Assembly: GCA_033764955.1 (NCBI GenBank)
Contig: JANRIL010000038.1
Coordinates: 32,001-96,000 of the forward strand
DNA length: 64,000 nt
Direction: 5' to 3'
Source: Cyanobacteriota bacterium
GTDB taxonomy: Bacteria; Cyanobacteriota; Cyanobacteriia; Thermostichales; Thermostichaceae
Every line of letters starts with the position of its first letter. Position 1 is the stretch's first letter. The notes beneath the pieces were generated by a model. That model was not told the DNA's origin. It saw nothing but the letters and a program-made list of their open reading frames with translations, and did not search any database. This document shows, one piece after another, positions 1-64,000 of this stretch. Made by a program: the position numbers and the translations under genes.

Positions 1-299
1 CGACAGGCGGCCATTCCTACCACCAAGAGGGCTTCCCAAGCGGTGTAACCCAGAGCCTCCCAGCGATCCGCGGCTAGTCCCGACTGACTGGCTTGCACCA
101 CACTATCCACAATCAGTTTGCCCACATAGGCAATCGCCGCCGGTAGGATCCCCCCCAGCAGGGTGAGTCCCGCTACTATTAGGGTCAACCGCGCATGGGT
201 CGTCCAGACGAGACGGATGGCTCGCCAGATAGAGGGCAATAGGCTTTTAACCGGGATCCGAGGATCAGCAGGACGAGGAGGCGAGACCGCAGACACCAT
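1..299 (-). CDS. ABC transporter fused permease/ATP-binding protein, N-terminal part (runs off the window)
   Basis: Manual translation from ATG at 299: MVSAVSPPRPADPRIPVKSLLPSIWRAIRLVWTTHARLTLIVAGLTLLGGILPAAIAYVGKLIVDSVV, a typical first TM segment of MsbA-like exporters. Confidence 0.7.
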   Translation of the reverse strand, partial: MVSAVSPPRPADPRIPVKSLLPSIWRAIRLVWTTHARLTLIVAGLTLLGGILPAAIAYVGKLIVDSVVQASQSGLAADRWEALGYTAWEALLVVGMAAC

Positions 300-456
300 G
301 CCAATGAGCGCACAACAGCTTCTAGCATGGCACTAGCAATCTGTGGATCCCAAGGGTAAATGGGTTACCGAGTCGCGGTTGTTTTCGGCAGGGATTGATC
401 AAGTCTTGGGATCCTAGGGGTAAGCTGAGCATGGGGCGCAGAGGATTGGCAGGGTT

Positions 457-882
457 ATGACGGACGATCGGGATCCGCAACGGAAAGTCAAAGAAACCTG
501 GGCATGGGTTGCTCTGGTGGGTGTTTTGGTGCCCGGATTGCAGTGGTTACTTTATTTGGGTCATTTTCATCCCCAACAAAGGAAATGGGGCTGGATTTAT
601 TTGGGGATAGGATTTTGTTTTCTGCTGCCGATTGGTGCCTTAAAATATCTCAGTTTGCTACCTCGCCTCGCCTGTTTGTTGGAGGGGTTGTGGCTATTGA
701 GCATGAGCAATGAAGAGTTTGATTCCCGATTTAATCGAGAGCATTCTGGCCTAGAGTGGACGAGTGTGATAGGGCGGGCGGCGTTGGATCCCGAACAACA
801 ATTGGAAGCGATGAAACGGAGTGGTTTGATCACCGAAGCCGAATATCAACAACGACGGCAGGAATTGCGAAAAATCACTTAG
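457..882 (+). CDS. Small membrane protein (TM2/NINE-like N-terminus, SHOCT-like C-terminus)
   Basis: Hydrophobic helices, then a C-terminal LEAMKRSGLITEAEYQQRRQEL SHOCT-type motif. Confidence 0.6.
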   Translation: MTDDRDPQRKVKETWAWVALVGVLVPGLQWLLYLGHFHPQQRKWGWIYLGIGFCFLLPIGALKYLSLLPRLACLLEGLWLLSMSNEEFDSRFNREHSGLEWTSVIGRAALDPEQQLEAMKRSGLITEAEYQQRRQELRKIT

Positions 883-963
883 ATTTTCTTTGCTAAGATT
901 AAGTTTCTGATTGTTTCTCCGTCAGGCTTTGCAAAACACCCTTCATCCAATCTATCCATAACG

Positions 964-1761
964 ATGCGTCCTGCTGTTTTCCCTTGTCTGGCTGTCGTTG
1001 CTGCGATTTTGCTGGTTTTAGGACTAGCTCCGTCCCTTGTTCTTTCTCAAGAGCCGACGGAACTACTGATCTCTGCTGGGGCGAGTTTGAAAGATGCCCT
1101 CAGCGATATTCAAACGCTTTATCAACAGGAACAACCCCAGGTGAAGTTGACCTATAACTTTGGAGCATCGGGATCCCTCAAGCAACAAATTGAGCAGGGT
1201 GCTCCTGTGGATGTCTTTATCTCAGCCGCCCCTCAACCTCTCGCTGATCTGGAAGCCAAAGGGCTTATTTTAGAAAACACCCGCCACAATTTATTGAGCA
1301 ATCGTCTGGTGGTTGTGGTTCCGACTCAAGCGACTGGAGGAAGGGATCCCATCACTACGCTGGCAGATTTGCAACGCCCCGATATTGAGCGCATTGCCAT
1401 GGGGGAACCCAACAGTGTTCCAGCAGGGCAGTATGCCGAACAAGCGATTGCTTCCTATCAACTGACAGAAGCCCTTAAGCCTAAATTAATTTATGCCAAA
1501 GATGTCCGGCAGGTTTTGAGCTATGTGGAAACAGGGAATGTGGATGTAGGGTTTGTCTATATCACCGATGCCAAAGTTTCCCCGCAGGTCAGGGTGGCCT
1601 TCGAGTTGCCGCCGGAGTCCCACAGTGCAATTGTTTATCCGATGGCGGTCATCAAAACCAGCGAGCATCCCACACTAGCCCAAGCCTTTGTGGAATTTTT
1701 GCTGGAGGATGCTGAGGTGCAGGCGATTTTTCAGAAATATGGCTTTCGTGCCCCCGACTAA
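964..1761 (+). CDS. modA: Molybdate ABC transporter substrate-binding protein
   Basis: Signal peptide; SAGASLKDA, NFGASGSLKQQIEQGAPVDVFISA, SVPAGQYA, DVRQVL motifs. Confidence 0.95.
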   Translation: MRPAVFPCLAVVAAILLVLGLAPSLVLSQEPTELLISAGASLKDALSDIQTLYQQEQPQVKLTYNFGASGSLKQQIEQGAPVDVFISAAPQPLADLEAKGLILENTRHNLLSNRLVVVVPTQATGGRDPITTLADLQRPDIERIAMGEPNSVPAGQYAEQAIASYQLTEALKPKLIYAKDVRQVLSYVETGNVDVGFVYITDAKVSPQVRVAFELPPESHSAIVYPMAVIKTSEHPTLAQAFVEFLLEDAEVQAIFQKYGFRAPD

Positions 1762-1781
1762 GCCAAGGTCTATCATCAATT

Positions 1782-1867
1782 CGATAACGTTCCCGACCAG
1801 CAGCGGCAGATAACCTTGAACTCAGCACCAGCGGTTCTCGTCCGTCCGCACCAACGCAGTGTTGGGC
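1782..1867 (-). mobile_element. Integron attC-like recombination site (attC1)
   Basis: Minus strand reads GCCCAAC-actgcg-TTGGTGCGGAC...GCCGCTGCTGG-tcgggaac-GTTATCG (86 bp), beginning 7 bp after the vapC stop; R''/L''/L'/R' layout. Confidence 0.75.
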
Positions 1868-1874
1868 TGCGCTG

Positions 1875-2258
1875 CTACAAGACGCTAACTAAGTAGGCAC
1901 GAACAGCTGCATCTACTGTAGCAATGGTCAAACCGTTTTGTAATGCCTGACAGATGAGCATTCTGTCAAACGGATCACGATGCAATGGTGGCAGTTTAGG
2001 CAGTTGAATCACACTGCTTTCATCAAGAGCAAGGCTGGCAATTTGATGAAGGTCACGTTGCTTAGGTAAATATATTTCGGGAGGTTCTGGCAGGGGTAAC
2101 TTGCCCAACTGGTACTTGACAATTGCTTCCCAGATTGAAACTGAACTCAGATAGGCTTCGTTGTCTGGATCACGAATCGCATCCCGAACGTCCGTTGATA
2201 ACTGAATGTCACCGCTAATGAACCATAAGAAAATATGCGTATCTAGCAAAATTCTCAT
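1875..2258 (-). CDS. vapC: PIN-domain (VapC family) toxin
   Basis: MRILLDTHIFLW...SSVSIWE...HRDPFDRMLICQA...TIATVD. Real start is the ATG at 2258, which overlaps the antitoxin stop (ATGA). Confidence 0.92.
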   Translation of the reverse strand: MRILLDTHIFLWFISGDIQLSTDVRDAIRDPDNEAYLSSVSIWEAIVKYQLGKLPLPEPPEIYLPKQRDLHQIASLALDESSVIQLPKLPPLHRDPFDRMLICQALQNGLTIATVDAAVRAYLVSVL

Positions 2259-2491
2259 TTGCCCTCGAATGCGTTGAGCAGATCTTCCGGTAAAGAAGCG
2301 TCGAAATCGTCTGGAACAGTAAACTCGCCTGCACATAAACCAAATGGTCGTAATTGCTTACTATTGACAACAGGTTTAAGTTCAGCAATCGGCTTGTTAG
2401 ATCTAAAAATGACAAGCGTCTCGCCCGCCTCTACTTGATTCAGATACTTAAGAGGATCGCGCTGAATATCATCAACCGTTACATTCAACAT
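2255..2491 (-). CDS. Phd/YefM family antitoxin
   Basis: LNQVEAGETLVIFRSNKPIAELKP...RPFGL...VPDDFDASLP; directly upstream of the PIN toxin. Confidence 0.9.
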   Translation of the reverse strand: MLNVTVDDIQRDPLKYLNQVEAGETLVIFRSNKPIAELKPVVNSKQLRPFGLCAGEFTVPDDFDASLPEDLLNAFEGK

Positions 2492-2547
2492 TGGCTTGCC
2501 TCAATACAACTCGACATATACATCAAAATCCAAAGCAGTGAAACATT

Positions 2548-3039
2548 TCAAAGCTTCTCTAAGTAAAGAGTTTTGATCTGAAATGCAACTTTTCTAGCCT
2601 GAATCAAGGGTATTGGATAGCCAATTGTGTTGTACCCTTTATTGGCTACACTTCTTTCTTTGAGAGACTTCTGTAATTCCCAAACCAAAGCCCTTAGCTT
2701 TCCTGGTTTGAAGGCAATAATTTCCTGCTCTGGTATGAGAAAGATCCAGTAATCGGCTTGTGAACTCCACCCCCATCCTGGAATAAGCTCCTTGTCATTT
2801 GAAACAGTTTCAAAGAAAAGGTTGCCTGTTCGTTTAGCAGCCATGTCAAATTTGTACTCAATCGTGATGACTGATCCATCTAGACGTGTAACGACTCGAT
2901 CAATCCCTGATTGTTGGTACTTCAGATCTTCAGAAACATCCAGCACCTTATAAGTAGAGGATAACCATTGGTCTAGGAATGTTTCGCCTTCCTGCCCAAC
3001 TTTGCGCTGAGTGTGAAAATCGTACTGTCTAGTTTGCAT
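2548..3039 (-). CDS. PD-(D/E)XK superfamily nuclease (putative)
   Basis: GQEGE...GID...IEYK catalytic-type motifs followed by TGNLFFE...GW. Probable start is the ATG at 3039, overlapping the upstream ORF end (the track starts at 3072). Confidence 0.7.
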   Translation of the reverse strand: MQTRQYDFHTQRKVGQEGETFLDQWLSSTYKVLDVSEDLKYQQSGIDRVVTRLDGSVITIEYKFDMAAKRTGNLFFETVSNDKELIPGWGWSSQADYWIFLIPEQEIIAFKPGKLRALVWELQKSLKERSVANKGYNTIGYPIPLIQARKVAFQIKTLYLEKL

Positions 3040-3256
3040 AGATGTAAGGGATGTAGAGTTGAACATCATCATTGCCTTCTCGCCGTATGGGAATCCCTGC
3101 CCACCGTGTCACCCAATTTACTAACGCTCTCAAGGAACTAGCTCGACGAGGATTTGTGGTTCCTCCGCAATCACCCAAACTCACCGCAGAAATGATCTCT
3201 TGGATTAACTCTTTGGTAAGTTCTTTGTCACCACGAGTTGTTTCTTCAATGATCAT
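3029..3256 (-). CDS. C-terminal segment of the winged-helix (DUF7226-like) protein, split from 3253-3897
   Basis: TTNPRRASSLRALVNWV resembles the terminal ST..RRAST...W motif of restriction-associated wHTH domains; it joins the upstream ORF by a -1 shift at 3268-3274. Confidence 0.6.
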   Translation of the reverse strand: MIIEETTRGDKELTKELIQEIISAVSLGDCGGTTNPRRASSLRALVNWVTRWAGIPIRREGNDDVQLYIPYIYAN

Positions 3257-3897
3257 TTGAATCGGGTAAAACCCAACAAAGCTTCTGCTAGAAGACGCTC
3301 ACGAGTCTCTGAATCATTGCTCTGAGCAATTCGTTGACCTCGCTCCGTCAAAACATAAGTGCTTGTAGATTGCTTTTCAATTTGACACCGACTAGCAAGA
3401 CCAATCTCAATAATAGGTCGCCCAAGATAGTCACCTCTCCTTGCCAGATCTTTATCTTTCTTTGCACCACTACCAAATGCAATACCTAAATCTTTCGGAG
3501 TGTTGATTCCACAATGAATTAATTCAACAGTTCTGATAAATTTATGCGGATCACCGATTTGGGGAATGTAGACGGGTTGATCCTCACCACTGCGAAGATC
3601 TTGCTCTAGAGCAGTTCTCCAATCGATTGAGTGAGACATCTGTTTGAATTCATAGAATCTGATCTCTTTCCTGGCAACATCGACAGTATAAGTAATCTGG
3701 AAGGTTCGCCCTGTGATTTCATAGACTAATTCTGTAATACCTGGCTTTATTCCACAGCTAGCTCCTTTGACTTCACCACATTGTTTGAGAGTCTCTAGAA
3801 CAGGAGAAAGTTCTTGCTCCAATTCAGCATCCCAAAATGCGTTTCTATCGAAAAACGTTGATTTAACTTGATAATCGAAATACGTAAACCTGTACAC
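3253..3897 (-). CDS. RelE/ParE-like N-terminal domain fused to a winged-helix (DUF7226-like) domain
   Basis: GTG start with AAGGAG RBS at 3905-3910. N-term ELVYEITGRTFQITYTVDVARKEIRFYEF (RelE-like beta strands); C-term IPQ...RRGDYL...IGL...YVLTERGQRI...RERLLAEALL. Confidence 0.55.
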   Translation of the reverse strand: MYRFTYFDYQVKSTFFDRNAFWDAELEQELSPVLETLKQCGEVKGASCGIKPGITELVYEITGRTFQITYTVDVARKEIRFYEFKQMSHSIDWRTALEQDLRSGEDQPVYIPQIGDPHKFIRTVELIHCGINTPKDLGIAFGSGAKKDKDLARRGDYLGRPIIEIGLASRCQIEKQSTSTYVLTERGQRIAQSNDSETRERLLAEALLGFTRFK

Positions 3898-3918
3898 TTT
3901 ATCACTCCTTAAGTTGAA

Positions 3919-4314
3919 TCAGATCTGAATTTCAGAAGGAAGAAATAAAACTTTATCGGCATCACCGATCAGCGGTAGTGAAAGGTGATGAGTGAAACGA
4001 GGCGATACGAATGCAACAACTCGTCTTTTGTGAAACGTTAAATAGATACAGTCCGTACCTCCCAGAAGCTTTTCCCATGCTTCGGTTAACTGGTCCCGGA
4101 ACTCAGTCAGAGGAACTTCTTCACTTTTCTGAACACTAATTTCGCTGTCTCCAGAATTAAGTTCATCAATATCTTGAAGAGGAAGCAGGAAAGCTGCCAC
4201 TTCTCCATAATGAGTACACACAATGCGTAAGTTACCCGACTGAACCTGTCGCCTAAGTTTTGGCAGTTTGACCCGTAACTCTGACATTGGGATTTGCTTA
4301 AAACGTTTGTTCAT
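3919..4314 (-). CDS. Tandem-duplicated Phd/YefM-like protein
   Basis: Two Phd-like repeats: QIPMSELRVKLPKLRRQVQSGNLRIVCTHYGEVAAFLLP and EVPLTEFRDQLTEAWEKLLGGTDCIYLTFHKRRVVAFVSP. Confidence 0.65.
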   Translation of the reverse strand: MNKRFKQIPMSELRVKLPKLRRQVQSGNLRIVCTHYGEVAAFLLPLQDIDELNSGDSEISVQKSEEVPLTEFRDQLTEAWEKLLGGTDCIYLTFHKRRVVAFVSPRFTHHLSLPLIGDADKVLFLPSEIQI

Positions 4315-4340
4315 GTTTACCAGCCCTATCCCTACACCTC

Positions 4341-4369
4341 ATAATGGCAAGGAATTTATTAACTGTCAA
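4341..4369 (-). promoter_or_regulatory. Sigma70-type promoter inside the cassette
   Basis: Minus strand TTGACA-17 bp-CATTAT with TG at the extended -10 position, 26 bp upstream of the 4314 start. Confidence 0.65.
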
Positions 4370-4522
4370 TAGTGTATCACGTTTTTTACATTTTTAGTCC
4401 AAACATCACTGAAATTAGTGCTTTTGGGGGTTTAGATTTTAAGGTGAGAGATGGCTTGAGGTGGCTAAATCCAGAACTCTAGCAGGGAATGCTCAGGCTG
4501 CTGCCCCACCGAGAACTAAGCA

Positions 4523-4610
4523 GCCCAACGGCTAGGGTCAGCGGCGGCGAAAAAAAATAGGCCGCACTGTGAGAGATCTCTGCGCTGTCCGCTGCACCAA
4601 CGTGTTAGGC
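4523..4610 (-). mobile_element. Integron attC-like recombination site (attC2)
   Basis: Minus strand GCCTAAC-acgttg-GTGCAGCGGAC...GCCGCCGCTGAC-cctagcc-GTTGGGC (88 bp); matches RYYYAAC...GTTRRRY with paired inner boxes. Confidence 0.85.
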
Positions 4611-4688
4611 ATGGCAAAGCTGGACTGGACAAAACATGGGAAAACTCGATCGACTCATCGCTAAAAATATTAAACCACGATCGTGTAA

Positions 4689-4785
4689 TATAGCGATGTG
4701 CAGTCGTATGAGGTAGACAAGCATGGGCTACAATCTAACCTGGCAAAGGATTTTACTGTACCTCTCGCCAGCGAATACCGCCATA
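4689..4785. repeat. Degenerate TATAGC-ended inverted-repeat element
   Basis: Left arm tatagcgatgtgcagtcgtatgaggtaga versus reverse complement of the right arm tatggcggtattcgctggcgagaggtaca (18/29 identical). Confidence 0.45.
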
Positions 4786-4825
4786 AATCGATATCACCCA
4801 ACACAGAAATATATATTCTGATTCT

Positions 4826-5113
4826 TCAGTGCCGTGCGAACCAGTATGGAACCTCAGCATTATGAGCTTCCCATAAGTTTTGACATGCAAAATTGATGAA
4901 TTCACATGCAACTTCGTGTGCTGACATATCTTTAGGTATTTGTTCTGCGGCATAGAAAGCGTCGTCCATATTAATCAGCGTGCCAGTCGCAGAGAAAATG
5001 TGTCTACGTTCTTTAGGGTCTTCTCGTAGAGATAGATTTATTGTGTTGACAATCAAAGTGGTTTGAACTTCTGTTATGAATTGAAACTTTTTCCATTCGA
5101 ACTCATTATTCAT
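4826..5113 (-). CDS. Hypothetical protein, probable integron-cassette ORF
   Basis: 95-aa AT-rich ORF upstream of, and co-oriented with, attC2. Confidence 0.6.
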   Translation of the reverse strand: MNNEFEWKKFQFITEVQTTLIVNTINLSLREDPKERRHIFSATGTLINMDDAFYAAEQIPKDMSAHEVACEFINFACQNLWEAHNAEVPYWFARH

Positions 5114-5148
5114 TTTTCTTTAGATTTTGTGATTATTGAAACTGTTGC

Positions 5149-5276
5149 ATATAGCAATCCTATAAGAGTTGTGAAAGCTAGGATCCCTGAGGGATCCCCC
5201 CGCCCTATCGGGCACCCCCCTTAGCAAGAGGGGCTTGGGGGGATCGGTTTTCACGAATCATTTAGGCTTGCTATAT
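5149..5276. mobile_element. MITE-like element with 28-bp imperfect terminal inverted repeats and a GC-rich internal hairpin
   Basis: atatagcaatcctataagagttgtgaaa versus reverse complement of the right end atatagcaagcctaaatgattcgtgaaa (23/28); internal C-run/G-run palindrome. Confidence 0.7.
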
Positions 5277-5469
5277 AAAGTTGGTAAGCTTGATTACCGC
5301 CATTCTCATTAAAAAATTTCTTAACTCGGTCTAAAGATACATATAGATAATCCTTACACAAACCACATGGAAGTTGGCTAGGTTGACTACTTCCTAACAC
5401 ATGGTATGGCTGGCTCTGTGGATTACGCCCTGCATTACATGCTGGACATGGAAACTGATCCTGATTCAT
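5251..5469 (-). CDS. Small putative zinc-binding protein
   Basis: Two CxxC motifs (CPAC, CGLC); its stop codon lies inside the MITE arm. Confidence 0.5.
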   Translation of the reverse strand: MNQDQFPCPACNAGRNPQSQPYHVLGSSQPSQLPCGLCKDYLYVSLDRVKKFFNENGGNQAYQLYIASLNDS

Positions 5470-5950
5470 AGAGTAGCTTGATTACAAAGTGAGCAGACAA
5501 CTACTTATTGCTTTTGCACATGAGTCTAGCCATGTATTATACGGAAAATTTCTGGGTAATACAATCAATGGGCATGTTATCCCGATTTGCTCCGGCTAAG
5601 CTTCTTTGAAGCATGTTATGCCAAAATATCCAATGTTTTGTTTCGAGACCAGTAGCTAGGGTCAAGGAAAGCAAAGTATAAATACTTGGGTTTTTAGATA
5701 GAGATAGCCAGCTATCACCCAGAAAATTGCTTGACTACGTGCGTGATGTGATGTCAACCATTACTTCTATCAGGCTGAGATGGCTGATGTGCAATGGATG
5801 TTTCATTCTGTACCTATTGAACGCTATTCCAGGATGCGGCGGGATGAAGAGAGGGATCCCTTGCGGATGAGCTATGACTCCTCAGCACGCAAGAAAGGTG
5901 GAGGCATTGCATCCAGAATCCGATTATTCGCTTTAAATTGATGACCTGTC

Positions 5951-6724
5951 TTAGCGCAGTTGATAGCTGAGGGTATAGGATCCCAGCGCGGGATCCTCAT
6001 AGGCATTGACGCGAATGGTGTAGTCGCCGGATTGTTCCAAATAAATCGCTAAAAGAGCATCGGATCCCCCCCCTTGGTCATCATCTTGTCCAATCACATC
6101 CCCCTGTGCATTCACTACCTGCACAAACGCATCGAACTCAGCACTGGCTAGTTTAACCAGTAGGGTTTGTCGGGCTTTGCCACTGATCGGATATTCATCC
6201 ATCCAGGTTTGGTCGTCGGGATGTTGGGCATCGCCTTCGGTTAGGGATCCCGTCAGTTGGGTTTCCCACTCTACATCCCCTAGGCTGTAGCTGAGTTGAT
6301 AGTCCCCTGTGGCTTGCGGGTCAAACGTGGTGGCGCGGATCGTATAGGTGCCCGCTTCCGGTAGCTGTACCGCCAAAAAAGCATGGACATCGGGTCCTGC
6401 ATCGTCATTAAAGGCGATAATTTCCCCTTGACTATTGAGCACCTCCAGATAGGGATCAACATCGCTACTTTCCATCCCCACCATCAAGATTTGTCCGGCG
6501 CTGGCTTGAATAGGAATGGTATCCCCATAGGTTTCATCGGCGGGGTTGAAGGGATCCCCGACCACTAAGCTGCCCGTCAGGGTTTGGCTGCCCCGATAAA
6601 ACATCGTCGCATCCGTCTCAAAAGCAGGCAATCCTCCACATCCCACCACGGTTATCCCTGCTGTCAATAGAGTTAGATATAGATATCGCCACCCCAACAT
6701 TGGTCTCATCATCCTCCCTCCCAC
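5951..6724 (-). CDS. Lipoprotein with two PPC-like (pre-peptidase C-terminal) domains
   Basis: VVGC lipobox; repeated D.YL.V.N..G..I..(N/D)DD.G...A.L...L...G.YTIR motif. Confidence 0.75.
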   Translation of the reverse strand: MGGRMMRPMLGWRYLYLTLLTAGITVVGCGGLPAFETDATMFYRGSQTLTGSLVVGDPFNPADETYGDTIPIQASAGQILMVGMESSDVDPYLEVLNSQGEIIAFNDDAGPDVHAFLAVQLPEAGTYTIRATTFDPQATGDYQLSYSLGDVEWETQLTGSLTEGDAQHPDDQTWMDEYPISGKARQTLLVKLASAEFDAFVQVVNAQGDVIGQDDDQGGGSDALLAIYLEQSGDYTIRVNAYEDPALGSYTLSYQLR

Positions 6725-6825
6725 ACTTGGCTAGCCCCAATCCTACTCGAAACTTTTTTAGAGGGATCCCACAGGAAGCGGGCTGATGCTGGATAGATTA
6801 TGGGGCGTTGCTGGATCCCCAGCAC

Positions 6826-7752
6826 TTATTCCCCGATCATCCAGTCTTGCAGCATGGCTTGCCGTCGTGGATGACGCAGCTTCCGCATCGCTTTGGCCTG
6901 AATTTGGCGGACTCGCTCGCGCGATAACCCAAAGCGCTGTCCAATTTCGGAGAGGGTGTGATTGTGTCCGTCCTGCAAGCCGTAGCGCAGTTTAATGATT
7001 TCTTGTTCGCGGGGGGTGAGCTGGGTTAAGACTTCATCCATCTGGGTGGAGAGCATTTTTCCGTCCAACTGAGCCTCTAGGGGAAGTTCGCTCTCCGACT
7101 CGATCAACTGCAACAGCTCCGTATCTTCATCCTTGCCCACCCGTGCGTGCAGGGAGAGGGTTTGCCGCCCTGCATCCAAAATGGCATCCAGTTTATCGGG
7201 GGTGAGATCAAGAGCCTCGGCAATCTCCGCTTGGGTGGGTTTGCGTCCCAATTGCTCGGCCAGATCCCGTCGGATCTTTTTGACATGGTTCAGTTTTTCC
7301 ACCATGTGAACGGGCAAGCGCACCAGGCGGGACTGATTGGCAACCGCGCGGGTGATCCCTTGGCGAATCCACCAATAGGCATAGGTAGAAAACTTATAGC
7401 CCCGTTCATAATCAAACTTTTCGGCAGCCCGCATCAGCCCAATGGTTCCTTCCTGGATCAAATCCAAAAAGGGCACGCCCCGATTCAAATATTTTTTGGC
7501 AATCGACACCACTAACCGCAGGTTGGCGCGTACCAACTGCCGTTTGGCGCGTTCCCCACTCTCTCCCCCTTTGACAATTTGGCGAGCCAGTTCGACCTCC
7601 TGCACCTGAGTCAATAGGGGGTAACGAGCCATTTCTTTGAGAAACAGGCCAACCGAATCATCCGCTGGGGGGCGACGAGGGGATCCCTTGCTGTTGGGGC
7701 TAGAAATCTTGACATGAACGGAGGTGTTGGGGGGAGGAGCAAGGCTAGCCAT
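6826..7752 (-). CDS. Group 2 RpoD/SigA-family RNA polymerase sigma factor
   Basis: [58 protein letters not shown]; no region 1.1; likely start at ATG 7752. Confidence 0.92.
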
Positions 7753-8077
7753 AGATCTCATCTCAGAAAGAATGACAGATGGTTCTGAAGGGAGGGCAAC
7801 CGTAGAAGCGGTTTTAGGATGGTGGCAGCAGAAAATAAGGAAGCCTACGTCGTCAAGTCGTGAGGAAGGATCCACCGCCCCATTAGGCTAGGTTTTGCCT
7901 CAGAGTTACCGTCAAATTATTGCTGCGATGCTACCGAGGCTGGATGGCTTTCGGCTGTCAAGTAGAATACAGACTAGCTTGCAAAAAGCTGAAATTCTCC
8001 TGAGCAGACCATCAACACAACGGATCCAGCCAATCAGGTGAGCCAGGAGATCTCACTAGTGCAATCGCTGGGGGTGG

Positions 8078-8314
8078 GTGGGAGAGTTTTTCGGGCGCAA
8101 GAGTTGCCCTTCTACCCGCCGCATGGGTTTGGCTGTCGCTGTCGGACAATATCTCTCACCGAGCGCTAGGTGCAGGAACGGGGGTTGACGGTGGTTAGGG
8201 GATTTTGTCCGTTATCAAGACCCAGGCTCCGGCAAGGAGACACTGATCCGACTGGAGGCTGAGCGAGGGTTTGACGGGATCCCTGGTCAGAGTCGGCCAG
8301 AGCAACGGGCGCAG
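8078..8314 (+). pseudogene. Phage Mu gpF (MuF) head morphogenesis domain remnant
   Basis: Frame 1 GRVFRAQELPFYPPHGFGCRCRTISLTER*VQERGL (TAG at 8167-8169); a frameshift near 8197-8201 leads to DFVRYQDP...ERGFDGIPGQ, which is in frame with the 8315 ORF. Confidence 0.75.
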
Positions 8315-9082
8315 ATGATGCAGCAGATTTTACGGCGATTGGATCCGGTGGATGCGGCGTGGGTGCGGCAGGAGATGGCGGCGATTGATCAGAGAATTGG
8401 GGAGCGTCGAGAGGAAGTTGGTTCGTTTCAGCTTATTACTTCCGATATTTTTTTTGCCGCTCTGGGAGATTGGCTGCAACAACTTCGTTCGATCGACCAA
8501 CGATTACTAAATGCCAACCAGCTTAACCAGGTGCTTGATTCGGAGTGGGCTGTTACCGAATTACTGCAAGCAGATTCCTTAAAGGTTCGTGGAGTGATCG
8601 ATCATCAGGGAGTTTTGCAGTCTGCGGCATCTGTCGAAGCGGATGCAGGGGCATTGCGGATTCAGTGGCTTGCGACCGCCCCTCAAAATTTAATCTATTT
8701 AGAAAATCCAGATCGTCTTGCAGGTGCTAGTCGAGCGCTAATGTTGTATTTGGTTAAAGAAAGTCAGGATTTAGGGTTTCAGGGCAGGATAGAATTGGTA
8801 TCACTAGAAACTTCGATCGAGTTTTACCGTAAATTGGGATTTTCCCAGCGAGGTGGATTGCTTTCTCTCGATCCTGAAAACGCCCAAAGCCTGCTTGATC
8901 AATACGGAGACACGGTAATGTTTGCCAAATTTGATACAGAAGAGCTTGATCGTTTGGAAGCTGAGTCTGGAGCGGTTTTGGCAGTGCCAGATCAAGATGC
9001 TTTGCGACGGAGGGATGACTATAAGGCAAAGCGCATGGCGGAAATCGAGACCCAAAAACAGGAATCTGCCACTGATCAATAA
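8315..9082 (+). CDS. GNAT acetyltransferase domain (C-terminal extension of the broken MuF protein)
   Basis: LRIQWLATAPQN...AGASRALMLYLV...GFQGRIELVSLETSIEFYRKLGF is GNAT-like. Confidence 0.7.
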   Translation: MMQQILRRLDPVDAAWVRQEMAAIDQRIGERREEVGSFQLITSDIFFAALGDWLQQLRSIDQRLLNANQLNQVLDSEWAVTELLQADSLKVRGVIDHQGVLQSAASVEADAGALRIQWLATAPQNLIYLENPDRLAGASRALMLYLVKESQDLGFQGRIELVSLETSIEFYRKLGFSQRGGLLSLDPENAQSLLDQYGDTVMFAKFDTEELDRLEAESGAVLAVPDQDALRRRDDYKAKRMAEIETQKQESATDQ

Positions 9083-9559
9083 ATGGTCAAGCTCATCACC
9101 ACCGTCACTGATACTCGGCTCCAGCAACTTTTTGACCGGATCGACAATACCCTACGCAGCCCTCAGCCCCTCTACAAAGCCTGGGCTAATCACCTTGAAT
9201 CCCGTGTGGTCAATGCTTTCAAGCAAGAAACCTCTCCCGCAGGTCAAGCATGGCCGGAACTGAAGCCTGCCACCATCCGCCGCAAAAACCGGAACTCTTC
9301 CAGCCTCAACAAAAAGCTGCGAGACACCGGAACTCTCTATGACTCGATAGCCGCTCGTGCGCTGCCCGATGGTGGGGTCGTTGGCACCAATCAACGAGTG
9401 GGATCCTACAGTCTGGGTGCAATCCATCAATACGGCGCACCACAGCGAAATATCCCCTCCAGGCCATTTTTGCCTGTCGATCTTAATGGTGATCTGCTCT
9501 CTCAGAATGTTGAAGAATTGATCCAGTTGACTCAAGACTGGCTGAATTTGCAGCCTTAA
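9083..9559 (+). CDS. Phage virion morphogenesis protein (Mu gpG-like)
   Basis: F..ETSPAGQAWPELKPATI...LRDTGTLYDSI...VGTN...AIHQYG...IPSRPFL; follows the gpF remnant as in Mu gene order. Confidence 0.9.
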   Translation: MVKLITTVTDTRLQQLFDRIDNTLRSPQPLYKAWANHLESRVVNAFKQETSPAGQAWPELKPATIRRKNRNSSSLNKKLRDTGTLYDSIAARALPDGGVVGTNQRVGSYSLGAIHQYGAPQRNIPSRPFLPVDLNGDLLSQNVEELIQLTQDWLNLQP

Positions 9560-10216
9560 TCGAATTAATTTCAGCTCAGAAGAAAAGGATCAAAAATATC
9601 CAAATACGCCGAAAAAAGAGACTGAAAAATCTCTAGGAACAGCCTATAGGATAAATATAGTGGATGTGGACTGATGAATTGACTATCTGTGACAGAAAAA
9701 GAGACTCCACAGGCTTCGCAAAACCGAATACTAGCAACAAATCTTAGACTTGCATCTCCTTTCACTACATTTCTAGGGAAAAAAGATATGGATTAACAAA
9801 GAATTTAAGCAAAAAAAGAAGAGGGAAAATCTTGCAGCTCAAAAATTCATGGGAGAAATTGAGGAAGATGAAAGCGAGTTCGATCTCTCAAGAGATCTTA
9901 CGGGAGCGCCTGAGGAGGGAGAGATCTGACCACAACCTGCCGACGCCAAGGGGTGGCGGATCCTTTTCGACCCACACTAGGATAACCACCATGAACCTAG
10001 ACTCTAGCCAGATTCGTAGGTGGAGAGATCCCTCCCCTCATTACTGGGTTGGGGTTGGGCAATGATCAACAGGTGACTGGCAGGGCATCATCGCTGGTGT
10101 CAAAGTTGCCTGAGTGGAAATAGATAGCCCATAACGTTTCATATGCAGACCAGATAACCGTGAGGGGTCAATTCCTCATTTCCATCGGATTCCAGTAGTA
10201 AGGAAAAAGGCGGTTT

Positions 10217-10609
10217 ATGCCCACCTCTCCAGAAAACAATAAGCAGAAGGCGATGGCTTTTTATGACCTGATGTTTAACCAGTGTCAGCCCGCCGTTGCC
10301 GTAGAGCAGTATGTTGGATCCCACTACATTCAGCACAATCCCGAGGTGGCTGACGGCAAAGATGCCTTCATTGCCTACTTTGAGCGGATGGCGGCTGAGT
10401 ATCCCGGCAAGCAAGTTTTTTTCAAGCGAGCTATTGCCGAAGGGGATTTTGTGGTGCTGCACTGCCATCAGGTTTGGCCAACGGATACCCACAAGGATTG
10501 GGCGGGCATCGATATTTTCCGGTTTGATGAGGAGGGTAAGATTGTCGAACATTGGGATGTGTTGCAGCGGGTTCCCCTCACCGCCGCTCACACCAATACC
10601 ATGTTTTAG
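10217..10609 (+). CDS. SnoaL-like/NTF2-like protein
   Basis: [19 protein letters not shown]...[10 protein letters not shown]...[17 protein letters not shown]. Confidence 0.9.
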
Positions 10610-10768
10610 AAACAGGTAACCAATTTCCTTGTGGTTGCCGGTGGGCAGTGAATCTTGATATCTCTAAGGAAAATAGACATTTTTTCTTAGCAACTCCTCA
10701 AAGTCTTCGCCTCAGCATCGGTCTACAATGATGCTGTTCAAGCCCGTCATGCCTGGAGACAAACGCTC

Positions 10769-12358
10769 ATGGGACAAGCTGAGTTGTTGTGGCAACGCTA
10801 CCAGGACTGGCTCTACTATCATGCGGGTCTCGATTTTTATCTCGATATCAGCCGGATTGACCTGGATCCCAATCTAATCACCCAATGGCAGCCTCGCCTA
10901 CAACAGGCTTTTGATGAGATGGAGAAGCTGGAGCAAGGGGCGATTGCCAACCCCGATGAACATCGCCAAGTAGGTCACTATTGGTTACGGGATCCCGATT
11001 TGGCACCTTCCCCAACGGTCTCAGCAGAGATTCGCACCGCCATTGACCAGATTGAGCAGTTTGCTGCCCAGATCCACCAGGGATCCCGACTGGCTCCCAC
11101 GGGACAACCCTTTCAAGATTTGGTGTGGATTGGTATTGGTGGATCGGCTTTAGGTCCGCAGTTTGTGGCCGCAGCCCTTGCCCCGGATCGGCCTCCTCTG
11201 GCGATTCACTTTATCGACAATACGGATCCCGATGGCATCGATCGCGTGATGGCGGGGTTAGCGGGTCGTTTGCCCCAGACCTTGGTGGCAGTGGTGTCCA
11301 AATCCGGCGGCACTCCAGAACCGCGCAACGGCATGATTGAAATTCAAGCCATTTATCAGCAGTTGGGATTATCCTTTGCCCGTCATGCCCTGGCCATCAC
11401 CAGTCCCGGTAGCAAGCTAGAAGCGATGGCGCAGCAGGAGGGATGGCTAGGGGTTTTTCCGATCTTTGATTGGGTGGGGGGACGCACCTCTGAGCTATCC
11501 GCCGTGGGATTATTGCCCGCCGCCCTCCAGGGGATCCCGATTCGGGAGATGTTGGCGGGGGCAGCTGAGATGGATCAGGCCACCCGTCTGCGCCAACTCC
11601 AGGACAATCCGGCGGCGCTTTTGGCTTTAGCCTGGTATGCGGTGGGATCCGGGCAGGGGCAGAAAGATATGGTGGTGCTGCCCTACAAAGATCGCCTGCT
11701 GTTGTTTAGCCGCTACCTGCAACAGTTGGTTATGGAATCATTGGGAAAATCCCATGATTTGAGCGGTCGATTGGTTAACCAGGGAATTGCGGTCTACGGC
11801 AACAAAGGTTCAACCGATCAACATGCCTACGTCCAACAGCTCCGGGATGGAATCAATAACTTTTTTGTCACTTTTATCGAGGTTCTCCAGGATCGGGTTG
11901 GAGATTCTCCCTTGGTGGAAGCGGACGTGACAGCGGGAGATTATCTGAGCGGATTGCTGCAAGGGACTCGCCAGGCTCTCTATGAGAATCAGCGGCAGTC
12001 GATTACGGTGACCATTCCCACCGTGAATGCTCGCACGGTTGGCGCGTTAATCGCTCTCTATGAGCGAGCGGTCGGCCTTTATGCCTCCTTGATCCACATC
12101 AATGCCTATCATCAACCGGGGGTGGAAGCGGGCAAAAAAGCAGCGAGTGGCGTGTTGGATCTGCAACGGAAACTGATTCATGCCCTCGATCCCACTGGGG
12201 GATCCCTTGCGTTGACGGATTTGGCCGAGCAGATCGGAGCCAGCGAGCAGATCGAAATCCTCTATAAAATCGTCCGTCATCTGGCCGCCAATCAACGTCA
12301 TCTCCAGGTGAGTGGGGATCCCCGTCTACCCTCCACCTGGCAGGTGCGTAAGCGATGA
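10769..12358 (+). CDS. pgi: Glucose-6-phosphate isomerase
   Basis: [44 protein letters not shown]. Confidence 0.97.
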
Positions 12359-12395
12359 AGCTACTCCCTGAAAAACTAATGAGGCTATTCAAGGA

Positions 12396-15300
12396 TCAGC
12401 CATCTTCTCCATCGCCAGCCGCCGGATAGCTCAATTCTTGCGGTAGGTTCACCGAAAAGCAGGTTTCACCCAGTTGACTGGTTACCCAAATTTGACCTTG
12501 CATCTGCTCCGTTAAATGCTTGATCAGGGCTAATCCTAAACCTGTGCCCCCCTGTTTCCAGCGATCCCCATTCGGGATCCGATAAAACTTGTCGAAAATA
12601 CGCCCAATTTCACTGTTGGGAATTTCGACTCCGCTATTGCGAACTTGGAATAAAAACCGTTGGGCTTGATGGCGAATCGCCAGTTCAATGTGGGCGGAGG
12701 GAGGGGAATATTTACAGGCATTATTTAACAGTTCCGCCAGGATCCGCCCCAAGCTGGTTCGATCGGTCAAAATCATCGATTCTTGCCCCGTCAGTTGCCA
12801 GCTTAGATGCTGCTGCCGTTGTTGCAAGCGAGATTCAAAGGGTTTGAGCAAAACCGGGATCCACTCCAGCAGATCAATCCATTCCCCGTTAAATGGGTGG
12901 GATCCCCCTTCTAGTCGTTGCAGATCCAGCAAGTCGTTGATAAGTTCCGTTTCCCGCAAACATTCATCCTGCAAAATTTGTAGATAGCGCATCACTTTTG
13001 CTGCCCAGGCCTGTTGGGTATCGATATCAGAAAGTGACAACTTGAGCATATGAATCCCCATTTTCATGTTGGCCATGGGTGTGCGTAGTTCATGGGAAAC
13101 TGTACTTAAAAAATCATCCTTGAGCAGATTGAGTTGCTGCAACTCTTGCATTTTTCCTTTCAGTTTTAATTCCGCTTGTTTGCGTTCCGTAATATCAAAG
13201 GCCGTGCCCAAAATGGCGGGTTCCCCCTTAAAGCGGATCAATCCAGTTGTACAATCTAGCCATTTTTCTTCCCCTGTTTTGGTGACAATTTGAAACTCTT
13301 GATGAAAGGATTCGACCCGCCCTTGTAGTGTAGATTGAGCCTGGGCGCGGGCGGTCGCATACAGCGCTTTGGGAAGAAGTTTCCAGAAGGGCATCTGCAA
13401 CAATTCTTCTCGCTCATAGCCCGTGATCCGACTAGAGGCCACATTCACATCCAAAAAATGGTGGCGAAAGATAAAAATAGCGGAGGTGGCGGTTTCGGCC
13501 AAAATCCTGAACTTTTCTTCACTTTCCCGCAGAGCATCTTCCGCCTGTTTGCGCTGGGTGATATCCATGCTGATGCCAATGCCCCCCAAGACATTCCCCT
13601 CCCCATCCCGCATGGGCGAAAGCTCCACAAACACACGCTTGGCTGATTCCGTTCCGCCGCCTGTCTCCTCCAGCGCGGACAATCGGGGAGACTCGGCTTC
13701 TTCCTCCGGCAAAAGGGATCCCGGCGGCAAAATGGGGTAAACCGTCAACTCCCCTGACCACTTTTCTCCTTGGGCAAGGGCTTGTTTAACCTCCGGGATC
13801 TGCTGAGAGGCAAAAGGAATCACATCCTCCAAAAATTCCCCCAGAGCCGCCGCTTCCGAAAGCCCATACAGTTTTTGGGCATAGGCATTCCAATAAATCA
13901 CCTGTCCCGACAAAGCGGTTGCCACCACGGCGTTATCGACGGTATCCAGCAGTTGCGCCTGCAATTTGAGGGCGGCCACCTGCTTGTTCAGTTGAGCCGT
14001 GCGAACCCTGACTTTCCGCTCCAGTTCATCATTGAGGGATTGCACCTGCTGATAAAGTTGAGCCTGCTGAATGGCAATTTCGACCTGAGTAGCCAGCTTT
14101 TCCAGCAAACTTTTTTCGTGATCCTCCCAGTAGCGAGTATCCCGACATTGATGCGCCACCAACAGTCCCCACACTCCACCCTTTTGAAAGAGGGGTACGA
14201 CCAGATGGGCTTTCACCAGTAATCGCTGCTGGAGAAAACTAGCCAGAGGAGGGGAAAGGGTTTGTTCACGGATATCAGAAATGGCACGCACTCCCCCATG
14301 TCGATAGAGGCTGTTTAGGTGGTTAAACCAATCCCGCTTGACAACTTGACCCAGGGCTTTCGGCCAGTTGGCCGCCACTGCCTCAGCAATGATCATCCCA
14401 TCCCCATTGGCTTGAAATTCATAGACTAGGACCCGATCCACCTGAAGCAGTTGGCGCACCTCCGCCGTCGTGGTTTGGAGAATTTCCCTGAGATTGAGGG
14501 AGCGACGAATGCGGAGGGCAATTGCCGTCATCACCTGTTCTCGCTCTGCTTGTCGGTGCTGCTGGGTTTCTGCCCGTTTGCGTCCGGTCATATCCCGCAC
14601 GACAGCCAGAGCCTGCTCCTCTTCACAAACCACTAGACGGGCTTCAAATTCTTTCTTGTCCAATCCGAACATCAGTTGATATTCAAAGATCTGCATATCC
14701 CCTGTGTCGAGGGTGGTCTGGATGTGCCGCAAAAAGGTCTGAGCCACATCCACCGGCAAGACCTGCTCCAGGCGTTGTCCGATCAGGTTGGGGGCAGGCA
14801 ACAGCAGCAGTTTGCTATCCCCGCGACAGTCCAGGTATTCTCCACTGCGGCTAAAGCGAAACATCAAATCGGGGGTGGCATTGAGGATCGCGGTATTGCG
14901 GGCTTCACTCTGGCGCAGGGCGGCTTCCGTTTGTTTGTGTTGGGTGATGTCGCGGAAGGTAACCACGACCCCACTAATCTGGGACTCCGCATCTCGAATT
15001 GGGGCGGTACTGGCGGAAATAAATCGTTCACAGCCGGTTTTGCTGATCAAAAGGGTATGGCGGGGTAGACCGATCACCTGCTGTTGCTGCATCACCTGCC
15101 CCACCAGATCAGGGGGAACGTGGCGAGTTTCTGCATGGACAATCTGGAGGACTTGCGACAGGTGTTGCCCTATGGCCTCAGCGGGATCCCATCCCGTAAG
15201 ATGGGCAGCCACCGGATTGAGTTGCTGAATGTGCCCTTGCCGATCGGTGGTGATGACCCCATCCCCAATACTGGCTAGGGTGATGGCTAACCGCTCTTTT

Positions 15301-16787
15301 TCTGCCGCCAAGGCCAGTTCTGCCCGTTTGCGCTCCGCCAAGTCCTGTTGAGCGGCTTGATCGAGGCGCACATGAGCCAGCGCCAGCGCCGCCAGTTGAG
15401 CAAACTGCTCGAGGAGGTGGATTTGCTCAGGGGAAAATCGCTGCCGGGGATCCCGATGTGCTACCCCTAACACCCCCACCACCTCAGCTCCAGCCTGGGA
15501 TCCGGTTTTGAGGGGAACCCCCACGGTTGCCCGCCGTTGGGTGGCAAAATGAGGGGGACGCTCCGACCAAGCGCTATAGTCCGTAATTAACAACGATTGC
15601 CCCGTTTGCCAAACTCGCCCCGACAAGCCCTCCCCCCAGCCTAGGCGAAACCCCACATCCGCCTGAGAGGGGCCGATCCCCACCTTGAGTTCTAAATAAT
15701 GGGTAGGAGGAGACGAGGCAGCCGGATCCACCACTGTCTCCACTAAAAACATGAAGCCTTCGGGGGTGCCCAAAACCTGGGAAGCCTTTCCCACAATGGT
15801 TTGCAAAACATGGGCAAGATCCAACTGAGCATCCAAAAGCGCCAGACTGGTTTCATGCAGAGCGGCCAGATAGGCGTTGCTCTGGCGCAGTTGATCCTCC
15901 GAGCGCTTGCGATCACTGATATCGCGGCAGGTAAAAATCACCCCCCCCACGACGGGATCCGATAACAAATTACGGGCAACAGTTTCCACATAAACCCAGT
16001 GACCCTGTCGGTGGCGCAAACGATAGTGATGGGTGAGTTCCACAACCGGATGCGCCAACAGATCTTGCCAAAATCGTTGGCAATCCACCAGATCGTCGGG
16101 GTGAACAAACGACCAAAAATCTAGGTTGATCAAGGATTCCGGTCGATAGCCCAACATTTTTTCGACAGCAGGACTGACATAACGGAGGATGCCCTCCAGG
16201 GTGTGAATGGAGGTGATATCCGAGGAGCTTTGAATCAGGGAACGAAAGTATTCTTCACGGCGAGCCAGCATCCGCTCAGTTTTTTGTTGTTGGTCGATGC
16301 TGACCGTCATCGAGCAAACTCCAATGATCCGCCCATCTTCCGCCACAATCGGGTTGTAGTGGAACTCATACCATTGGTCATGATCGGTTTGCCCCCGAAT
16401 GGCTCGCTCGAACCGTAAGCTCTCCCCCTGCAAAACCTGTCGAAAATCCGCCTCAAAAGCTTGTCGATTCTGGGGATGCACATAGGCAAAAATCGATTGC
16501 CCTACCTCAAGTTGACATCCCCAAACGGTCTGAATCCAGTTGATGGCAGTTTGATTGAAGGCTTGAATGGTGAATCGATAATCGATCAATAAAACCGATT
16601 GCAAGCTGCTGTCAAAGAGTGCTTTGAGATGAGGAGGAATGCCGGGAAAGGGGGCGGCGCCGGACTGGGGTTCCAAAGCAAAAGAAATGGGGGAATTGGG
16701 ATCCCTGTCCACCATCCGTGGGTATGGCTCGGCTTCTTCCAGACTGGAGGGGAGGCTGAGGTTGAGGGGCAGGGGGGGGTCAGACAT
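12396..16787 (-). CDS. Multi-PAS/GAF sensor histidine kinase
   Basis: Multiple PAS/PAC and two GAF domains; FLSTVSHELRTP H-box, ELLNNACKY, GGTGLGL. Confidence 0.93.
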   Translation of the reverse strand: MSDPPLPLNLSLPSSLEEAEPYPRMVDRDPNSPISFALEPQSGAAPFPGIPPHLKALFDSSLQSVLLIDYRFTIQAFNQTAINWIQTVWGCQLEVGQSIFAYVHPQNRQAFEADFRQVLQGESLRFERAIRGQTDHDQWYEFHYNPIVAEDGRIIGVCSMTVSIDQQQKTERMLARREEYFRSLIQSSSDITSIHTLEGILRYVSPAVEKMLGYRPESLINLDFWSFVHPDDLVDCQRFWQDLLAHPVVELTHHYRLRHRQGHWVYVETVARNLLSDPVVGGVIFTCRDISDRKRSEDQLRQSNAYLAALHETSLALLDAQLDLAHVLQTIVGKASQVLGTPEGFMFLVETVVDPAASSPPTHYLELKVGIGPSQADVGFRLGWGEGLSGRVWQTGQSLLITDYSAWSERPPHFATQRRATVGVPLKTGSQAGAEVVGVLGVAHRDPRQRFSPEQIHLLEQFAQLAALALAHVRLDQAAQQDLAERKRAELALAAEKERLAITLASIGDGVITTDRQGHIQQLNPVAAHLTGWDPAEAIGQHLSQVLQIVHAETRHVPPDLVGQVMQQQQVIGLPRHTLLISKTGCERFISASTAPIRDAESQISGVVVTFRDITQHKQTEAALRQSEARNTAILNATPDLMFRFSRSGEYLDCRGDSKLLLLPAPNLIGQRLEQVLPVDVAQTFLRHIQTTLDTGDMQIFEYQLMFGLDKKEFEARLVVCEEEQALAVVRDMTGRKRAETQQHRQAEREQVMTAIALRIRRSLNLREILQTTTAEVRQLLQVDRVLVYEFQANGDGMIIAEAVAANWPKALGQVVKRDWFNHLNSLYRHGGVRAISDIREQTLSPPLASFLQQRLLVKAHLVVPLFQKGGVWGLLVAHQCRDTRYWEDHEKSLLEKLATQVEIAIQQAQLYQQVQSLNDELERKVRVRTAQLNKQVAALKLQAQLLDTVDNAVVATALSGQVIYWNAYAQKLYGLSEAAALGEFLEDVIPFASQQIPEVKQALAQGEKWSGELTVYPILPPGSLLPEEEAESPRLSALEETGGGTESAKRVFVELSPMRDGEGNVLGGIGISMDITQRKQAEDALRESEEKFRILAETATSAIFIFRHHFLDVNVASSRITGYEREELLQMPFWKLLPKALYATARAQAQSTLQGRVESFHQEFQIVTKTGEEKWLDCTTGLIRFKGEPAILGTAFDITERKQAELKLKGKMQELQQLNLLKDDFLSTVSHELRTPMANMKMGIHMLKLSLSDIDTQQAWAAKVMRYLQILQDECLRETELINDLLDLQRLEGGSHPFNGEWIDLLEWIPVLLKPFESRLQQRQQHLSWQLTGQESMILTDRTSLGRILAELLNNACKYSPPSAHIELAIRHQAQRFLFQVRNSGVEIPNSEIGRIFDKFYRIPNGDRWKQGGTGLGLALIKHLTEQMQGQIWVTSQLGETCFSVNLPQELSYPAAGDGEDG

Positions 16788-17084
16788 GGCGGGATCCCTT
16801 CTCTAACTCTGCGCGCAATCTTGTTTATCCTATCTCTGAAGTTCCCCAACCGTGCCTAGTCATGAGTTGGCACGATCCCTAGCTTTATTGAGAATAGCAT
16901 TGAGACCTCATAAAAACTACGATTGAAGGCAAAGGAACGCAAATAGCAAGAAAAGTGAGAAGCGAAGAGATTAGGTGAGTTATCTTGTGGAACATGTGAA
17001 TATATTATCTCCATTAGGAAGGTGTTCCTTGAGTCCAATCTCCCATTTTTGTACTATCTTTTTAGGTAGTTTTTGTCTGTTTTT

Positions 17085-17131
17085 TAGGACGTTATAACTA
17101 GATTGAGAAATAAATTAGGACGATTATCCTA
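17085..17131. promoter_or_regulatory. Two TAGGAC-N4-GTCCTA-like boxes (candidate operator)
   Basis: taggac-gtta-taacta (17085-17100) and taggac-gatt-atccta (17116-17131), starts 31 bp apart. Confidence 0.45.
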
Positions 17132-17288
17132 GTCACGATTTGGAAATAATTGGTATATAGTATGAAGAGTTGTTTTGAAAAAAAATATGGGCACTAAGCT
17201 GATGAGAATAAACATTCATTGCAACCAATTTGACTTATCCCCGTCTATTGATCAATTTATCGTTAGGAGCTTTAAGAAACCAGGATTT

Positions 17289-18029
17289 ATGAAAATAGGG
17301 ATCCATTTTCTTCTCGGATGGATTGCCATTGGTTTTGGTATGACAGGATGTGGATTTGATGCCACTTCTACCTCAACCTCCTCGACAGAAAACAGTGAGA
17401 CTCAGTTGGGGTCCGTTGCAAATGGCAGCTTTGAAACTTGTGATTTCACTGATTGGCAGACAATAGGGGATGTCTCCATCCAGCAGGATATTTTTGATAG
17501 TTCCCCCTCAGATGGGGAGTGCCAGGTTCTATTATCCAACCGACCGGATCCCCTAAGTGATACGGATCCCTTCTCAGATGAGGAGGCTGTCACGATTACT
17601 CAATTAACCGCTTTTTTAGGAATCAGTACCAGTGCTCTAGATAGTCTGTTAGATCAACCTCCTGCTGGAGAAGGTTCTGCCATTCGAACCAGTTTTCAGG
17701 CTAGTGATGGACAGGCTCTGAGTTTAGATTGGAATTTTCTAACGATGGAGCTGGAGCAAAATCAAGTTGCTGACGATAGCATTTTCATAACTATTTCACC
17801 CCTGTTTTCTTCTCCTCAAAAATTAGCTGGGGTGATTGACTATTCTAGTGTATTTGAGGAATCAGATAGTGTGTTTGCCCGTGCAACTGGATTTGTTCGC
17901 TATACATCTCCCCCTCTAGAGGAGGGAACCTATATTTTAGGAGTTGGTATTGTTGATGGAGGCATCGCCACGGGATCCGATCAAAATGTTGATTCGGCGG
18001 TATTGGTGGATCGTATTCAATTGGAGTAA
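17289..18029 (+). CDS. Secreted acidic lipoprotein, hypothetical
   Basis: MKIG...GMTGC lipobox, Ser/Thr linker, NGSFE...W motif; the track start at 17175 is probably too long. Confidence 0.65.
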   Translation: MKIGIHFLLGWIAIGFGMTGCGFDATSTSTSSTENSETQLGSVANGSFETCDFTDWQTIGDVSIQQDIFDSSPSDGECQVLLSNRPDPLSDTDPFSDEEAVTITQLTAFLGISTSALDSLLDQPPAGEGSAIRTSFQASDGQALSLDWNFLTMELEQNQVADDSIFITISPLFSSPQKLAGVIDYSSVFEESDSVFARATGFVRYTSPPLEEGTYILGVGIVDGGIATGSDQNVDSAVLVDRIQLE

Positions 18030-18110
18030 GATTTTTGACCCTGGGCTTTCGGTTCTAAAATTCTCCTCTCCAATGGAGAGACTGACCTACGATTACTGCT
18101 ATTGGAAGTC

Positions 18111-18126
18111 TGGGACAATAGTCCTA
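18111..18126. promoter_or_regulatory. TGGGAC-N4-GTCCTA inverted repeat upstream of the two-component operon
   Basis: tgggac-aata-gtccta; same motif as 17085-17131. Confidence 0.45.
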
Positions 18127-18221
18127 AGCGGGTAGCCATACTATTGAGAACATAGCCTCTAGAAAAAATGATGACATTCCCTATAAAGTAGGCTGTATGT
18201 CGATGGAGACTAATCAGCGTT

Positions 18222-19502
18222 GTGAGTTTGGGGATCCCTGGAGTGGCTCGTTCTTTTCGTTTGCCTCTTTATTTGGAATGGATTCTATTGGGGATCGCCT
18301 CCCTCAGCTTGCTTCCGTTGGGGGGACAAGCCGTAGAAAGCTTTTTTTTACCCCTATCGTTAATCAAGCCTAGCTCCTGGTTGATGGGGGTCACGCTATT
18401 GCTGTTTGGGTTATTGGGATGGCAGCTACCGAATAGGCAAGGACGGGGCAAGTGGCTTTATACCCTGGTGCAATTTTTTCTAATTTTTCTATTGATTTTA
18501 TCGGGTGGGCGTAGTCCCACATTATTCCCAGCACTTCTCCTAATTGTCGTGATCCGCAGTTGCTTAATTTTTGGCTGGCCTGAACAAATTGCAATTGGAC
18601 TTTCTGCATTCGCGATGTTTCTCTTGTCGTGGTGGATCCCATTTCAAAGTATGGGGCAGATTGCTCCCATTCAAGTGCCAAAATTGGCCTCTGTTCCTTT
18701 TGATTATCGAGGTGAAATCCATAATATTTTGATCTCGCTTATTCTCAATTCTGCTATTTTATTTGCTCTAGTTTTGGTGTTTGTCATGATGCTCATGAAT
18801 GCTATGATCTCAGAACGACAAAGCCGTGAGAAATTAAGCCAAGCTCATCATCAGTTGCAGGCTTATGCGTTACGAATTGAAGATCAAGCTACGCTGCAAG
18901 AACGCAACCGAATTGCTCGTGAAATTCATGATGCCCTCGGACATGCCCTCGCTGCTCAGATCATTCAACTGGATAATGCCCTCTTTTTTATCGAATCTAG
19001 CCTGGAGAAAGCTCGCTCCTTCTTGTTGGAGAGCCGCAAACTAGCCGCCACCGCTTTGCAAGAAGTGCGCTATTCGATCCGTGCCATGCGCTCGGATCCT
19101 TTACAAAATCGATCACTGGAGGTGGCTCTTTCTCAACTGGTCAGGGAGTTCGAGCAAACCAGCCAAATCTCTACCCAGATCGAGATCGAAATTCTCACAA
19201 CCCTCTCTAATGAACTCAATATAGCGATCTTTCGGATTATCCAGGAAGCTCTCACCAATATCCAAAAACATAGCCAAGCTAGCCACGTAAAAGTACGCCT
19301 GCAAGCCAACTCAAAAATTCTCTATGCCTTGATCGAAGACAATGGAAAAGGATTTGATATCCATCAAAATACTACTGGATTTGGTTTGCAGGGGATGCGA
19401 GAGCGAACAGCCCATTTATCCGGTCAATTTCACATACTAACAGCTCCCAATCAGGGTTGCCGACTTTCTGTTTATATCCCTCTCCTTAGGACTTCACTAT
19501 GA
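18222..19502 (+). CDS. Membrane sensor histidine kinase (HisKA_3, NarX/DesK type)
   Basis: ERNRIAREIHDALGH, QEALTNIQKHS, DNGKGF, GFGLQGMRER. Confidence 0.93.
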   Translation: MSLGIPGVARSFRLPLYLEWILLGIASLSLLPLGGQAVESFFLPLSLIKPSSWLMGVTLLLFGLLGWQLPNRQGRGKWLYTLVQFFLIFLLILSGGRSPTLFPALLLIVVIRSCLIFGWPEQIAIGLSAFAMFLLSWWIPFQSMGQIAPIQVPKLASVPFDYRGEIHNILISLILNSAILFALVLVFVMMLMNAMISERQSREKLSQAHHQLQAYALRIEDQATLQERNRIAREIHDALGHALAAQIIQLDNALFFIESSLEKARSFLLESRKLAATALQEVRYSIRAMRSDPLQNRSLEVALSQLVREFEQTSQISTQIEIEILTTLSNELNIAIFRIIQEALTNIQKHSQASHVKVRLQANSKILYALIEDNGKGFDIHQNTTGFGLQGMRERTAHLSGQFHILTAPNQGCRLSVYIPLLRTSL

Positions 19503-20206
19503 CGGTTGCTTCCCCCTATTCTCAAGGTTTTACGATGGTTCAGGTGCCTGATTTTCCTCCTATCTCCCTATTATTGGTGGATGATCAGATAATCATTCGT
19601 CAAGGATTACGTAGCCTCCTTGAATCCCAAACCGATTTTCGGGTTGTGGGTGAAGCGGACAACGGACAAACGGCTATTGAGCAAACCCACTTACTCCGTC
19701 CCGATTTGGTGTTGATGGATATCCGTATGCCAGGAGTGGATGGGGTGGCAGCCACCCGTGCTATTTGTGAAGCTGGATTGTCCAGCAAAATTCTGGTTTT
19801 GACAACATTTGACCATGATGAATATGTTTGGCAGGCGATGCGCTGGGGAGCGAAAGGATATCTTCTCAAAGATACGCATCCCGAAATCTTGGCTCAGGCA
19901 ATCCGGCATGTCCATCAAGGTCACACACAAATGGGGCCAGGACTGTTTGAAAAGTTATTACAGGGATCCCTAGCCCCGGCTCCGGCTCTTCCCCCGATTG
20001 AGCTACCCCCCGGCTGGTCAGAATTAACGGCACGGGAGCGGGAAGTGTTGGAGTTGATAGCGAAGGGATCCAGCAACCGCGAGATTGCTCACGCCCTCTA
20101 TATCTCAGAAAAAACTGTGAAAAATCATGTTACCAGCATTCTGGGGCGACTAGGCTTGCGGGATCGCACCCAGGCGGCTTTACTGGCTCGTTCCCTCCTC
20201 CCCTGA
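19499..20206 (+). CDS. NarL/LuxR-family response regulator
   Basis: LVDDQ...LMDIRMP receiver; LTAREREVL...SEKTVKNHV LuxR HTH. Confidence 0.95.
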   Translation: MTVASPYSQGFTMVQVPDFPPISLLLVDDQIIIRQGLRSLLESQTDFRVVGEADNGQTAIEQTHLLRPDLVLMDIRMPGVDGVAATRAICEAGLSSKILVLTTFDHDEYVWQAMRWGAKGYLLKDTHPEILAQAIRHVHQGHTQMGPGLFEKLLQGSLAPAPALPPIELPPGWSELTAREREVLELIAKGSSNREIAHALYISEKTVKNHVTSILGRLGLRDRTQAALLARSLLP

Positions 20207-20418
20207 GATCTGGAGATCCAAACATAATCTGCCCCAAAATTTGTACAAAGCTCTCCACGGTCTCTCGTCAATTCAATAACGCCTGCATAAGCCTATACAC
20301 GATATGGGCTGTCAATGTAATATCCTTTAACAGTTAAAGTGGGTTGTAATCGAAAGCTTTCCTCACGCTGTATAGTTGCCCTATAAGAGTTGTTTTTATA
20401 TAAATTCACAATGATTTC

Positions 20419-20522
20419 TATAGCAATCAGGAACGATACATGATATTTCTTAGCTCCTCTCTCCTGCCCTGGCAGGGGGTCTGGGGGTGAGGGCTGCTTA
20501 CAATTCACGACAGATTGTTATA
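20419..20522. repeat. TATAGCAATC...GATTGTTATA-bounded element with internal GC-rich hairpin
   Basis: 10-bp terminal inverted repeat (1 mismatch) around ctcctctctcc...ggcagggggtctgggggtgaggg; a partial arm (tatagttgccctataagagttgt, 20371) resembles the 5149 element. Confidence 0.55.
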
Positions 20523-21057
20523 TTCTCAGATAGACACGGCTTTCCCAAGCATCCAAGATTAAGTTTAGCTTTAATTGAATTACCTTTTTATCTCACAGGC
20601 TGGAAAAATCCATTCGTTTTTTATTTATAAATCTCATCATCCCCATAACTTTTTAAGTTGAATTATGTCTTTATAAGTTAAGAGTCAATTTTTTTGAGAA
20701 CCAAATTTACTCTGAAAATGTTACTCCATTATCAAATTGAGTTACTATTAGGCAGTCTGGAAGAAAGATTACAAGTTCTAAAGACAATTGCTAGGTAAAA
20801 CTGGATTACCCCATTCAGATATTTTTGCTGGTTCAACTGGATAATTCGGAGAAATGCAGGGAACCCTGAGAATTAGGGATCCGTCTAGGCTGGAATAGTG
20901 TTCTCCCAAGTAACCCACCGACTGATGCTAACCCACAGAATAAGGGTGGGATTCATTTGGCATCATTTGACAATTGAGTGAGTCAGACCTCGCTGAACCA
21001 AACCCTGGCCGTGAAACAATATCCCTACAACACCATAATCGGATTGAGGTGAGGAAA

Positions 21058-22713
21058 ATGCGTGGATTTTTAGGTTGGAATCAGTTAACAGCCGTGGCAG
21101 CCGTGGTGGTTGCTGGCAGCTTGACCCCTATCCCCAGTTGGGCACAACTGAGTGATATCAACACCTATTGGGGATCCCAATATATCTCCAGTCTGGCGAA
21201 TCAACAGGTGATCGGCGGCTTTCCCGATGGCACTTTTCGTCCCAACGATCAGGTGACCCGTGCCCAGTTCGCCACCATTGTTACCAAAGCCTTCGGTCTC
21301 GATACCAATGTTCCGCCCAGGTCCTTTGTGGATCCCATCCCCAGTTGGGCAGCTCCTTCCATTAATGCCGCTGCGGCAGCTAATTTTGTCTCAGGCTTTC
21401 CCGATGGTACCTTTCGTCCCAACGATGTCTTGACACGGGCACAGGCCATTACCGTTTTGACCAAAGCAGCGGGAGTAACTTCGATTGATCCAGCTCAGGT
21501 GGAATCAGTGCTGAGTATCTATACCGATCAGGGATCCATCCCTAACTTTGCTCGTCCCCCCGTTGCCACCGCCACCCTAGAAAGTTTGCTGGTTCTCTAT
21601 CCCAACCCCAATTTCATCAATGCCACCGCCGTTGCTACTCGTGGAGAAGTAGCCGCCCTCACCTATCAAGCCTTGGCAAAAGCCGGACGAGTTCCCAATT
21701 TACCCCCCCCAGTGGGAGCAACCATCCCAGGAGGATTAACTACTGGCATCGGAGAAACTGTGGCGACCCCCACGCCAGAGGTACCGGTAGAAACCCTGGC
21801 TGGTGCCCCCACTGTGTCTGAGATCTTTACCCGCGACAACCTGAGCACCCTCAAACCGGGCGATACGATCACCGTATTTGTGGTGGGATCCCCTGGGGCA
21901 ACGGGTACCTTCTCCATTCCCGGCATTGTAGAAAACTTACCCCTCCAGGAAAGCCGCACCGGTCAGTATGAAGGCAGTTATACCTTCCGCACCCAAGACA
22001 GAGCGGCCAAGACCTCCATCATTGCCCGTCTGGAGCAATCTGGACTCGTGACCACCAGCCAGTTGCCGAACCAAACCATCACTATCGGGCAGGTGACGGA
22101 TGCCGTTTTTCCCACCATCAGCAAGCTTTCCCCCCCCCCTAATAGCACGGTGACGGATGCAGCTCCAGAAATTTCTGGGGAATTTAGCGATGACAAAGGC
22201 ATCGACCTGAATAGTTTTGTTTTGACAGTCAATAACCGCGATGTCACTCGCCAAGCCCAGCTCAGCAAAAACTCCTTCCGGTTTAAGCCGTCTCAACCCC
22301 TTCTCAAACGACGGCCTGTGGTAGTCACGTTACAAATTGCTGACACCAGTGGCAATACAGCCCTCCAAGAATGGGCTTTTACAATCGAAACCTCTAGCGC
22401 ACCTGCGCCTACTGCAACACCTACTCCCCCACCTGCACCCACTGCAACACCTACTCCCCCACCTGCGCCCACTGCAACACCTACTCCCCCACCTGCGCCC
22501 ACTGCAACACCACCTGCGCCGACTGCAACACCTACTCCCCCACCTGCGCCTACTGCAACGCTTACGCCTACCCCTGAGGCTGCTGCCACTCCATCAACAA
22601 CAGAGCCAACACCGACCACGGCTGAAACCACACCAGCAGTAGAGGTTACTCCAACCCCTGAAGCTCCTGCCCCGGATGCCACTAGCCCCGCACCGCCAAC
22701 CGCCAGTCCTTAA
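21058..22713 (+). CDS. S-layer homology (SLH) domain protein with Pro/Thr-rich tail
   Basis: Signal peptide; GFPDGTFRPN...TRAQ twice and ATRGEVAA; Ig-like middle; probable ATG 21058 with GAGG RBS. Confidence 0.88.
   Translation: MRGFLGWNQLTAVAAVVVAGSLTPIPSWAQLSDINTYWGSQYISSLANQQVIGGFPDGTFRPNDQVTRAQFATIVTKAFGLDTNVPPRSFVDPIPSWAAPSINAAAAANFVSGFPDGTFRPNDVLTRAQAITVLTKAAGVTSIDPAQVESVLSIYTDQGSIPNFARPPVATATLESLLVLYPNPNFINATAVATRGEVAALTYQALAKAGRVPNLPPPVGATIPGGLTTGIGETVATPTPEVPVETLAGAPTVSEIFTRDNLSTLKPGDTITVFVVGSPGATGTFSIPGIVENLPLQESRTGQYEGSYTFRTQDRAAKTSIIARLEQSGLVTTSQLPNQTITIGQVTDAVFPTISKLSPPPNSTVTDAAPEISGEFSDDKGIDLNSFVLTVNNRDVTRQAQLSKNSFRFKPSQPLLKRRPVVVTLQIADTSGNTALQEWAFTIETSSAPAPTATPTPPPAPTATPTPPPAPTATPTPPPAPTATPPAPTATPTPPPAPTATLTPTPEAAATPSTTEPTPTTAETTPAVEVTPTPEAPAPDATSPAPPTASP
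22400..22559 (+). repeat. Coding 30-bp tandem repeat (PAPTATPTPP)
   Basis: Unit cacctgcgcc(t/c/g)actgcaacacctactcccc: four full copies, one 21-bp copy and one partial. Confidence 0.9.
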
Positions 22714-22747
22714 CAGGTCTGGGATGGGATCCCTTCTGCACTTCTGC

Positions 22748-23608
22748 CTAGGAGGGATCCCTTGCTTCGGGTAAACCTTGATTTAAGGTCTCCAGCAACT
22801 TACGAATCACCCGCGCTTCCGATAACCACGCCTCGGAGGATTGGGGGATCCCTTGCAAAAATTGTTCAAGATCCTGACGGGCTTCCGCCCACCGTCCCAA
22901 CTGATAATAAAGAAGCCCCCGATCCCGCCATTCCAACAGAGCCTCCGGGACGAGCACTAAGATACGTTCCACGCAGGCTAAACCTCGCTGCAGGTCTGCT
23001 TCCGCTAAATAAATATGTTTGAGATTGGTCAACATCCGCACCAAGAAAAAGCGATGGCTAACGGGCTGTAAAAATTCGGGCTGAAGTTTGGCGTGTTCTC
23101 CATAAACTTGTGCCAACCGCTCCTGACAATCCTCCGTAAATAAGAGATTTCCCTCATGAAAGGCATCCACATAAATGCCCACTTCAGCAAATTCAGGACG
23201 GATCAAAAAGTGTCCCGGCAGGCCAATCGGCACCATCGGAAAATCAACGCGACGGGCAATTTCCAAATAAACCAACGAGAGGGTAATCGGGATGCCGGTA
23301 CGCCGCTCGATCACCTCATTCAAAAAGCTATTGCGCGGATCATAATAGTCGGTGGTATTGCCACGGAAACCCAAATCCCTAAACAAATATTGATTGATTG
23401 TTTGAATGACTTTCAGGGGATAGCGCTGCGGAGGCAATTGCTCCAAAACCTCCTCAGCCATCGCATCCAATGCCGCTATATACTCCTCAACATCAAGATG
23501 GGGATATTCTTCTTGGGCGATATAAAGAGCTGCACTTGCCAATGAAATGTGAGAATCTGGCTGTTGAACTTCTTGGTATAATCGATAGCGAGCGAGCGGC
23601 AGATTCAT
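22748..23608 (-). CDS. SirB1 family (transglutaminase-like + TPR) protein
   Basis: GFRGNTTDYYDPRNSFLNEVIERRTGIPITL, GLPGHFL, RMLTNLK, RDRGLLY. Confidence 0.9.
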   Translation of the reverse strand: MNLPLARYRLYQEVQQPDSHISLASAALYIAQEEYPHLDVEEYIAALDAMAEEVLEQLPPQRYPLKVIQTINQYLFRDLGFRGNTTDYYDPRNSFLNEVIERRTGIPITLSLVYLEIARRVDFPMVPIGLPGHFLIRPEFAEVGIYVDAFHEGNLLFTEDCQERLAQVYGEHAKLQPEFLQPVSHRFFLVRMLTNLKHIYLAEADLQRGLACVERILVLVPEALLEWRDRGLLYYQLGRWAEARQDLEQFLQGIPQSSEAWLSEARVIRKLLETLNQGLPEARDPS

Positions 23609-23742
23609 AAATCATCTCTGGGTCATGCAACATCACTGACCAGGGGGATGGGGATCCCTAGCTAGCACCTACTCCTACTCTGTGAATGAATCCTTTGGCA
23701 TCCGTGAAGCGTTCCATATTGAATGGATACCCAGCTAAAATT

Positions 23743-24718
23743 CTAAGCATTCCCTGCGTAGCGAAGCAAAGTGCCATTTTGTCCCAAGATGAAACCTTTT
23801 TGGGGTTGAGGGAAACTAATAGTATAGAAATTAGCAGGAACATTGCTAATTTTGCGGGCTTGTTCCCACGTTTTTCCGCCATCGGGACTGTGGATGAGTA
23901 AGGCACTCCCCCCCACCACCCACAAGTTTTGAGGATCCTGGTAAGCTGCCCCCAAATAGCCAAAACTTAGGGCTTTACCGGGACGAATCCCCTTATTCCA
24001 ATGGCCTGACTCTACATCATCAGTCAAGGTAATCTCGGCTCCTTGGTTGAGCTTCCAAGCAATCCCATCGGGGCCAAAACCCATGTTTTGAATACGGCGA
24101 GAACTTTCTCTGGGAAAGGGTTTCCAGGCTTGGCTAGCAGGGCTGTAGAGAAAATAAAAGCTCCCCCGTGAGGATACGGCTAAATAAGCCCCATCTTCTC
24201 GCCGTGCCACGTTCTTAATCACACCAATCGAGTCAGCCACCATGGCTTTCCAGGTTTTGCCATCATCCTGGGTGCGGTAGATAGCCCCCACATTGCTGAC
24301 CATCTCGGCACTATGGGATCCCAATGCGGTCACTTTGAGCGGTTCACCGGGTAGCTTGCTGCTCAGAATGATTTGTGACCAATGGGATCCACCGTCTTCG
24401 GTATGTAATAACACTTTCGGCTCCCCCACTATCCAACCCTCATCTCCCGCAAAGCTAACCGAGGTGAGGTAATAGTCTGGGTTGCTGGTTTCTAAGGTGT
24501 GGGGCTGCCAGTTAACTCCACCATCTCGGGTTTCTAGCAATGTGCCCTTATCCCCGACAATCCATCCATGATTGGCATCCGTGCCCGTGAAAGCAATATC
24601 GAGCAGGGTATTTTGGATGGGGAGATCCACCACCTGCCACTCCACCACCCGCATATTGGGCAATCCAGCAGCCATTAAGAAAAAAGCCAGGGCAACCATC
24701 AAGAAACGTTTCAGCATG
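23743..24718 (-). CDS. ycf48: Photosystem II assembly factor Ycf48/Hcf136
   Basis: BNR repeats (T.DGG..W); AVSSRG.FY, RESSRRIQNMGF; probable start near 24718. Confidence 0.93.
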
Positions 24719-24830
24719 ATCCATCCATCAAAATAGCGATCAACACTCAGGCAGACACTTTCAGTCAGGTCGAAAACCAGATACCCAGAACCACCCATTG
24801 AACAATGGCAGGTAGCTGAGGAGATTGGGG

Positions 24831-25271
24831 TTATTCCACAAAATAAAAACTCATCAAAAACAGGAACCCCACCGTCAACCCCAAAAAGATCAGCAGATTT
24901 TTCTGAGCAGGAGTCATGACATTGACGCCTAGCCCATACCCCAGATTTTCCTGAAACCCAGAGGGCTTGCCTTTGGCTCCCACCGCCTCAAATTGGGTGG
25001 CATCTGCCGAACATACCGGACAACGCCAACCTTTGGGCAGATTCATAAACGGGATCCCGGCTGGAATTTGACCCTGTTGATCTCCCTTAAGTGGCTCGTA
25101 GATATAGCCACAGGAGCGGCATTCATAGCGCAACATCCGCGCCGGGTCACTCCATTCCGCATCGGTGGCGTCTTCTGCTAACTCGATAATGGGAGGCTCG
25201 GTGGGCAGAGGCTCCGCCACCGGATCAAGCTCCTGACTAGCCATAGCCGGGGATCCCTTCCGAAAAAACAC
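24831..25271 (-). CDS. rubA: Membrane-anchored rubredoxin
   Basis: YECRSCGYIYEP...WRCPVC, GFQENLGYGLGVN, C-terminal TM; adjacent to ycf48. Confidence 0.93.
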   Translation of the reverse strand: MFFRKGSPAMASQELDPVAEPLPTEPPIIELAEDATDAEWSDPARMLRYECRSCGYIYEPLKGDQQGQIPAGIPFMNLPKGWRCPVCSADATQFEAVGAKGKPSGFQENLGYGLGVNVMTPAQKNLLIFLGLTVGFLFLMSFYFVE

Positions 25272-25452
25272 TTCTGTCCTGAGTCTTATTATGAGTGGCT
25301 TCGTTACAAAAATCTACTTGATTCGTCGAATTTTGATAAATCTGAGAGGATAGAGGCTAGGTTACCTGACCAAACTTCAGGGCTTCTACAGAGCTTTACA
25401 GAGAGCAGAGCCGTTTCGTCTGGCTATCCCCGACCCTATATGGCGACTAACT

Positions 25453-27315
25453 ATGGCGATTAAAGATCAACCGCAACCCTCCCGTCCCCGCCTGATTGGG
25501 AATATTTTATTGTTGGTGTCAGGACTGTTTTTGTTAGCTAATCTTTTCCTGCCCATGATCCTAGGGCCATCTATCCCAAGAGTGCCCTACAGCCTATTTA
25601 TTGAGCAAGTGGATGATGGGGAAGTAGCACGAGCCTCGATTGGGCAAAATGAGATTCGCTATCAATTGCGGGGAAAAGACAACGAAATCGGTCAGGTTTT
25701 GGCCACTACCCCGATTTTTGACCTAGAACTACCCAACCGTCTAGAGGCCAAAGGGGTTGAATTTGCGGCTGCCCCTCCCCCCAAAAATAACTGGTTTGGC
25801 ACCATTTTGAGCTGGGTGCTCCCTCCCCTAATTTTTGTGGGGATCTGGCAGTTTTTCTTGGGCAGGGCAGGAGCAGGTGGCCCACAGGGGGCACTTTCCA
25901 TCACCAAGAGCAAGGCCAAGGTTTATGTGGAGGGAGAATCCACGAAGGTCACCTTCGCAGATGTGGCGGGGGTAGAAGAAGCCAAGGCGGAGCTGGCGGA
26001 AATTGTCGAGTTTCTCAAGTCTCCCCAACGATTTTTGCAAATTGGGGCGCGGATCCCCAAAGGTGTCTTGTTAGTTGGCCCGCCCGGCACTGGCAAAACC
26101 CTCCTAGCCAAAGCGGTAGCCGGGGAAGCGGGGGTGTCTTTTTTTAGTATCTCCGGCTCCGAGTTTGTTGAGCTATTTGTCGGGGCAGGAGCCGCACGGG
26201 TGCGGGATTTATTTGAGCAGGCCAAGAAAAAAGCTCCCTGTATCATTTTTATTGATGAGTTAGATGCCATTGGCAAGTCTCGTAGCTCCGGCGGCTTTTA
26301 TGGGGGCAATGATGAGCGCGAACAAACCCTCAATCAGTTGTTGACAGAGATGGATGGGTTTGCGGTGGGGGATGGAACGGTGATCGTTTTAGCTGCCACT
26401 AATCGCCCTGAATCTTTGGATCCAGCTCTATTGCGTCCTGGGCGTTTTGATCGGCAAGTTTTGGTAGATCGCCCCGATCTCTCCGGTCGTCTGGCTATTT
26501 TGCAAATTTATGCTCGCCAGGTCAAGTTGGGGGAGGATGTCGATTTGAAGATGATTGCCACCCGTACTCCTGGATTTGCGGGGGCGGATCTGGCCAATCT
26601 GGTGAATGAGGCCGCTCTCTTGGCTGCCCGCAATCGTCGTGAAGTGGTGGCGCAGGCGGATTTTGCGGAGGCGATTGAACGGGTGGTGGCGGGCTTGGAG
26701 AAAAAGAGTCGAGTGCTCAGCGACAAGGAGAAAAAGATTGTGGCCTACCACGAAGTCGGTCATGCCCTGGTGGGATCCCTAATGCCTGGAACCAGCCAGG
26801 TGGCTAAAATCTCGATTATTCCTAGGGGGATGGCTGCCCTCGGCTACACCCTCCAACTGCCCACCGAAGATCGCTTTTTGATGGATGAGGGCGAATTGCG
26901 GGGACAAATTGCTACCCTCTTGGGGGGGCGCTCCGCTGAGGAAATCGTCTTTGGCAGCATCACGACAGGCGCAGCCAACGATCTGCAACGGGCTACGGAT
27001 CTGGCAGAGCGGATGGTAACCACCTATGGCATGAGCAAGGTGCTAGGGCCGCTCGCCTACGAACAAGGTCAGCAAAATGCTTTTTTGGGAGGAGGAATGC
27101 CTAGCCCCCGTCGTTCGGTGAGTGAACAAACCGCCGAAGCCATTGATCGGGAGGTAAAAGACATTGTCGAACAAGCCCATCAACAGGCGCTCGATATCCT
27201 CAACCGAAACCGTGATCTCTTAGAGGCTCTGGCTCAACAGCTACTCGACAAGGAAGTGATCGAAGGGGATCCCTTACAACAAATGTTGGGGCAGGTGAAA
27301 GCACTACCGGGGTGA
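25453..27315 (+). CDS. ftsH: ATP-dependent zinc metalloprotease FtsH (FtsH4-like)
   Basis: [26 protein letters not shown]-terminal VPYSLFI...GQNEIRYQL resembles the cyanobacterial FtsH4 type. Confidence 0.96.
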
Positions 27316-27347
27316 TCGAAGGGGATCTGGAGCTTATCGTGATCAGC

Positions 27348-28769
27348 CTAGATCGAAAGGTCTCCATTCCGATCGAGTGGGAGATCCGCGGGGGCAGGCT
27401 GGTCAGCCAGATGGCGGCGCTGCTCAAGTTGTTGCAAAATTTCGGCGTGCTTTTGGCGGGTAATCGGATAAAAAACAGCCAAAAGGGATCCCAGAATTAA
27501 GGCAAGAGCGGGAAGTGGACCGATGGCTATCCGAATAGCCAAGAGAGCGGAAGCAGGCTGGCTAGGGGGGGCTTGTCCGGCAACCGATGAAACAAAGCCC
27601 GACCACTCTAAGGCCAATCCGACCAAAAACAGTCCGATCGCCAGTCCGACCTTTTGAAACAAGACCATAAAGGCATAAAAAACCCCTTCCCGCCGCTGTC
27701 CGGTTTGTAATTCGTCCACCTCAATCACATCGGGAATCATCGACCAGGGAATTAGATAAGCCGTCGATACCCCTACCCCTGCCAGAACCGCTAGAACCAG
27801 CAACAGGCCAGATTGTCCTGGCTGTAGACTAACCAATCCGATCTGAGCTACGATCCACACCCCCATGCCCAACAGATAAACAGCTTTTTTGCCAATTCGT
27901 TGACTGACTTTGTTCCAGACAAACAACATGACCAAAGCGGTTCCCTGCACCGCTAAAATCGTCAAAGCCGTCCAACTGCTCTGCAATCCCATCCAAAAGG
28001 TGATGTAGAAGGGAATGATGCTGGCCGTAAACTGTACCCCCAACCAAGAGCAGAGATACAACCCAATCACAAACAAATAGGGGCGATTAGAGAGGGCAAT
28101 CCGAATTTGGTTCCAGACGGGGACCTCCTCCTGCTCTGGCGCAAACTTTTCTTCGGTTCCCCAAAAACACCAAAACAGGGGGAGAACCGACAGCAGTGAC
28201 CACAGGCAACCTGCTACGAAATAGCCCGTCCCTTCATTGGCAAAGCTGGCCACAATTAACGGATGCAATACCCCGGACAACAAACTGCCCCCAATGGAAA
28301 AGGCAAAGCGAAAATTGGATAGGCTAGTGCGCTCATCATAGTCTTGGGTCAGTTGGGGGGTCAGCGCTGTATAGGGAAGGTTGACCGCCGTATAAAAACT
28401 GTTGAACAAGATAGCCACCAGCATATAGTAGGCAAATAGCCAACCCGGTTGATCAGGAAATGGCACAACCCATTGCGCCAGGAAGGAAAGCCCAAAGGGA
28501 ATCGCCCCAAACAAAATCCAGGGACGGCGGCGACCCCAGCGACTTTGGGTGCGGTCACTCAACACCCCCACAATCGGATCGTTGATAGCATCCCAGACTT
28601 TGCTCAAGGCTAAAATACTGCCCGCCAAACCCGCCGACAGGCCAGCTACATTCGTCAAAAAAGGCAAGAGAAAGAATACCAAGATGTTGGCGGTAATAGC
28701 GGGGCCGAGATCCCCAGCCCCGTAGGCCAGCTTGGAGCGTAAACTCAGTTTTTGCGTAGTCATGTTCAT
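27348..28769 (-). CDS. GPH-family (MelB-like) MFS sugar:cation symporter
   Basis: WDAINDPIVGVLSDRTQSRWGRRRPW, LTQDYDERTSL, TGQRREG. Confidence 0.92.
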   Translation of the reverse strand: MNMTTQKLSLRSKLAYGAGDLGPAITANILVFFLLPFLTNVAGLSAGLAGSILALSKVWDAINDPIVGVLSDRTQSRWGRRRPWILFGAIPFGLSFLAQWVVPFPDQPGWLFAYYMLVAILFNSFYTAVNLPYTALTPQLTQDYDERTSLSNFRFAFSIGGSLLSGVLHPLIVASFANEGTGYFVAGCLWSLLSVLPLFWCFWGTEEKFAPEQEEVPVWNQIRIALSNRPYLFVIGLYLCSWLGVQFTASIIPFYITFWMGLQSSWTALTILAVQGTALVMLFVWNKVSQRIGKKAVYLLGMGVWIVAQIGLVSLQPGQSGLLLVLAVLAGVGVSTAYLIPWSMIPDVIEVDELQTGQRREGVFYAFMVLFQKVGLAIGLFLVGLALEWSGFVSSVAGQAPPSQPASALLAIRIAIGPLPALALILGSLLAVFYPITRQKHAEILQQLEQRRHLADQPAPADLPLDRNGDLSI

Positions 28770-29176
28770 ATCTCAGTTTATTAAGAATCATGTCATGGAT
28801 TAAAAGGCCAATGGCGTTGGATAGGTATATCCTCTATTGAGTATTTCGTTTATCAATGTTAAAACTTAGAAATAGAGGTAAAGCACGGCAACAAAATCTT
28901 TTCCTCGCAAAAGTATTGTTACACTACCATTTTTCGGTTCCTTTCGGAACCCGAATTTTTGACGGTTTGATTTTAAAAAGTTTCATGGTGATCAGGGGGG
29001 TCAATAGCTCCAACAAAACGACCTCAATTTTGATGTGACCAAATTTCACTGGGAAGACGGCAAAATCTTATTGATTAAGTACTGTAATCCCGCCTCAAAA
29101 ACCTGTTGAGTTTTTTAGATGAAACTGATATATTCCTTGCGGTTATGCACAAATTCTTCGGCAGGAGGATAAGACA

Positions 29177-29500
29177 TTGGTCAGGAGAAGGAAGCGCAAA
29201 AGTCGTCGCAGGCAAGAAGGCCGCAAGATCCTAGAGCATATTCCCCAGTTTAATTTGGAGAGTGGTGAGGAGAAATCCGTCACGGCTGCTCGAAAATATA
29301 TTCATGATCAATCGATTGCTCCTCCCGCTCTCATTGTGGTTCGGAGAAATGAGCATACTATTGATCGATTCTTTTGGGCTGAAAAGGGATTGTTTGGTGC
29401 TCAATATGTAGAAGAAAATCACTTCCTCTTCCCCAGCTTGAGACCTTCTGAATCTGCTCCCTCCAGTAAATCTGAAAAAGTTCCTGCTTTGTCTCGCTAA
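29177..29500 (+). CDS. Conserved cyanobacterial protein (DUF3155-like)
   Basis: RRRKRKSRRRQEGRKILE...RFFWAEKGLFGAQYVEENHFLFPSL; AGGAGG RBS. Confidence 0.8.
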   Translation: MVRRRKRKSRRRQEGRKILEHIPQFNLESGEEKSVTAARKYIHDQSIAPPALIVVRRNEHTIDRFFWAEKGLFGAQYVEENHFLFPSLRPSESAPSSKSEKVPALSR

Positions 29501-29672
29501 ATGGGCAAAGCTGGGAGCATTGAGATGATTGTGTCTGTTATTAAGTCTATTAAGTTTTAACTAAAAATGGGATCCAGGCGGTCAGTTGGCTACCTGGATT
29601 TTTTCTTTCCTGCCTGTTTCCTGGGGATCCTGCCCCTAGTCAACCCCTGCCCAGCCAACGCTAAACGGGTGA

Positions 29673-30230
29673 TCAGGAAGAGGCCGAGACAAAAACCTCA
29701 TCAAGGGGAACTTCTAGAGCATCAATCACTTTTGTCCAAAAATTCATAAACCCAATCAGGGCGGTCAGCTCCACTAAATCTTCATCAGTCCAGATGGCTT
29801 TTAGCTGTTCAAAAAAACTGTCGGTCACCGTCATGCTGGGAACCGTGATGCGTTCAGCATATTCCAGGGCTAATTTTTCGGCTTGGGAAAAGAGAGCACT
29901 GGTGCGGGCTTGGGCTACGGCAGCGGTTTTGGCAGGACTGGCCCCATGCTTCTCGGCTTGTAGGGTATGGTAGGGCAAACAATAGTGACGACAGCCATTG
30001 ATCTGGGAGATGCGGATGCTCACCAGTTCTTTGAGTTCTTCCGAGAGATTGGGGTTGGGAGCATGAATAGCTCCGTAGAGGGTCATGACCGCCCGCATCA
30101 GTTGTGGTTTGTGAGCCATAGCCCGTAGGGGGTTGAGGGCTGTACCGTAGGCTTTTTCTAAGCTCTCGTAGACTTTTTGCAGTTGCTTGTCAGCCTGGTC
30201 ATAGCTAACCAAAGGGATCCGCATCGACAT
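29673..30230 (-). CDS. Carboxymuconolactone decarboxylase/AhpD-family protein
   Basis: LKELVSIRISQINGCRHYC...H, AEKLALEYAERIT, LVELTALIG; probable start MSMRIP. Confidence 0.85.
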   Translation of the reverse strand: MSMRIPLVSYDQADKQLQKVYESLEKAYGTALNPLRAMAHKPQLMRAVMTLYGAIHAPNPNLSEELKELVSIRISQINGCRHYCLPYHTLQAEKHGASPAKTAAVAQARTSALFSQAEKLALEYAERITVPSMTVTDSFFEQLKAIWTDEDLVELTALIGFMNFWTKVIDALEVPLDEVFVSASS

Positions 30231-30340
30231 TCCCCGAATAAACAAATCTGAATTTACCGCGTTTTTGCCTGCTTAGGAAAGGGATTTGGGTGGGGAGAGA
30301 GGGAGCTAGCGTTGCTTGAGTACTAGGAGGGTAATATCGT

Positions 30341-30938
30341 CTAGCCCGTCACCTCTAGTGCGAGGGCTTTTGGGTGCCAGGGATGGGCACGGGCATCAAA
30401 CTTAACATCATAGGTTCGCAAACAACTCGCCTCGATTGCCTTGTTCATCGAGAGCATAGTAGTCTCCGCGGAACTGGTTGCTTGGATCGTTAATGACCAG
30501 TTGCAGGGATCCCTGCGGGCTGCGATAAACCCCGATAAAAGCCCCATCTTGAGCAGAGCCAAAATAGATCCAGGTGACTTGCGGAAATACTTGAATTTGT
30601 TCCCAGAGATAATACTCACTTTCTCGATTTTGGGTGCGAAGGATCCCCTGTTTAACGGCTGATATATTCAGTTGGTTAATACTTTCAGAAGTTTCTAGAA
30701 AACTATCCAATTTCTCTTCAATCTGACGACTGATGCTGTGTTGCAGTTGAGTCACCACATCATTGACCGCCTGCTGTCCATTACGAAGAGAAAGCCACCC
30801 GGTCAAACCAACGGCTAAGGCAATTTGCGAGAGAAAGGGAACCACCAAGATAAGGCGTAGGGATGGCGAGAAACTCTGCCCCCAAAGCTTGGAATGGACT
30901 AGGCTTGAGAGCATAAAATTTATAATTTTCGTGAGCAT
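30341..30938 (-). pseudogene. Truncated, frameshifted N-terminus of a Cache-domain sensor protein
   Basis: LRLILVVPFLSQI...VGLTGWLSLRNGQQAVN is a typical cyanobacterial sensor N-terminus; one extra T near 30420 shifts YDVKFDARAHPW into another frame; no output domain follows. Confidence 0.7.
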
Positions 30939-31275
30939 AAAGGGATCCCTTTGATGATTCCCTAAGCCATCCCAAAAATCAACAGGGTGGCCTGTTATGA
31001 TTTATGCTGAGTCCACGCAGACATTGTTTTTAGGGTTATGTTATGTTGTAACTACTGGCTAGTTAGCCCTCAAGTTATCTATGGGAAGCGGTTGAGACGT
31101 TACTTGTAGTATGTGATCGTTAGGTAACTGTAAGTTCTCAGTTGGGGTGAGTTGAGAGATTGTCGCTGGAGTGGGAGACCAGAACTTAGGGTTAGTAATA
31201 AGAGCGATCGCATAAGCCAAAGATTGAGCAAGTTCAGGTTAGTCATTCATCAGACAGCGATAGGAGGGAAAAGAT

Positions 31276-31698
31276 ATGATACGGCGTAACCAAAAACGGT
31301 TGGCCATTCGCAGCTATGTTAAGAGTCTCGGTCCCCAACTCCGGAAGCGATATGGAGCATCTAGGTACTACACCCCAGAGCAGGTTAAAGCAACAGTCCG
31401 AGAATACCATTTGAATTCAAATTGGTTATCCTATGCACTCTGTATGTACTGTGACTACGATAGCTTCATTCAATACCATTTTGATATCGGTGAGACATGC
31501 GATTATGGAGCCATGCAGAGTGAGATAGCAGGGCAATTTTCCCGTAATCATGCGTCGTTTAATAAAGGTAATGCTTCAATGGTTAACGGCGACGTAACCA
31601 GCTACGGCTATGGATGGGTTGCTGGTGGCTTTAGTGGTAGTGATTGTGGTGGTGGCTTTGATAGTGGAGGGAGTTGTGATGGTGGAGGAGGTTATTGA
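31276..31698 (+). CDS. Hypothetical protein (DUF6559-like) with Gly-rich tail
   Basis: AIRSYVKSLGPQLRKRYGASRYYTPEQV; AGGAGG RBS. Confidence 0.6.
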   Translation: MIRRNQKRLAIRSYVKSLGPQLRKRYGASRYYTPEQVKATVREYHLNSNWLSYALCMYCDYDSFIQYHFDIGETCDYGAMQSEIAGQFSRNHASFNKGNASMVNGDVTSYGYGWVAGGFSGSDCGGGFDSGGSCDGGGGY

Positions 31699-31831
31699 AT
31701 TAGCCGCTCGCCCAGCAGCTCCAGACGCTTCTGGTTAGATCTGCCATTCTGGTACAGCGGACTCACAAACACTGTGATCCTAGATTTCAAGCTATTGACC
31801 CTTGCTGACCAGGGACATTATTGCTTGTTGT

Positions 31832-32056
31832 TTAAGGTTGCTCCAATGATTTTTCGATGGCTTCCACCTGCTGTTTTTGCTGGTTAACCGTTTGCTGCAA
31901 ATTTTGCTGCAACTGATCTTTTTCCTGAATCTGTTTGATTTGCTGAATGGGAGTGCTAGCAGGCAGGGATCCGGGATCTGGGGGTTTAGGGACAAATCCT
32001 GTGGCAATCAAAAATCCCGCTAAAACGAACAGCCCTACGATCAAAAGCCCAGCCAT
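31832..32056 (-). CDS. Small single-pass membrane protein with Gln-rich coiled coil
   Basis: N-terminal hydrophobic helix; GAGG RBS. Confidence 0.55.
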   Translation of the reverse strand: MAGLLIVGLFVLAGFLIATGFVPKPPDPGSLPASTPIQQIKQIQEKDQLQQNLQQTVNQQKQQVEAIEKSLEQP

Positions 32057-32137
32057 AATCTATCCTCATTGGGACAGCCAAATTACACTCATCAGCAAAG
32101 CCACCAGGATAATTAGCAAAAGTGCCACCCCCATCCT

Positions 32138-33283
32138 TTAGGCTCCTGTCATCAGACCGCCACTCAGTTTGCGAATGGCGGTTGCCGCCACATCACTGTA
32201 GCGCAACTCTCCCGCTAGAATCTGCCCCATACGACGGGTAGCGGCAGGGCGCTTCACCCCGATGCGATAGGCCACCCCTGGCAGGCGATAAAACACAGAT
32301 GCGATTCGCTTTGCCCAGCGCATCTCGGATCCCCATTCCTGCTGGACTTGCTGCGAATAAGCAGGTAGAGCCTCTTGATCTCCCCCCAGGGCAGCACTAA
32401 TGGCAGTCGCAGCCAGTTTGCCCGTCAGAAGAGAGGGGCGGATCCCTTCAGCAGTAAAGGGGTCAATCACACAGGCGGCATCCCCCACCAGCAGGGCATT
32501 TTGGGTATGCAGGGGTTGATCTTCATCCCAGAGGCAAATGGGGTGTCCATAATGCTTGATGGTTGATAGATCCACCCCAAACAACTGAGCATAGTCCTGG
32601 GTAATGGTCTTCAGATTTTGTTTTTCTCCGCCACGGAAGGTGCCCGCCCCAATCGAATAGCCGTCCGCCTTGGGAAAATTCCAGATATAGCCGTTGCTGA
32701 CCGAACCAAAGTCAAAGTGGGCGGCGGCGGTATCGGGATCCCTTAAGCGAGCCTCTACTTCGAGGGCAGCGGCCAACCGTCGTTGTCGCTCCTGAAAGCC
32801 CAGCCATTTCGCTAGGGATCCCTTGGCTCCATCCGCCGCAATCAGATAGGTAGCCCGATAGATCGCGTCGGGGGTGAGAATTTGCCAGTGATCACTGTGC
32901 CATTGGATGCCCGTGACAGCAGTTTGATCCATCACCTGACAGCCCTGTCGTTGCGCCTGCTCAATCAAAAAGTGGTCAAACACCTCCCGTCTGACCATCC
33001 AGACAGGTTCTTTGAGATCCAATTCGGCCACCACCGGATCGCCGAGCTTCCAGGTATAGCGAATTTGGTTGATCTTGAGGGCAATGGCAGGGGAGAAGTC
33101 AAAATCAAACCACTCCGCTACCATAGGCGATACTCCTCCCCCGCAGGGCTTGTAGCGGGGTAATGCCTCCTTTTCCAAGAGGGCAACGCGATGTCCCGCT
33201 TTAGCCAGATGATAGGCAGCAGATCCTCCCGCTGGCCCTCCTCCCACAATCAAACAGTCATAGCGCGGTTCAGACATACACAT
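32138..33283 (-). CDS. Geranylgeranyl reductase family flavoprotein
   Basis: GGGPAG, PRYKPCGGG, ADGA, GYIWNFPK, GDAA...DPFTAEGI. Confidence 0.9.
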   Translation of the reverse strand: MCMSEPRYDCLIVGGGPAGGSAAYHLAKAGHRVALLEKEALPRYKPCGGGVSPMVAEWFDFDFSPAIALKINQIRYTWKLGDPVVAELDLKEPVWMVRREVFDHFLIEQAQRQGCQVMDQTAVTGIQWHSDHWQILTPDAIYRATYLIAADGAKGSLAKWLGFQERQRRLAAALEVEARLRDPDTAAAHFDFGSVSNGYIWNFPKADGYSIGAGTFRGGEKQNLKTITQDYAQLFGVDLSTIKHYGHPICLWDEDQPLHTQNALLVGDAACVIDPFTAEGIRPSLLTGKLAATAISAALGGDQEALPAYSQQVQQEWGSEMRWAKRIASVFYRLPGVAYRIGVKRPAATRRMGQILAGELRYSDVAATAIRKLSGGLMTGA

Positions 33284-33349
33284 CCCTCCTCAGACAGCCA
33301 AAGTGTAAAAATCATACCGCTCCGCTTGTTGTTAAAGGGATCCCCAAGG

Positions 33350-34669
33350 TCAGAGGGTGGTCGTGGGATCCAGGAGGACAACCTGCACCCGCACCCGTTG
33401 TTGATCCTCCAACACCGTCAGATGCACATGCTCAATCGTCAGCCGATCCCCCCCCTGGGGTTGGCGACTATTGGCTTCCAAAAATAGTCCAGCCAAAGTA
33501 GCGGCCTCACCACGGGGCAGTTCCAGATTCATCTCATTGTTAACGGTAGAGAGGCTGGCACGGATGTTGAAGATAGCCTCCGTATCACTGATCCACTCAA
33601 ACTCTTTTTCTTCAGCAGCGTCATACTCATCGCGGATTTCTCCAACAATCTCCTCCAGCAGATCCTCTAGCGTGATCAGTCCGGCGGTGCCACCAAACTC
33701 ATCGGTCACCACCACCATGTGGATCCCTTCCTCCTGCATTTCCTCCAGCAGATCTCCGGCTGACTTGCTGCTGGGAATATGGCGAACGGGGCGGATCAGT
33801 TCGGCCAGCGTCACGGGGGAGGGGGTCGATTCGGAGACCAGTTGCGCCCGCACCAAATCTTTGACGTGCAGAATACCAATCACATGGTCGATGGAGTCTT
33901 GACAAACGGGCAGGCGGGTGTGGGCACTGGCGGCAGCAATCCCGCAGGCTTCGCTGAGGGGCAGGTGAACCTTGAGGTATTGAATATTCACCCGTGGCAC
34001 CATCACGGCGCGCGCCGTCAGTTCCGAGAGTTCCACAATCCGCCGAATCATCCGTCGCTCGCGGGCATCCACCGTGCCTCCTGCCGCCGCCGCATCGACT
34101 TGAGCTTTCAGCTCTTCCACGGTGATCAGGGCTTGCCGATTGTCAGGATTATTGCCCGTGAGTCTGAGGATGCTGTTGGTAGACTGCTTCAAAAAACTGA
34201 CCATAGGGCGCGAAAGCGTTGATAACCCTTTAATCAGACCAGCTACGCTGAGGGCAATTCCTTCCGCATGAATCAGAGCCAACTGTTTCGGCACCAACTC
34301 TCCCAACACCACCTGTGCCATCAACAACAGCAGGGTGACGATGGTCAAGGCCATGTTTTCTGCCCAATCTCCTACAAAAGGCTCTAAAAACTGGCTGAGG
34401 GGAAGGGAGAGGTTAATAGCGGCGGTGGCAGAGGCCAAAAAGCCAACGAGGGTGATGCCAATCTGAATGGTGGCTAAAAAACTGGTGCTGTCCTCAGTCA
34501 GTTGCAATACCGTTTGGATCTGTTTGGCCAGTCTGGGGGTATCCTGCTCCTCAATTCGGGATTGCAGACGGGCTTTATTCACCGAGACTAAAGCAATTTC
34601 TGCCGCCGCAAACAGGGCATTGATCGCAATTAAAACGAGATTCAGTGCCAGTTGTATCAGGATATCCAT
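33350..34669 (-). CDS. Hemolysin/CorC family (CNNM-CBS-CBS-CorC) membrane protein
   Basis: FAAAEIALVS, TIQIGIT, GELVPK, VMVPR, DEFGGTAGLITLEDLLEEIVGEIRDEYD. Confidence 0.92.
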   Translation of the reverse strand: MDILIQLALNLVLIAINALFAAAEIALVSVNKARLQSRIEEQDTPRLAKQIQTVLQLTEDSTSFLATIQIGITLVGFLASATAAINLSLPLSQFLEPFVGDWAENMALTIVTLLLLMAQVVLGELVPKQLALIHAEGIALSVAGLIKGLSTLSRPMVSFLKQSTNSILRLTGNNPDNRQALITVEELKAQVDAAAAGGTVDARERRMIRRIVELSELTARAVMVPRVNIQYLKVHLPLSEACGIAAASAHTRLPVCQDSIDHVIGILHVKDLVRAQLVSESTPSPVTLAELIRPVRHIPSSKSAGDLLEEMQEEGIHMVVVTDEFGGTAGLITLEDLLEEIVGEIRDEYDAAEEKEFEWISDTEAIFNIRASLSTVNNEMNLELPRGEAATLAGLFLEANSRQPQGGDRLTIEHVHLTVLEDQQRVRVQVVLLDPTTTL

Positions 34670-34681
34670 AAGAAAGAGGGG

Positions 34682-35143
34682 TTAATGGAAATGCCCAGTC
34701 AGGTTGGGCTGAAAGGGTTGCCGTACCGCATCAAAAGGGATCCCTTGCTGGTGCAGCCAATCTTGCAGAGGACTGTCGTTTTCGGCCAGCAGGGTGCCAT
34801 CGGGGAGGCATTGAGCGGGACGATGCCAATTGCCCAGATGATGAGCCACTCGCCCTAGCTCCAGCAGATTGGTCGGCGTGATGTGCAGCAGGTCTTCTGG
34901 TTGAGCCACCACCCTAATCTCTAGCTGGGAATCTTGATAGAGCAGATCTCCCGCTTGTAGGGTGGATCCCCTGGGCAAGGCCAGCAACAGTTCTCGCCCC
35001 CCCTGTGTGTAGAGGCGCTGACGAATGCGTTGGCGATCGATCCAGGGTAGGGTGACCGTATCGGAGTGGGTAGGGGTAAGGTGATCGGCGGGATCCGCCT
35101 TGTGGCTGATCAAGAGGGGATTACTGGCAAGCCCTTCGCCCAT
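34682..35143 (-). CDS. ureE: Urease accessory protein UreE
   Basis: LPWIDRQRIRQRL...LPRG...GDLL, AHHLGNWHRP, PFQP. Confidence 0.8.
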   Translation of the reverse strand: MGEGLASNPLLISHKADPADHLTPTHSDTVTLPWIDRQRIRQRLYTQGGRELLLALPRGSTLQAGDLLYQDSQLEIRVVAQPEDLLHITPTNLLELGRVAHHLGNWHRPAQCLPDGTLLAENDSPLQDWLHQQGIPFDAVRQPFQPNLTGHFH

Positions 35144-35147
35144 AGCC

Positions 35148-35534
35148 CTAACTAGCCTCTAAAAACTGACTAAGATCTTCTAGCAAACGGGGGAGTTCTA
35201 CCTCGCTGGAGAAACGTAGGCCACTGGCCTTCAGCGTAACCAACACTTTCGCGGCATGGGGGCTAGGCCAAATATTGGGATTACAAAAAACCTCCAGCAC
35301 CAGCCCTTCCTCTTGGCGGCGGTGATCCACAGGGGATTGTTGGTGTGTCGGGGATCCCCCAGCGGTGATGCGGAGCCGTTCCGTCAGGCTTTCTAGCACC
35401 CCCCGCAATTCTTGACAGCCGGCTGGGGATAACGGAAAACGAATCGAGCCAGTTGCGAAGTTGAGGAGAAACTGAGGAGAATAGGTGCTCATGAGGATGA
35501 ATGAATAAAGACCCCGTGACGGTTGCTCTGCCAA
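35148..35534 (-). CDS. Conserved cyanobacterial hypothetical protein
   Basis: LEVFCNPNIWPSPHAAKVLVTL motif; co-oriented with neighbours. Confidence 0.7.
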   Translation of the reverse strand: MAEQPSRGLYSFILMSTYSPQFLLNFATGSIRFPLSPAGCQELRGVLESLTERLRITAGGSPTHQQSPVDHRRQEEGLVLEVFCNPNIWPSPHAAKVLVTLKASGLRFSSEVELPRLLEDLSQFLEAS

Positions 35535-35568
35535 CCCGCAACCCTAGCCTTTTATGTTAGAGGAGATT

Positions 35569-35898
35569 ATGGACAATAACAGCTTATTACGACAACTGTT
35601 GCTGATGGGAGTGGGCACGACAACCCTCGTGGCGGAGCAACTCAAAAAAACCGCCGATGATCTGGTGCAAAAAGGCAAAATGGATCCCGATGATGCCACC
35701 AACATGATCAACACCATCGCCAATCAGGTGAAGGCGGAACAAACCAACTTTGAGGGCTATCTGCAACGGCAAATTCGCAACATCATGCAGGACTTGGGGG
35801 TACCTCGGCAGGCAGAGATGGATGAGTTGCGGGGACGACTCGACCGCCTAGAGCGGCAAATTCGCCAACTGGAAAATCAGGTTTATCGCGGCAAATAA
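35569..35898 (+). CDS. Phasin-like (granule-associated) protein
   Basis: LLMGVG...ADDLVQKGKM...DLGVPRQAEMDELRGRLDRLE; GAGGAG RBS before ATG 35569. Confidence 0.75.
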   Translation: MDNNSLLRQLLLMGVGTTTLVAEQLKKTADDLVQKGKMDPDDATNMINTIANQVKAEQTNFEGYLQRQIRNIMQDLGVPRQAEMDELRGRLDRLERQIRQLENQVYRGK

Positions 35899-35953
35899 AA
35901 ACCATTTCCCTAGAGGTTGATCAGACCTCCCCATTCACCACAGGAGAAAAGCT

Positions 35954-36730
35954 ATGCATTCCATCGGGGATCCGCAAAGGAGAGACTGGCGGCAATGGCT
36001 CGTGCGGCGGCGTTGGTGGATCCCAGTCTTGGTAGCGGCGCTGCTCTGCCTGCCCTGGGGATCCCTTGGAGGGGGGGAATCAACCAGAACTGCCCTGGCT
36101 CAGTCCAACGCTCTGCCCCAGCCTGTGCAACTGGAGTTACCTGCTGGCTTGGCTCGCTATCGCTATCAAAAAGATCAAGGGGATTATCTGGAGGAAATTA
36201 ACTCCGATAACGGAGCCTATGTGCAGTGGACTAGCCTACCCATTGCGGTCTATATCCAGGATGATCATGCCAGTTGGGCAAAAGCGGTGGAAGCAGCGGT
36301 CAAGGAATGGTCAGAATATGTTCCTCTTAAAGTGGTCAAGAATGCCGAAGCAGCCGCTAGCGGCATCACAATAGAACGGGTAGAAAAAATTGCGGGTATC
36401 AGTGGGGCGGCTCGGCCCGATTTTTTCTTTAGTCCCCAGGGAAAATTGCAACAAAAAGTCTCGATCATCATTGGAGAATATCAGGGGCTAGCGGAAGTAA
36501 CGGCGGTGGCTCGCCACGAGCTGGGTCATGCGCTGGGCTTGTGGGGGCATAGTCCCAACATTCGGGACTTGATGTTTGGGGGTAATCATGCTGAAGCGAT
36601 AGGGGGCAGGGTTTTGCGGGTTCCCAAAATCACCCCACGAGATTTGAACACCCTCAAACGGGTTTATGAGCAACCTACCCTGATGGGTCAAGTGTTTCCC
36701 GAAGGAATACAAAAGCTTTACGGCCAATAA
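35954..36730 (+). CDS. Matrixin-like zinc metallopeptidase
   Basis: HELGHALGLWGHS...DLM metzincin motif. Confidence 0.88.
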   Translation: MHSIGDPQRRDWRQWLVRRRWWIPVLVAALLCLPWGSLGGGESTRTALAQSNALPQPVQLELPAGLARYRYQKDQGDYLEEINSDNGAYVQWTSLPIAVYIQDDHASWAKAVEAAVKEWSEYVPLKVVKNAEAAASGITIERVEKIAGISGAARPDFFFSPQGKLQQKVSIIIGEYQGLAEVTAVARHELGHALGLWGHSPNIRDLMFGGNHAEAIGGRVLRVPKITPRDLNTLKRVYEQPTLMGQVFPEGIQKLYGQ

Positions 36731-36757
36731 AGAAACCTTGGCCTTTTTCTACCCCCA

Positions 36758-37345
36758 TTATTCATCACAACGAGACACTCCCTGGGCGCAATAAGTACTC
36801 CACCAAGGATTAAAAGTAGCTTCATCTTCTGCCATCAGACTGTTGTCTAGTAAGGCTTGAAAACTACTCTTGTCATCCCCGTAGCGCAAATGCATGTGGA
36901 CAGGATCCCCATGCGGGGAACGCAATATCACATACTTAAATTGGTTGCAATCACTATTTTCATTGGATGTCTGCAACTCAAACATATCCCAGATAGAACC
37001 CAAGGATTTTTCGGGATAGTAGAATGGATCGCCGGCGGCTCCTCGATAAACATAACGACAATTTTCCGCTAGAGGAGTTTTGCCTTCCATATCTTTATAA
37101 AAGGAGAAATACTCCATTTGCTTAAAGACTACTCGGCCTGGATTGCGGGGATCCTGAGTAGAGGACTCTAGAGATGTATCAAGAGTGAAAGTGCCATCGA
37201 CTCCCAAAAAAGGTTGCTTATAAGCATTGGGTGAAACAACTTGTGGCTCGCTGGCTAGGACAGGTGCTGCGGAAATTCCCAAGAGAAAGCCAGTGGCAAA
37301 AACAAGCCTACTAAAGCAGTGGTGGAGATTAGTCAGATTAGTCAT
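36758..37345 (-). CDS. Secreted hypothetical protein
   Basis: Signal peptide (VLA cleavage), paired Cys; no family recognised. Confidence 0.65.
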   Translation of the reverse strand: MTNLTNLHHCFSRLVFATGFLLGISAAPVLASEPQVVSPNAYKQPFLGVDGTFTLDTSLESSTQDPRNPGRVVFKQMEYFSFYKDMEGKTPLAENCRYVYRGAAGDPFYYPEKSLGSIWDMFELQTSNENSDCNQFKYVILRSPHGDPVHMHLRYGDDKSSFQALLDNSLMAEDEATFNPWWSTYCAQGVSRCDE

Positions 37346-37690
37346 TGTTGCAACCTAAAGTACATAAACCCTGCTCAGCTCTCTTGAGCATTATTGATCA
37401 GTCATCTGTTCTTAAGAATTATTCGGATGATCTTCCAAATAACTCTATGACTTTTAGCCGACCATGAGCTGATTAGTGTAAGTTGAGTGTAGAAATAATG
37501 ATGCAGAGATAACCATGCCCTGTGGGGGCATAATCTGCTCAATTTAATTATTTATTAAGCATCTTTTGTGGATTAAACGTTCAGGCTTTTTCATGTCTTT
37601 GATGAGGTAAGAGTCAGTCATCCACAAAGGCTCTCGTGTTTTTGGTTGGAGGGATTTTTAGAAGTGCCGGCAAGTGAGCAGTCCCTCAGC

Positions 37691-38278
37691 TTATTCCCTC
37701 TCCCTCAAAGAAGCCAATTGGGAACGCCGCCGATCCACGCCCAAGCACAGTTGAACAAACAACACCCCCAAGGCCATACTCACACTGACAAAACTTGCCC
37801 GTCCTAGCCAGCGCAAAGGTTCTAGTCCTGTCAATCCAATCAACGCCCACGCTCCTGGATGTAGCAGCCCACCCAGCAGCAATACCCGTGCCATCAGATG
37901 ACTACCCCACAATCGGGATCCCATCACCACAATCGCTAGTCCGCCACCAATATTGATGAACCCCATATTGCCCAAGTGGGCATAGCAGATCCACCAGGCT
38001 CGTTTTTGCAGCTTTTGAAAAGGAATATCCAGGGTTGGGGGGGAATCGGGCGCAGAAGGGATAGCAGACAGGGGAGCGGGCGCATCCAGAACAGGATTGG
38101 CAAGGGATCCCGTTTCGCCAGAAGGGGGAGCAGTCAGGCGGAGCGGTTGCACCTGATTGAGGAGGATCCCTAAACAGAGGGCGCTCATGACCATCACCAA
38201 TCCAACTTTGACATTAAGGCGACCGGGCAGCGTCCCTAGCGGGGAATATGGAGGCTGTTGGGGAGGAGGCTGAGACAT
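37691..38278 (-). CDS. Hypothetical membrane protein
   Basis: About 4 hydrophobic segments with a YAHLGNMG motif. Confidence 0.6.
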   Translation of the reverse strand: MSQPPPQQPPYSPLGTLPGRLNVKVGLVMVMSALCLGILLNQVQPLRLTAPPSGETGSLANPVLDAPAPLSAIPSAPDSPPTLDIPFQKLQKRAWWICYAHLGNMGFINIGGGLAIVVMGSRLWGSHLMARVLLLGGLLHPGAWALIGLTGLEPLRWLGRASFVSVSMALGVLFVQLCLGVDRRRSQLASLRERE

Positions 38279-38378
38279 CGAACTCAGAAAAAACCAGCAG
38301 TTTCAGTCTGGCACGAACCGCCCCGATATCACCTGGAAATCAAGGGTTGTTCCAGGGAGCGAGGGAATGAGGGCTTGC

Positions 38379-39146
38379 TCAGGGGGCGATCACCAAATCC
38401 ACGCGGCGGTTGCGCTGTCGTCCGGTGGCGGTTTGGTTGTCAGCAACGGGTTGAGACGCACCAAATCCGCTGGCGACCCAACTGTGGGTGTTGCCTGACG
38501 GCAGGAGTTTGATCAGATAATCTTTGACGGCATTGGCTCGTTCCAAGGATAAAACTAGGTTGTAATTGTCTTCACCGATGTTGTCGGTATGTCCAGCCAC
38601 AAGGATGCGGGCATTGGGCATATCCCGCAGAGAATCCGCCACTTTTTGCAGAAGGCTGGCGGCTTCGGGGCGAATCTCAGCTTTGTCGAAGTCAAACAAA
38701 ACATCCCCCGGCAAGCTGATGGTCTGAGTACCCACCTCCAGCGTGCTGCTGGGTATCGTAGGGGGATCCTCTGGGGGTTGCGAAGAGGGGGGAGGGGAGG
38801 GTTCTAGGGTGGGCAGGGTTGGGATAGTCGGCTCAATGACTGCTGAGGTGGAGGGCTGTAGGGTGGGCGTCAACGATTGCCGCTCCAGTTCTGCCTCCAA
38901 GACTTCCACCCGCATCAGTAGGCGGATCACTTCCTGTCTGAGGCTGCGAATTTCCTGCCGTAGATCGGCTGCCGATCCAGAAACGGGGGGATCGGAGGGG
39001 CTAGGAGAGGATTCGATAGAGGGAGATTCCAAGGGCTGAGCAGATAGGGGATCCCAGGTAATCAGCCCCACTATTAGGCTCAATCCCCAGCCTGTACAAG
39101 TGAGCCAAAAGGTGACCCATGACAGGGTAGCCGTCCGTTTACTCAT
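38379..39146 (-). CDS. OmpA-family peptidoglycan-binding protein
   Basis: DVLFDFDKAEI, GHTDNIG...NLVLSLERANAV, RQRNRRV. Confidence 0.9.
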   Translation of the reverse strand: MSKRTATLSWVTFWLTCTGWGLSLIVGLITWDPLSAQPLESPSIESSPSPSDPPVSGSAADLRQEIRSLRQEVIRLLMRVEVLEAELERQSLTPTLQPSTSAVIEPTIPTLPTLEPSPPPSSQPPEDPPTIPSSTLEVGTQTISLPGDVLFDFDKAEIRPEAASLLQKVADSLRDMPNARILVAGHTDNIGEDNYNLVLSLERANAVKDYLIKLLPSGNTHSWVASGFGASQPVADNQTATGRQRNRRVDLVIAP

Positions 39147-39312
39147 GGGGGTTTCCTCGGATGGTCTGCTCCCCTATTCTGACCTGCTCGGACAGAACTT
39201 GCCTGGAGATAAAGCCGCTTTTGAAGTGCGGCAACATGCCGATTGGGGGTGGGCGGAGATAGATAGCATCCGAGTCAGATTGGATAGAAAATTGGGGTCT
39301 GGGGCAATTGGG

Positions 39313-40175
39313 GGTAGTGCCCCTGGAGTAATGAGACTATTTACTTGGGGTTCTTCCATTTCTTATCTGAGCCATGTTTACCTGCCCAAACTGTCATTCT
39401 TCTAACTTTGTTAAGCAAGGCAAAACCCATAATAAAAAACAACGATATAGATGCCATGATTACCATAGGCAGTTTACTCCTAACTCCACTCAGAAAGTCA
39501 TTTCGGATGCGGGTAGATCTTTAGCGGATAAACCCTTGCTAGAACGACTTTCTATCGCAGCCATATCTCGGATAACAGACATCTCAGAATCATAGCTATA
39601 AAACTATATCAATCATAGGTTTGCTTATACGTCTCAAATCATGGAGATTTATTCCAAGCTTACGGTAGGCTGACGCCAACAAAAAAGGCACGTTGTTCGC
39701 GTTAGCGTCTTTTCCTGTAATGCGATGCTCGTGCAGCTTGGCGTAGCCATTACTGTGGTCGTTTGTGGGATCCAAAGACAATCAACAATAGCTCTGGATT
39801 GTCATGGAGAAAGAGACTCGAATAGTCGTAGCCGCTTCTATCGGATCCAGAACCAGAGAAAGTGTAAAAGGGTTATGGAAGAGACTGCTAAAAATCTGGA
39901 AAAATAATAGTAAGTTCTATACCGGTTTCTGGAAATCTTATCAAAAATTTATTCCTAAAAATCAGTATGAAGCTGTTGGTAAAGAAACAGGGAAACCCTC
40001 TCTAATTGTTCGCGTAGCTTGGCGTACCCATAACGATTAACCAACACCCTTAGACAGAGGATTGGAAGGCTAGCAAGAAAAACTCTATTCTTTTCCAAAA
40101 TGCTGGAGAACCGTATTGGGATGATCTTCAACTTTTTGCATCACTACCATGCATCATTACTTGCATAGGACTACC
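39313..40175 (+). mobile_element. Degenerate IS1-family insertion sequence
   Basis: Terminal IRs GGTAGTGCCCCTGGAGTAATG / reverse complement GGTAGTCCTATGCAAGTAATG; InsA-like CPNCHS...KQGK...QRYRC; InsB-like fragments (ETRIVVA, AVGKETG, RLARKTLFFSK) broken by stops and frameshifts. Confidence 0.85.
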
Positions 40176-40316
40176 CAACGCGCCATTGGGTGGCCAGATC
40201 GACTGTGAAAACGGATTCCACCCCGTCCGAGCTACCCCTCTGGTGACATCTTGTGTTCTACCTGACCCAGTTAGGCGTTAGACTTTGGATGCTCTAGTTT
40301 GCCTACTCTCAATTCT

Positions 40317-42149
40317 ATGCACTTGAGTAAATCTTTTCGCCGCACCAAAATTGTGGCTACCATCGGACCTGGTTGCCTCCACCCACAAACGTTGCGGGAG
40401 ATGATTGAGCAGGGGGCAACCACACTACGACTCAATTTTTCGCATGGCACTCATGAGGATCACCGCAGTAGCATTCGTTTGATCCGGCAGACGGCGATGG
40501 AATTAGGGATCCAGGTGGCGATTTTGCAGGATTTACAAGGTCCCAAGATCCGCTTGGGCAAGTTTGCGGAAGGATCCATTTCCTTGAAAGCGGGGGATCC
40601 CTTTGTCTTGACCAGCACCAAGATTCCAGGCACCCAGGAGCGCAGCTATGTCAGCTACGACAAACTAGCGACGGAAGTACCGGAGGGATCCACGATTCTC
40701 TTGGATGACGGGCGGGTGGAGATGCGGGTAGAAGCCGTCGATCAACAGTCGGGGGAACTGTTTTGTCGAACAATTGTGGGAGGGCCACTCTCCAATAACA
40801 AAGGGGTTAACTTTCCAGGGGTGCGGCTGTCGATCCGGGCGGTGACCGAAAAAGATCGGGAAGATTTGGTATTTGGCCTCAATCAAGGGGTGGACTGGGT
40901 AGCCCTCAGTTTTGTGCGGGAACCCTCCGATGTGGTTGAGCTACGGGAACTGATGCTGGCAGCGGGGCGACGGGTGCCGATTGTTGTCAAGATTGAGAAG
41001 CACGAAGCCATCGAGCAAATGGAAGGGATCCTCTCGATCAGCGATGGGGTGATGGTGGCACGAGGAGATCTGGGGGTGGAGTTGCCCGCCGAAGATGTGC
41101 CGATTTTGCAGAAGCGCCTGATTGCTCTGTCCAACCGTTTAGGGATCCCGGTGATCACCGCCACCCAGATGCTCGACAGTATGGTGCATAGCCCCCGCCC
41201 CACCCGTGCTGAGATTTCGGATGTTGCCAACGCTATTTTGGATGGAACCGATGCGGTGATGCTCTCCAATGAGACCGCTGTAGGCAAATTTCCCGTTGAG
41301 GCTGTGGCAACGATGGCTCGTATTGCCATTCGTACCGAGCAGGACTATCCCTATCGCAGCTTTCAGCAAAAGCGGGAACAGGTGAGCAGCCCTGCTATGG
41401 ATCGGATCTTTCAGCGATTAGGGGATCCCGTTCCTAGGGGCAAGCAGATGGTGATCCCTAACTCCATCAGCAAAGCGGTGGGGGAAATTGCCAGCGAGTT
41501 AGAGGCATCCGCCATCATGACCCTGACTAAAACAGGAGCCACCGCCCGCAATGTCTCGAAGTTTCGTCCCCGCACACCCGTGATCGCCGTTACCCCCCAT
41601 GTAGAAATCGCCCGTCGTCTGCAAATGGTCTGGGGAGTCGTGCCTCTACTGGTGATTGATCTCCCCTCCACGCGGCAAACCTTTCAAACCGCCGTCAATC
41701 TGGCTCAAGAACAAGGCTTGCTCAAGGATGGCGATTTAGTCGTTTTAACGGCAGGCACTCTCCAAGGCATTGCCGGATCCACCGATTTGATCAAGGTAGA
41801 TTTGGTCAAGTCTGTGGTAGCCAAAGGATTAGGGATTGGCAAGGGACGGGTACAAGGACCAGCACGCATTCTCACCTCTAGCCAAGATTCACAAGGAGTG
41901 ATGGCGGGCGAAATTTTGGTGGCCCGATCTACAGATGCCGATTGTGTAGAAGCGATTCGGCAGGCGGCAGGGGTGATCACGGAGGAAGATGGGGTAACCT
42001 CTCACGCGGCAGTTATCGGCATGAGTTTGGGGGTTCCAGTCTTGGTAGGTGTGAAAGATGCCACCCGCTTGATCCGCAATGGCTCCATTGTTACCATTGA
42101 TACCGAAAAAGGTGTGGTGTCTTCAGGTACCGATGGATTTGGATTCTAA
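40317..42149 (+). CDS. pyk: Pyruvate kinase with C-terminal PEP-utiliser domain
   Basis: RRTKIVATIGP, RLNFSHG, DLQGPKIR, MVARGDLGVE, TATQMLDSM; TSHAAV swivel domain. Confidence 0.97.
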   Translation: MHLSKSFRRTKIVATIGPGCLHPQTLREMIEQGATTLRLNFSHGTHEDHRSSIRLIRQTAMELGIQVAILQDLQGPKIRLGKFAEGSISLKAGDPFVLTSTKIPGTQERSYVSYDKLATEVPEGSTILLDDGRVEMRVEAVDQQSGELFCRTIVGGPLSNNKGVNFPGVRLSIRAVTEKDREDLVFGLNQGVDWVALSFVREPSDVVELRELMLAAGRRVPIVVKIEKHEAIEQMEGILSISDGVMVARGDLGVELPAEDVPILQKRLIALSNRLGIPVITATQMLDSMVHSPRPTRAEISDVANAILDGTDAVMLSNETAVGKFPVEAVATMARIAIRTEQDYPYRSFQQKREQVSSPAMDRIFQRLGDPVPRGKQMVIPNSISKAVGEIASELEASAIMTLTKTGATARNVSKFRPRTPVIAVTPHVEIARRLQMVWGVVPLLVIDLPSTRQTFQTAVNLAQEQGLLKDGDLVVLTAGTLQGIAGSTDLIKVDLVKSVVAKGLGIGKGRVQGPARILTSSQDSQGVMAGEILVARSTDADCVEAIRQAAGVITEEDGVTSHAAVIGMSLGVPVLVGVKDATRLIRNGSIVTIDTEKGVVSSGTDGFGF

Positions 42150-42155
42150 GATTTT

Positions 42156-42491
42156 CTAGGATTCAGGAGTGTCTATCAGTTGAGACCAATCAGCATGGGG
42201 TGGGTGGTGATTGAGACGGATCGGGTCGAGGGAGTGTTGACGACGATAGCGCATCAAGGCCGAACGAAAATTAGCCTTGCTCACCTTTTCTCCGGTCAAC
42301 TCGGAAAGCAATGCCCACAGATCGGAGCCAACATGCTTGATATGATCAGCCCCATAGCCCATGACTTTGGCAATTTCCGCATAGGTTTTCCCCTCCCATG
42401 CGTAAGAAAAAACGGATACTTGTAGGTCATTCAGTCTCTTGTCTTTTTCTAAAACCTCATCAAGAAAAACTACTGCCTCTTCAGTATTCAT
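42156..42491 (-). CDS. Stand-alone HTH domain of the type found N-terminal to cyanobacterial NB-ARC/NACHT proteins
   Basis: LNDLQ..VF..AWEGKTYAEIA...GY...HIK.VGS.LW.LLS...GEKVSKANFRSAL, ending ADWSQLID. Confidence 0.75.
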   Translation of the reverse strand: MNTEEAVVFLDEVLEKDKRLNDLQVSVFSYAWEGKTYAEIAKVMGYGADHIKHVGSDLWALLSELTGEKVSKANFRSALMRYRRQHSLDPIRLNHHPPHADWSQLIDTPES

Positions 42492-43235
42492 ACGGGGCTA
42501 TTCCTATTTTCCCGAAATTTGACCTAGTAAAAATTATACTTAAGTGTATTAGATGCTGTTTTTTAGGGATCCCTAAGGTATAGTGTACGGAGGGGAAAGT
42601 TTCCATGCTCAATCGATCCGCCAATCAAACTTGAGGGCAAAAGATCTTTACCTACCAACCTTCAACCTTCAGCGTATCCCAAGAATGGGGACAGAAAAAA
42701 TTTGTTACCTTGATTTGAACACTTATTAGCACCAAAAGACACTTTTTGTCTCGATTGAACAATTTTTGATGATAATTGAGATCGCATGGAAGCTGGCTGC
42801 CCGTTTTTTTTAATCGAAAGGGTCTGAACGGGGATCCCTCATTGACCAAATGGATCCCTGGGGTAGAGGAAAGAATCCCTAAGATCCCTGTTAGTTAAGA
42901 TAAGTTAGTTACGATAATTTCTGTCCGTTCTGGATCCCTCGACTCATTTAGGCTTATCCACGAAGTCAGCTAGATGTTGACTGGCTGTAAAAATATCAAT
43001 GACACGGATTATTAATGACATGGATCATGGTAACGTCCCAGAGATAATGCCGATGAGCTGGGCAGGATAGCTTATTGAGAACAAAGTCTAGAGCCGTCAT
43101 TACACTTAATTATTCTCAATAAGGATAAGTCCATAAAACACTCTGTTATTTCACAGCCATGACTTAGTCCATACCATCTAGAATTGGTTTTAGTTTTTTC
43201 ATCGAATTTTCCCCTGAATTGGCTGCGACTCACTG

Positions 43236-43504
43236 TGAAGAAGAAGCCTCGCCAACAAAAGTTTCCCCACCTTCTCGGTTCAAAATGGACATCGGTGCAG
43301 CCAGTCATGGGGTGGCGGCATTATGTGATCACCAATCGACAGGATCAAGGCGGGGGAGTAATTTTTGCCCAGTTGCAATCGGTTTGTGACCCAGGAGTGC
43401 GGATCTGGGTGAATGCCCGCACCTTAAAAAATCGGGATTTGTGGCAAGCAGGCTGGCTAACCCTGGATGAAGAGTGGAGCCAGCCACATTCGGGAAACGC
43501 TTAG
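43236..43504 (+). CDS. TIGR02450-like Trp-rich protein
   Basis: QKFPHLLGSKWT...GWRHY...WVNARTLKNRDLWQAGW; probable GTG start. Confidence 0.8.
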
Positions 43505-43513
43505 GTTGAGCCG

Positions 43514-43657
43514 TTAAGGAGCCGCCTCAACCACGGCAGCCGAGGGAGTTGGAGTGCGGTTGGGGCGAGGCAAAATTGGGTCTATCGTCACCTTAGGGTT
43601 GCAAGCAGCCAAAAGACTGCTCAACAAGATACTCAGCAAAACCGTAAATCTCAGCAT
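43514..43657 (-). CDS. 47-aa putative lipoprotein (not in the ORF track)
   Basis: Manual translation MLRFTVLLSILLSSLLAACNPKVTIDPILPRPNRTPTPSAAVVEAAP with LAAC lipobox. Confidence 0.55.
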   Translation of the reverse strand: MLRFTVLLSILLSSLLAACNPKVTIDPILPRPNRTPTPSAAVVEAAP

Positions 43658-43967
43658 AATGGTCACGCTCAGCGATGTGTTCTTTAAAGAATGGTTATGG
43701 TTTGACTAGTATTTGAGAAAAGTTTTAAATAGCCAGTCCCACAAACGCTGACAGCATAGCAGAAAGTTTTGAAATGTCCATTAATCTTGATCACAAGCTG
43801 GGCTAAACCTCAAAATTGGGATCCCTAGCTAGAGCCTGCTCGTCCGATGCCTGTCGTGGCTGCAACCGTTGCCCTTAATCCCTGCTTGAAGAGGGGCTTA
43901 CTAACCGTCAATCCCGTTAATATAGGAGAACTTGACCCACCCAGTTTTTTGAGGGGAGCAGCATACC

Positions 43968-46589
43968 GTGGACGCTCGTTACAATCCGCAAGAGATCGAA
44001 CCCAAGTGGCAAGGGCACTGGCAATCTATCGGTTTGGATCGGACGCCCTCGCTAACGGTGGATCCGCAGCAGCCCAGCAAAAAGTTTTATGCTCTATCGA
44101 TGTTTCCCTACCCCTCCGGCAAATTGCACATGGGGCATGTGCGAAATTATTCGATTACTGATGTGATTGCTCGCTTTAAGCGGATGAATGGCTATGCCGT
44201 TCTTCACCCGATGGGTTGGGATGCCTTTGGGTTGCCCGCCGAAAACGCGGCGATTGATCGGGGAGTACCGCCTGCCCAGTGGACTTATCAAAACATTGCC
44301 CAGATGCGGGATCAGTTGCAACGGCTGGGGTTTTCCTATGATTGGCAGCGAGAGGTGACCACCTGTAGCCCAGATTATTATCACTGGACTCAGTGGATCT
44401 TCTTGCAGTTTTGGCAAGCCGGGTTGGCCTATCAGCAGGAGGCAGCAGTCAACTGGGATCCCATCGACCAAACCGTGCTGGCTAACGAACAGGTGGATAG
44501 TGAGGGGCGTTCCTGGCGTTCGGGAGCCAAGGTGGAAAAGCGCCTGCTCAAACAGTGGTTTCTTAAAATCACCGCCTACGCTGAACAACTGTTGCAGGAT
44601 CTGGATCGATTGCAGGGTTGGCCGGAGCGGGTGCGGATCATGCAGGAGAACTGGATTGGCAAGTCTACAGGCGCACGGGTTCTGTTTAGCAGCGAAAGCG
44701 GGGTGGGGATCCCTGTTTTTACCACCCGCCCTGACACCCTCTGGGGAGCGACTTTTTTGGTCATCTCACCCGAACACCCTCTGGTGGAGAAATTGACCAG
44801 CCCGGAACAAGCGGCGGCGGTGCAAGCCTATCAGCAAGCGGCGGCCAGCAAAAATGAACTGGATCGCACCGCTGAGGATCGGGAGAAAACAGGGGTATGG
44901 ACAGGCCAGTATGCCATCAATCCGGTCAATAGCCAGCCCATTCCCATCTGGATCGCCGACTATGTACTGATGGGCTATGGCACAGGATCCATCATGGCCG
45001 TGCCCGCCCACGATCAACGGGACTTTGAATTTGCCCAGAAATTCGGCTTGCCGATTCAACCGGTTGTCTTTCCTGCCGATCAGGCGGTGGAGGCAAGCGA
45101 ACCCCTGCAAGCGCCTTATACGGGAGCGGGGGTGCTTCGCCATTCGGGTCCTTTGGATGGATTGCCTGTGGCGGAAGCCAAGATCAAAGTGATTGACTAT
45201 CTAGAGCAGCAGGGGATCGGCTCCGCCCAGATCACCTATCGCTTGCGGGATTGGCTGATTTCTCGCCAACGCTATTGGGGCTGTCCGATTCCGGTGATTC
45301 ATTGTGCCAACTGTGGCCTTGTGCCTGTGCCGGAATCGGATCTCCCCGTCATTCTGCCGGAGAATGTGGCTTTGACCGGGCGCGGCGCTTCCCCTCTTGC
45401 CCAACTGGAGGAGTGGCGGCAGGTGGCTTGCCCCCACTGTGGCCAAACGGCTCAGCGAGAGACCGACACGATGGATACCTTTATCGACTCCTCCTGGTAT
45501 TTTTTGCGCTTTAGCGATGCCCGTAATCCACAGCAGGTTTTTGACTCCCTTCAGGCCAATGGCTGGCTGCCCGTCGATCAGTATGTGGGTGGAATTGAAC
45601 ACGCTATCCTGCATTTGCTCTACTCCCGCTTTTTTACGAAGGTGTTGCGGGATCGCGGTCTGTTGCAGGTGGATGAACCCTTCCTGCGCTTGCTCACCCA
45701 AGGCATGGTGCAAGGTCTGACCTATGTCAACCCCAACAAAACGGGCAAAGACAAGTGGATCCCTGCCCATTTGGTCAAACCGGAGGATCCACGGGATCCC
45801 CAAACGGGTGAGCCTTTAGAAGCCTGCTATGCCACCATGTCCAAATCGAAGGGCAATGGCGTGGATCCGGAAGATGTGCTGCGGCACTATGGGGCGGACA
45901 CCGCTCGCATGTTCATTTTGTTCAAAGCCCCGCCGGAAAAAGATCTGGAGTGGGATGATGCCGATGTGGAAGGACAATTCCGCTTTTTGCATCGAGTTTG
46001 GCGGAGTGTATATGAGTTTATCGAGCAACCCGGCTGGGCAGAACGGTGGCAGGTGGCTCAGCAGGGATTGACGAATCTGGCGAGTCAGGGATCCCTAACG
46101 GCGGCTGAGCGAGACCTGCGGCGGGCGGTGCATGTCGCCATCCAGGAGGTCACGGAAGATATTGAGGTGGGCTACCTGTTTAATACGGCCATCTCGGAGC
46201 TGATGAAGCTGAACAATGCCATGTCAGACTCTGGTTTAGTAACCTCTCCGGTCTATGCGGAGGCGGTGCTAACCCTGGTTAAACTGTTGGCTCCTTTTGC
46301 CCCCCACATGGCCGAAGAGTTGTGGTCTCAACTGGGGGAAGCAGGTTCGATCCATCAGCAGACGTGGCCCCAGGTGGATGCCGCCGCTTTGGTTGCGGAT
46401 CGGATCACGATTGTTGTGCAGATCAACGGCAAAACCCGTGGCACTTTTGAGGCTCCCGCCCAGATCACCGATGCTGAGCAAGAAGAACTAGCCAAAGCGT
46501 CGGAAATCGCTCAAAAACATTTGGCGGAAGCAACCATTCGCAAGGTGATCGTGGTGTCGAAAAAGCTGGTTAATTTTGTGATTGCCTAG
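43968..46589 (+). CDS. leuS: Leucine--tRNA ligase
   Basis: [20 protein letters not shown] editing domain, TMSKSKGN. Confidence 0.98.
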
Positions 46590-47647
46590 CTTGCCGACCA
46601 GCGAGCGGCGTAGGTGGCGGCTCCCAATAAGCCGACTTGGGCATTTAATACCACCTGAATGGGCATCACTTCTAAAACCCTTTGCATGCGACCTTTGTCC
46701 AAAAAGGCGCGGATAAACTCACCGGTCTCTAGAAGGCGCAGCAATTTAGCGGCAATCCCCCCCGCCAGATAAACACCGCCATAGGACAACAATTTGAGGG
46801 CTAGGTTGCCAGCTTCGGCTCCATAGGCGGAGATAAAAAGATGTAGGGTCTGTTCGGCTAAAGGATCCGTTTGCTCAAGAGCGGCATTGGCAATCATCGC
46901 TGCGGCATCAATCGAGGCTGCTCCGGCCTCCCAGGCTCGGATTGTCTCCAACAGGGCTGGGGATCCCGCTATAGGCTGGGTATCTCGGAGGAACTGATAA
47001 ATTGCCACAATCCCCTGACCGGAAACCACCCGCTCGACGGAAACCCGCTCATGGCGTTGGAGAAGATAGAGCAACAGTTGGCACTCCAACGGCGAGCGAG
47101 GGGCAAAATCCGTATGTCCCCCCTCACTGCCAAAGACCTCATACCGCCCATTTCGCTGGATCAAATAGGCTTCCCCCAGTCCTGTGCCTGCCCCCAAGAC
47201 CGCGATTGGAGCCTGTAGATCCGGTATTCCCGTCTGCAAGGTACAAAGATCGCTGGCGGGCAATCCCAAAATTCCATAGCCAATCGCACTAAAGTCGTTG
47301 ATCAAGGCCACCTGCGGGATCCCTAAATCCTTGCCCAGTTGAGGGGCTTGCAGCAAAGGCCAGCGCAGGTTGGTCAAACGGGCGGTTTGCTGGACAACCG
47401 GTCCAGCGATGGCAAAACAGGCCACCTCCGGTTGGGGATCCCTCTCCATCCCCAGATGGATGCCCGCCTCCCTGAGAAAGTGTTGAACCATCGGCAGCAG
47501 GTCGGGATAATCATTACTGATGTAGCGCACCCGATAGAGGGACTCCAGCCCCTCCCCTTCCTGATCCGCCACCAAACTGAGCATCGTTTTGGTTCCACCG
47601 ATATCCCCTGCCAGCAGAAGTCGCATGTGGGATCCCCCATGACACAC
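46586..47647 (-). CDS. glk: Glucokinase
   Basis: [43 protein letters not shown]. Confidence 0.95.
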
Positions 47648-47780
47648 CTATCTACGAGGCTATCCTAGGGCGAAATGGATCCTAGAGTCTGAGGGGTTGG
47701 GCAATATTCGGGTGAGAACCCCTGAGAATAGTCTCCTGGCGAATCTCAGTCCGTTTGCCATTACCGGAATTGACCAGAAG

Positions 47781-49694
47781 TTACCAGGTCCAGCGTAAGC
47801 CTTGAGATTGCAGATAGGCTTGCAAGTCCGCCATTTTGCCCCGGCTTGGGATCCCGGCTGCTGACAAGGGGGGCGTGGTTGGGGCTTGTTGGAGCAGCCA
47901 AGCCGCTGTTCCCCCGGCTGCCGCGCCGATGCTCCATTCGCCGTAATGCACACGGGTGGCGGCATTGACGATATGGCTGACCGCTAAACTTTTGCCCCCG
48001 ATCAACAAATTGTCGATGCCTTGGGGGATCAGGCTTTCCAAAGGGATCAGGATGGGTTTGACGGCAAGTTCGCTAACCGGAGCCGAGCTGGCCGATTGGG
48101 AGGGTTCCCAGTTGCGATAGCGGCAACCGTGGATATCGATGGCATAGTGAACCAAGGCAACGGCTGTCGCCGAAAAGTCTCGTCCACCGCTGGTGCCCCG
48201 ACGAATATCCTGTTCCTGCAGGAAAAAAGCCGGTTGTCCATAGGCAGCTCGCCCCAGGATGCGCCGGCCTTCGCGGATGTAGGGAGTCATGCTCAGCCCC
48301 GAAACCGTTCCCATGCCACCGGGATCCTTACCTGTCAATAAAGCCAGCGGCCAATCGGGTTGAGCATAGGTTTCCATCAGCCATTCCGCAAACAGCAGGG
48401 CGTGATCCTCCCCATCCTTGAGGGCATTCAACTGCAAACCCCCCAGCCAATTGGTGAGTTGACGGGTTTGGCTGAGTTGGGTGGCCGTCATGATCAAAGA
48501 GGGGTTCATCACCCCCCAGTCGTTGCCGCGATTCCAGTTGACTAGGGTCATATCTCCCCGTGCCGGGATCCCGACAAAGGGGTCATTTTGGGTGAGGCTG
48601 AGGCTGCGCCGATAGTGAAAGAAGCTCTTGCCCGCCAACAGGGGAAAGCCCTCTAGATCAAAGTCGCGACGATGTTCGGCACGGCTGAGACCCGGTTGTA
48701 AGGAGGCCAGTTTGGCTTGGGATACCCCCTGATCGTCATGGATGGCTAAAACAAACGGATAGGTAAACGCCTGAGTACATTCCGGATTGTCTTGGGGGGC
48801 AGCATTGGGTTCTCCGGTGGTGGCGGCGCTTTCGGATCCCAGGCGATAGGGCACTTGACTCCAGGCCACCACCTCCCCCGTATCGGTGGCATCAATCACG
48901 ATCAGCGATTCACCTGCCGGAGGCTGCAAGCGAATAGGAATTTTTTCAAAATAGGGATCCGGCGACCAGGAATACCAAGCAATCAATTCCCGTGACAGCC
49001 TGCCCTGGGGCAAATAATCGGGATCCCGTGCAAGCCGCTGCACGGCATAGATGGCCGTAATCTGTTGGCCGCTGGCATCCCGTTCAGCCCCCTTAAAGGC
49101 AGTCGAGACACTCCAGCGGCTGCCAGGAGCCTGAGAAGCAATCTGTGCCAGCCAGCCCTCCGCCGCCCGTGCCCCCACCTGGGGGGGAAAACACAAAAAA
49201 CCCACCCAACAACTATTGATCTGGTGAACCAGCAGGGGCTGGCTGGTTGGGATCCAGGCGGGCAACGGAACCGATTGCTGAGCAATCCAGGCTTTGAAGC
49301 GATTCCAACTGGGGGAAAAATTTTGCAGGTTCCGCATCGGCAAGGATTCATCAAGGGCAGATACCCCCTGACTGCTGATCTGCCCGCCTAACCAGGGGCT
49401 CACCTCGATCAAACAGGTTTGCGCCCCCCCCTGCATGGCGTGATAAGCCGCCGCTACCCCCCCTAGGGATCCCCCGACCACCACCACCTGGCAAGTCCAG
49501 ATTTGCGGTGAAGCCGGCAGCGGATTCAGTGGAGAGGGGACCATAGATGGCGGAAAAGCCGCCGCCACCCTGGCTGGGGAGGAGGGATCCGCGGCTATAC
49601 GGGGCAACCATCCCACCATGGCACCCGCCAAAAAGCTAAGTAAAGCCAACCCCAACCAGCCCCGCCGGAAACGATACCGCCGCTTTGCCCTCAT
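47781..49694 (-). CDS. FAD-dependent oxidoreductase
   Basis: VVVGGSLGGVAAA, WLGGQISSQGVSALDE, IDATDTG, PYIREGRR. Confidence 0.85.
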   Translation of the reverse strand: MRAKRRYRFRRGWLGLALLSFLAGAMVGWLPRIAADPSSPARVAAAFPPSMVPSPLNPLPASPQIWTCQVVVVGGSLGGVAAAYHAMQGGAQTCLIEVSPWLGGQISSQGVSALDESLPMRNLQNFSPSWNRFKAWIAQQSVPLPAWIPTSQPLLVHQINSCWVGFLCFPPQVGARAAEGWLAQIASQAPGSRWSVSTAFKGAERDASGQQITAIYAVQRLARDPDYLPQGRLSRELIAWYSWSPDPYFEKIPIRLQPPAGESLIVIDATDTGEVVAWSQVPYRLGSESAATTGEPNAAPQDNPECTQAFTYPFVLAIHDDQGVSQAKLASLQPGLSRAEHRRDFDLEGFPLLAGKSFFHYRRSLSLTQNDPFVGIPARGDMTLVNWNRGNDWGVMNPSLIMTATQLSQTRQLTNWLGGLQLNALKDGEDHALLFAEWLMETYAQPDWPLALLTGKDPGGMGTVSGLSMTPYIREGRRILGRAAYGQPAFFLQEQDIRRGTSGGRDFSATAVALVHYAIDIHGCRYRNWEPSQSASSAPVSELAVKPILIPLESLIPQGIDNLLIGGKSLAVSHIVNAATRVHYGEWSIGAAAGGTAAWLLQQAPTTPPLSAAGIPSRGKMADLQAYLQSQGLRWTW

Positions 49695-49722
49695 CCCCTC
49701 TCTCCCCTGACCCTTCGCTACC

Positions 49723-50535
49723 CTAGTGTATTCCTCCGGCTACGTAGGCTTGTGTGGCGGGCTGCTGGGGATCCCCAAAAATCACACTGGTTTGATCGTA
49801 TTCCGCCAGATAGCCCCAGCGCTCCCCAGATGCCGTAAACTCTACGTCAAAAAAAGCGGTTTGATCCGCCAAGCGAGCGGCCTGTTGCATATTGTGGGTG
49901 ACCATGACAATCGTGTAGTGATGGCGCAGTTGCCGCAGCAGTTCCTCAATTTTGGCTGTAGCTACCGGATCGAGGGCGGCACAGGGTTCATCCAACAAAA
50001 TCACCTGCGGCTCCACAGCCAGAGCACGCGCCAGACAGAGGCGCTGTTGCTGCCCACCAGAGAGAGCCAATCCACTCGCCCCCAGCTTATCTTTTACCTC
50101 ATCCCAGAGAGCCACCTGCCGCAGGCGGGCTTCCACCCCCTCGGCGATGGATCCGCGAAACCCAGTCACCCGCAGCCCATAGGCCACATTGTCAAAAATT
50201 GATTTGGGCAGTGGGGTAGGCTTCTGAAACACCATGCCAATGCGGCGACGCACCTCCACCGGATGGGTTTGGGGATGATAAAGATCGTGGTGAAGATAGG
50301 AGACAGATCCCTCCAGACGAAAACCAGGGATCCCATCGTTGAGCCGATTGAAACAGCGCAGGATAGAGCTTTTGCCACAGCCGGATGGCCCAATAAACGC
50401 CGTGATACCCAAGCTAGGAATCGCCAAGGTGACATCCTTAACCACCTGTTTGTTTTGGTAGTAAAGATGCAGGTGTTCTGTTTGCAGGGCAATGGGCACA
50501 GCCGTCAGTCTCGATGGGAAATCCATAGCACTCAC
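49723..50535 (-). CDS. pstB: Phosphate ABC transporter ATP-binding protein
   Basis: GPSGCGKS, RCFNRLND, GMVFQKP, LSGGQQQRLC, VTHNMQQA. Confidence 0.92.
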   Translation of the reverse strand: MSAMDFPSRLTAVPIALQTEHLHLYYQNKQVVKDVTLAIPSLGITAFIGPSGCGKSSILRCFNRLNDGIPGFRLEGSVSYLHHDLYHPQTHPVEVRRRIGMVFQKPTPLPKSIFDNVAYGLRVTGFRGSIAEGVEARLRQVALWDEVKDKLGASGLALSGGQQQRLCLARALAVEPQVILLDEPCAALDPVATAKIEELLRQLRHHYTIVMVTHNMQQAARLADQTAFFDVEFTASGERWGYLAEYDQTSVIFGDPQQPATQAYVAGGIH

Positions 50536-50564
50536 ATCAGCAAAATGATCAAGAGCCGCAATAG

Positions 50565-51464
50565 TTATCTAGGGGAGCGTCCTTGCCAGATTATCGCCTG
50601 CGCCATGCTATTTACCAACAACGCCAATCCCACCAGAACCAAGGCGGCTATGGCGGCTAGCTCCTGCTGTCGGGGAAAAGGGATCCCGGCAAAGTTATAG
50701 ATTAAGACGGCCAAGGAGGGCATCGGCTGCCCAATCCCCTGCGGCCAAAAGTAAGAAAACAGGGCGGTTAATAAGAGAGGAGCGGTCTCTCCCGCCGCCC
50801 GTGTCATGGCTAGGGTGATCCCGGTCAAGAGTGGGGGCAGCGCCACAGGCATCACCACCCGCCAGAGGGTTTGCATCGGGGAGGCTCCACTAGCCAGAGA
50901 AGCCCAGCGCAGCTCGTCAGGGACACTAGCCAATGCCTCAGTTGTGGTTTGAATGATCAGGGGCAGCATGATCAGCGCCAGGGCAAATCCGCCTGCTACT
51001 CCCGAAAACTGGCGAGTCGTTAAGACAAACAGGCCATAGCCCAGCAATCCAGCCATAATCGAGGGCATTCCACTCAGCAGTTGTACCGCCAACCGCACAC
51101 TCTGCACACCCAGCGATTGGGGATCCCCTTCGCTCAGATACACCGCCGTTAGGATCCCCAAGGGCAAACTCATGCCCGTTGCCAATCCCACCAGGATCAG
51201 GGTGCCCAGCAAGGCATTGCCGATCCCCCCTCCCGACATCCCCACCGCTGGGGGAAGCAAGCGAAAAATTGCCGGATCCCAGCCGGACCAGGCCAAGCGA
51301 CCCAGGTAGCCAAGAATCGCCACCAAGGGAGCTAAAGTTAGCCCCAAACAGAGCAAACTCAGGCAGGTCGGGAGGGTTCCTCCCAGATGCCGGCTAGGGG
51401 ATCCCAGCGGCAAAGGCACCCGCGTGGTGGACAATGGCTGGGGGGAAGAAAATGGGTTGACCAT
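50565..51464 (-). CDS. pstA: Phosphate ABC transporter permease PstA
   Basis: GGGIGNALLGTL, SGMPSI, RAAGETAPLLLT, SLAVLIYNFA; probable ATG 51464. Confidence 0.88.
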   Translation of the reverse strand: MVNPFSSPQPLSTTRVPLPLGSPSRHLGGTLPTCLSLLCLGLTLAPLVAILGYLGRLAWSGWDPAIFRLLPPAVGMSGGGIGNALLGTLILVGLATGMSLPLGILTAVYLSEGDPQSLGVQSVRLAVQLLSGMPSIMAGLLGYGLFVLTTRQFSGVAGGFALALIMLPLIIQTTTEALASVPDELRWASLASGASPMQTLWRVVMPVALPPLLTGITLAMTRAAGETAPLLLTALFSYFWPQGIGQPMPSLAVLIYNFAGIPFPRQQELAAIAALVLVGLALLVNSMAQAIIWQGRSPR

Positions 51465-51477
51465 AGCCTCTGGATCC

Positions 51478-54400
51478 CTAGGATGCTGTGCCGCCAACCA
51501 GTGAGCGAATCGTACTCAGCAGATCATCGTTGGAAGTTCGTGCTTTCACCAAGGCCATTGATACCTGCTCTACCACATCCGCTCCCACCTCCTGAGCCGA
51601 AAAAATCACCACTGGGGGCACTGGATATCCCTGATAGTTAAGGAAGGGCAGCAGATCCAGACCGAATCCATCCGAGAGTTGCAGATCGAGAATAACCAAG
51701 TCAAACTCCATCTCCGCCAGCTTGAGTTGAGCTTCCTGGAGGGTTGTGGCTGCCACCAGTTCCGCCACCTCCGCCAAGACTTGCCCGACAATCTGCAAAA
51801 TATCCACATCGTCCTCCACATGCAGAATGCGGGGTTTCCGCGCATACCAGTGGTTGGCTGCTTGTTGCACCGCTTTTAGGAGTCGGTCTTGATCAATCGG
51901 CTTTTCTAGCCAGTCCACCATCGTAATACTGCCCCCCCCCAGTTCGGGTTGGTGCCCCTGCTGAGCATAGGCCGAGACTACAATAATCGGGAGATTTTGT
52001 AAGCTATCAATCTGTCGCAGATCCCGCAAGAGGGAGATGCCATCCTGATCAGGCAGGGCGAGATCAAGGGTCATAGCGGCAAAACGTTGCTGATTTAACC
52101 ATTGCTTAGCCTGGGCAGCGGTGTGGGCAACCTCCGTGGTAAAGCCTGCAGATTTCAACATGAGGCTGAGCAATGTGGCAATATCGGGATCATCTTCACA
52201 GACCAAAATCGGCCCGTGGGTGGAGGGAAGATCCGCATTGACTGGGTGCTGACTGCTGCTTCCTAGAAGGGGCAGTTCAAAGTAAAAGGTTGTGCCTTTG
52301 CCCACTTCCGTCTCAAAGCCAATGGCACCGCCCAACCGCTCGATAATCGCTTTGCTGATGCTTAACCCCAGCCCCGTCCCCCCCTTTTGGCGGGTATCGG
52401 CAGAGTCAGCCTGGGTAAACTTTTGAAATACATAGGGGCGAAAAGCCACCGGGATCCCACTGCCCCGATCCACGACCGAGACGCGCACCTGCTCGCGGTG
52501 AGCCTCTACCCGCACTACCACCTCCGAGTGGGGGGGGGAAAACTTAGCAGCATTGGAGAGCAAATTGGCCATCACCTGCATCAGTCGATTGGCATCGGCA
52601 TTGACTCGCCAAGTCCCATTGGTCTCTAGGCGGTAATTAACACCGAATTGTTGACCATAGGCACGATTAGATTCTACAGATTGTTCCAGAAGAGGGACCA
52701 GGGACAGGGGCTTCAGATCAAAATGCATCTTGCCCGACTCAATCTTTTCGATATCCAAAATGTCATTGATCAACACCACCAACCGCTCACTGTTTTTGTA
52801 GGCGATATCAATTAGGTGTTTGACTTGGGGGGGCAACTCTCCTCCAACTCCTCCGGCAATCAACCCCAACGATCCGCGAATCGAGGTGAGGGGGGTGCGC
52901 AGTTCGTGGCTAACCGTGGAAACAAATTCATTTTTCATCCGCACGATCCGTTGCCGCTCCGTAATATCTCGGTAGCTCCAAACCCGCCCATAGCCTTTAT
53001 CCCCCAACTGTTGGGAAGTAGAATAGCGTTCAAAGACTCGTCCATCTTTTAATTCCACCACATCAAAAGCTTCTTCTTGAAGTTGAAAAAGCTGATTGAT
53101 TCGGGCAATAAACCCCGCCGGATCGAGGGTCTGATCGGCCATAAATTGTAACCGTTCCTGTCGGTAACCGTCGGGATCCATCAAGGGATCCGGGATCCCC
53201 CACATTTCCACAAACTTTCGGTTATAACTAAAAATTTGCCCGCCCCGATCCACCGCTAAAATGCCATCGGCGGTTGACTCCAAAGTACCTTGCAAAAGTA
53301 AGAGTGACTTTTCCAGTTCCCGCTCGGCTTTTTTTCGCTCCGTAATATCTTCAAAAGTACCCTCATAATAAAGAATTTGCCCCTCTTGATTGCGAACAAC
53401 TCGCGCATTTTCCCGCACGGTGATAATCTTGCCATCTCGTCGCCGATAGTCAATTTCTAACCCGCGAATTTCTCCATTGCGCTCCAGATCCTCCTTAAAT
53501 TGTTGACGGCTATAGTAGTGAGGATAGTGAGGATCCTGCTCCAAATTCCAGTCGGCTAGCTCCTGAAAATCTCGACAGGCCATCATTTGAATAATCGCGG
53601 GATTGGCTAGGATGGTTTGGCCATCAGGAGTGGTGCGATAAATACCAATCAGGGTATTTTCAAATAAACCTCGGAACTGTTCTTCATTTTCCCTCAGGGC
53701 TTGCTCAATCGCTTTGCGGCGGGTGATATCTTCCACAAACCCCTCGTAATAGGCAATACTGCCATCGGGATTTTTCACCACCCGCGCACTCTCAGAAATC
53801 CAAATTTTACTACCATCTTTACGATAAACCTGGGATTCAAAATGGGTAATAGTTCCCTGCCCACCCAACACCCGAATAAATTCCTGCCGACGGTGGGGAT
53901 CCACATAGAGGTTTTGGGCAATATTGGTCAAGCTGGCGATCATTTGTTCGGGGGTATCATAGCCATAAATTTGAGCAAGGGCTGGATTGGCACTCAGATA
54001 CGATCCGGTTGGGGTGCTTTGAAAAATTCCCTCCAACGAGTTTTCAAAGATACTGCGAAATTTCATTTCTGCCGCTTGCAGGGCTTGTTCTGCCCGTTGC
54101 CGCTCACTGACATCACGGATCAAACTGAGGATGAGGTGTTGGTTTCCCACCTCCAAGAGACCCACCCGTGCCTCCACCGGAAAGGTGCTGTTGTCTTTGC
54201 GGCGATAGAGGGTTCGCCACGTCATCGGGATCCCAGGTTGTAGGGTTTTCCAGGTCTGCGGAGCGTCGCTTGCGGCATCGCTGATTTCTAGATCCTCCAC
54301 CCGCCGTTGCAGGAGTTCGCCACTGGCATAGCCCAGCATGTCGCAGGTACGGGGATTGACATCAATAATCCGCCCACTAAAGTCGTGCAGGATCATGCCA

Positions 54401-55896
54401 TCGGCGGCTTGCTCCATCAAGCAGCGAAACCGTTCTTCGCTTTGCCGCAGTTCTTCCTCCACTTGCTTGCGTTGCATCTGGGATCCCAGTTGGTCGGCGA
54501 CGGTGGAAACCAACTCCACCAACCGCTGATCCTGTACCCGCGCCGACTCTAAAAAAAATACCAGCACCGCCAACACCTGATGGTTAGCCAAAATCGGCAC
54601 CCCAAAGCAGGCTTTCAAATTGACGCGGCGGGCGATGCGGGCGCGGGAGAAGGTGGCCTCCGGCTGGCTAGAAACATCAGCAATCCAAAGGGGACGCCGT
54701 GCGGCCCAAATTTGCCCCGGCAACCCCTCTCCCACCCCAAAGGTGAGATCGCGGCTGAGCATCCGAAATACCTTCATGCTCTCACTGCTGCCATACCAGG
54801 CGGGACTGAGATTGAGTCGGTTATACCCTGCATTGGGGATCCAAGCCTCGCCAAAATCCCAATCGGTGGCTTGACAAACCTGCCGCAGCACCACGGAGAG
54901 GGCAGAGGTAAAGTCAGAGCATTCGGCAATCGCCTCGGTTGTCTGTTGCAACAGTTGCAGTTCCTGTTCGGCTCGTTTGCGCTCCGTGATATCTTGCACA
55001 ATCGCAAAGGTAAATTCCGCCTGTCCCTGTGCATTTTTGACCACGGTGACCGTCAGATCAATCCAGATGAGTTGGCCATGCTTGGTCAGATAGCGGCGCT
55101 CAGTACGAAAAGCATCGGCCTCTCCCTGACGAATTTGCCGATTGAGGTGCTGATCCCGTTGCTGCTCTTGCGGATCCGGATTGTCGAGATCCTGATAGCT
55201 CATCTGTTGCAATTCGGCGGGGGAGTAGCCCAACATATCGGCATAGGCTTGGTTCACCTCCAGAAACTGGCCGTCCATCGCGGTGATGGTGATACCGACG
55301 CTAGCCTGTTCAAACAACACCCGTAAACGGTGCTCCCGTTCCTGCAAGGCGGCTTCCACCTGCCGTCGCTCCAACACCAAGGCTAAAGCAGAGGTAATAG
55401 CCCGCAACAAATCAATTTCTGTGATATCCCAGGCTTGTGCCTCCAGACAGTTGTCAAACCCAATAAAGCCCCAAAAGCTCCCCCTCACCATCAAGGGTAG
55501 GATCACAATTGCCTGGATCCCCTGCGGCTCCAAAATCTGCCGCTCTACCTCTGGAAAATCAGCAATCACCCCCTCGATCATTTCCCCCGACGAGAGAACC
55601 TGCCACCAACGGGGGATCCAATCTTCGTAGGCGACATTTTGCAGTTGGGGGTTATCCAGCTCAGCAGGGATCCCCAAATTACACCATTCCGCCCGCTGGC
55701 TGGTGAACCAGCGCCCGTTGGCATCCTGATGATTTTCAAACACATAAACACGGCTTGCTCCGGTAACTTGTCCAACCTTTTGCAAAACGGGCTGAAAAGG
55801 ATCCTCGTGGGGTGGCAACGCTAACAACTCTTGCTGGATCTGCACCAGGGTTGAAAGATAATGCTCACGCTGACTGGGGAAGGAGGGCAAACTCAT
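51478..55896 (-). CDS. Hybrid sensor histidine kinase (GAF, PAS, GAF, multiple PAS, HisKA, HATPase, two REC)
   Basis: FVSTVSHELRTPLTSI, NLLSNAAKF, GGTGLGL, two receiver domains. Confidence 0.93.
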   Translation of the reverse strand: MSLPSFPSQREHYLSTLVQIQQELLALPPHEDPFQPVLQKVGQVTGASRVYVFENHQDANGRWFTSQRAEWCNLGIPAELDNPQLQNVAYEDWIPRWWQVLSSGEMIEGVIADFPEVERQILEPQGIQAIVILPLMVRGSFWGFIGFDNCLEAQAWDITEIDLLRAITSALALVLERRQVEAALQEREHRLRVLFEQASVGITITAMDGQFLEVNQAYADMLGYSPAELQQMSYQDLDNPDPQEQQRDQHLNRQIRQGEADAFRTERRYLTKHGQLIWIDLTVTVVKNAQGQAEFTFAIVQDITERKRAEQELQLLQQTTEAIAECSDFTSALSVVLRQVCQATDWDFGEAWIPNAGYNRLNLSPAWYGSSESMKVFRMLSRDLTFGVGEGLPGQIWAARRPLWIADVSSQPEATFSRARIARRVNLKACFGVPILANHQVLAVLVFFLESARVQDQRLVELVSTVADQLGSQMQRKQVEEELRQSEERFRCLMEQAADGMILHDFSGRIIDVNPRTCDMLGYASGELLQRRVEDLEISDAASDAPQTWKTLQPGIPMTWRTLYRRKDNSTFPVEARVGLLEVGNQHLILSLIRDVSERQRAEQALQAAEMKFRSIFENSLEGIFQSTPTGSYLSANPALAQIYGYDTPEQMIASLTNIAQNLYVDPHRRQEFIRVLGGQGTITHFESQVYRKDGSKIWISESARVVKNPDGSIAYYEGFVEDITRRKAIEQALRENEEQFRGLFENTLIGIYRTTPDGQTILANPAIIQMMACRDFQELADWNLEQDPHYPHYYSRQQFKEDLERNGEIRGLEIDYRRRDGKIITVRENARVVRNQEGQILYYEGTFEDITERKKAERELEKSLLLLQGTLESTADGILAVDRGGQIFSYNRKFVEMWGIPDPLMDPDGYRQERLQFMADQTLDPAGFIARINQLFQLQEEAFDVVELKDGRVFERYSTSQQLGDKGYGRVWSYRDITERQRIVRMKNEFVSTVSHELRTPLTSIRGSLGLIAGGVGGELPPQVKHLIDIAYKNSERLVVLINDILDIEKIESGKMHFDLKPLSLVPLLEQSVESNRAYGQQFGVNYRLETNGTWRVNADANRLMQVMANLLSNAAKFSPPHSEVVVRVEAHREQVRVSVVDRGSGIPVAFRPYVFQKFTQADSADTRQKGGTGLGLSISKAIIERLGGAIGFETEVGKGTTFYFELPLLGSSSQHPVNADLPSTHGPILVCEDDPDIATLLSLMLKSAGFTTEVAHTAAQAKQWLNQQRFAAMTLDLALPDQDGISLLRDLRQIDSLQNLPIIVVSAYAQQGHQPELGGGSITMVDWLEKPIDQDRLLKAVQQAANHWYARKPRILHVEDDVDILQIVGQVLAEVAELVAATTLQEAQLKLAEMEFDLVILDLQLSDGFGLDLLPFLNYQGYPVPPVVIFSAQEVGADVVEQVSMALVKARTSNDDLLSTIRSLVGGTAS

Positions 55897-56124
55897 GGGC
55901 AGTGTTGAGGAGCAGAAATGAAATCAAGCGCTGGGAGCCAGCGGAAGCAATTGGCAAAACCATCTCTGGATCAATCACTATCAATCAACTGACTGAAGAT
56001 GGCTAAACAAACTTGCTATCGATTGTGGCATCGCTAGTCTAATTATTGGGGAAAAACTGACGGCATCTCGTGATCCCTGCCCCTAGCTTCTCCCTACCTC
56101 TTCCCTCTCCTGAGAGCTAGCCCT

Positions 56125-57135
56125 TCAGCCCACAGAGGATCCCTCGGCTGGCTTGCCTGCGCCTAGTCGCTGGGCAAAATCAGGGATGGTCATTTCTAAC
56201 CCTTTTACCAAAGGAATCTGGGGTTGCCAATTTAGCCACGCTTTCGCTCTCGAAATATCTGGACGGCGTTGTTTGGGATCATCACTGGGCAAGGGGTGGT
56301 AGATGATCTGGCTGGTGGTTCCGGTTAATTGCTGCACCAATGCCGCTAATTGATTGACCGTAAATTCATCGGGGTTGCCCAGATTGCAAGGGCCTGTATA
56401 AGAACTCGCCATCAACCGCATCAATCCCTCCACCAAATCAGCCACATAACAAAAACTGCGGGTTTGGGATCCATCTCCATAGACCGTCAGATCGTCCCCC
56501 CGCAACGCCTGCACAATAAAGTTACTGACGACACGGCCATCTTCCAAATTCATCGTCGGCCCGTAGGTATTAAAAATGCGGGCGACGGCGATATCCACCT
56601 GATGCTGGCGATGATAGTCAAACATCAAGGTTTCGGAAACCCGCTTGCCCTCGTCATAACAGGCGCGGATGCCAATTGGGTTGACATTGCCCCAATAGTC
56701 TTCCGGTTGCGGATGGACGGTGGGATCCCCATAAACCTCTGAGGTGGAGGCAAACAGTAGACGGGATCCCGTTTTTTGGGCTAGTTCCAGCATATTGAGT
56801 GTCCCCAAGACGCTGGTTTTGATGGTTTGAATGGGATCTTTTTGATAATGCACCGGAGAAGCCGGACAAGCCAGGTGATAGATCTGGTCCAGGTGGTCTA
56901 ACCAGGTGCAAGTGGCTAGGGGAGAGGTGGCGATGGGCTGGGTGACATCCTGCTGCCAAAACTGAAAATTGGCCTGATCGCGGTGGCTGACCAGATTGGT
57001 TTGCCGACCCGTCGAGCAGTTGTCGAGGGCAATAACCCGCTCTCCGGCACTCACCAGCCGTTGCACAAGATGAGTGCCAATAAATCCGGCAGCTCCGGTC
57101 ACCAGAATCGTTTTGGGCTGAGGATGGGTTGACAT
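56125..57135 (-). CDS. UDP-glucuronic acid decarboxylase family (SDR)
   Basis: [48 protein letters not shown]. Confidence 0.93.
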
Positions 57136-57160
57136 AGGTAGGGATGAAGGAAAGTAAAGG

Positions 57161-58573
57161 TCAGCGACCGACTCCGATATAGACAAAACCGGCTGCCTCC
57201 AGCGTGGCTCGATTTAAGGCATTCCGCCCATCCACCAGCACGGGACGCCGCATCTGACTGGCGATAGCCACCCAATCCAGGGTTTGAAAGGCTGACCACT
57301 CGGTCACCAGCACCAACGCATCACAATCTTGCGCCAGCGCCATCGGGTTAGCTTCTAGGGTAAAAGTCGGCCAATCGGGTGGAATCCCATCTGGGGTGAT
57401 CACGGGATCAAAACCTTTGACTTTAGCCCCCAGCTTACTGAGTTGTTGAATCAGCGTTAAGGCAGGGGCATCCCGCAGATCATCGGTATTTGGCTTAAAG
57501 GTCAGCCCCAATAATCCCACAGTTTTGCCCTTTAATACCTTCAACAATTGCTGGAGTTTTTCAATCACCCGTTGCCGTTGATCCTGGTTGACGGCGATAA
57601 CCGATTCCAGAATGCGGGCTTGATAGCCATAGTCCGACGCTGTTCGCAAGAGGGCGGAAATATCTTTCGGAAAGCAACTGCCCCCCCAACCCAAGCCAGC
57701 GTTAAGAAACTTGCTGCCAATTCGGGAGTCCAGCCCGATCCCTAGCGCCACCTGCTGCACATCACCCCCCACTCGTTCACAGATATTGGCGATCTCGTTG
57801 ATAAAACTAATTTTGGTGGCCAGCAGGGCGTTGGCGGCATATTTGATCATCTCTGCCGAGGCTAGATCCGTCACCACAAACGGTACCGGATCCCGTTGTG
57901 GATCCTCGGCAAACCGCCGTTGCACAATCGGCTCATACAGTTGTCGCATCAGGTCAATCGCTCGGCCACTGCTGGATCCCACCACAATCCGGTCGGGGTT
58001 AAAGGTATCCCAAATGGCGCTGCCTTCCCGCAAAAACTCAGGATTGCTGACCACATCAAACTGGGGCAAATCTGCCAGCGCCAGCGTGGCTGTTGGGGAT
58101 CCCTTGCTCGGTTGTCCAACTTCGGCGACATTCTCCACCGGTGAGCGCCCCTGAGCGGCTCCATCCAGCAGGATCATACGTACCCAATCGCCGGAACCAA
58201 TCGGCACAGTGGATTTGTTAACAATCACCCGATAGCGCCCATCCAGATGGCGACCAATGGCACGGGCTGCCGATTCCACATAGCGCAGATCGGGATCCCC
58301 ACTGGGCAGGGCGGGGGTGCCTACTGCGATAAAAATCACATCCGCCTGGGGAATAGCGCTGGCGAGTTCTGTGGTAAACGAGAGCCGTTGTGCCGCCACG
58401 GAATGGAGGACAATTGCTTCTAGCCCCGGCTCATAAATGGGCATCTTGCCCTGTTGCAGGGAGCTAACTTTAGCCGGATTGTTGTCGATGCAGATCACGC
58501 GGTGACCAATTTCCGCCAGACAGGCTCCGGTAACTAATCCAACATAGCCAGTGCCAACAACAGCAATATTCAT
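57161..58573 (-). CDS. ugd: UDP-glucose 6-dehydrogenase
   Basis: [40 protein letters not shown]. Confidence 0.95.
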
Positions 58574-58756
58574 GGGAAGTTGCTCACGTGGGGTGTACAA
58601 GATGGCGCTAAAAGGTTCAAGCAAAAGGGATCCTTGGCTCAACCGTCAGCTATCCTGTTCAGGATTGCGGGATAGGCTAGCACCCTTTAGGCTGGTTGTC
58701 GGTGATTTCGTCACTTTACTAGAATTTTTTGCTCGACGGTCAAGCAAAGTCAGCCT

Positions 58757-59569
58757 ATGTCTAAAATTCACTTCTCTCTCGTATCTTCTTGGTGGCGTCA
58801 ATGCCTTACCCTGCTGGGGGTTAACTATGCCTACATGGTGGAGTATCGGGCTGAGCTGATCCTTTGGGTATTAGCGGGATCCCTACCGTTGATTTTGATG
58901 GGAGCCTGGACAAAAGCCGCTCAGGAGGGAAATTTTGGTTTAGAGTCTGGCCAGTTTGTCCGCTATTTTTTGGCGGTTTTTTTGGTGCGTCAGCTCACGA
59001 TTGTTTGGGTGATCTGGGATTTTGAAAAGGAGGTGGTGGAGGGTAAGTTATCCAGCCGCTTGCTACAACCCCTCGATCCGGCTTGGCATCACCTCGCTGC
59101 CCACCTATCGGAGCGGTTGGTGCGGATCCCTTTTACCTTTTTATTAGTGGGTCTATTTTTCTGGGTCTATCCCCAAGCCTTTTGGATGCCGGATGGACAA
59201 ACTATCCTATGGGCAATTCTGGCAATTATGCTGGCTTTTGCCCTACGTTTTGTTATTCAATATACGTTTGCTCTCTTTGCCTTTTGGACAGAACGAGCGG
59301 CGGCTTTGGAAGAAGTTTGGTTCATGGTTTATCTGTTTTTGTCAGGCTTGATTGCTCCTCTAGAGGTTTTTCCACCCATTTTGCGGGAGATAATTTTGTG
59401 GACGCCTTTTCCCTATATGGTCAATTTTCCCGCCAGCATTTTAGCCGGGATCCCGGTCTCTCTGGGGAAAGGATTTGGTGTGTCCCTAGGCTGGTTAGTC
59501 GCTTTTGGGCTATGGAATCGTTGGCTATGGCGAAAAGGTCTTAAACACTATTCGGGCATGGGGGCATGA
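58757..59569 (+). CDS. ABC-2 family transporter permease
   Basis: YMVEYRAE, EVVEGKLSSRLLQPLDP, LSGLIAPL, TPFPY. Confidence 0.85.
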   Translation: MSKIHFSLVSSWWRQCLTLLGVNYAYMVEYRAELILWVLAGSLPLILMGAWTKAAQEGNFGLESGQFVRYFLAVFLVRQLTIVWVIWDFEKEVVEGKLSSRLLQPLDPAWHHLAAHLSERLVRIPFTFLLVGLFFWVYPQAFWMPDGQTILWAILAIMLAFALRFVIQYTFALFAFWTERAAALEEVWFMVYLFLSGLIAPLEVFPPILREIILWTPFPYMVNFPASILAGIPVSLGKGFGVSLGWLVAFGLWNRWLWRKGLKHYSGMGA

Positions 59570-59575
59570 AGACTA

Positions 59576-59851
59576 TCAGGACTCGCCTGACAGCGAGGGA
59601 GAATGGCGATAAAGCAGGTCTTTTAATAAGGTTAACGCTTCTCGATCAAAGTTATTGTGAAGAATAGCCTCTTGCAGAAATTGTTTTTCAGCTTCGCTAA
59701 TCTGGCCATCTTGTAGAATAATTGTTTTTAATCCATCGGCTTCAAAGCGATCAATCATATTGTCATCTTCCAGGAAAAAGGCAAGGGCAGCCCGTAGATT
59801 GGCAATGTGAGTTTCAGAAACAGCAGCGTCTAATGATTCGGAAGCAGACAT
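59576..59851 (-). CDS. Hypothetical protein
   Basis: 91-aa acidic ORF with GGAGG RBS. Confidence 0.6.
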   Translation of the reverse strand: MSASESLDAAVSETHIANLRAALAFFLEDDNMIDRFEADGLKTIILQDGQISEAEKQFLQEAILHNNFDREALTLLKDLLYRHSPSLSGES

Positions 59852-59928
59852 CAGGGATCCTCCATCGGTTTTGTCAGTAAATTTCCGCTAGGTTTATAGG
59901 GTTTTTATCGATCTTTTTCAGAGATCTT

Positions 59929-61209
59929 TTATGGAGCAAGGGTCAAACTAAGGAGAGCGGATAAGGAGCAGTCAGGGATCCCGTAGGTGGCTAACTGAGC
60001 CAAAGCTTTTGGGTTTTCTGATGGTAAGGGGGTGTGGTAGATCGATTGTTTGAGTGAAGATGAACTTAAGTTGAGGGTTTCTAGATTAAAGTAACTAATT
60101 TCTGGATAATTAGTGGGGGAATCCTCCCGAATATCTATCTGCTCAGTAGCCTGGTTAACTAGCCACTCCATGATAATACTTGACACCAAAGATTCGGGAT
60201 CCAGTAAGGATTGGTCTATATTAGCCTGCGGATCACCTGAGGAGTTGCTGACATCAATCCAAAGGCAAAACTGTTGGGGTTGTGGATGATGGCATAAAGC
60301 AGATAATACCGTCTTCAGTTGCTCGATTTGCTGATTTACTGGTATTTGCCAATCGGGTGTAATCATGAGATGAATCCGCTCGTCTGCCAATACTAATGGG
60401 GGGGATCCCGTTAGTGTGGCTGGACGGGCTATCTCTTGGATAGAAGCCCAATACTCCTCTCTTGAAATCTGGAAATAGCCCTGAGTTGGAATATGAAATT
60501 CATCAGGGGTTTCGCTTTTTTGCAGTGCCACATACAACATTGAATGACGTGGCATCCGCTGCTCCTGGTGCCATAGTCCCTGAAGGGCTTTTCGGACATC
60601 CTCTTGATCCTTTATTTCTACAAACCGCTGCGAATCAAATTCAAACAAAAAGGTGAGCATTCGATAATGGTTACTGGCGGCCATATCCCAATAGAGGGTA
60701 GGATTAAAATTATAGAATCCATGATCAATCCAGCCAATAAAAGGCATTCCATGCAGCATCAATCCCTGTGGTTTAGTCAGATCATGCATGGTCTTGAAAA
60801 ACTGAGCAATATTAAATATATGCTCACCCGTTCCTAGGTTGATAGTAACGTCAAATTGCTGGTCGAGGTTGACAGGCTGATTGAGATCAAATGGATACGC
60901 ATCAAGAGTCCCATGCAGGTCAATGGCGGAGATTGATTTATAGTTGATCAATGATTTATAGACAATTTTAGCAATATCGAAGTTCCGTTTTTTACTGGGA
61001 TCCTGTTGCACCTTATCCAGTTTTGCTAGCAATTCGCTTTGCAATTCGGGATCCGCCACTCGCTTGCGAATATCCTCAGTCAATGTCTCCAAAGAAACAT
61101 CGCCATGCCAATGCTGTTCACCAAACTCTAAAACATCGGCAGAGTCAGGAAATAACTTTCGCTGATACAATGTGGATAAAAACTGATATTCAATAATCGA
61201 GATTGCCAT
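59929..61209 (-). CDS. Class I SAM-dependent methyltransferase-like protein
   Basis: VLEFGEQ, DLN, FDVTINLGTGEHIFN, DHGFYNFNP. Confidence 0.65.
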   Translation of the reverse strand: MAISIIEYQFLSTLYQRKLFPDSADVLEFGEQHWHGDVSLETLTEDIRKRVADPELQSELLAKLDKVQQDPSKKRNFDIAKIVYKSLINYKSISAIDLHGTLDAYPFDLNQPVNLDQQFDVTINLGTGEHIFNIAQFFKTMHDLTKPQGLMLHGMPFIGWIDHGFYNFNPTLYWDMAASNHYRMLTFLFEFDSQRFVEIKDQEDVRKALQGLWHQEQRMPRHSMLYVALQKSETPDEFHIPTQGYFQISREEYWASIQEIARPATLTGSPPLVLADERIHLMITPDWQIPVNQQIEQLKTVLSALCHHPQPQQFCLWIDVSNSSGDPQANIDQSLLDPESLVSSIIMEWLVNQATEQIDIREDSPTNYPEISYFNLETLNLSSSSLKQSIYHTPLPSENPKALAQLATYGIPDCSLSALLSLTLAP

Positions 61210-61361
61210 AAACCATTCAGCATAGGTTGCTTGCAGTATACTACCCCCCTATTTCCCATTGAATCCAACGGGGATCTCTTAACTGCCTGCCTTCCCCGTC
61301 TTCGTTCGCCGACATCAGCCTTAACCCCTACACCGCCCACAACCAACCGCATGGATCAGTT

Positions 61362-62723
61362 ATGGATCCCCTTTTTTTAGGCATTGATTTGGGTACATCC
61401 GGTTTACGGGTAGTGGCTCTCAACACGGAGGGATCCCTGGTGGGGCAGGTTAGCCAATCCCTAACTTCAGTGCAGCCTGATGAGTGGATAGCTACCTTGC
61501 GAGGGTTATGGCAGGAGTTGTCAGAACAAGTTGGGGGTCATTATCAAGCGGTTGCGGTAAGCGCTTGCAGCACCTCCGGTTCGATTGTGCCCATTGATCG
61601 AGAGGGAAAACCCGTTTTTGAGGCTCTGCTTTATCACGACTCACGCGGGCAGAGCCAAGCCCGCGCCCACGAGATTCCTACAAGCTGGGGCTTAGGGCGC
61701 TGGCTGTGGTGGCAGGAAACCCATCCGGTGCTGGCCCAAACTAGCTATCTGGCTCATCCCAGCGATGTCTTACTGACGGCGTTAGGGGGGGAACCCAGAG
61801 TCACCGATCATACGTCGGCCTTAAAAAGTGGGTTTGATCCGGTGGGCTATTGTTGGGGCTGGTCAGGGATCCCCACCCTGGACTGGCAGCCGTTCCCCCG
61901 TGTGGTGGCTCCTGCTACCCCAATTGGCTATCTGCGGGAGGAATGGCGGTGGGGGTCGGCCAAAACCCTGATCGTGGCGGGCATCACCGATGGCTGCGCC
62001 GGACAACTGGCGAGTGGGGCAGTGGCTGCCGGACAGGTGGCGGTCTCGTTGGGCACAACCCTGATTTTCAAGGGGGTCAGTCACCATCCCCTGCAAACCC
62101 AGGATGGCAGCGTTTATTCCCATCTGCATCCGGATCGGCAAACCTGGCTACCCGGAGCCGCTTCCTGTGCTGGCGGAGGATCCCTGCCACACCATTTCCC
62201 CGATCAAGAGTGGCGGGTTTGGGATGAACAGGCGATGCGCCATCTTCCCACAGGCGAAATTATCTATCCACTCTGGCAACCTGGGGAACGCTTTCCGGTC
62301 ACCAGTCCTAATTTTTTTGGGTTTTCCTCCCTTGGGGATCCCCGCTCTAGTCGGGGCTATGCGGCTCTGCTGGAGGGAGTTGGTTTTGTGGAAAAACTGG
62401 GGATCGAACGCCTGCAACAGTTGGGACTTATCCCCCAAAGTCCGATTTTGGCCACAGGGGGAGGATGCCGTAGTCCGCTTTGGCTGAGGATTCGCGCCAG
62501 TATTCTCAATCGCCCCCTGCAAGTTCCTCAATACCCTCAACCCGCTGTAGGAGCCGCCATCCTAGGAGCAGCCGCTTGGTGGCAATGTTCGGTGAGGGAG
62601 GCCAGTCAACGCTTGGTTAAGCAGGGTCAGCACATCGATCCCGTTGCCGCCTGGGTGGATCCCTATGGTGAGGCTTATCGCACCTTTTGTCAGCGTCTGC
62701 GCTCCCTAGGGCTATGGGATTAA
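61362..62723 (+). CDS. FGGY-family carbohydrate kinase
   Basis: LGIDLGTSG, STSGS, GITDGCA, SLGTTL, GERFP, TGGG. Confidence 0.9.
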   Translation: MDPLFLGIDLGTSGLRVVALNTEGSLVGQVSQSLTSVQPDEWIATLRGLWQELSEQVGGHYQAVAVSACSTSGSIVPIDREGKPVFEALLYHDSRGQSQARAHEIPTSWGLGRWLWWQETHPVLAQTSYLAHPSDVLLTALGGEPRVTDHTSALKSGFDPVGYCWGWSGIPTLDWQPFPRVVAPATPIGYLREEWRWGSAKTLIVAGITDGCAGQLASGAVAAGQVAVSLGTTLIFKGVSHHPLQTQDGSVYSHLHPDRQTWLPGAASCAGGGSLPHHFPDQEWRVWDEQAMRHLPTGEIIYPLWQPGERFPVTSPNFFGFSSLGDPRSSRGYAALLEGVGFVEKLGIERLQQLGLIPQSPILATGGGCRSPLWLRIRASILNRPLQVPQYPQPAVGAAILGAAAWWQCSVREASQRLVKQGQHIDPVAAWVDPYGEAYRTFCQRLRSLGLWD

Positions 62724-63772
62724 GCGTCTAGCAACACTTGCCGATGCTGCTCAGCCTGACTTGCCCAGGTTTGGCGCTCCTCCCACGACAGCGGGGATCC
62801 CTCGTAATAGTGGTGTAACCAGGCTTCTTGGATCGAATCGGCCTCCCCAGGGAGTTCTTCCAGATCCCATCCCGGCATGTCGAGTGCCGTCAACAAATGA
62901 CGCACCTTGGGGTCATAACTCACCGCAAAACAACGGCAGCCTTCCGCCGCCGCCATCACCAAGCCGTGATAACGCATCGTAATAGTCAGGCGCATTTTGC
63001 CCAAAAAGCCCTTCAGGTAACGGGGATCCCGTAGTAGTAGAAGATGGCTGGGGTTGGGCAACTGGGCTTGCAACTGTTCGGCCAACTGCTGATCGGGGCT
63101 AGGGGGAGCATGGGGGGCGGCCAACTGAAAGGGCACGAAGAAGAGGGGAGCTTCTGTCTTAGCTTGCAATCGTTGTAAAGCAGTGCGGATGACGGCCAAA
63201 CGAGCTGGGGTGAGATGGGGATGGGTGCGTAAAACCACAGCTATGCCGCCCTCAGGCCAATCGACCCCAGCCGGATCGGCTAACCCCTGCAACGCCCACA
63301 CCGGATCGGGAGCCAGTTGATAAGGGATCCCCCATCCCTCAAGCAATTGAGCCGCCGCCTGATCGCGTACACTCACCCCCTGACAACCGGCTAAGCAGGC
63401 GCGTGTCCAGGCTCGATTCCACGGGCGATCAAGGGGACCAATCCCCTGTGCCCAAGCGAGGGTTCGCACCCCCCGCTGCTGCGCCATTGTCATCACGGCC
63501 AAATAATAAAGGGGACTGCGCCAACTGCTGCGATCCTGCAATAAACTTCCCCCTCCCCAAACAAACAGGTCAGCAGCCCCCAAAAGCCGCCACAGTTCCG
63601 GCAGGCTCCAACGGGAAGCACTCAACACCGGATAGGTGGCTGCGGTTACTTGCGGTTGATCCGACAACACACAGGGTTGATAGTGCTCCGGCAACATCTG
63701 CAAGAGGCTGAGCAAGAGCGCTTCATCTCCCGCATTGCCGAACCCGTAATAGCCTAAAATCACAACTCGCAT
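62720..63772 (-). CDS. csaB: Polysaccharide pyruvyl transferase CsaB
   Basis: GYYGFGNAGDEA, GGGSLLQD, AQGIGPL, SVRD, MRYHG, SYDPKV; probable ATG 63772. Confidence 0.92.
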   Translation of the reverse strand: MRVVILGYYGFGNAGDEALLLSLLQMLPEHYQPCVLSDQPQVTAATYPVLSASRWSLPELWRLLGAADLFVWGGGSLLQDRSSWRSPLYYLAVMTMAQQRGVRTLAWAQGIGPLDRPWNRAWTRACLAGCQGVSVRDQAAAQLLEGWGIPYQLAPDPVWALQGLADPAGVDWPEGGIAVVLRTHPHLTPARLAVIRTALQRLQAKTEAPLFFVPFQLAAPHAPPSPDQQLAEQLQAQLPNPSHLLLLRDPRYLKGFLGKMRLTITMRYHGLVMAAAEGCRCFAVSYDPKVRHLLTALDMPGWDLEELPGEADSIQEAWLHHYYEGSPLSWEERQTWASQAEQHRQVLLDA

Positions 63773-63834
63773 GGTGCGGATCCCTCTGGGAACTTCGAGG
63801 CGGTCAATCCGGGTTTTTATCCCTAACCAGCTCA

Positions 63835-64000
63835 CTAGCTGACAAAGGTATCGATGGCATCAGATTGATTGACTTCAAAACGGATTTGGTTTCGCCCTGC
63901 CCCCTTGGCCTCATAGAGAGCATGATCGGCGGCGGCAATCAGGTCTTCGGGGCTGTATTTTTGATCAAAAAAGGCTGTGGCGATGCCTTGGCTAAGGGTA
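63835..64000 (-). CDS. Diguanylate cyclase (GGDEF) C-terminal end, runs off the window
   Basis: Manual translation TLSQGIA...LIAAADHALYEAKGAGRNQI. Confidence 0.85.
   Translation of the reverse strand, partial: TLSQGIATAFFDQKYSPEDLIAAADHALYEAKGAGRNQIRFEVNQSDAIDTFVS

What the first reader, a model, noticed from the sequence alone, without database searches (positions are those of the whole stretch)
1782..4610. Integrase-less integron cassette (CALIN-like) with perfectly complementary ends
Seen: two 86-88 bp attC-like palindromes. The R'' end of attC1 (GTTGGGCTGC, 1861-1870) is the exact reverse complement of the R' side of attC2 (GCAGCCCAAC, 4520-4529). That is what is expected if 1789-4528 was once one circular cassette whose attC was split on integration. 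No tyrosine recombinase is present in the 64 kb. A 2.7-kb cassette with five genes is large compared with the usual single-ORF cassette (established).
Basis: partly seen in the sequence, partly recalled or inferred. Interest (0 to 1): 0.75.

Follow-up and report, generated by a model that had tools for sequence, protein, structure and literature searches.

The report
Decayed integron remnant in a cyanobacterium
Two genuine integron recombination sites in a cyanobacterial chromosome bracket one five-gene mobile cassette, apparently left behind when the integron lost its integrase gene; this is a known kind of element, well preserved but ordinary.

Summary
Sites at 1783-1867 and 4523-4610 are real attC sites. 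A covariance model built only from five sites on other cyanobacterial plasmids finds both (54.7 and 43.9 bits, E 1.8e-14 and 4.9e-11) and nothing else in the 64 kb. On Kovacikia minuta plasmid pB the same site family forms an array beside a bona fide integron integrase.

The + strand is the attC bottom strand. It carries two bulged bases, C and T, six base pairs apart on the arm opposite AAC. The cassette genes therefore lie in the normal orientation, on the minus strand.

The 10-nt complementarity (GTTGGGCTGC / GCAGCCCAAC) is the cassette signature. In Kovacikia arrays 10 of 13 neighbouring site pairs match at 6-7 of 7 variable positions, against 13 of 98 non-neighbours.

Cassette 1789-4528 (2,740 bp) holds five genes:
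- phd-vapC;
- a Phd-like gene;
- a frameshifted DUF7226 gene with a RelE-like N-terminal fold;
- a PD-(D/E)xK nuclease.

The locus is decaying. attC1 keeps only 7 of 12 L-stem pairs, no intact tyrosine recombinase is present, and a probable intI N-terminal stub lies at 5709-5800.

It is a CALIN-type integron remnant: a new member of a known kind, of low to moderate interest.

The parts
1783..1867 (+). attC1, the last site of the array; the + strand is the bottom strand. R' is (c)GATAAC at 1783-1789 and R'' is GTTGGGC at 1861-1867. Bulged bases are C1852 and T1845. The site is decayed: 15 of 22 consensus pairs, L stem 7 of 12.
   Evidence: CM R1 54.7 bits, E 1.8e-14. Pair counts. blastn relatives on 12 cyanobacterial plasmids.
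4523..4610 (+). attC2; the + strand is the bottom strand. R' is GCCCAAC at 4523-4529 and R'' is GTTAGGC at 4604-4610. Bulged bases are C4595 and T4588. It keeps 20 of 22 consensus pairs and an L stem of 12 of 12. Its central part is unlike the rest of the family.
   Evidence: CM R1 43.9 bits, E 4.9e-11. Pair counts. No blastn relatives on plasmids.
1789..4528 (-). Cassette B, 2,740 bp, five genes, read on the minus (top) strand. Its first bases (TTGGGCTGC on the minus strand, inside the R box of attC2) are complementary to the R'' side of its own attC1.
   Evidence: 10 of 10 complementarity. The rule was validated on Kovacikia arrays. GC is 0.39-0.45 against 0.51 for the window. The region lacks the host's iterated palindrome.
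1875..2258 (-). vapC, a PIN-domain toxin of 127 aa.
   Evidence: PF01850 E 4e-11, 44 bits against a cut-off of 23.6. 81% identical to the annotated VapC of the Leptolyngbya BL0902 plasmid.
2255..2491 (-). phd/yefM-type antitoxin of 78 aa.
   Evidence: PF02604 at 19.4 bits, below the cut-off. 81% identical to the annotated Phd/YefM antitoxin in L081.
2548..3072 (-). PD-(D/E)xK-fold nuclease of 174 aa, with D58, E72 and K74 invariant in 32 sequences.
   Evidence: Model pLDDT 84. Foldseek hits I-Ssp6803I at E 7e-4, then Hjc, PvuII and RecU. Alignment. 124 relatives, those named being cyanobacterial.
3029..3897 (-). DUF7226-family gene (289 aa in relatives), broken by a frameshift near 3268-3280 into ORFs 3253-3897 (214 aa) and 3029-3256 (75 aa). 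The N-terminal ~90 residues have a RelE/YoeB-like fold.
   Evidence: tblastn of P0121 gives 90% identity (residues 1-210) and 95% (207-289) in two frames. 88 relatives, most of 289 aa with PF23871. Model of relative P0121 has pLDDT 82.6. Foldseek gives RelE/YoeB at E about 0.01 and TM(target) 0.59-0.67, none at or below 0.001.
3919..4314 (-). Phd/YefM-like protein of 131 aa, the likely antitoxin partner of the DUF7226 protein.
   Evidence: PF02604 E 2.6e-6, 27.5 bits, just below the cut-off of 29.8. Complex model score 0.75 against a best control of 0.06.
4341..4369 (-). Promoter-like site inside the cassette (TTGACA, 17 nt, TG-n-CATTAT), 27 nt upstream of the 131-aa gene.
   Evidence: Consensus scan, 10 of 12 matches. 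The number of sites in the region is not above shuffles (13 against 9.1 +/- 3.4).
4611..5700 (-). Low-GC remains of the cassette(s) next to the integrase. It holds ORFs 4826-5113 (95 aa) and 5251-5469 (72 aa) of no known family. No attI junction was found.
   Evidence: GC 0.39-0.42. No Pfam, NCBIfam, PADLOC or PHROG match. No 10-mer with 5 or more of 7 positions complementary to the R'' of attC2.
5709..5800 (+). Probable stub of the integron integrase gene: codons ~2-34, one frameshift, no start codon, the rest missing.
   Evidence: It is the best tblastn hit of the Kovacikia IntI in the window (residues 2-16 and 18-33 in two frames, joint E 0.13). The two fragments are the top 2 of 2,750 six-frame fragments for an HMM of 110 IntI sequences (E 2.5 and 3.2; HMM positions 3-17 and 18-34).
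964..1761 (+). Left flank: a chromosomal solute-binding protein gene, modA-like by my reading.
   Evidence: PF13531 E 9e-62.
5951..6724 (-). Right flank: a PPC-domain protein gene at host GC.
   Evidence: PF04151 E 4.7e-9. GC 0.53.

Best explanation
The locus is the stump of a cyanobacterial chromosomal integron. IntegronFinder would most likely call it a CALIN, a cluster of attC sites lacking an integrase.

Layout, read on the minus (top) strand from right to left:
- a truncated intI stub (5709-5800, pointing away from the cassettes);
- about 1.1 kb of degraded first-cassette DNA;
- attC2;
- one complete 2,740-bp cassette (4528 down to 1789);
- attC1;
- then the chromosome (modA).

How it got there. 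The cassette was inserted as one circle by IntI-mediated recombination of the folded bottom strand, which here is the + strand. The crossover lay inside the AAC/GTT triplet of the R box; that position is recalled from the integron literature. This is why the R'' side of attC1 is perfectly complementary to the R' side of attC2.

Cargo. The cargo is self-stabilising. It holds a phd-vapC toxin-antitoxin pair and a conserved module made of a Phd-like protein, a DUF7226 protein with a RelE-like N-terminal fold, and a PD-(D/E)xK nuclease. The cassette may carry its own promoter.

Present state. The element cannot move on its own. intI is gone, the attI junction is not recognisable, the L stem of attC1 has lost 5 of 12 pairs, and one cargo gene is frameshifted.

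Shown: family membership, structure, strand, cassette signature, gene content. Inferred: the history, the present immobility, and that the stub is intI.
For: 1. Family and integrase link.
- blastn of site 1 finds intergenic relatives on 12 cyanobacterial plasmids, plus 2 weak non-cyanobacterial hits at E 0.8.
- On Kovacikia pB the relative at 19983-20068 lies 2.2 kb from a gene annotated as integron integrase. That gene scores 468 bits on TIGR02249 against a cut-off of 265. It is divergent from minus-strand cassette genes.
- Further same-strand sites lie at 14808, 15400, 16219 and 18715 (the last weak, E 0.34). Kovacikia pA has 11 same-strand sites.

2. Independent model. CM R1 was built from 5 sites outside the window. 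It finds exactly the two window sites. It finds nothing at E <= 1 in 140 kb of cyanobacterial and other loci, and nothing above 17.2 bits in 1.39 Mb.

3. Structure.
- RNAalifold on the 5 sites gives 22 pairs, 7 with compensatory changes.
- On 21 aligned sites, 87.4% of cells pair against 72.8% in shuffles (0 of 500 shuffles reach it). 15 of 22 pairs change on both sides, and slid controls give 48% or less. That alignment was fitted to the model.

4. Canonical attC features. AAC and GTT are invariant or nearly so. The unpaired spacer is 5 nt on one arm and about 4 on the other. All 21 sites have a bulged C and a bulged T on the arm opposite AAC, separated by a 6-bp stem. Nivina 2016 (passages) describes this for the bottom strand: extrahelical bases opposite the AAC arm, a conserved last T, a 6-bp spacing, and a spacer of 5-6 nt.

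5. Gene orientation. Genes lie on the top strand immediately before the site in the window, Nostoc, Scytonema and Kovacikia pB.

6. Cassette signature.
- The window pair matches at 7 of 7 variable positions.
- In Kovacikia arrays 10 of 13 neighbouring pairs score 6-7.
- Non-neighbours average 3.9, with 13 of 98 at 6 or more and 4 of 98 at 7.
- The same rule locates the attI junction in pB (22040-22049, 211 bp before the intI start) and in pA.

7. Foreign origin. GC is low. The window's largest gap free of the host palindrome GGGATCC runs 1343-5181; 10.3 sites are expected there, P about 3.5e-5.

8. Decay.
- attC1 keeps 7 of 12 L-stem pairs.
- The DUF7226 gene is frameshifted.
- No PF00589 match in 66 ORFs.
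- The intI stub.
- Kovacikia pA likewise keeps only a 22-aa intI stub beside its array.
Against: - Neither site folds better than shuffled sequence when unconstrained.
- Site 1 breaks 7 of 22 consensus pairs, and its R' (cGATAAC) does not fit RYYYAAC.
- The first bulged base is C, not the usual G.
- The intI stub is statistically weak on its own (tblastn joint E 0.13; HMM E 2.5 and 3.2). Pfam finds nothing in either frame. I had noticed the resemblance by eye before testing it.
- No attI junction was found.
- The frameshift could be a sequencing error. The cargo genes are 81-95% identical to intact relatives, so 'decayed' may overstate the case.
- IntegronFinder's own generic attC model could not be run.
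- The source genome and close relatives were not available. The best modA relative in genome contigs is 55% identical. So an intI elsewhere and an empty site stayed unchecked.
Confidence: 0.85

Rival explanations
1. A live, integrase-less cassette array. The cassette is still excised and reinserted in trans by an integron integrase encoded elsewhere in the same genome.
For: - attC2 is well formed, with 20 of 22 pairs.
- Both bulged bases are intact in both sites.
- Integron integrases are common in related cyanobacteria: all 8000 scored candidates passed E <= 1e-30, and many of the 120 listed are named as Leptolyngbya, Nodosilinea or Elainellaceae.
- The cargo is 81-95% identical to relatives, so the insertion looks recent.
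Against: - Excision needs both sites, and the L stem of attC1 keeps only 7 of 12 pairs. Its R box in the integrated state pairs at 0 of 7 variable positions.
- No intI lies in the 64 kb.
- The rest of the genome could not be searched.
Confidence: 0.2
2. The 2.7-kb unit is a fusion of two older cassettes: a vapBC cassette and a three-gene cassette. It arose when the attC between them was lost.
For: - The vapBC pair plus the right part of attC1 (window 1841-2519) occurs alone, 77% identical, on the Leptolyngbya BL0902 plasmid in a different context.
- The DUF7226 gene and the nuclease gene travel together elsewhere. 24 longest-contig lengths are shared between their two hit lists, and one pair has adjacent locus tags (HC852_06070 and HC852_06075).
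- Only 56 nt separate the nuclease stop from the phd start.
Against: - The start of the unit is complementary at 10 of 10 positions to attC1. attC1 is the vapBC-side site. The whole unit therefore last moved as one cassette.
- No attC remnant is detected inside, at E up to 10 with filters off.
Confidence: 0.3
3. The sites are not integron sites. They are another structured repeat, such as a terminator, a MITE end or an attachment site of another recombinase, and the 10-nt complementarity is chance.
For: - Unconstrained folds are not better than shuffles.
- Most plasmid relatives are solitary, with no integrase nearby in the loci fetched.
Against: - The sites sit in arrays next to a TIGR02249 integron integrase.
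- The attC geometry, including the bulged bases, is present.
- The neighbour-complementarity rule holds, and it also finds the attI junctions.
- Rfam gives no match at gathering score anywhere in the window.
Confidence: 0.03

Closest known systems
CALIN (cluster of attC sites lacking an integron integrase), as defined for IntegronFinder by Cury et al. 2016 (PMC4889954; passages read)
   Same: Two same-strand attC sites less than 4 kb apart (2,655 nt between them). No intact integrase nearby. The location is chromosomal. The paper states that cyanobacteria encode integrons.
   Different: A probable intI stub lies 1.1 kb away. The paper says 95% of CALINs are not close to a recognisable intI pseudogene. 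One of the two sites is structurally decayed.
Integron of Kovacikia minuta CCNUW1 plasmid pB (NZ_CP083584.1; locus L086)
   Same: The attC family is the same: the site at 19983-20068 scores 97.9 bits, and its right arm is nearly identical to that of attC1. The geometry is the same, with intI to the right on the + strand and cassette genes on the minus strand. Multi-gene cassettes and spacings of up to 2.5 kb also occur there.
   Different: pB has an intact intI and a recognisable attI junction followed by two direct repeats. The window has neither. pB is a plasmid and the window is chromosomal.
Canonical attC sites of mobile and Vibrio integrons (attCaadA7, VCR), as described by Nivina et al. 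2016 (PMC5027507; passages read)
   Same: - RYYYAAC and GTTRRRY ends.
- R and L boxes split by an unpaired spacer.
- Two extrahelical bases on the arm opposite AAC in the bottom strand, with the last one a conserved T and a 6-bp stem between them.
- Length within 57-141 bp.
- Counted from the 3' end of the bottom strand, the bulges fall at positions 16 and 23, the numbers the paper gives for attCaadA7. I could not see the figure to confirm where its numbering starts.
   Different: The first extrahelical base is C in all 21 sites, not the usual G. The central part is conserved across genera in most members.
Cyanobacteria-specific attC covariance model of Ghaly et al. 2021 (PMC8352920; passages read)
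   Same: The paper reports that attCs conserved within Cyanobacteria can be modelled as one taxon-specific CM. That is what my model R1 amounts to.
   Different: I could not obtain or run their model, so identity of the two families is presumed, not tested.
Toxin-antitoxin cassettes of sedentary chromosomal integrons (recalled from the Vibrio literature; no paper read here)
   Same: TA pairs with their own promoter inside cassettes, thought to stabilise arrays.
   Different: Here two TA-like modules and a nuclease share one cassette. The genes are co-oriented with the array.

Membership tests
Integron attC site | Ends RYYYAAC (R') and GTTRRRY (R'') on the bottom strand | tested here: met
   attC2 has GCCCAAC and GTTAGGC. 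attC1 has GTTGGGC, but its R' is cGATAAC (AAC only, not RYYY), as expected if the outer part comes from what lay beyond the last cassette.
Integron attC site | Imperfect hairpin with paired R and L boxes, an unpaired central spacer, and a length of 57-141 bp | tested here: met
   Lengths are 85 and 88 nt. The consensus has 22 pairs with covariation. attC2 keeps 20 of 22 and attC1 15 of 22, with an L stem of 7 of 12, which is weak. Unconstrained folds are not better than shuffles.
Integron attC site | Extrahelical bases on the arm opposite AAC in the recombined strand; last one T; 6-bp stem between the first and last | tested here: met
   C and T are bulged in 21 of 21 sites, 6 pairs apart. In the window they are C1852/T1845 and C4595/T4588. 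The first base is C instead of the usual G (Nivina 2016).
Integron attC site | Detected by an attC covariance model | tested here: met
   The family model built without the window gives E 1.8e-14 and 4.9e-11. Controls are clean. IntegronFinder's generic model was not available and was not tested.
Integron attC site | The site family is used by an integron integrase, shown by arrays next to intI | tested here: met
   Kovacikia pB has 5 same-strand sites beside a TIGR02249 integrase (468 bits), and the attI junction was found by R-box complementarity.
Integron gene cassette | The first bases of the cassette are complementary to the inner R-box half of its own attC, because the circle is cut within the R box | tested here: met
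   7 of 7 variable positions match (10 of 10 in all). The rule holds in 10 of 13 neighbouring pairs against 13 of 98 non-neighbours.
Integron gene cassette | Excision as a circle and reinsertion by IntI | not testable with these tools
   Needs inverse PCR or a recombination assay.
CALIN (IntegronFinder definition) | Two or more attC sites on one strand, less than 4 kb apart, with no integron integrase in the cluster | tested here: met
   The sites are 2,655 nt apart on the same strand. No PF00589 match in 66 ORFs. The stub at 5709-5800 is far below any profile threshold.
Complete (sedentary chromosomal) integron | Intact intI with the IntI-specific insertion, plus attI | tested here: not met
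   Only about 32 codons of a putative intI remain. No attI junction was found.
Type II toxin-antitoxin VapBC | PIN-domain toxin preceded by a small overlapping antitoxin gene | tested here: met
   PIN at 44 bits against a cut-off of 23.6. The antitoxin match is below cut-off (19.4 against 29.8). The genes overlap by 4 nt. Both are 81% identical to an annotated VapC/Phd pair. Toxicity was not tested.
RelE/YoeB-type toxin with a Phd/YefM antitoxin (the second module) | RelE-fold toxin that binds a Phd/YefM-type partner encoded just upstream | tested here: inconclusive
   Foldseek gives RelE/YoeB at E about 0.01 and TM(target) 0.59-0.67, with no hit at or below 0.001. The upstream protein matches PF02604 at 27.5 bits, under the cut-off. 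In the complex model, the median score of three runs is 0.75 and the best of 3 controls is 0.06. That mark was reached by 116 of 157 solved complexes and 2 of 215 mismatched pairs. The runs share at least 83% of contacts, and partner pLDDT is at least 82. Chain 1 was residues 1-110 of the 90%-identical relative P0121. Solved YefM-YoeB and RelBE complexes exist, so the pass may reflect likeness. Catalytic residues were not examined.

The most novel reading that the evidence does not exclude
The cargo, not the integron, may be the new thing. The three genes are a Phd-like protein, a DUF7226 protein (RelE/YoeB-like N-terminal fold plus helical domains) and a PD-(D/E)xK nuclease. They could form a previously undescribed three-component toxin-antitoxin or anti-phage module that is widespread in cyanobacteria and spreads as an integron cassette. 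A lesser point: this attC family always has C instead of G as its first extrahelical base. That would imply a cyanobacterial IntI pocket adapted to a different base.
Probability: 0.3. Interest if true: 0.5.

Novelty: new member of a known kind. Interest (0 to 1): 0.3.

Why it matters
- It is a clean, fully delimited example of how a chromosomal integron decays. The integrase is reduced to a stub, the last attC is eroding, and a multi-gene cassette is still marked by its insertion signature.
- It shows that one attC family, with an invariant C/T pair of bulged bases, is shared by plasmids and chromosomes of distant cyanobacterial genera. This points to cassette traffic among them.
- It gives a testable pair of sites, one good and one eroded, for measuring what a cyanobacterial IntI tolerates.
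- It flags a conserved uncharacterised gene module as integron cargo.
- It does not change what is known about integrons.

Tried and rejected
- Rfam at gathering score over the whole window gave no match, so there is no tRNA or known RNA at the sites. I had briefly considered a tRNA-3'-end-like attachment site because of the motif GCACCA.
- The modA scan of genome contigs, meant to find an empty site and the 10 kb upstream of the window, returned only relatives of 55% identity or less without synteny. No attC-family hit lies near modA in those loci.
- I looked for a third site to the right of attC2. GCCTAAC is absent on the + strand there, and the model finds nothing.
- I looked for the attI junction of the first cassette. 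No candidate reaches 5 of 7.
- Pfam and NCBIfam on the two frames of the putative intI stub found nothing.
- PADLOC gave no match for any of the 8 island ORFs. PHROGs matched only one family of unknown function, for the nuclease. Sequence search of the PDB gave nothing useful.
- blastn of attC2 against plasmids gave only three chance-level hits.
- The opposite orientation (+ strand as top strand, genes inverted) is rejected. The bulged bases lie opposite the AAC arm on the + strand, and genes precede the sites on the minus strand in four loci.
- A structured repeat unrelated to integrons is rejected; see the rival explanations.

Full report
**1. The observation**

The window is chromosomal cyanobacterial DNA. 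Pfam finds Ycf48, FtsH, LeuRS, pyruvate kinase, glucokinase and PGI. Its nearest plasmid matches are from Leptolyngbya and Kovacikia.

GTTGGGCTGC lies at 1861-1870 and its exact reverse complement GCAGCCCAAC at 4520-4529. The two sites also share GTCCGC..ACCAACG..GTTRRRY in direct orientation. That motif occurs nowhere else in the 64 kb.

Between and beyond the sites, GC falls to 0.39-0.45, against 0.51 for the window. The trough runs from about 1900 to 5850, so it extends past site 2.

Unconstrained folding of either strand of either site is no better than shuffled sequence. On that test alone the word 'palindromes' would have failed.

**2. What the sites are**

*Relatives on plasmids.* blastn of the island against the plasmid collection hit the core of site 1 in intergenic DNA. 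A search with site 1 alone found 14 records:
- 12 are cyanobacterial: Kovacikia, Synechocystis, Trichormus and Nostoc (two each), and Scytonema, Chroococcidiopsis, Chondrocystis and Calothrix (one each).
- 2 are weak non-cyanobacterial hits at E 0.8.

Site 2 has no such relatives.

*Link to an integrase.* On Kovacikia minuta plasmid pB the relative lies 2.2 kb from a gene annotated as integron integrase. That gene scores 468 bits on TIGR02249, against a cut-off of 265. It is transcribed away from a run of minus-strand genes.

*Shape of the family.* Five sites from outside the window are all 85-86 nt long. They align without trouble and give a consensus hairpin of 22 pairs, 7 with compensatory changes.

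*Covariance model.* A model built from those five sites finds:
- window 1783-1867 at 54.7 bits (E 1.8e-14);
- window 4523-4610 at 43.9 bits (E 4.9e-11);
- nothing else in the window below E 1.1, with filters off.

In the plasmid loci it finds same-strand arrays:
- five sites on one side of the pB integrase, one of them weak at E 0.34;
- eleven sites on Kovacikia pA.

On 1.39 Mb of unrelated loci the best score is 17.2 bits.

*Covariation.* On the 21 sites with E <= 0.001:
- 87.4% of pair cells form standard pairs, against 72.8% in shuffles (0 of 500 shuffles reach it);
- 15 of 22 pairs change on both sides;
- sliding the partner drops pairing to 48% or less.

That alignment was fitted to the model, so the counts lean towards it.

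**3. Architecture and strand**

Every one of the 21 sites has AAC near the 5' end and GTT near the 3' end of the strand shown. Each has an unpaired spacer (5 nt and about 4 nt) and an L stem. On the 3' arm sit a bulged C and a bulged T, separated by exactly six pairs.

Nivina et al. 2016 (passages read) state the following for attC sites:
- in the recombined bottom strand the extrahelical bases lie on the arm opposite the AAC triplet;
- the last one is a conserved T;
- a 6-bp stem between the first and last is needed for efficient recombination;
- the spacer is five to six bases.

So the window's + strand is the bottom strand and the minus strand is the top strand. This agrees with gene orientation. 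In the window, Nostoc, Scytonema and Kovacikia pB, a minus-strand gene ends just to the right of the site.

The one departure from the canon is C rather than the usual G as the first bulged base.

**4. The cassette signature**

A cassette circle is cut inside its R box on insertion. The far half of the R box should therefore be found at the neighbouring site.

I scored the seven variable positions next to GTT of each left site against those next to AAC of the next site to the right:

| Comparison | Result |
|---|---|
| 13 neighbouring pairs in the Kovacikia arrays | 3, 7, 2, 6, 6, 6, 7, 6, 7, 6, 6, 5, 6 (10 of 13 at 6 or more) |
| 98 non-neighbouring ordered pairs | mean 3.9; 13 at 6 or more; 4 at 7 |
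| The window pair | 7 of 7 |

One of the two low neighbour values spans an 8.7-kb gap.

The same rule picks out a single 7-of-7 decamer 211 bp before the pB intI start. It is followed by two direct repeats, so it marks the attI junction. The rule finds the equivalent decamer on pA as well.

It also means the whole 2,740 bp last moved as one unit.

**5. Cargo**

Five genes lie on the minus strand:
- **phd-vapC.** The toxin matches PIN at 44 bits. Both genes are 81% identical to an annotated pair on the Leptolyngbya BL0902 plasmid. There the homology (window 1841-2519) includes a degenerate piece of the same attC.
- **A 174-aa PD-(D/E)xK nuclease.** D58, E72 and K74 are invariant. Model pLDDT is 84. 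Foldseek gives I-Ssp6803I at E 7e-4, then Hjc, PvuII and RecU.
- **A DUF7226-family gene.** It is 289 aa in relatives. Here it is split by a frameshift near 3268-3280 into the 214-aa and 75-aa ORFs. Its N-terminal ~90 residues resemble RelE/YoeB, modestly: E about 0.01, TM by target 0.59-0.67, and no hit at or below 0.001.
- **A 131-aa Phd/YefM-like protein** (27.5 bits, under the cut-off).

*Complex model.* I modelled the 131-aa protein with residues 1-110 of the 90%-identical relative P0121.
- The median score of three runs is 0.75, and the best of three controls is 0.06.
- That mark was reached by 116 of 157 solved complexes and 2 of 215 mismatched pairs.
- The runs share at least 83% of contacts, and the partner pLDDT is at least 82.
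- Similar toxin-antitoxin complexes are solved, so this may show likeness only.

*Co-occurrence.* The DUF7226 and nuclease genes co-occur elsewhere. 24 longest-contig lengths are shared between their hit lists, and one pair has adjacent locus tags. This is a proxy, not a context analysis.

*Promoter.* A promoter-like site lies 27 nt upstream of the first gene. It is a consensus match only.

**6. Decay and the integrase**

None of the 66 ORFs of 60 aa or more matches PF00589.

Given the strand assignment, intI should lie to the right of attC2 on the + strand. Two results point to a stub there:
- The best tblastn hit of the Kovacikia IntI anywhere in the window is at 5709-5753 and 5753-5800, in two frames, covering residues 2-16 and 18-33 (joint E 0.13).
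- An HMM of 110 cyanobacterial IntI proteins was run over 2,750 six-frame fragments. It ranks these two adjacent fragments first and second, with abutting profile positions 3-17 and 18-34 (E 2.5 and 3.2).

Each score is weak. The place, strand, colinearity and rank together make an intI stub likely; I put it at about 0.7. I had seen the resemblance by eye before testing it. Kovacikia pA shows the same state, a 22-aa stub beside its array.

Other signs of decay:
- attC1 keeps 15 of 22 pairs and 7 of 12 in the L stem. Its left arm resembles one subtype of the family and its right arm another.
- No attI junction is found.
- Solitary plasmid sites (Nostoc, Trichormus, Chroococcidiopsis) are similarly eroded, at 14-16 of 22 pairs.

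**7. Foreign origin**

GGGATCC is a highly iterated palindrome in this genome. It gives 258 strand hits at 171 loci, against 16.6 hits expected. The longest stretch without it is 1343-5181, where 10.3 sites are expected (P about 3.5e-5). The next longest gap is 2,084 bp. The cassette DNA has therefore not been in this genome long.

**8. Comparison and verdict**

This is a CALIN-type remnant of a cyanobacterial integron.
- Cury et al. 2016 define CALINs and note integrons in Cyanobacteria (passages).
- Ghaly et al. 2021 built a Cyanobacteria-specific attC model (passages).

The kind, and probably the attC family, are therefore already known. I searched the paper library three times and read passages of three papers. 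I did not look for a description of this particular locus.

**Not checked:**
- IntegronFinder's own attC model;
- the rest of the source genome;
- close relatives;
- the closed metagenome and viral collections.

Noticed in passing
whole window; for example 5181-5198, 5853-5860, 5978-5996: GGGATCC(C) is a highly iterated palindrome in this genome. It gives 258 strand hits (171 loci, 2.7 per kb; GGGATCCC 87 times) against 16.6 expected. The classic HIP1 GCGATCGC occurs once. The largest gap free of it coincides with the integron cassette region.
   Followed up: partly
window 5160-5250: A small G/C-rich repeat carries two host-type GGGATCC palindromes. It sits between the two small ORFs of the degraded first cassette, inside otherwise palindrome-free low-GC DNA. 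It may be a host miniature element inserted later.
   Followed up: no
L085 (Kovacikia minuta pA, NZ_CP083583.1) 3978-25390: An array of 11 or more same-strand attC sites has a recognisable attI junction (24918-24927) and attI-like direct repeats. Only a 22-codon intI stub remains (25325-25390). It is a second decayed integron in the same organism that carries an intact one on pB. The record has no annotation.
   Followed up: partly
L082, L083, L087, L088, L089 (Nostoc, Scytonema, Synechocystis, Trichormus and Chroococcidiopsis plasmids): Each locus holds a single attC of the same family with no second site and no annotated integron integrase in the 5-40 kb fetched. Those in L082, L088 and L089 have the poorest pairing (14-16 of 22). 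They look like solitary, eroding attC sites scattered on plasmids.
   Followed up: partly
L081 (Leptolyngbya sp. BL0902 plasmid) 3940-4674: The same vapBC pair (81% protein identity) occurs with a degenerate remnant of the attC right arm, but in a non-integron context. An ATP-binding protein gene overlaps the antitoxin start. The model does not call the remnant.
   Followed up: partly
window 8315-9559: A gene of the phage virion morphogenesis family (PF05069, E 1.6e-16) follows an ORF of unknown family, 2.4 kb from the integron stump. It may be a prophage fragment.
   Followed up: no
window 39374-39595: A small ORF has an InsA-type zinc ribbon (PF03811, 24.6 bits, just under the cut-off). It is possibly an IS1-family remnant.
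   Followed up: no
L090 (Crinalium epipsammum plasmid pCRI9333.02) 3947-4888: A distant relative of the DUF7226 protein (33% identity) lies between a DEAD/DEAH helicase gene and a DNA adenine methylase gene, a defence-like neighbourhood.
   Followed up: no

Follow-up and report, generated by a model that had tools for sequence, protein, structure and literature searches.

A mobile integron cassette of cyanobacteria carrying a candidate three-gene module with Phd/YefM-like, RelE-fold/DUF7226 and predicted PD-(D/E)XK nuclease proteins

The window, i.e. the whole stretch of 64,000 nucleotides that was analysed, holds a compact group of minus-strand genes between two attC sites. The three upstream genes (A, B, and C) form the module considered here, and the following features were assigned, listed in the direction of reading:

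4523..4609, minus strand: attC of the preceding cassette (GCCTAAC ... GTTGGGC; boxes read from the sequence)
1788..4528, minus strand: whole integron gene cassette of 2,741 nt, starting at the first T past the G/TT crossover in the attC before it and ending at the G of the attC it carries itself
4380..4394, minus strand: conserved element AAAATGTAAAAAACG, a candidate operator just upstream of the -35 box
4341..4369, minus strand: sigma-70-type promoter TTGACA-17-CATTAT with a TG extension before the -10 box, 10 of 12 positions matching
3919..4314, minus strand: gene A, Phd/YefM-family antitoxin-like protein of 131 aa, with two predicted Phd-like repeats and a C-terminal tail
3029..3897, minus strand: gene B, broken here and reading as two ORFs; predicted RelE/ParE-fold, winged-helix, and helical DUF7226 parts
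2548..3072, minus strand: gene C, predicted PD-(D/E)XK nuclease, a 174-aa ORF with a likely start at 3039 (163 aa), overlapping the end of B
2255..2491, minus strand: Phd-like/VapB-like antitoxin of 78 aa (PF02604 E 8.7e-4 and NF050009 VapB E 7e-4, both below the cut-offs)
1875..2336, minus strand: PIN-domain (VapC-like) toxin, longest ORF (PF01850 E 4e-11, 44 bits, above the 23.6 cut-off)
1786..1867, minus strand: the cassette's own attC (GCCCAAC-ACTGC-GTTGGTG ... GTT)

The limits of the cassette are visible in related loci. Its left junction, G/TTGGGCTGCTTAG, recurs in L020 and L021, there preceded by unrelated sequence, while L019 and L021 possess the same attC after the PIN gene and diverge past the GTT. 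G/TT junctions are common to L019, L020, and L021 though the flanks differ, which identifies the unit as an integron cassette. Public contigs of 2,714 and 2,709 nt cover positions 1842-4530 and diverge beyond them, and in L050-L052 the cassette has an attC on either side (E 4.8e-11 and 1.3e-23). The attC sites were located with an nhmmer profile instead of simple regular expressions, which proved too weak (4 matches vs 3 in the reversed-genome control; another pattern gave 0). The E-values of the two sites in the window, 3.1e-10 for the preceding and 1.8e-19 for the own attC, are not independent, since both sites were in the training alignment; the own attC deviates from the family consensus in its 3' half in an alignment that comprised L019, L021, and nine further sites from this genome.

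The genome holds two intI genes above the TIGR02249 cut-off, and the attC family of the window is arrayed beside both: eight family sites lie on the plus strand of contig C9 (1690-8455) beside intI at 19-960 (minus strand), and four on the minus strand of contig C38 (53306-61831) beside intI at 63588-64529 (plus strand). None of these sites was among the training alignment. The attC-like flanks reported in an earlier note on this DNA are members of a repeat family that accompanies the integron integrase genes of the genome. An intI profile search of the window's own contig (C11) found none, and two clustered attC sites lie there without an integrase. The folding of the attC sites as single-stranded DNA is no better than that of shuffles (z -0.8 to +0.7), which counts against the attC reading. 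The same note had described the region as AT-richer and free of GGATCC, and both properties were recovered: the GC content is 0.39-0.44 across 2001-4500 vs 0.513 for the window, and GGATCC, with 194 copies per 64 kb and a mean spacing of 330, leaves its largest gap of the window at 1344-5181, spanning the cassette genes. One wastewater contig joins position 1836 to 4518 with 786 other letters between them, a connection resting on pieces of 22 and 27 nt. A metatranscriptome contig covers the cassette; contigs by nature cannot show transcription.

The promoter at 4369-4341, also claimed before as the genes' own, is the best-scoring site in 1700-4700 and is kept in the aligned upstream regions of 24 of 26 sequences (80%-consensus line). 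Promoter-like sites in this interval are no more numerous than in shuffles (7 vs 4.8 +/- 2.3). The element AAAATGTAAAAAACG is retained even in distant loci with an altered -35 box (L028, L059, L063, and L002) and may represent the operator of the module. The locus is an attC-bounded mobile integron cassette with its own conserved promoter.

Gene B is represented in the window by two ORFs, 3253-3897 (214 aa, GTG start) and 3029-3256 (75 aa), overlapping at ATGA. Its homologues comprise 289 aa in a single frame, and 12 related genomes have one base more than the window in a GGGTTTT/ACCC run (minus strand 3271-3268). Judged by these relatives, the two ORFs are one gene B, split by a 1-nt deletion in the T run; a programmed frameshift was ruled out, since every relative has one open frame. 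The module in the source genome would then probably be inactive, unless the missing T is an assembly error. There is about an even chance that the window copy is a decaying remnant with no present function. The split of B speaks for it, as does the intact 289-aa B, free of the deletion, in the 12 related genomes and in contigs of all four public runs. On the other side, the deletion lies in a homopolymer and may be an assembly error, the public runs included none identical to the window, and A and C are undamaged, as is the PIN pair. The remnant reading concerns this copy alone and not the nature of the module.

Gene order was counted in 26 distinct related loci, in 24 of which the region upstream of B could be assessed for A. 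A precedes B in 23 of these 24 variants, C lies downstream of B in 21 of the 26, and a Phd-like/PIN pair is found 3' of C in 12 of the 26; the mobile unit is a five-gene cassette that includes this pair. The likely start of its PIN gene is the ATG at 2258, overlapping the antitoxin stop. A is hardly ever found apart from B, and most loci have C behind the two. The packing is as tight as the earlier note had it: A and B are separated by 21 nt, and the overlap between C and the 75-aa ORF amounts to 44 nt, shrinking to 11 nt should C begin at codon 12 as its 163-aa homologues do. C overlaps B in all loci having C, which suggests coupled synthesis. The recurrence of the three-gene order was confirmed to this extent, and of the three-component system proposed at the outset the folds and the YefM-RelE-like core with a restriction-type domain stand, whereas C does not occur everywhere: three variants lack it, and two have an unrelated 297-aa protein in its place (encoded at L075:389-1282; no Pfam family above cut-off, no solved relative). 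In L026, A-B persists without C, with B intact at 295 aa; together with the replacement of C in two genomes, this implies that B must have a C-independent role.

At present, A is annotated as 'Phd/YefM antitoxin', B as 'DUF7226 domain-containing protein', and C as 'hypothetical protein'. A matches PF02604 with E 2.6e-6 (27.5 bits, under the 29.8 cut-off), and its 98 homologues bear the NCBI name Phd/YefM antitoxin, many of them with a precomputed PF02604 assignment, which places A in this family. In a profile search of solved structures, its N half matches Mycobacterium tuberculosis RelB1 (9g12_C, E 0.014), and its C half gave chance-level rows only. A appears to be of the Phd/YefM type with its N-terminal domain duplicated, as the previously claimed tandem Phd demands, the second repeat resting on one hhalign match between the N and the C half (75%, E 2.5e-5).

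The N-terminal part of B (residues 1-90, model pLDDT 81-93) adopts a predicted RelE/YoeB/ParE (BECR) fold, beta-alpha-alpha-beta-beta-beta(-beta). VIA-align gave Z 10.1 to 1wmi_C (rmsd 3.3, 84 of 88 residues), Z 9.2 to YoeB (7v6w_F), and Z 9.0 to RelE1 (9g12_B); Foldseek reports probability 1.00 and TMt 0.67, but an E of just 1.1e-2. Residues 115-198 align with MarR-like winged helices (Z about 9), so the RelE-like/wHTH fusion read from the letters reappears in the model. The restriction-type character ascribed to the winged helix is likewise backed by residues 109-282, for which hhalign (99.4%, E 1.5e-21) establishes homology with the C-terminal domain found in a family of Type II restriction enzymes. 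Conservation in B is concentrated in the DUF7226 part, where R153, L167, T248, and R251 are invariant. Among residues 1-100 of 30 full-length members, only L37, G41, and Y70 are conserved at a level of at least 90%, and no polar catalytic set is kept across the family; E42, H89, and D92 are retained solely in the close subfamily. No Pfam toxin model matches the domain. Because it has no family-wide conserved polar residue, the RelE-fold domain is probably not an active RelE-type RNase. Searching solved structures with the B profile yielded chance-level rows only, and viral contigs held one marginal 38-residue match to the B family and nothing more.

These properties bear on a simpler explanation, a classical two-gene type II toxin-antitoxin system, with A as the antitoxin and B toxic alone, be it through RNase activity like that of RelE, gyrase poisoning like that of ParE, or a DNA-binding block; the winged helix would autoregulate, and C would be an optional, independent passenger or second effector. 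The RelE/YoeB/ParE fold as top structural match of B, the antitoxin-first order with its 21-nt gap, and the constancy of A-B as the core against the loss or replacement of C in 5 of 26 variants agree with it. According to a recent survey, ParE-type toxins need no catalytic residues, and toxin-HTH fusions are known in the RelE superfamily (Gerdes 2025, PMC11980606). This explanation is nevertheless regarded as rather unlikely: the RelE-fold domain keeps no polar residue across the family, a Pfam toxin model is missing, the conservation of B centers on the restriction-type DNA-binding domain, and the constant overlap of C with B points to joint production of the two.

Gene C is predicted to encode a nuclease of the PD-(D/E)XK superfamily (core alpha-beta-beta-beta-alpha-beta) in which the D...ExK motif is intact, in accordance with the original assignment. 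Its model (pLDDT 88.4) aligns with I-Ssp6803I (2ost_A, Z 9.4, 120 residues, rmsd 3.0), ThaI (3ndh_B, Z 8.5), and Hjc (2wcw_A, Z 8.4), nearly all of the best 50 structural matches are PD-(D/E)XK enzymes, and Foldseek gave E 6.9e-4. All 42 sequences compared, which reach down to 24% identity, share D58, E72, and K74. Pfam contains no family for any of these 42 members, NCBIfam and PHROGs only phrog_13596, whose function is not known; a profile search of solved structures returned chance-level rows only, and the ESM Atlas returned just the proteins' own clusters. The proposal that C is a split-off DUF6997 nuclease domain, derived from a split restriction enzyme, is not supported by sequence (hhalign probability 0.1%, although the aligned columns are the D...ExK motifs). 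C-like nucleases were also found alone, with other partners, and in three viral contigs. A 393-aa neighbour of one distant C-like gene (L013) was considered as a methyltransferase and discarded, Pfam giving no match.

The nuclease permits a reading with no toxin at all, in which B would provide recognition, C catalysis, and A transcriptional regulation of a methylase-free, modification-dependent (type IV-like) or homing-type site-specific nuclease that is harmless to the host and acts solely on foreign or specific DNA. The best structural match of C is a homing endonuclease of cyanobacteria, I-Ssp6803I (Z 9.4), with restriction enzymes and Hjc at most 1 Z unit behind; the DNA-binding domain of B is of the restriction-enzyme type, and the cassette encodes no methylase. 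Such a nuclease would leave unexplained the Phd/YefM and RelE-fold pairing in 23 of 24 assessable variants, the frequent inactivating lesions, and the A-B loci lacking any nuclease, and it is considered improbable.

No system named in PADLOC-DB 2.0.0 corresponds to the module, in line with the earlier note, which could match it to none: A, B, C, the 75-aa piece, and the PIN pair have no match there at E <= 1, nor has full-length B (P0001) or a C homologue at E <= 0.1. A search of full-text literature found no paper on these domains, and the main text of the RelE-superfamily survey contains no occurrence of 'winged', 'cyanobacteri', or 'DUF7226' (Gerdes 2025, PMC11980606). As far as the compared sequences indicate, the cassette is common to several cyanobacteria and carries a conserved, so far nameless three-gene module; an intact natural homologue is the L018 locus of Phormidesmis priestleyi BC1401.

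Three groups of known systems share parts of this architecture. The YefM-YoeB, Phd-Doc, and RelBE systems resemble it in the Phd/YefM-like first gene followed by a RelE/YoeB/ParE fold, in the antitoxin-first order, tight packing, and own promoter, and in their occurrence on mobile DNA and integron cassettes. The module differs in that A carries two predicted Phd-like repeats in one chain, the toxin fold has neither a Pfam toxin match nor conserved catalytic residues and is joined to a restriction-type DNA-binding domain of 180 residues, and a third, overlapping nuclease gene is usually present. The second group, restriction enzymes of the DUF6996-DUF6997-DUF7226 type, matches the PADLOC model REase_II (PDLC03513) over full length (E 1e-102) and has no solved relative by sequence; these enzymes are paired with Dam-like methylases, and in one member, from a Stanieria plasmid, the gene immediately follows that of a DNA adenine methylase. 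Residues 109-282 of B share its PQ.(G/N)D, R(R/H)G.Y, and T..RRA motifs and are the only part of B that aligns, the PDLC03513 model giving no match to B. A PD-(D/E)XK nuclease with similar D-12/13-ExK spacing is likewise common to both, in the module as a separate protein from its own gene. In contrast to these enzymes, the module has no methylase among the five cassette genes, C has no significant sequence similarity to DUF6997, and the N-terminal DUF6996-DUF6997 part is replaced by the RelE fold in B. Finally, ptuXYZ, as presented in the main text of the survey, is also a three-gene candidate defence operon combining a RelE-superfamily (BECR, YoeB-like) fold in a two-domain protein with a restriction-type nuclease, but its partners are a DUF262 nuclease, a PtuA-like ATPase, and a PIN-like-YoeB protein, with no Phd antitoxin, winged-helix/DUF7226 domain, or PD-(D/E)XK gene described there (Gerdes 2025, PMC11980606).

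The best reading, held tentatively at slightly less than an even chance, is that of an antitoxin-gated, methylase-free, restriction-like nuclease serving as an addiction or abortive-infection module. A would bind B at its RelE-fold domain, in the manner of YefM with YoeB, and would repress the promoter at the AAAATGTAAAAAACG element, the RelE-fold domain acting as a non-catalytic docking or latch domain. The DUF7226 domain of B would bring the module to DNA, where C, made in step with B, would cut. As long as A is present, the nuclease would be held off; once A is lost by cassette loss, phage-induced shut-off, or proteolysis, B and C would cleave DNA and the cell would be killed or arrested, resulting in post-segregational stabilisation of the cassette array or in abortive infection. 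Since the antitoxin rather than methylation would protect the host, no methylase would be needed. The gated-nuclease reading is supported by the predicted folds, the invariant motif of C, the kinship of B to the restriction enzymes and its strongest conservation there, the gene order and B-C overlap, the conserved promoter and upstream element, the mobility of the cassette, and the frequent toxin-antitoxin neighbours. It is further supported by lesions typical of costly modules, namely the frameshift of B in the window, the deletion of C in L023, the broken C frame in L028/L066, and an internal B deletion in L064. Counted against it are the A-B loci in which C is absent or replaced, the want of sequence similarity between C and the nuclease domain of the restriction enzymes, the C-like nucleases that occur alone, with other partners, or in viral contigs, the single hhalign match behind the second Phd repeat, and the winged helix, which could simply autoregulate the operon.

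A wider and more speculative proposal, which as a whole is unlikely, is that the module stands for a class of methylase-free, restriction-like defence. In such a class, a sequence-reading subunit would carry a dead RelE-fold docking site for a single-chain, pseudo-dimeric Phd antitoxin and would be combined with an exchangeable effector gene (mostly a PD-(D/E)XK DNase, at times the unrelated 297-aa protein), antitoxin loss upon phage attack or cassette loss would fire the nuclease, and the system would spread among cyanobacteria as an integron cassette. If the gated-nuclease model is true, it would link two host protections that are usually treated apart, antitoxin control and restriction-type DNA recognition, and a toxin fold would have been put to new use as a docking domain for regulation. 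Cyanobacteria, in which few defences have been tested, would gain a defence or addiction module of their own, and their integrons would be seen to mobilise sets of several genes together with a promoter. Through the exchangeable third gene, new effectors could be found.

With regard to its carrier, the module resembles the toxin-antitoxin cassettes of sedentary chromosomal integrons and the phage-defence cassettes of integrons in being attC-bounded, having its own promoter, bearing genes of the addiction or defence type, and residing in a genome with two integrons; it differs from them in that its cassette has five genes and in a gene set that is unnamed in PADLOC 2.0. The module often neighbours other toxin-antitoxin pairs, among them PIN, ParE/RelE, and DUF433-DUF5615.

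Three tightly packed minus-strand genes were reported in the earlier note on this region. The 21-nt gap between A and B and the overlap of C hold; the count does not, since four ORFs are present.

Features of the module and its surroundings (window coordinates, strand, description)
3919-4314, minus: gene A (Phd/YefM antitoxin-like), ORF of 131 aa
3253-3897, minus: gene B (RelE fold plus winged helix/DUF7226), first ORF, 214 aa, GTG start behind AAGGAG
3029-3256, minus: 75-aa ORF (end of B), start inside the stop of B (ATGA)
2548-3072, minus: gene C (predicted PD-(D/E)XK nuclease), ORF of 174 aa, overlapping the 75-aa ORF
2255-2491, minus: Phd-like antitoxin gene, 3' of C
1875-2336, minus: PIN toxin gene, 3' of C (PF01850, E 4e-11)
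past the PIN stop, minus: the cassette's own attC, GCCCAAC-ACTGC-GTTGGTG ... GTT
upstream of the promoter, minus: preceding attC, GCCTAAC ... GTTGGGC

The additional ORF belongs to B. In the Pfam model DUF7226, the end of B covers positions 28-86 and the 75-aa ORF consecutively covers positions 90-139; B homologues (n = 88, the closest with 90% identity) are mostly 286-297 aa long and contain DUF7226. Aligned at the DNA level with 12 related genomes, the window is one base short in the run GGGTTTT/ACCC of B. The extra base is present in contigs of all four public runs (four studies; hot spring, outdoor, soil RNA library, and wastewater), which are ~97% identical to the window. The missing base is either a true deletion or an assembly error, with none of these contigs being identical to the window. 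A programmed frameshift in B is ruled out by the relatives.

The protein domains proposed in the earlier note, a tandem Phd in A, a RelE-like/winged helix-turn-helix fusion in B, and a PD-(D/E)XK nuclease in C, are all recovered, the latter two in predicted structures. A matches PF02604 slightly below the cut-off (E 2.6e-6), and its homologues bear the NCBI name "Phd/YefM family antitoxin". Comparison of the residue 1-60 profile with that of residues 61-131 gives an in-register alignment of 41 columns (hhalign 75%, E 2.5e-5); the N-terminal half resembles RelB1 of M. tuberculosis (E 0.014), and the C-terminal half searched alone has no match. Of the three proteins, A is the best conserved, with 83-90% identity vs 65-79% for B.

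The structure of B was predicted from an intact homologue (P0001, pLDDT 83.6). In this model, residues 1-90 resemble RelE, YoeB, HigB, YafQ, and ParE, with P. horikoshii RelE as top match (Z 10.1, 84/88 residues aligned), and residues 115-198 resemble MarR-type winged helices (Z about 9). Foldseek assigns RelE a probability of 1.00, yet returns no row at E 0.001. Pfam leaves residues 1-116 without a match and places DUF7226 at 153-264 (E 8.6e-9). Among 1.84 billion representatives, the B profile finds just 86 proteins at E <= 0.001, ~35 of them full length, the others being stand-alone DUF7226 proteins of 160-190 aa, proteins of 420-445 aa, and fragments. Among 30 members with identities as low as 23%, the invariant positions R153, L167, T248, and R251 all lie in the domain 109-282. 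A conserved active site common to the whole family appears unlikely in the RelE-fold part, because few residues are conserved there (just L37, G41, and Y70 at 90%). A tandem B was observed in L056/L058, two related loci (2715-5345), with the order A, a B copy with truncated end (58% identical), a second B copy (68%), and C.

The domain 109-282 aligns with the C-terminal domain of the 420-445-aa proteins (hhalign 99.4%, E 1.5e-21). These show the architecture DUF6996-DUF6997-DUF7226 (all three domains in 9 of 20 proteins scanned) and match the PADLOC model "REase_II, Type II restriction enzyme" along their entire length (E 1e-102); on a Stanieria plasmid, the gene for one of them immediately follows that of a DNA adenine methylase. 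The enzyme family is matched in 20/401 cyanobacterial genomes and also occurs on plasmids of Lactiplantibacillus, Enterococcus, staphylococci, and others, where its annotation reads "hypothetical protein" or, erroneously, "translation elongation factor".

For C, the predicted structure (pLDDT 88.4) matches I-Ssp6803I (Z 9.4), ThaI (8.5), Hjc (8.4 and 8.0), and PvuII (7.4), in a list consisting nearly throughout of PD-(D/E)XK enzymes; D58, E72, and K74 do not vary across 42 sequences. No family member matches Pfam, and C matches phrog_13596, of non-annotated function (E 3.8e-11). Nucleases ~50% identical to C are encoded without A or B in five loci of one genus (L004-L008). The adjoining genes there encode a ParA/MinD-type ATPase and a protein of 148 aa, and a TPR protein gene lies opposite.

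The three-gene order recurs elsewhere. Clustering at 98% nucleotide identity reduces 40 related loci outside the window to 26 distinct B variants. A lies upstream of B in 23/24 assessable variants (two contigs begin inside B), the exception being a truncated B remnant, and C lies downstream in 21/26. C is deleted in L023, absent from L026, which has an intact 295-aa B, and absent from the rearranged L027, in which B carries the second half of A as an in-frame fusion (P0065, 5776-6864, a 362-aa ORF of second Phd repeat and B, with a DUF433-like ORF in place of the first repeat). Two genomes belonging to one genus instead encode an unrelated 297-aa protein at the third position (L075, 389-1282, G260; L077, 2241-3134, G234); it reaches the cut-off of no Pfam family and has no relative of solved structure. 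Since A-B loci without C exist and the third gene is exchangeable, these data argue for A-B as control core and the third gene as effector slot; alternatively, B would be toxic on its own and C optional. The Phd-like/PIN pair follows C in 12/26 variants and is thus a frequent passenger outside the core. Among 401 genomes sampled evenly across the phylum, 4 contain full-length B and 1 a fragment; a further 19 match via DUF7226 alone (open frames of 377-444 aa), and 17 have C-like genes, mostly distant and with neighbours other than A/B. Named records of the module proteins are cyanobacterial throughout; in viral contigs, B is essentially absent and C-like genes occur in three.

From the observed gene anatomy, we infer a mechanism with A-B as control core. 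A would bind the RelE-fold domain of B by analogy to YefM-YoeB, its tandem repeat mimicking a YefM dimer in a single chain. The restriction-type domain of B would bind DNA and C would cut it, translated in step with B. A would keep the nuclease in check and repress the promoter, and its loss would set the nuclease free. An alternative is a harmless nuclease, either site-specific or modification-dependent. The supposition that the operon matches no named defence system agrees with PADLOC 2.0, where all module proteins are negative, and a full-text search for DUF7226 and DUF6996/DUF6997 found no paper. Toxin-HTH fusions and a tripartite operon, ptuXYZ, which differs from A-B-C, are described in a survey of multidomain RelE/ParE toxins, whose main text contains none of the strings "winged", "cyanobacteri", and "DUF7226" (PMC11980606). 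The module is rated as type II toxin-antitoxin and restriction-like, with an architecture undescribed in PADLOC 2.0 and the literature searched.

The setting likewise conforms to the earlier description: an own promoter, AT-richer DNA devoid of GGATCC, and a position between attC-like sites. TTGACA-17-CATTAT, with TG ahead of the -10, is the top promoter site of the region and is kept in related loci, the adjoining AAAATGTAAAAAACG element persisting even where the -35 is altered. GC is 0.39-0.44 across the module vs 0.513 for the window, and the widest gap between the 194 GGATCC copies (one per 330 nt, often as GGGATCCC) spans it (1344-5181). GGATCC in the window resembles cyanobacterial highly iterated palindromes, its absence being a mark of foreign DNA.

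An attC profile trained on 13 sites, both window sites included, finds ~60 sites in the genome at E < 0.01, spread over many contigs and several near contig ends. Outside the training set, it detects eight sites on the plus strand of contig C9 beside intI (19-960, minus) and four on the minus strand of C38 beside intI (63588-64529, plus). Two integron integrase genes exceed the TIGR02249 cut-off, besides fragments; the window's own contig has no intI match. Predicted single-strand attC hairpins are not more stable than shuffles, which counts against the cassette reading. Related loci L019 and L021 carry the same attC after the PIN gene and diverge immediately past GTT, and in L020 and L021 the cassette starts at the identical G/TTGGGCTGCTTAG, preceded by unrelated sequence. 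Metagenome loci L050-L052 have attC on either side of the five-gene unit (same profile), and two public contigs (2,714 and 2,709 nt) extend over 1842-4530 and diverge beyond. On these shared junctions, flanking sites, and divergence points, the cassette is placed at window 1788-4528.

C9:19-8455 and C38:53306-64529 constitute two complete integrons with arrays of one attC family on the strand opposite intI. The 3' half of the cassette attC (1786-1810) deviates from the family consensus and ends in GGAACGTTATCGAATTGAT, as does a site on contig C4 (15479-15567); the cassette attC has the look of a recombination product between two attC types. Upstream units on the minus strand comprise a 95-aa ORF without family (4826-5113) and a 72-aa ORF with CxxC pairs and weak zinc-ribbon matches (5251-5469), with a GC-rich palindromic element containing two GGATCC between them (5176-5265). 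Near-identical cassette copies (~half of sampled words) appear in 20 rows of public runs from 11 studies, with record labels including hot spring, soil, wastewater, bioreactor, and dairy.
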